In this document: positions 1 to 16,826 of the stretch, in pieces | How positions within the stretch are numbered: the first letter of the stretch is position 1 | How the letters are laid out: each line of letters starts with the position of its first letter | From: an uncultured Candidatus Poseidoniales archaeon | GTDB lineage: Archaea; Thermoplasmatota; Poseidoniia; Poseidoniales; CAYMED01 | Length of the DNA: 16,826 bases | Direction of reading: 5' to 3' | NCBI GenBank assembly: GCA_964389655.1 | Contig: CAYMED010000031.1 | Span: forward strand, 1 to 16,826 | Translations under genes and position numbers: made by a program | Notes under the pieces: generated by a model | The model's input: the letters and a program-made list of their open reading frames with translations, nothing else | Database searches by the model: none | What the model was told of the DNA's origin: nothing

Positions 1-325
1 AAAGGGATCGTGAGATGGGTTTAGACCGTCGTGAGACAGGTTTGTTGCTTTGTGGTAGAGGCGTTGATACCTGATGGAAAGGGCCCTTTAGTACGAGAGG
101 AACGAAGGCTCGGAGCCACTAGTCTACCAGTTGTCCGGCAGGGCAGTGCTGGGTAGCCACGCTCCAATGGATAAGAGCTGAACGCATCTAAGCTCGAAAC
201 CAACCCAAAGACGAGGTATCGGACAGTCTGTAGAAGACAGGCTCAATAGGCTCGCGGGTGTACGCACGGAGGTTCGCCGACGTGTTCAGCCCAGCGACAC
301 TAATTGTCCAACTTCCGCACACATG
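1..325 (+). rRNA. rrl: 23S rRNA, 3' portion (5' part outside window; 3' end approximate)
   Basis: Peptidyl-transferase region TGGGTTTAGACCGTCGTGAGACAGGT at ~16-41; sarcin-ricin loop AGTACGAGAGGAAC at 90-103; conserved GGATAAGAGCTGAACGCATCTAAGCTCGAAAC; archaeal-type sequence. The 3' end is estimated from the ACTAATTGTCC segment at ~299-309. Confidence 0.97.
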
Positions 326-376
326 GGCTTGTTGTCCAAAGGGCACATCTCATCACTCATACGAGTCACGCGAGGT

Positions 377-499
377 TGGTGCACGGTCATAGCGGAGGGG
401 TCTACCCGGTCCCATATCGAACCCGGAAGTCAAGCCCTCCTGCGTCCGTCCTTGTACTGTGGTGCGAGAGCCCACGGGAACGGCGGTCACTGTGCCCAT
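377..499 (+). rRNA. rrf: 5S rRNA (archaeal type; ends approximate)
   Basis: GGTCATAGCGGAGGGG...ACCCGGTCCCATATCGAACCCGGAAGTCAAGCCCTCCTGCG...GTACTGTGGTGCGAGAGCCCACGGGAA; the 5' GCACGG pairs with the 3' CTGTGC (helix I); about 120 nt. Confidence 0.96.
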
Positions 500-556
500 C
501 TCGCCCTCGACCTCTTTTGCACTCTGCAGTTTGAAACATAATTGGGAGGATTCAGC

Positions 557-1219
557 CTGCCTCTCATTTCTTCAGATATATTGGGACATGATCTTCCCGG
601 AGTCCATGTCGCAGTGGCAGGTTCTGTAGCATTTGTCCCGTATGATCTTGACCCTGCTTCAATAGCGCAAATTCAGAGTGCTCTTAGTCTAGAAATTTCA
701 CGGGTATCATTTGGTGGATCTCGTCTCATTGGGTGTCTTCTTGCTGGGAATTCGAAAGGACTTGCAATTGCCGACATAGCGACGGAAGATGAGATTGACC
801 AGCTAACCTCATTTGGCGATGTTATCGTTATGGAAAGTGGTGTTAATGCTGCTGGAAATCTCCTTGTGGCCAATGAATCTGGTGCAATTGTTGCACCTAC
901 AGTTCCCGAAGAAGGGCAGCAACTCCTCTCGGATGTACTTGGAGTTGAAGTGCTCGCTACTTCGATCGCCGGCAACGAGACTGTTGGTTCCGTTTTGGCT
1001 GCAAACGATCAGGGCGCAGTTGTTCATCCAGATATTTTGCGTGAGGATGCTCTTGCTATCGAGAACGTGCTGGGGGTTCCTCTAATGGTAGGGACGGTTG
1101 CCTTTGGCAGTCCTTTTGTTGGAGCAGGTTTAGTTTGCTCAAATTCAGGCGCACTTGTCGGTGAACGAACAACAGGCCCTGAAATGAATCGTATAGAGGA
1201 TGCATTAGGATTGATTTAG
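557..1219 (+). CDS. eif6: Archaeal translation initiation factor 6 (aIF6, ribosome anti-association factor); start uncertain (CTG 557, TTG 542 or TTG 581)
   Basis: Pentein repeat motifs GGSRLIGCLLAGNSKG, AAGNLLVANESGA, VGSVLAANDQGAVVHP, GTVAFGSPFVGAGLVCSNSGALVG and the C-terminal TTGPEMNRIEDALG. In-frame TAA at 539-541; GGAGG at 545-549 lies 7 nt before CTG 557. Confidence 0.95.
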   Translation: MPLISSDILGHDLPGVHVAVAGSVAFVPYDLDPASIAQIQSALSLEISRVSFGGSRLIGCLLAGNSKGLAIADIATEDEIDQLTSFGDVIVMESGVNAAGNLLVANESGAIVAPTVPEEGQQLLSDVLGVEVLATSIAGNETVGSVLAANDQGAVVHPDILREDALAIENVLGVPLMVGTVAFGSPFVGAGLVCSNSGALVGERTTGPEMNRIEDALGLI

Positions 1220-1261
1220 TCAGCGATAATAATTATTGACATATTTGGAGTCAGTGCGCAT

Positions 1262-2176
1262 ATGGGTGAGTTGCTTTATGCAGGGAAGGTTAAGCAAGTT
1301 TGGAGTACAACAGATCCCAATCTCCTTGAATTCCGTTTTACAGATCAAATTTCAGTTTTCGATCAAATTATTCCCAGCCTTATTCCGCGAAAAGGCGAGA
1401 GTTTGAATCGCACTTCATGCCATTGGTTTGACCTTGTCATGAAAGAGGGTATTTGCCAAACTCACTTTGTCAAAATGCATGCTCCAGACCGCTGCTTAGC
1501 TAGAAAGTATGATGTAATCCGTGAACCGGGTGCGATTCCCCAAGACATGGAGAATGTATTCGTACCTCTAGAAGTGATTTGCCGACATTATCTCGCAGGT
1601 TCTGGATGGCGCAGATACCAACGAGGGGATGTCGGGGCAGAAGAATTTGGTTTTGCTTCTGATGAAATACTTCATGAAGGGATTAAACTTCCTGATCCTT
1701 ATCTTGAAGTGTCCACAAAGTTCGAGGAGTTTGACCGCCTACTGGATCGGAATGAAGCATTGGTGATCTCAAATTTGACAGAAGATGAATACGACACGAT
1801 CCTAGATATTGCTGTAAAAATAGATGCACTTATATCTGCTGAGACCGATAAACGAGGCCTCATCCATGTTGATGGGAAGAAAGAATTTGCATTGGGACCC
1901 GGCCGCGTTCCAGTTCTTGTAGATTCATTTGGGACTTTAGATGAAGACCGATGGTGGGATTATAGTGAATATGGGTTGGGAAATATTGTGCAATTGTCCA
2001 AGGAATTTGTTCGAATGCACTATATTGAAACAGGGTATTATCAAACTCTCAAAGAGGCACGCGATTCCAATTCTAAAGAACCCTTGATTCCACCGCTTCC
2101 ACAGGATTTGGTTGATCAAACGGCTGTTCTTTATGCAGGGATGTATGAACGCTTGACGGGAATGCCATTTGACTAG
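1262..2176 (+). CDS. purC: Phosphoribosylaminoimidazole-succinocarboxamide (SAICAR) synthase
   Basis: Motifs LYAGKVKQV, TDQISVFD, IPRKGESLN, PLEVICRHYLAGS, VDGKKEF, DSFGTLDEDRWW, LSKEFVR, PPLP. Confidence 0.96.
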   Translation: MGELLYAGKVKQVWSTTDPNLLEFRFTDQISVFDQIIPSLIPRKGESLNRTSCHWFDLVMKEGICQTHFVKMHAPDRCLARKYDVIREPGAIPQDMENVFVPLEVICRHYLAGSGWRRYQRGDVGAEEFGFASDEILHEGIKLPDPYLEVSTKFEEFDRLLDRNEALVISNLTEDEYDTILDIAVKIDALISAETDKRGLIHVDGKKEFALGPGRVPVLVDSFGTLDEDRWWDYSEYGLGNIVQLSKEFVRMHYIETGYYQTLKEARDSNSKEPLIPPLPQDLVDQTAVLYAGMYERLTGMPFD

Positions 2177-2826
2177 GAATGCGATCGCATCCATAAACCA
2201 CAATTTTGCCTTAATGCTGCATTTAGATGAGTCAATAAATGCCTTGATATTGTGTGGACGCCTTCCACAAGTGGTTCTTCGGCATTAACTGACCATGGGC
2301 AGGATTTCAAGCGAGCCGCTAGGTCTCTGATTTCTTGTACGTCGATCCACCCGTGTAGGCACAACCCATGGCGGCCAATATGCATCAGGTCGTCTCTTCG
2401 CATTGTAGATGTGAATCGGTGTGAAAGCAGGTCAAGATATCTGTGGATTTTTTCCGATTCGGGATCTTCAATGAGCATGTGATTTGCGAGATAATCAAGC
2501 GCATTCCCCACATTTCCAGGAAGTCTACCAATAGCTTCTCTAGCCAAATAAACATCGCTATTGAAGCGAATCCGGTCAATTTCATCATCGCTAGGCCGTC
2601 CCACAATGAATGCTGCAGTGGCAGGATCAGGGACTTGATGGCGGTCCATTATAGCCACACTCATCCTCTCTGCACGCTGAACTAGAATCTCAGGTGCACG
2701 ATCATCAAAACTATTCTCAGAAATCCAATGATCCATTTCAATCAAGTATTCTGGCCGACATGGCTCAAGTGTAGTCCAAGCAATTGCAGAAGGATCTATT
2801 TCGATAGGCTCCTCATCATTCAACAC
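2173..2826 (-). CDS. Hypothetical soluble protein, 217 aa, translationally coupled to the upstream large surface protein
   Basis: Intact ORF with protein-like composition; its ATG overlaps the last 11 nt of the 1862-aa gene. No family recognised. Confidence 0.75.
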   Translation of the reverse strand: MLNDEEPIEIDPSAIAWTTLEPCRPEYLIEMDHWISENSFDDRAPEILVQRAERMSVAIMDRHQVPDPATAAFIVGRPSDDEIDRIRFNSDVYLAREAIGRLPGNVGNALDYLANHMLIEDPESEKIHRYLDLLSHRFTSTMRRDDLMHIGRHGLCLHGWIDVQEIRDLAARLKSCPWSVNAEEPLVEGVHTISRHLLTHLNAALRQNCGLWMRSHS

Positions 2827-5800
2827 GTTTCCTCCGAGCCTCCCGTCGTGCAGTCATGGCCTCAATTCTTTGGTCCAAATCGTCTGTAGGTTTCTGGCGA
2901 TCTAGGTGCTCCCGTAAATCATCCAACAAAGGTTCTTCTTTGCCTGGTTTAGGTACTTCTTCCTTGTTGATCTGATCCTCAGAATCGCTCACTTGCCTAC
3001 CATCAATGCTCGTAATGCGTTCTTGCTTCTCGACTTCAGTGTTTGAGGCAGAATCGGTCATATTTTCATCACTCTCTTGGTCCTCTCGATTTCTCTGAAA
3101 TAAAATCCAAGCCAATGCTAGGATTGTGAGGGCACTTATTGTACCCGAGATTACACGTGCATCGATGGTTAATGCAAGAGATAAACTGCTCTTTGGCACC
3201 CAATTGATTGTACTTGCGTCATCACTCGGATCGTCATCGACATCCCAAGGTGAGGCGCATGAAATTCGCACTTCAATCGTTGTATTACTCATTGTAGATG
3301 GAGGCTGGATTTGTATGGGGAGTAGGAATTGCGCAGTCAAGTCAATATCCCATGAATAGGATAATTTATCTGATGTCAGGCTAATTTGGCAATCAGCCTG
3401 AATTGGGGGACGGATCCCTTCGCGCAGGGGTAGTATCTCAATTCCACCTTCAACAGAATCTACGCGCAATATTCCGATATTCCAGCCAGTTTGGTGGATC
3501 ATCCAAATGGCTTCTTTCTGAATTATAAGTCGTCCCCACTCATCGACTACAGTTAGTTCGGTCTGATGTCCTCCAGCAGGAACTTGCGACACTTCTTCTG
3601 AAGGAATAGTTACATTCTGGTATCCCTTAAATGCAGGTGATAATATTCTTGAATATACGGCCCCATCAATTCTGAAAATCATCGTCCATGCACTTGGTGC
3701 ATCGGTTGAAGTACATCTTGCAGGGCTTGCAGTTGCATTCCAGTTTTCATTGATTTCACAGAATATCTCAAAATCAGGTTTTGCAATAGGGACGACAATG
3801 AGGTCAAGTTTTCCAATATCGCTTGCTAGATTGGTCAGGCTGACTTCTAATATGTCAAGGCGTGTTGCCGGTTTCCAAACAAATCCAGTACCCTCTACCT
3901 TTAGGGATTCGGTTCCTATTATGGCAGTGCTCAGTTCAGTGGCAGAATCGGTGTTTAGGCCAACCATCGAAAAACCATTTGCATAGACAAGGGGCTTTTC
4001 TGCCCACCCAATCGCTCGCCGCTCGATTCTGATGGGTACTGTAGGTGATGTGAGGTTACTTGATTTGGCTCGAATGAGTAATTCTGCAGGTGTCCCATCC
4101 CAGTTGGCGGGTGTGGTGATTCCGCATGATGCTGGCCTTATTTCGCCAGCACCTACCCAGCCAATAAAGGGATTCTCCATGCTCCAGTTGGCAACATCTA
4201 CGAATTCTAATGAAACCTCTTTGCCCACATTTCCATTATTGTGGACCGCAAGAGTAGGGCATTCGCCTCCATTCTCTCCTATGACCCACGTGGATGCAAT
4301 TACCTCTAGGGATGGTGCTTCGTCAACAATTAGTAGGACAATTGTGGATGTAACCGTTGATGTTTCAACATCATCAATAATGATGTCAAGTTCTCCAATT
4401 GAACCCGCTATTGTGCCGACTTTAGGGTGGATATTTACGGAAATGGTAACATTTCCTCCGGGATCTATTGTATCGGGGAATTGTGTCAAATTGGTCTGAT
4501 TCCACCCCGCTGACCTAGGAAACCCAAGAGTGACGATTGGAGTTGTAGGTCTATTTCCTAGTTGCTCTAGTCGAAGGTGGATTTGTTCCCCGTTAGGGTT
4601 GATTGTGGGGTCCGATGCTTGGACCGACCATCCAGTTCTATGCTTAATGACAATTTCAATGGATAAACTGGGAGATGCTGCCGTGTCATCCGCTATTGTC
4701 AAGTTAATCGAGCAACGTGTCCCTGCCCAAGAATTTGAGGGCACAGACCAATTTAGCACAATAATAGCTGTTGAATTGACATCCGCTTCATCACTAGGGC
4801 TGATGGATGCCACGCAAGGGCTCGTAGGTGCACGTTCAGGGTAATCCATCTGTATATACAAGGAAGCAGTAGGAGATAGTCGATGATTTCCCTGATTAAG
4901 TACCTCAATTGAGAGTGTTCCAAAACTTCCAGGCTCGATCAAAAGTGCATCTGGTAGTGTTGTTGCATTCCACCGTCGTATCGGATTGGCAGAGACATTG
5001 AGCTGAACAATGGAAAATGCAGAAGAATCCTCAGTACTTTTGAGGGTGATTTCGAGTGGTATGGCTTCTAGAGCTGGTGTTGAAGGGTCTAGTTCGACAA
5101 TCATGGTGACACTTGTTGCAGCACCAGATTGGATTTGATGCGAGGAGTCTGGAAATGTTACTTGAACATACTCAGAATGTAATGGCTGGACTGTGACTGA
5201 TGTAAGCAAGTAATCATCTGCACTATTACCTGGGTTAACCGCATCAAGGACAAAAGTGCGAGGTGTTTCAACATCCATGTATTCCACGGGTGAAGGATGC
5301 GTAGGCCATTCTAACAATGCACGATGTATTTGAAGCACATCGAGATGAAGGTATATGTCGCATGAATCTCCTAGGGAGCACCTTAGGCGGAGATCGTGAT
5401 TTCCAGGTGGTTCTCGAATTGGAAGGCTGAGTTTCAATGTACCTTCTAGTCGCCCATCTGGTGAATTTCCAGATAAGTTAGCACCTAGGGTGAAATCTTG
5501 GGTTGCAGTCCACGTCCATCCAGATGCAATTGTCTCGGACATGTCCCAATTCGCATTTGTTGACCCATTTGGGAGTGCTGCAATGATGGACCAAGATGCT
5601 TCCTTCGGTGTTGTTCGAATATGCGGAGGGCTAGTTGTAGTATCATGGACTGTAAAACGGAGGTCAACTGTGGAGTTGATGCTTCCATTGTCATCTGACC
5701 GAGCAGTCAATGGAATCGTGATTGAATCGCCAATTGGCTGATTTTCGGGTATGGATACGACGGCGATTAGTTCAACAGCAGAAGCAGGCTGTACTATGAT

Positions 5801-8404
5801 GCTTGCAATTTCAGTCCCATTTTCGAGAAGTTGGACGCGCCCAGTATTCCAAGGGTTTGCTCCTTTCACAAATAGAATGTTTTCAGGAGCATTGCCGAGG
5901 TTTGAGAGTCTTAACCAAGCCTGAGCACTTTCTGAATCCCTCCCTAGTCCCTCTGCGACTACAGATCCATGAGCTCCTATGATGTGCAAGCCCCGTGTCC
6001 GATTTACCGCTAGAGGCCAGGTTACAGATGCAAAGGCAGTTCCATCTTCATGTATCAATGTCAGTCCCAAGTTCATCGCAGATCCCCCTTGTGCTTCATT
6101 GGGTGAAGTGACTCGAATTCTGATGCCCACATTTTTTCCAGGATCTAGCCTGGTTGTTAGGGGATCAAGTGCTTGAACGGACCACCCCGGTTCAACAGTA
6201 GACGTGTCCCAATTTAGGGTCCAGTTGCCGGATCGCTTCCCTGTTGCAAGTAAGTTGATCATTTCCGTCCTCGCGGCACCAGGGTCAACAAGTGTAAGGG
6301 TGGGTGCTGAAATCGATGCCTCAAAAGGTACGCGGACTGTGATGTTGGTGCGTAAAATATCCTCCGACCGGCGCGCTTGTGTGAGGTTTCCTGATGGGTC
6401 AATATGCAATTCGATTTGATGGATTCCAATTGTGGCGGTCCAATCTATGCTAACAGTTACTGGAGAACCATCTCCGGAGGGTGCAACTGGGTCAAGGATA
6501 GGTATGAGTTCTTCAATGAGCATATTCCCATCGATAATGACGCGTACATCGATGGGCCGATCTGACGAAACAGTGCCAATATTCTCAACTTCTGCGACAA
6601 TTGTGACTTGTTGTCCAGGGTCGGGCGCTTCAGGTACCATTCGTATTCCGGAACCGTCTTTAGTAGGTCGAATATCTGCAATTGCTCGGCCGATAACCTG
6701 TGCGCCAATGGCTATGTCTAGTGCACCATCTCCATCGACGTCAGCAGTCGCAGGTGATGCAACACTTGATTGTGGTGTTTCAAGGGGTTCACTCCAACCA
6801 GATGAACCTGGAATGTCATCTCCATCATCACCTTCATATGCGTGAATACGCCGATCATATGCGACAATGAGTTCGGGATCATCATCTCCGTCGAGATCTT
6901 GCCAAGTGGGTGCACTTGTCGCAATTCCTTCGCGAAGGACACCTGTGTGGTCAATTGTGCGGGTCCATTGCTCCACCGGCTGGCCTGTGTCGGTGTCATG
7001 GCAGCCTACCAAGGCTCGACGCTGGGCAATTCCTGGAATAAACCAGGTGATGTAGCAGATGCGATCTATTGCCCCATCCCTGTCTCGGTCGATCACAAGA
7101 GGTGGTGCATCTGCCCAGCCATTGTCTACCTCAAATCGCCACTCTTCACTTCGGTCTACAAGATTTTTCAGGACAAATTCTGCACCGTCAGATCCCCCAT
7201 TACCATCGCCATCGGTTGGCAGTGTGAATAGAACTTCTAATAATTCATCATCATCCATGTTGGCAATAATAGGTGATGGAAGGCGTAGGTGGGGTGAGCG
7301 TGTATCTCCATCTTGCGCCTCTAAACTTGTTCGGTCCCAAAGTAATCCACCATCATTTCCATCAATCCTCCATGCCCACATCGACCCACTATCTGAATCG
7401 AGTGTTGTGAGGAGTGCAGAGGCTCCGGCACCTGCAGCGTTAGGTGCAATGGCTGGATCTGAAATATGGGTTCCTCTGTCCAAATCAGCACTCCAGAGAG
7501 GGGCAGTGGGTAGATCCATCGAAAGTTCTAGTGCAAGAACTCGTAACCTTCCTACATCGGGTGCTCGCCCAGCAACCAAAAGGTCAGATGTCCCTGAACC
7601 ATCCAAGTCTGCAATGGCTAGTTGTGCTTGTACATGGTCACTCGACGATCCAAATAGGGCGTCTGCAGAGTCAATTGAGAGTCGCATCCCTTCATCAGCA
7701 TATGACCAGATCTGTTCATTTGAGTGGCCTCCCGTAACCCATCCAGAAGGTCCACATCTCAACTGAGGTGTCCAAGCTTCAATCACTAGCCCCGTAGATC
7801 CATCGTAAGCAGTGATTATCTCGAGTGCAGCATCTGCATTGATGTCTACTCCTATGGGTGCTGTGAGTACTCGCCCAGTCGCATCTAGATTTGCTGACCA
7901 AGCAAGGTCACCTGACCACGCATTAATCAGTGCTAATCGATATTCATCCCCGCTGTTATCTCCGGATTTTTCTAAAATGGTGGCAATAAATAATTCCCCT
8001 TTCCCACAACGCTCTTCCGCTCCTGAATCAATATCTGAATTTCCTTGGAGATCAACTAGAATTGCTTCAAGGGGTGTTGAGGCCCCCATGGATGAATCAT
8101 CGATTGACCAGCGGATGGCAGGAGAATCTATGACTGCTAGATCTCCCCCCGGGAAGCCCTCTATACTGTCTGTTTTCACACTAGGGTCATGTGCTGGGAC
8201 CTCTGCGGTTCGAGTTGCACTCTTCCCGGCCTGCATCCATGTTGTGGAAGTATGGTGTGAACGAGATGAAGCAGGTGTGTGTTTTTGGTCCTCGAAGTTA
8301 GAATATGGTGCTCTTTCTTCGTCTGCACACGACAGCCATGGCACTTGTGATGACAGGCATAACAGAAGCAGCACCACGACGGCCTGCGATCCCTTCGGCA
8401 TCAT
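2816..8404 (-). CDS. Large secreted, C-terminally membrane-anchored surface protein: FG-GAP/VCBS-like calcium-blade beta-propeller, CARDB domain and tandem Ig-like repeats
   Basis: N-terminal hydrophobic signal (AVVVLLLLCLSS). Repeated Dx[DN]xDG-type loops (DINADAALEI, DLDGSGTSDL, NMDDDELLEV, DRDRDGAIDRI, DLDGDDDPEL, DVDGDGALDI). CARDB-like PDPGQQVTIVAEVENIGT. Recurrent NxGN Ig-type motifs (NLGNAPE, NPGNSADDY, NQGNHR, NNGNVG). TM helix VISGTISALTILALAWILF followed by a charged tail. Confidence 0.85.
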   Translation of the reverse strand: MMPKGSQAVVVLLLLCLSSQVPWLSCADEERAPYSNFEDQKHTPASSRSHHTSTTWMQAGKSATRTAEVPAHDPSVKTDSIEGFPGGDLAVIDSPAIRWSIDDSSMGASTPLEAILVDLQGNSDIDSGAEERCGKGELFIATILEKSGDNSGDEYRLALINAWSGDLAWSANLDATGRVLTAPIGVDINADAALEIITAYDGSTGLVIEAWTPQLRCGPSGWVTGGHSNEQIWSYADEGMRLSIDSADALFGSSSDHVQAQLAIADLDGSGTSDLLVAGRAPDVGRLRVLALELSMDLPTAPLWSADLDRGTHISDPAIAPNAAGAGASALLTTLDSDSGSMWAWRIDGNDGGLLWDRTSLEAQDGDTRSPHLRLPSPIIANMDDDELLEVLFTLPTDGDGNGGSDGAEFVLKNLVDRSEEWRFEVDNGWADAPPLVIDRDRDGAIDRICYITWFIPGIAQRRALVGCHDTDTGQPVEQWTRTIDHTGVLREGIATSAPTWQDLDGDDDPELIVAYDRRIHAYEGDDGDDIPGSSGWSEPLETPQSSVASPATADVDGDGALDIAIGAQVIGRAIADIRPTKDGSGIRMVPEAPDPGQQVTIVAEVENIGTVSSDRPIDVRVIIDGNMLIEELIPILDPVAPSGDGSPVTVSIDWTATIGIHQIELHIDPSGNLTQARRSEDILRTNITVRVPFEASISAPTLTLVDPGAARTEMINLLATGKRSGNWTLNWDTSTVEPGWSVQALDPLTTRLDPGKNVGIRIRVTSPNEAQGGSAMNLGLTLIHEDGTAFASVTWPLAVNRTRGLHIIGAHGSVVAEGLGRDSESAQAWLRLSNLGNAPENILFVKGANPWNTGRVQLLENGTEIASIIVQPASAVELIAVVSIPENQPIGDSITIPLTARSDDNGSINSTVDLRFTVHDTTTSPPHIRTTPKEASWSIIAALPNGSTNANWDMSETIASGWTWTATQDFTLGANLSGNSPDGRLEGTLKLSLPIREPPGNHDLRLRCSLGDSCDIYLHLDVLQIHRALLEWPTHPSPVEYMDVETPRTFVLDAVNPGNSADDYLLTSVTVQPLHSEYVQVTFPDSSHQIQSGAATSVTMIVELDPSTPALEAIPLEITLKSTEDSSAFSIVQLNVSANPIRRWNATTLPDALLIEPGSFGTLSIEVLNQGNHRLSPTASLYIQMDYPERAPTSPCVASISPSDEADVNSTAIIVLNWSVPSNSWAGTRCSINLTIADDTAASPSLSIEIVIKHRTGWSVQASDPTINPNGEQIHLRLEQLGNRPTTPIVTLGFPRSAGWNQTNLTQFPDTIDPGGNVTISVNIHPKVGTIAGSIGELDIIIDDVETSTVTSTIVLLIVDEAPSLEVIASTWVIGENGGECPTLAVHNNGNVGKEVSLEFVDVANWSMENPFIGWVGAGEIRPASCGITTPANWDGTPAELLIRAKSSNLTSPTVPIRIERRAIGWAEKPLVYANGFSMVGLNTDSATELSTAIIGTESLKVEGTGFVWKPATRLDILEVSLTNLASDIGKLDLIVVPIAKPDFEIFCEINENWNATASPARCTSTDAPSAWTMIFRIDGAVYSRILSPAFKGYQNVTIPSEEVSQVPAGGHQTELTVVDEWGRLIIQKEAIWMIHQTGWNIGILRVDSVEGGIEILPLREGIRPPIQADCQISLTSDKLSYSWDIDLTAQFLLPIQIQPPSTMSNTTIEVRISCASPWDVDDDPSDDASTINWVPKSSLSLALTIDARVISGTISALTILALAWILFQRNREDQESDENMTDSASNTEVEKQERITSIDGRQVSDSEDQINKEEVPKPGKEEPLLDDLREHLDRQKPTDDLDQRIEAMTARREARRKRVE

Positions 8405-8488
8405 TTCCTGTAGTATTGCTCATTCGGAGCCCTTTGAACGTTGTTAAGTTCCAGCGTCCTACACCCCCCAATCTAGGTTCCTGCAGTG

Positions 8489-8503
8489 CGAACCGCTAAA
8501 TAT
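8489..8503 (+). promoter_or_regulatory. Putative archaeal BRE/TATA promoter for the rpoE1 operon
   Basis: CGAACCG followed by CTAAATAT (8496-8503), about 20-25 nt upstream of the start of the structured leader (8526). Based on position and consensus resemblance only. Confidence 0.45.
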
Positions 8504-8525
8504 TCCGTGCCATCCGGCGAACAAC

Positions 8526-8614
8526 TGTCACCTCCTCTCGCGAGGCTTAGCCGATGACGGATAGGGGGCGTGTCCCGCGCCCTATTTGTGTGAGGTTGGG
8601 AGGGTGGCGAGGAG
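8526..8614 (+). ncRNA. Candidate cis-regulatory structured leader RNA (three-way junction plus kink-turn-like internal loop)
   Basis: Manual fold: P1 8526-8533/8602-8609; P2 CCUC-UCGC-GAGG 8534-8545; P3 8546-8552/8594-8600; internal loop GAUGA 8553-8557/UGUGA 8589-8593; P4 8558-8570/8576-8588 with one G.G mismatch. Many G-U pairs favour the + strand. Confidence 0.55.
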
Positions 8615-8624
8615 CGATGAAGAG

Positions 8625-9224
8625 ATGTATTTGGAAGTCATCAGGGAGGATGTCATACGCATTCCTCCCGAATATTTGCGCCGTGGCTCGTCATTTGGCG
8701 ACCACATTGATCGATTAGCCTCTCGTGCTTTTGAGGGGTCATTTGATGAGGATGACCGTTTAATCGTGGTGACTTATGACCATGAGAGCATCGGGAGGGG
8801 GCGCATCATTCATGGCGATGGCGCGATTTACCAACCGGTACGATTCAAAGCGATCCTGTTTGAGATAGGGGAATCAGAAGTAGTGGAAGGCGCTGTCTCA
8901 GAGGTCCACGAGTTTGGAGCATTTGTCCGTATTGGCCCTCTTGAAGCCTTGCTACACGTATCACAAATCATGGATGAACGAGTACGGGTAAATATCGATC
9001 GGCGCAAGAGTCGCACAGATGATGGGCGAATTGACGATTATAGTCGGGTAGAGGGTTTGGATTCGGGAAAGTTTGTTCAAACAACAGACCCGGTGCGCGC
9101 ACGAATCGTGCAGGTTTCCTTGAATACCTCTGATCCTCGCTCATCAAAAATTGGTCTCACATGTAAGCAACCTGGACTTGGTCCTCTTTCCTGGCTTGGT
9201 GAAACGCAAGAGGAGGATGGTTGA
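8625..9224 (+). CDS. rpoE1: DNA-directed RNA polymerase subunit E' (Rpo7)
   Basis: MYLEVIREDVIRIPP, GRIIHGDGAIYQPVRF, EVVEGAVSEVHEFGAFVRIGPLEALLHVSQIMD (S1 domain), KIGLTCKQPGLGPLSWL. Start moved to ATG 8625, which has GAGGAG at 8609-8614; the ORF-track TTG 8586 lies inside the RNA leader. Confidence 0.97.
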   Translation: MYLEVIREDVIRIPPEYLRRGSSFGDHIDRLASRAFEGSFDEDDRLIVVTYDHESIGRGRIIHGDGAIYQPVRFKAILFEIGESEVVEGAVSEVHEFGAFVRIGPLEALLHVSQIMDERVRVNIDRRKSRTDDGRIDDYSRVEGLDSGKFVQTTDPVRARIVQVSLNTSDPRSSKIGLTCKQPGLGPLSWLGETQEEDG

Positions 9225-9226
9225 TC

Positions 9227-9424
9227 ATGGTCAAAATCCCTTTTGCATGTAGCGAGTGCCACCGTATTCTCCCCGAGGATGATTGTCATCAACATCCCGG
9301 TGCTTTGACAACGACTGATTGGCAAGGTTATGTTGTCGTTCTAGATCCAAACAGGTCAGATATCGGGCAGCGACTAAATCTCTCCCAGCGCGGCACTTAT
9401 GCCCTGAAGGTGAATATACGTTGA
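9227..9424 (+). CDS. spt4: Transcription elongation factor Spt4 (RpoE'')
   Basis: ACSECHRIL...CHQH zinc site, TTDWQGYVVVLDP..S.I, GTYALKV. AGGAGG at 9211-9216; canonical position after rpoE1. Confidence 0.95.
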   Translation: MVKIPFACSECHRILPEDDCHQHPGALTTTDWQGYVVVLDPNRSDIGQRLNLSQRGTYALKVNIR

Positions 9425-9434
9425 GGTGTATGTC

Positions 9435-9797
9435 ATGCTGATCGATATCCTAGACCGCCGTGAAAATCCTCTTCTTGAGCGAATCGAAATTCGTTTTCGA
9501 ATTTCCCATGACGGCGAACCCACTCCTTCGCGTAGGGCCATGTGTGATCTAATTTCATCACTGGAACCCGGTAGCAAATCATCTCTTGTTATCTTGCGAG
9601 ATGTTGGAACGAGGTTTGGCCGTGCTCAAACCACTGGATTTGGCATGATTTATGCAAATGAAGCTGCCTCTTTGAAAGAATCAGCCTATGTACGTGCACG
9701 TTTTTCACTTGAATCTAGCGACACACCTGAAAGTACTGCTAAAAATCCTGCACCAACTCCTAAAGTGGTTCCTGAAGAGGAGGCTGAGGAAGAATGA
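9435..9797 (+). CDS. rps24e: 30S ribosomal protein S24e (eS24)
   Basis: [48 protein letters not shown] at 9423-9428 before ATG 9435. Confidence 0.95.
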
Positions 9798-9973
9798 GTG
9801 ATGGTCCGAATCCACGTGCAAAATGGTCGAAATACGCGATAGAAGGTGGAAACTTAATCAGAAAAGGCACAGTATGCCCACAATGTGGGCCTGGTGTTTT
9901 CCTTGCAAATCATGCAGATCGCAAATCATGTGGCCGTTGTGGCTATACGTCTACAGATGCCTCATTAGAGTAA
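9794..9973 (+). CDS. rps27ae: 30S ribosomal protein S27ae (eS31), 59 aa; absent from the ORF track
   Basis: Manual translation: [59 protein letters not shown]. Carries the [13 protein letters not shown].DR..CGRCGYT signature. ATGA overlap with the rps24e stop. Confidence 0.97.
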
Positions 9974-10894
9974 TGCCTCTCTCTTGTCCCACTTGCCCGT
10001 GTTATCTAAGATATGTATGCTGTTGCTTTCGTCCACACAGATCCCTATTGGGAGATCTTGAACAGCGTCACTTTTGACCTCATCTGCGGATATTTGGATG
10101 ATTGACCGCCACGCAGCGACCCACCAGACCCCATTTACATGGATGGCATCATGTATGCGTCCAGAACTTTCAATTTCCGTGTGTGACCCATCAGGAGTGA
10201 GTGAATGAATAACTCCATCGTCACAAGATAATACCCATCCTACCTCATTATTCCCCCAAGCACCGATAAGACGTGTGGGGAGTTTGTGGACCCCCTTAGC
10301 GACGACCTCACCCTCAAGGTCAATGTCGATCCATCCGCCCCCTGCAGACCATAGACGAGACGTACTTGATGATGCAGTGCCTGCAACGATGTCAGATCCA
10401 TTAGGTATGCCTGATAATTTTTCCCAACGGGGAAGTGGGGTGCGCCATATTTCCCCGCCTAGGTGATCAATGGCGTATATTCCCGACCCCTCAAGGCTAA
10501 ACACAATTTGTCCTGAGCATGCCGTAAGGCTAAGGGGTAGGCGGTCAATCGCTTTTGACCACATTGCACCAGCAACATGAGGGATGGGGAGAGTTCGTGA
10601 AGACCACCAAATGCGCAAGTCTGCCAATTCGATGCCATCCTCAAATTCCTCCGCCAAATCCATAGATGCCATTCTTCCAATCCCTATTTCACGCTCAATC
10701 CAAGTGCCCACTATGCTGTTTCCACTCAACACGGAAAGCGTAATTTCCCCTGGAAATGGTCTTCTAAAGACTCCAATTGGCTTGGTATTTGATGGTTCAG
10801 TAAGTTGGATGTGGCCATCGGAATAAAGCACAGCAATTGCACGGCCTTCGCTGTCTTTGAGGAGGGTTGAGGGGATCGGGCTTCCACTCTTCAC
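9965..10894 (-). CDS. Hypothetical protein, likely beta-propeller (PQQ/WD-like repeats)
   Basis: 309-aa ORF, Trp/Gly-rich beta-strand pattern, including [17 protein letters not shown] and [12 protein letters not shown]; no signal peptide seen. Confidence 0.65.
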
Positions 10895-10968
10895 ATTCCT
10901 TTGAGTTCGATCACAGGCATGAATGCTATCCTCACAAGACCCATGTGTGATGCCTTGTACGGTAGACC

Positions 10969-11925
10969 ATGGTTACTCTTCTCATCGTCTCAGAAGGCGA
11001 TGTGGCCTCGACAAACCTCCGCGACCGGTTACTTGAACGCATTGAGATGGCGATTGTTGGGGAGGTTGAAGGGCGGGTTGTGTTCGGATGCCAAAAAATT
11101 CGGATGTGGAGTGTTTCTGATAGTGCCCTCTTTGAGGACAAAATCGATCGTCGTTACTCAGAAGCGACAGGTGAATCAATTACTGATGCCATTTTCCTTT
11201 CACGTCACAGCGCAGCATCAGGGCGGCCATGCCTTAGCATTCACCCAATCGGTCTTTTGAACCCACTTGCAGAGCCTAAATTTGGTGGACGTCCTGGTCG
11301 CTTACCCCCTCCTAATCTTCGCATATCAGCATGGATTCGGTGGCTGGGTGAAGTTACTTCTCATCGAAAGTCAGGGAAGCTGGCATGGGATGTCTCACTT
11401 GAAGCAACACATCATGGCCCTTGGCTAGATACTCCCTCCATGTTTGTCGAAATTGGTTCTACAGAAGCGGAATGGGTCGACCCTGAACCCGCTCGAATTT
11501 GGGCAGAGGTTCTCGCCATAGGCCTAGGCCTTGAACCAATACCGCCTTGGGCTTCTCGCGATCTCGTTGAAAACTGCATTTCTCCTTTGTCACAAAAGGG
11601 TCCCATCGTACTTTGCATTGGGGGTGGTCACTACGCACCTAGACATGCAGACATGGTTCACCGAACAGGTAGCCTCCTTGGGCACATAATCCCGGGCTGG
11701 GCTTTTTCTGAAATGAAAAACCCAGATGACTGGATTTTCCCAATTCGCAGCGCTCTTGAATCGACTCGATTAGCAGCAGGAGGGCGTGAAATAGTGGTGC
11801 ATTTAGACCGCAAGTCCTTTCGCTCATCCGAAAGGCAGCATATCGTGTCATTATGTGCGTCATTAGGTCTTCTTGTTGTGAGAAGCAGGGACCTCTTGAA
11901 TCACGACTCTGACACGCAACCATGA
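10969..11925 (+). CDS. dtdA: D-aminoacyl-tRNA deacylase, archaeal/plant DTD2 (GEK1) type
   Basis: D.AS.N, IFLSRH, LSIHPIG, SLEATHHGP, FVEIGSTEAEW, IGGGHYAP and GHIIP motifs. Confidence 0.93.
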   Translation: MVTLLIVSEGDVASTNLRDRLLERIEMAIVGEVEGRVVFGCQKIRMWSVSDSALFEDKIDRRYSEATGESITDAIFLSRHSAASGRPCLSIHPIGLLNPLAEPKFGGRPGRLPPPNLRISAWIRWLGEVTSHRKSGKLAWDVSLEATHHGPWLDTPSMFVEIGSTEAEWVDPEPARIWAEVLAIGLGLEPIPPWASRDLVENCISPLSQKGPIVLCIGGGHYAPRHADMVHRTGSLLGHIIPGWAFSEMKNPDDWIFPIRSALESTRLAAGGREIVVHLDRKSFRSSERQHIVSLCASLGLLVVRSRDLLNHDSDTQP

Positions 11926-11959
11926 AGCGACGTCTGCTTTCTGTGCAGTTGGTCTCGCC

Positions 11960-12934
11960 ATGGGTATCGTAGATCGCCTCGTCCTGCTGATGGTTCGAAT
12001 CAGCCCGCGTTTTGTTATACGATGGGTCAGCAGACGCTATATCGCTGGTGTAGATATTGATGCTGCATCGCGCACCATCCGAAGGTTACAAAGTCAAGGC
12101 TGCTGCGCTACTCTTGATGTCCTTGGAGAAGAGATTCAATCGATTGATGAAGTATCCTTTTTTGAGTCCGAATATCAAATGGCCTTACAGAGAATCATAG
12201 ACGATGATCTTGATGCAAATCTTTCAATCAAGCCTACCGCTTTTGGTCTCCTGATTGATGAAGTGTATGCGAGAGAAAAAATTACTGCACTGACTGCAGC
12301 AGCGGGAGACCATCATATTCATGTTCGCTTGGATATGGAAGACCATCGAGTTACTGATGGCACAATTCGCATCTTGAAGCACATTCAAGAGGCAGGGTAT
12401 TCGAATATTGGAATTGTATTACAGGGCCGCTTATTTCGAACAGCCGAAGATATTCAATCACTGACGGAGGAGTTAGGCGCATATGCTGACTTTCGAATAT
12501 GCAAGGGAATTTATCTCGAGCCAGCCGAAATCGCCCATACGGGGCATGCCCAGATTGTGGATGCCACATGTGAGGCAATCGACGCTGCATTAGCAGCAGG
12601 CGCATATGTTGGCATTGCAACACACGATGATAAAATTGTTGAATCTACTCGCAAAAGCCTTTCCCGGCATGGGTTAGGGCCAAGTTATGAGGATAAGCGA
12701 AAGAATGCCCCTCCCTCTCGAAAGGGAAAGGGACCGGGATACGAATATCAGATGTTACTCGGCGTACGCGGAGAACTTCGCCGCGCATTAGTTGCGGAAG
12801 GCCATCGGGTACGCATTTACATCCCATATGGAAAGCAATGGTATGAGTATTCTATGAGACGTCTGCGTGAAAACCCCACAATAGCCCGACATATCCTCAA
12901 GGCGTTCTTTTTGCCTTGGAAGAATCGCCCCTAA
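11960..12934 (+). CDS. Monofunctional (bacterial-type) FAD-dependent proline dehydrogenase
   Basis: RYIAG, TLDVLGE, SIKPT, RLDMED, RICKGIYLEP, IATHD, EYQMLLG, RIYIPYG..WY.Y..RRL.ENP. Confidence 0.93.
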   Translation: MGIVDRLVLLMVRISPRFVIRWVSRRYIAGVDIDAASRTIRRLQSQGCCATLDVLGEEIQSIDEVSFFESEYQMALQRIIDDDLDANLSIKPTAFGLLIDEVYAREKITALTAAAGDHHIHVRLDMEDHRVTDGTIRILKHIQEAGYSNIGIVLQGRLFRTAEDIQSLTEELGAYADFRICKGIYLEPAEIAHTGHAQIVDATCEAIDAALAAGAYVGIATHDDKIVESTRKSLSRHGLGPSYEDKRKNAPPSRKGKGPGYEYQMLLGVRGELRRALVAEGHRVRIYIPYGKQWYEYSMRRLRENPTIARHILKAFFLPWKNRP

Positions 12935-13590
12935 GCAACTCTTTTTTCTCTTGGGAGTCGGTGAAGAAAAAGACGTCGGACTTTTCGTGCTTTCATCTTT
13001 CCACCAAGGATCCTTCCTCGACCGGAATGAATGGCGCGAACCCACCAGGTCCCTCGATCCGTTTCTATGGGCGCATCTGCTTCAAAAACATCATCTGGAT
13101 CAACCACCCAAACTTCAGATTCAGAATGATCGTAGTCGGTGAAAGTGACTCGAACTCGAGCAATATCTGTCCTGCGTGCCCATAACGATCGAATTTCATG
13201 TGCAACTGCTTTTTGCACATCACCTGAGGGGATTTCAATTCTTGTTATTTCCCATCGTTTCCCATCGAGACCGAATTCATCTCTCACAAATAATTCTTCA
13301 TCGATGTCGACTTCGATAGTGGATCGTGTTGATGTTCGGTCATCCGAGAGTATGACTCGAATGTTGCGTGCAGGAGGTGGCCTGAGTTCAATGACATGCA
13401 CGCTATTGCAAGAGGTGCATTGTGCGCGTATATTAACGCCTTTTCCGATATTTTTCTCTCCAAGCAGATCGTGGATCGTTGACTCAGCACACATTGGGCA
13501 AGCATATAGCACATCTTCTTCAACCTCAACGAGCCCATCCTGAAGATCATCAGTTGATTCCACGAGCATTCCGGGAGGGCCATCGTTCAT
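12931..13590 (-). CDS. Archaeal Zn-finger protein (HVO_0476/COG1326-like); start may be ATG 13569
   Basis: CPMC...HDLL...AQCTSCNSVH N-terminal zinc ribbon, then VILSDD..S, ITRIE, A.EI..LWA and a duplicated beta-rich module ending A..VRRLF. Confidence 0.8.
   Translation of the reverse strand: MNDGPPGMLVESTDDLQDGLVEVEEDVLYACPMCAESTIHDLLGEKNIGKGVNIRAQCTSCNSVHVIELRPPPARNIRVILSDDRTSTRSTIEVDIDEELFVRDEFGLDGKRWEITRIEIPSGDVQKAVAHEIRSLWARRTDIARVRVTFTDYDHSESEVWVVDPDDVFEADAPIETDRGTWWVRAIHSGRGRILGGKMKARKVRRLFLHRLPREKRVA
12942..12947 (+). terminator. Possible archaeal oligo-T terminator after the proline dehydrogenase gene
   Basis: T6 run 7 nt after the TAA stop, embedded in the convergent CDS. Confidence 0.3.
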
Positions 13591-13608
13591 GACCCTGACC
13601 GTCGCGCC

Positions 13609-14331
13609 ATGCTCATGGACGATGGATTGCCAAGCGTCGACACGGCTTTGTCCTCCCTCCTTTCTAGACGCCTAGACATTCCAGCAGAGGAGCCTCAAAT
13701 AGCGCAAGCCATTGCAGTGCAAGGCAGCCATATGGAACTGCGTTTGTTACCTCTCGAGATTCGCTGCCGAATTAGGGATGCAATCTCTCGATTCAACCCC
13801 AATGTGCTTGTAGAAGTTGGTAGTGGCATAGGAGTACTTAGTGCATGGATGTTGGATCATTTTCACTCCACTCCTGAATCGGCACCAGATGCCTATTACC
13901 TTGTTGAAGGCGGTCCTAAATTTGCAGTAATATTGACGCGCCTTCTTCAACGCTATCAAACACCTAAATGGTCCCATATTCTTGTTGGCCGATTTGAATC
14001 AATCATCGCTGAATCACGTGCGGCGCATGCAGTTGGTTCAGCAGATTTAGGAACTCTCCTCCCCAAGGAAGTAGATGCTGTAATTGTCGATGTAGGTTTA
14101 TCATCACTTGCAGATTGCGTCAGGTCCGGTTTAGACCTTCTTGCACCAGGTGGCCTACTATTGTGTGCTGAACCAGAAACACCTACCGATGTCACACCAG
14201 CTGATGATCCTTCAATTGGCGACTTTCAGAGGTGGATGGACCTAGTGCGAGATGAACACGAGCGCCGTCCAGTTGCCTTTGTGCCACTAGAAGGGGGAAC
14301 ATTGGTGGCGATGATCGGCACCTCACCCTGA
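13609..14331 (+). CDS. Class I SAM-dependent methyltransferase (O-methyltransferase-like)
   Basis: Motif I VLVEVGSGIG, acidic post-II YLVEG, VDAVIVD and LLAPGGLLL. Confidence 0.8.
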   Translation: MLMDDGLPSVDTALSSLLSRRLDIPAEEPQIAQAIAVQGSHMELRLLPLEIRCRIRDAISRFNPNVLVEVGSGIGVLSAWMLDHFHSTPESAPDAYYLVEGGPKFAVILTRLLQRYQTPKWSHILVGRFESIIAESRAAHAVGSADLGTLLPKEVDAVIVDVGLSSLADCVRSGLDLLAPGGLLLCAEPETPTDVTPADDPSIGDFQRWMDLVRDEHERRPVAFVPLEGGTLVAMIGTSP

Positions 14332-15420
14332 TGCTGCTAATAGGTCTGGAGCAGAAAGCCTTCCGTATCCCATTTCATCATCATGTGCGTCTGAACCAAG
14401 TGAGGATTCCGAGATCCATGTTTTAACCTGTTCAATGGTACTTCGACTGCCCCCATCTGTTCCACTTGGGCGGATTTCAGGATGTGCCTCTAACAAGTGG
14501 ATTAGTGCTGCAGTAACATAGACAGTTGCGGCGCTAGTTCCGTTTGCAACCCCCCATTCTTGACCCCATATGACTGGAACTTGTGCTGCGGGTGCAACGA
14601 TTTCCGGCTTTTTGTCAGGGTCACTGCGAGCAGCTCTTGGAGGAAATAGGCGCCATCCATTTGAACCGGAGTTACTAGCCGGCCAATGTGATCCATCTGC
14701 TTCAACCCCCCCAACACAAATGACGTCTTCAATCCCTCCGGGATGTGCAACATCATCCCCGTCAGATGTTCCACCTTCATTGCCTGCAGCGGCTATCACA
14801 AAGATGCCTGCACTCAACGCATCTTCTATGGCGCTCACACTTTCATCTCCGCCGAACAGTGCTGGTATGATGTTTTCAGCACCGCCAAGGCTTAGACTGA
14901 TCAGGTCTACTTTCTCATCAATACACCACTCTATCCCGTCTGCTAGCATTGAATCTGTTGCATTCCCATCAGCAGCAAGTGCTTTGACAATATTGAGGTT
15001 TACCTCCTTGGCAAGCCCATGGAATCCCCCATTGGCCACTAGAATGCCCGCCATTGCCGTACCATGGCCTTGGTCATCGTAAGGGGTGGTCTGTTCATTG
15101 ACAAGGTCTTTCCAGTCTACAACTGAAATGTGATCTAAATCGGGATGGGATAAATCAATTCCAGTATCGATGATGCAAACTTCAATCCCATGCCCTGTAG
15201 GCATATTTTCCACATCAAAACCAACTAATTCAGCATACATGTTCGCTCTTTCGACAAGAGATGGGGGTGGTGATTTCCCAGATGCCTCGGAAGCAAATAA
15301 GTGTCCCAGCCACCACATGGCGGTCAAGACCAAAACTGCAATCCCGACCGATAAGATACCTGTTAGCCGTGAATCAAAACGTTGCCCTGTAGTAGGGGGT
15401 GGTGCATGTTCTAATTCCAC
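14323..15420 (-). CDS. Membrane-anchored subtilisin-family (S8) serine protease
   Basis: Triad Asp (IIDTGID), His (DQGHGTAMAG), Ser (NGTSAAT); oxyanion AAAGNEG; KPEIVAP; MGYGRL. N-terminal TM ILSVGIAVLVLTAMWWL. Start reassigned to GTG 15420, with GGTGA overlapping the upstream stop. Confidence 0.92.
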   Translation of the reverse strand: MELEHAPPPTTGQRFDSRLTGILSVGIAVLVLTAMWWLGHLFASEASGKSPPPSLVERANMYAELVGFDVENMPTGHGIEVCIIDTGIDLSHPDLDHISVVDWKDLVNEQTTPYDDQGHGTAMAGILVANGGFHGLAKEVNLNIVKALAADGNATDSMLADGIEWCIDEKVDLISLSLGGAENIIPALFGGDESVSAIEDALSAGIFVIAAAGNEGGTSDGDDVAHPGGIEDVICVGGVEADGSHWPASNSGSNGWRLFPPRAARSDPDKKPEIVAPAAQVPVIWGQEWGVANGTSAATVYVTAALIHLLEAHPEIRPSGTDGGSRSTIEQVKTWISESSLGSDAHDDEMGYGRLSAPDLLAASG

Positions 15421-15424
15421 GTCT

Positions 15425-16549
15425 TCACCATGCGTCGATGTTTGGTAGATGATCTGAAACAGGGCTTGATACACCACATCCCTTGCAAAGGAATCTTCTT
15501 GTGATTTCCGTATCGCAAAGGGGGCAGGATCTCCCCACGGTTCCTCTTCCATCACAGTCACTGACTGTGCAAGGTGCCTCAATTGCACCATCTTTTGCCC
15601 TTCCAACCGCCGATGGGGCATTGCAAGATGGGCATTTCCCATCTTTCATCTCTCGTGCTTCAAGTCCTGCCATCACTCGCCCAACTTGACGGGACCGGTC
15701 CGTTTCGATGCGGTCAGTCGCGGACCCAAGAAGAAGTTGGGGGTACCAAAGGATCACCATGAGTGCTGCGATTGATGCAAGATTCAAGATCAGGTGTATG
15801 GCAAGTGCGATGATAGAGCCATGTGGACGATATGCGATATGGAGCGTACCTGCCCATGATCCCAGTACTATGAATCCAGCCCAAGCGATCAGTATTGTAG
15901 TCCAACCTCTCAAGCTGTGGTCCTGTTTTGCCTCCATTATGTGTCGGGGGTCTGGGTCAGCATGCTCGGATTCAAGGTGAATATCTCTTGTTTCGCTGAC
16001 GGCTCTATGGAACATTGACATGACGAAGGAGAGCGAGAACAGCGACAAGAGGAGTACGACAATCCCTGAACCTGAAACTGAGAATGGGAATGCTGGGGCA
16101 AGTGCATGTGCATAAGCAAATCCAACTTGCACACCCCCCCACATTGCGACAATTAGAATGGCATGCCCGCGTAGTAAAGGAAAGAGGAGCCACAAACTGC
16201 TGATGAACCATGCCCACAAACTAAGGGATACAATCCATTGAACCACCGAGGCTGGTTGTGCACTAAAAATGCCTTTCCACCCTACAACCGATGTGTTTCC
16301 CCCTCCCCAAATTTCACCTGTAAGATCGATAGAACCAATCAATACGGCAAGGGAGCCAATGATCACTGTACGATAATGGGGGGCTCCCCATGTGCGCAAT
16401 AGGAGTTCAAGCATGTGTGATAGTTCGACACGAATATTTTCCAAAAACTGCCACTTTTGTCCTACATCTCGGCCTTCTTTCGAGGATAGCCGAGGCAGGT
16501 GATCTGCATCGTCGGCAGCGGCCTCAGCGGCCAGCGCGTTCTCGGACAT
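15425..16549 (-). CDS. Polytopic membrane protein (~6 TM) with C-terminal double zinc ribbon
   Basis: About six hydrophobic segments; C-terminus carries CPSC, CTVSDC, CPLC and CKGC (8 Cys); His/acidic loop ETRDIHLESEHADPDPRH...DHSL. Confidence 0.8.
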   Translation of the reverse strand: MSENALAAEAAADDADHLPRLSSKEGRDVGQKWQFLENIRVELSHMLELLLRTWGAPHYRTVIIGSLAVLIGSIDLTGEIWGGGNTSVVGWKGIFSAQPASVVQWIVSLSLWAWFISSLWLLFPLLRGHAILIVAMWGGVQVGFAYAHALAPAFPFSVSGSGIVVLLLSLFSLSFVMSMFHRAVSETRDIHLESEHADPDPRHIMEAKQDHSLRGWTTILIAWAGFIVLGSWAGTLHIAYRPHGSIIALAIHLILNLASIAALMVILWYPQLLLGSATDRIETDRSRQVGRVMAGLEAREMKDGKCPSCNAPSAVGRAKDGAIEAPCTVSDCDGRGTVGRSCPLCDTEITRRFLCKGCGVSSPVSDHLPNIDAW

Positions 16550-16597
16550 TGGGCAGAGGCGAGCATTGTGGCGGATAAATCATAACGCGGTTCGAGG

Positions 16598-16669
16598 AGC
16601 CACTGATGGGAATCGAACCCACGACCTACGCCTTACCAAGGCGTCGCTCTACCCCTGAGCCACAGTGGC
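16598..16669 (-). tRNA. tRNA-Thr (GGT), no intron, CCA not encoded
   Basis: Reverse complement GCCACTG-TG-GCTC-AGGGGTA-GAGC-G-ACGCC-TTGGTAA-GGCGT-AGGTC-GTGGG-TTCGATT-CCCAT-CAGTGGC-T; full cloverleaf of 72 nt with U discriminator. Confidence 0.97.
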
Positions 16670-16755
16670 GCGGCTCGGCGAGCGTACAGACTGCTTTGAT
16701 GCTTTGCAGGGCCATCGATGCATTCTTGATCCAATCACCGGCCCCATAGCATCAG

Positions 16756-16826
16756 GCCGAGGTCGCATAGCCTGGTATTGCGCGTGACTGGAAATCACGT
16801 GGGATTCGTCCCTCGGGAGTTCAAAT
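16756..16826 (+). tRNA. tRNA-Ser (GGA), truncated by the window end
   Basis: GCCGAGG acceptor strand, anticodon arm CGTGA-CTGGAAA-TCACG, long variable arm GGGA-TTCG-TCCC, T arm GGGAG-TTCAAAT. Confidence 0.94.

Follow-up and report, generated by a model that had tools for sequence, protein, structure and literature searches.

L7Ae of archaea represses its own mRNA through a kink-turn (K-turn) stem-loop in the 5' UTR, and binds other mRNAs as well (Daume et al., 2017, PMC5539422). The protein reads K-turns via the nucleotides G1b and G2n, and virtually every K-turn folds when L7Ae binds; a C:G pair at position -1b:-1n is a common natural K-turn form (Huang, Ashraf and Lilley, 2019, PMC6298567). 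RIP-seq of L7Ae-bound mRNAs in Sulfolobus acidocaldarius also found K-turns outside l7ae, and reporter output was lowered when L7Ae was made. These targets come from a single species and from unrelated genes (for example, a DNA-binding protein and a glycosyltransferase), whereas the element described below is order-wide; rpoE, spt4, S24e and S27ae are unmentioned in that work (PMC5539422).

The box C'/D' motif of archaeal C/D sRNAs has nearly the same letters as the present element, CNGA ... NNUGANG corresponding to box D' plus box C'. The U4 5' stem-loop (GCC-AAU-GA-GG / CC-GA-GGC) is the same motif circularly permuted. Bacterial r-protein leaders (S15, L10, L20) and yeast L30 represent a further comparison, in which a structured leader is bound by an excess ribosome-associated protein and translation is tuned. 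Few cis-regulatory RNAs are, to our knowledge, known in archaea. The present locus belongs to the Poseidoniales (Marine Group II), an uncultured order that ranks with the most abundant archaea of the plankton.

The leader of the rpoE1 operon of Poseidoniales contains an element of the L7Ae-type K-turn class already known from archaeal mRNA leaders. Its novelty lies in the different operon, the order-wide occurrence, the remoteness from the ribosome-binding site and the pairing with a competitor helix. Like the archaeal l7ae 5' UTR K-turn (PMC5539422; PMC6298567), it is a predicted standard K-turn stem-loop that combines tandem G.A/A.G with a bulge of 3 nt (often GAU), and the terminal loop caps the C helix, an arrangement shared by half of the published l7ae cases. 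In contrast to the l7ae leaders, it precedes an RNA polymerase stalk/Spt4/eS24/eS31 operon, stops some 40 nt short of the Shine-Dalgarno sequence instead of overlapping both this sequence and the AUG, and has an NC helix that is long and includes a fixed mismatch. The -1b:-1n pair is C:G, a state seen in none of the six published l7ae leaders. The competing hairpin of the rpoE1 leader implies an indirect switch, unlike the direct occlusion in l7ae. Compared with C/D sRNAs, the element is part of an mRNA leader and lacks both a second (terminal C/D) motif and guide spacing; compared with U4, where the loop caps the NC helix, it has the loop on the C helix. The idea presumed for this leader is the same as in the bacterial r-protein leaders and yeast L30, but the presumed regulator is encoded elsewhere and the control would thus be cross-regulation; the motif is a generic K-turn, and not a mimic of one rRNA site as compared with the bacterial leaders. 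No paper tying Poseidoniales or this operon to a K-turn leader was found in a literature search.

The rpoE1 leader and its K-turn stem-loop

The window, i.e., the whole stretch of 16,826 nt that was analysed, is one entire contig of a 2.1-Mb genome. The order is given by the homologues of its RpoE1, which bear names such as Candidatus Poseidoniales, Thalassarchaeaceae and Poseidoniaceae. The leader is located between rpoE1 and a divergent upstream neighbour, the gene of a 1862-aa FG-GAP/CARDB protein on the minus strand (2816-8404). The rpoE1 operon promoter includes a TATA-like box, CTAAATAT, at 8496-8503 on the plus strand, and the rpoE1 ATG is at 8625; both had been pointed out in an earlier sequence-only reading of the window, and both are confirmed in the sequence. 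The Shine-Dalgarno sequence GAGGAG (8609-8614, +) is placed 10 nt before the ATG, relatives have Shine-Dalgarno-like motifs at the equivalent place, and a 16S 3' end with CACCUCC is found on contig C26. The operon occupies 8625-9973 (+) and includes rpoE1 (8625-9224), spt4 (9221-9424), rps24e (9426-9797) and rps27ae (9794-9973). These identities, also given by the sequence-only reading, agree with the Pfam domains of the products, which are S1 and SHS2_Rpb7-N (RpoE'/Rpo7), Spt4, Ribosomal_S24e and Ribosomal_S27 (S27ae). The gene order Rpo7, Spt4, S24e is kept in 29 of the 29 relatives' loci checked and S27ae is next in 28 of them, locus L007 stopping short of this gene. The median leader length is about 101 nt. 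The TATA box is separated from position 3n of the K-turn by the same distance in the window and in family f2 (44 nt), and by 49 nt in f3. Across all families the box thus precedes 3n by 44-49 nt, and transcription is predicted to start just 5' of a pyrimidine tract, at about 8524-8528 in the window.

The conserved core of the leader is a predicted K-turn stem-loop at its 5' end (8531-8568, +), not a three-way junction, and this stem-loop is very probably the structure under selection. The consensus consists of a pyrimidine tract, N, GA, GGC, a loop of 3-5 nt, GCC, NNU, GA, N and GGAC, and its polarity is that of a K-turn with the non-bulged strand 5' of the bulged strand. In the window, the pyrimidine tract (8531-8540) is the n strand of the NC helix (13n-4n) and pairs with 8559-8568. 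Position 3n (C8541) is followed by G2n and A1n (8542-8543), and directly 3' of this GA stands the C-helix strand GGC. The C helix is a mini-hairpin, GGC-UUA-GCC (8544-8552), formed by 8544-8546 with 8550-8552 and closed by the loop 8547-8549. The other strand includes the 3-nt bulge L1-L3 (GAU, 8553-8555), G1b and A2b (8556-8557), 3b (C8558) and the purine strand 8559-8568, which is assigned by pairing and RNAalifold as the b strand of the NC helix (4b-13b) and is also the 5' strand of a hairpin, P4. All these parts are on the plus strand.

Both GA dinucleotides, U at L3 and, in the C helix, the two G-C pairs that adjoin the bulge are invariant in 79 leaders, and the bulge followed by G and A (NNU-GA; 8553-8557 in the window) is present in every one of them. 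Positions L1-L2 are variable (GA, AA, AG, GG, UG, CA), and so is 3b:3n, which is C.C in the window and G.G, G.A, A.C, A.A, A.U or U.U in others, with 3n free. The -1b:-1n pair is C:G in all 79 leaders and U:G in one g20 variant. The features of a standard K-turn are thus found together, namely a 3-nt bulge plus GA, an opposite GA, a Watson-Crick C helix and a continuing NC helix. The GA at 8542-8543 and the GA at 8556-8557 read as tandem sheared G.A/A.G pairs in the predicted geometry, and the pattern of conservation, with fixed GAs, L3 and C-helix pairs and free L1, L2 and 3b:3n, is as expected for a K-turn of this predicted form.

The pairing was examined in a gap-poor alignment (A1) of 67 distinct sequences (79 leaders) from 17 genera. 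In this alignment 88.2% of the cells pair; sliding the 3' partners by 1-3 columns lowers this to 42-62%, the upper value showing how easily pyrimidine and purine strands pair by chance; none of 500 shuffles matched the observed pairing, double changes or covariation score. NC positions 5, 6, 8, 9 and 10 are paired in all 67 sequences and position 4 in 66, the sole exception being the window (G.G). Position 10 is U-A in 42 sequences, C-G in 25 and never unpaired, positions 8 and 9 alternate between C-G, U-G and U-A, and position 11 is C-G in g16 and g23. Position 7 is mismatched in every sequence. The third C-helix pair is CG in 53 sequences, UA in three, UG in two and GC in one, with further GGU...ACC forms in a strict-pattern search. 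The covariation consists of few events, which partly follow the split between two large families. RNAalifold, applied to MAFFT alignments of full leaders in separate f2 and f3 sets that share only the window sequence, returned the K-turn stem-loop both times and otherwise only a small 5' UNCG hairpin, in f3. Structural conservation and covariation among relatives, which the sequence-only reading had proposed as its test, were therefore found for the K-turn stem-loop. The window copy is the weakest, with C.C at position 3 and G.G at position 4, and scores 43 bits, compared with 50-65 for most, in R1, a covariance model of 48 core positions.

The window's family (f1) includes only the window genome and one other. 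DNA BLAST of the leader against 60 relatives gave only one 20-nt exact match, the element being too diverged for BLAST, and rpoE1 was therefore located by protein in the 60 relatives and the upstream DNA was read. A conserved block, beginning with a pyrimidine tract (CUCUCCUCC or CUUCUCUCC) and having GGACGG at its end, follows the TATA box in all these relatives except G001, the only other genome of the window's genus. The strict pattern is present in 355 of the 401 genomes of the order; extra matches are taken as chance since they are inside ORFs and without the pyrimidine tract. Both g20 and g23, which fail the strict pattern, carry variants that still pair. Searches with R1 gave one match per genome, always upstream of rpoE1, in all 105 sampled f2 and f3 genomes; the element is single copy, and R1 gave a second match in no genome. 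The same model gave no match in the sister families f4 and f5 of this class, of which 45 genomes were searched, and no detection on l7ae leaders, sister-order loci or G001. In the sister lineage, rpoE1 stands 50-60 nt after an H+-pyrophosphatase-like gene and has no long leader. The G001 leader keeps CUUC-GA-GGC ... GCC-GA-A-GGAC, lacks the 3-nt bulge and has a 19-nt loop insertion. This genome is 83% complete and has an in-frame TAG and CTG at the rpoE1 start position, and its degenerate leader may reflect either decay or an assembly error.

A protein-seeded search for closer relatives of the window lineage gave only distant archaea, e.g., Iainarchaeia and Nanohaloarchaea. The RpoE1 relatives P0002-P0004 are 67-71% identical. 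Contigs from three marine DNA runs that cover the stretch were compared for within-lineage variation and have zero differences; a fourth run gave no such contig. A generic K-turn hairpin scan of the whole genome gave nine matches and its reversed control ten, and short-motif scans for rRNA mimicry in the genome gave common words only.

Competing hairpin and Shine-Dalgarno access

Hairpin P4 (8557-8589, +), which is part of the minimum free energy (MFE) fold of the window leader, excludes the K-turn stem-loop. The purine strand is common to the NC helix and to P4, so that two mutually exclusive conformations are available. A hairpin sequestering the purine strand is predicted in nearly all leaders. 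It occurs in three non-homologous registers in different clades (GGACGG/YCGUCC, GAGGGA/UUCCUC and GUGAAGG/CCUUCAC), shows obvious compensatory change in its distal part, and has a mean z of -1.8 against shuffled downstream 43 nt. For the purine-rich 3' segment of the window leader (8590-8608, +), the predicted partner is 8527-8552 in the fold without protein, and the 3' strand set free from P4 when the K-turn is enforced.

In a nearest-neighbour model that gives no credit to G.A pairs or protein, the enforced K-turn is less stable than the free ensemble by an average of 14.6 kcal/mol, and by 15.9 kcal/mol in the window. When the nascent 5' part is folded alone, the exact NC register is obtained in 11 of 62 sequences. 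This energy cost and the nascent register together suggest that the K-turn conformer needs a protein, and probably kinetic capture as well, to be of consequence; by these calculations binding energy alone may be insufficient.

With the K-turn enforced, the freed pyrimidine-rich strands are predicted mostly to pair with the Shine-Dalgarno sequence. The mean unpaired probability of this sequence falls from 0.40 to 0.18, the decrease being seen in 65 of the 79 leaders and 15 of the 17 genera (Wilcoxon on genus means, p = 0.005). Leader L025 provides a striking example of the fit between the released strand and the Shine-Dalgarno sequence (CUUCCUCCG vs CGGAGGAAG, K-turn enforced). The window shows the opposite, an increase from 0.01 to 0.24, and for this reason no commitment is made on the sign of regulation in this genome. 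A distance of 41 nt separates the end of the stem-loop (8568) from the Shine-Dalgarno sequence (8609), and the stem-loop does not overlap the ribosome-binding site; a gap of this length makes direct occlusion impossible. That the leader works as a translational switch is put forward tentatively on the basis of these modelled accessibilities.

The leader could also act independently of protein, either as a 5' stem-loop for mRNA stability or by fixed or temperature-dependent masking of the Shine-Dalgarno sequence, the K-turn-like bases being a structural detail. The position of the stem-loop at the predicted 5' end fits this explanation, as do the UNCG hairpin ahead of it in f3, the ability of the pyrimidine tract to pair straight with the Shine-Dalgarno sequence in the window and in g12, and the C:G pair at -1b:-1n with C at 3b in the window, with which, by published rules, a K-turn may fold with metal ions alone (PMC6298567). 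Stability alone, however, does not explain the invariant GAs and L3 = U, the always-mismatched position 7 or the competitor hairpin in three registers, and the explanation is considered unlikely.

L7Ae as candidate ligand

By analogy with the l7ae leaders, L7Ae is the most plausible ligand of the rpoE1 leader. The L7Ae gene is on contig C1 of genome G000, away from the operon, and the L7Ae of the genome keeps the recognition-helix motif SNEVTKAAERG, of which N, E, K and R are named in earlier work (PMC6298567). Across the order, l7ae leaders have the K-turn ACAY-GA-GGA-loop-UCC-RAU-GA-GUGU with the same polarity as the rpoE1 element, and in these leaders the non-bulged strand includes the Shine-Dalgarno sequence and the bulge includes the AUG. 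As judged from their predicted K-turns, the l7ae leaders match published L7Ae autoregulation (PMC5539422; PMC6298567). Binding of L7Ae to the K-turn of the rpoE1 leader is thus proposed with reasonable, if incomplete, confidence from sequence.

The K-turn may be real and bind another protein, either L30e or a product of the operon (eS24, eS31 or the S1 domain of Rpo7), which would amount to classical r-protein autoregulation. Ribosomal-protein operons are usually under the control of one of their own products, and yeast L30 regulates its own transcript via a K-turn-like loop. The genome also has a second L7Ae-family protein, L30e (PF01248, contig C18). Against another binder, the 3-nt bulge with L3 = U, the C:G pair at -1b:-1n and the G-C pair at 4b:4n are features shared by the L7Ae/15.5K sites of U4 and of box C/D RNAs. 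The same features match the L7Ae/15.5K sites of l7ae leaders (PMC6298567). The l7ae leaders of the same genomes, moreover, use the same motif. We know of no report of eS24 or eS31 binding K-turns. Autoregulation by eS24 or eS31 lacks support, the motif having the signature of an L7Ae/15.5K site and L7Ae being encoded elsewhere, and a binder other than L7Ae is improbable.

The reading preferred here, which we consider fairly probable, is that of an L7Ae-responsive leader with a conformational switch altering Shine-Dalgarno access. Free L7Ae would capture the K-turn stem-loop, probably during transcription. The capture would free downstream pyrimidine-rich strands that are complementary to Shine-Dalgarno-like sequences, and ribosome access to the rpoE1 start would change, with repression predicted in most lineages. 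Production of Spt4, of two small-subunit proteins and of the RNA polymerase stalk subunit would thereby be linked to the amount of L7Ae that is not yet on rRNA or sRNPs. A more far-reaching version, rather unlikely as a whole, makes the leader a riboswitch-like protein sensor, in which a 5' K-turn would be the aptamer for free L7Ae, the competitor and downstream segments would form an expression platform masking or unmasking the Shine-Dalgarno sequence about 40 nt away, and L7Ae would regulate the operon in trans throughout Marine Group II.

Alternative folds and biological meaning

The 84 nt at 8526-8609 have on the plus strand an MFE of -43.0 kcal/mol, compared with -31.1 +/- 3.5 kcal/mol for 200 dinucleotide shuffles (z -3.43), and none of the shuffles is as stable; the reverse complement is ordinary (z -1.15). 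The sequence-only reading had folded this stretch as a three-way junction of helices P1, P2 and P3, with a K-turn between P3 and P4 in which P3 served as C helix, GA 8592-8593 as the non-bulged strand and a UGU as a mirror bulge opposite. Its fold (P1, P2, P3, a 4x4 internal loop and P4) is indeed the plus-strand MFE, and the plus orientation that it assigned agrees with the two z values and with the promoter position. Its broader claim of a long, structured and undescribed K-turn leader before the operon is upheld as well, such a leader being kept in relatives.

The junction itself is specific to the window sequence. P2 (8534-8537 with 8542-8545) and P3 are not conserved among relatives: pair 13-20 of P2 is broken (C.A) in every f2-type sequence (25 of 67) and is absent in 24 of 25 sequences on alignment A3, and 42.8% of the cells of P3 are paired. 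Closing the K-turn would take two pairs of P3 that are present in one of 25 sequences, that of the window, and the K-turn between P3 and P4 is unsupported. A GA after P4 was looked for in the relatives' leaders and none was found. Of the proposed K-turn strands, GAUGA (8553-8557) is retained as the bulged strand; its partner is the GA at 8542-8543, inside P2, and not that at 8592-8593, and the invariance of GA 8542-8543 is left unexplained by the junction. With 20 nt of extra context the window's own MFE changes, the pyrimidine tract pairing with the Shine-Dalgarno region. Some support exists for a P1-like terminal helix, which in family f2 is 69.5% paired and shows two-sided changes at five pairs. 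P1, whose 3' strand lies with that of P3 in the purine-rich segment 8590-8608, is compatible with the K-turn stem-loop, and the leader may be multi-branched, the branch at the position of the former P2 being the K-turn stem-loop. In spite of the MFE and the P1-like helix, the three-way junction with its own K-turn is highly improbable as the conserved structure.

No Rfam 15 family reaches its gathering threshold in 8400-8700, in agreement with the earlier statement that no known RNA family was recognised. At E up to 10 the sole match is sR53 (19 bits, gathering score 49), a weak match due to the box-C-like GCCGAUGACG. Over the whole window the gathering scan gives only the 23S rRNA 3' end, 5S rRNA and tRNA-Thr, and four relatives' leaders and two l7ae leaders give nothing at E <= 0.1. 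An archaeal C/D box sRNA, defined by a terminal box C (RUGAUGA) and box D (CUGA), internal D'/C' and guides of about 12 nt, was rejected on the single D'/C'-like motif, the lack of terminal boxes and guide spacing, and the low sR53 score. A stand-alone sRNA (C/D-box-like half-mer or attenuator transcript) or a small uORF from the bulge AUG/GUG is the least credible explanation, because the sR53 match, the likeness to a D'/C' pair, the AUG or GUG at L2-L3-1b in all sequences and the open ORF 8554-8718 of the window are set against the absence of a terminal box C/box D at guide distance (12 nt), a predicted transcript start at the pyrimidine tract, the rarity of runs of at least five U ahead of the start codon (6 of 79 leaders), which rejects the oligo-U attenuator and tells against the stand-alone sRNA of the sequence-only reading, uORFs that occur in all three frames relative to rpoE1 and have variable stops, and sequence variation of a compensatory, not codon-like, kind.

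The preferred reading, an L7Ae-responsive leader, has several implications for Poseidoniales. The order-wide, single-copy and readily recognised element would be a concrete example, testable in vitro, of an mRNA besides its own on which L7Ae acts, and R1, with its 48 positions, could be the starting point of a new Rfam family. It suggests that K-turn/L7Ae control may be exerted at a distance via alternative helices, and not just by occupancy of the ribosome-binding site. Such control would connect the synthesis of small-subunit proteins with the RNA polymerase stalk and Spt4. Under the more far-reaching version given above, L7Ae would couple the assembly status of ribosomes and sRNPs to the synthesis of the RNA polymerase stalk, the elongation factor Spt4 and two small-subunit proteins; the transcription and translation machineries would then be joined in a cross-regulatory circuit of a kind as yet undescribed in archaea.

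A conserved mismatch and neighboring elements of the rpoE1 leader

The NC helix of the K-turn stem-loop, formed by the pyrimidine tract and the purine strand, is interrupted at position 7 (window 8537 and 8562; columns 14 and 41 of A1, the alignment of rpoE1 leaders), which is unpaired in all 79 leaders and occupied by C.C, C.U, A.C, or U.C. Such a conserved non-pair may limit the stability of the K-turn stem-loop to a level that permits switching. In the large family f3 (L013–L033, L036–L059, and L080–L092), the leaders open, immediately ahead of the pyrimidine tract, with a small hairpin predicted by RNAalifold, GAC-UUCG-GUC or GAC-UACG-GUC, having UNCG tetraloops; this hairpin is missing from the leaders of family f2 and from the window leader.

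Promoter spacers are ordinarily without conservation. In f2 and f3, a common G+C-rich block, GGGGTCGnnGGTsGC, nevertheless lies in this spacer, immediately 3' of the TATA box and between it and the predicted start (window 8504–8525; loci L006–L033 in relatives), and the window copy is diverged from the f2/f3 form. The block may be a transcription factor binding site. A 54-aa ORF (8554–8718) beginning at an AUG within the K-turn bulge and overlapping the rpoE1 start is most likely not a gene, because its frame and length vary among relatives.

rpoE1 loci in the same genus and in sister families

In G001, the only other genome of the genus, rpoE1 (locus L005, G001:C80) has CTG at the expected ATG position, with GTG 9 nt farther upstream, and its reading frame contains a TAG; its leader is devoid of the 3-nt bulge, and the loop of the C helix is enlarged by an insertion of 19 nt. 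These anomalies of start and leader reflect either decay or an assembly problem. In the sister families f4 and f5 (L137–L141), an H+-pyrophosphatase-like gene is followed by rpoE1 after merely 50–60 nt including the promoter, and neither a long leader nor a K-turn was found upstream of rpoE1.

Other genes of the window

The 3'-terminal 322 nt of a 23S rRNA gene (1–322) open the contig and are followed by 5S rRNA (379–498), and tRNA-Thr (GGU) is located near its far end on the minus strand (16598–16669). Further genes identified by Pfam (542–2176 and 9965–16549) encode eIF-6, SAICAR synthetase, D-aminoacyl-tRNA deacylase, proline dehydrogenase, a CPxCG zinc-finger protein, and a subtilase. Four window ORFs (2173–2826, 9965–10894, 13609–14331, and 15425–16549) had no Pfam match.

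K-turns in l7ae leaders

A K-turn stem-loop, ACAY-GA-GGA-loop-UCC-RAU-GA-GUGU, is conserved in l7ae genes of the order (L093 1795–1852, minus strand, on contig C1 of the window's own genome, G000; also L096–L124). Position 2n is A, not G, in this genome and likewise in L118. The stem-loop spans the Shine-Dalgarno sequence and AUG, and it agrees with the published autoregulation by L7Ae.
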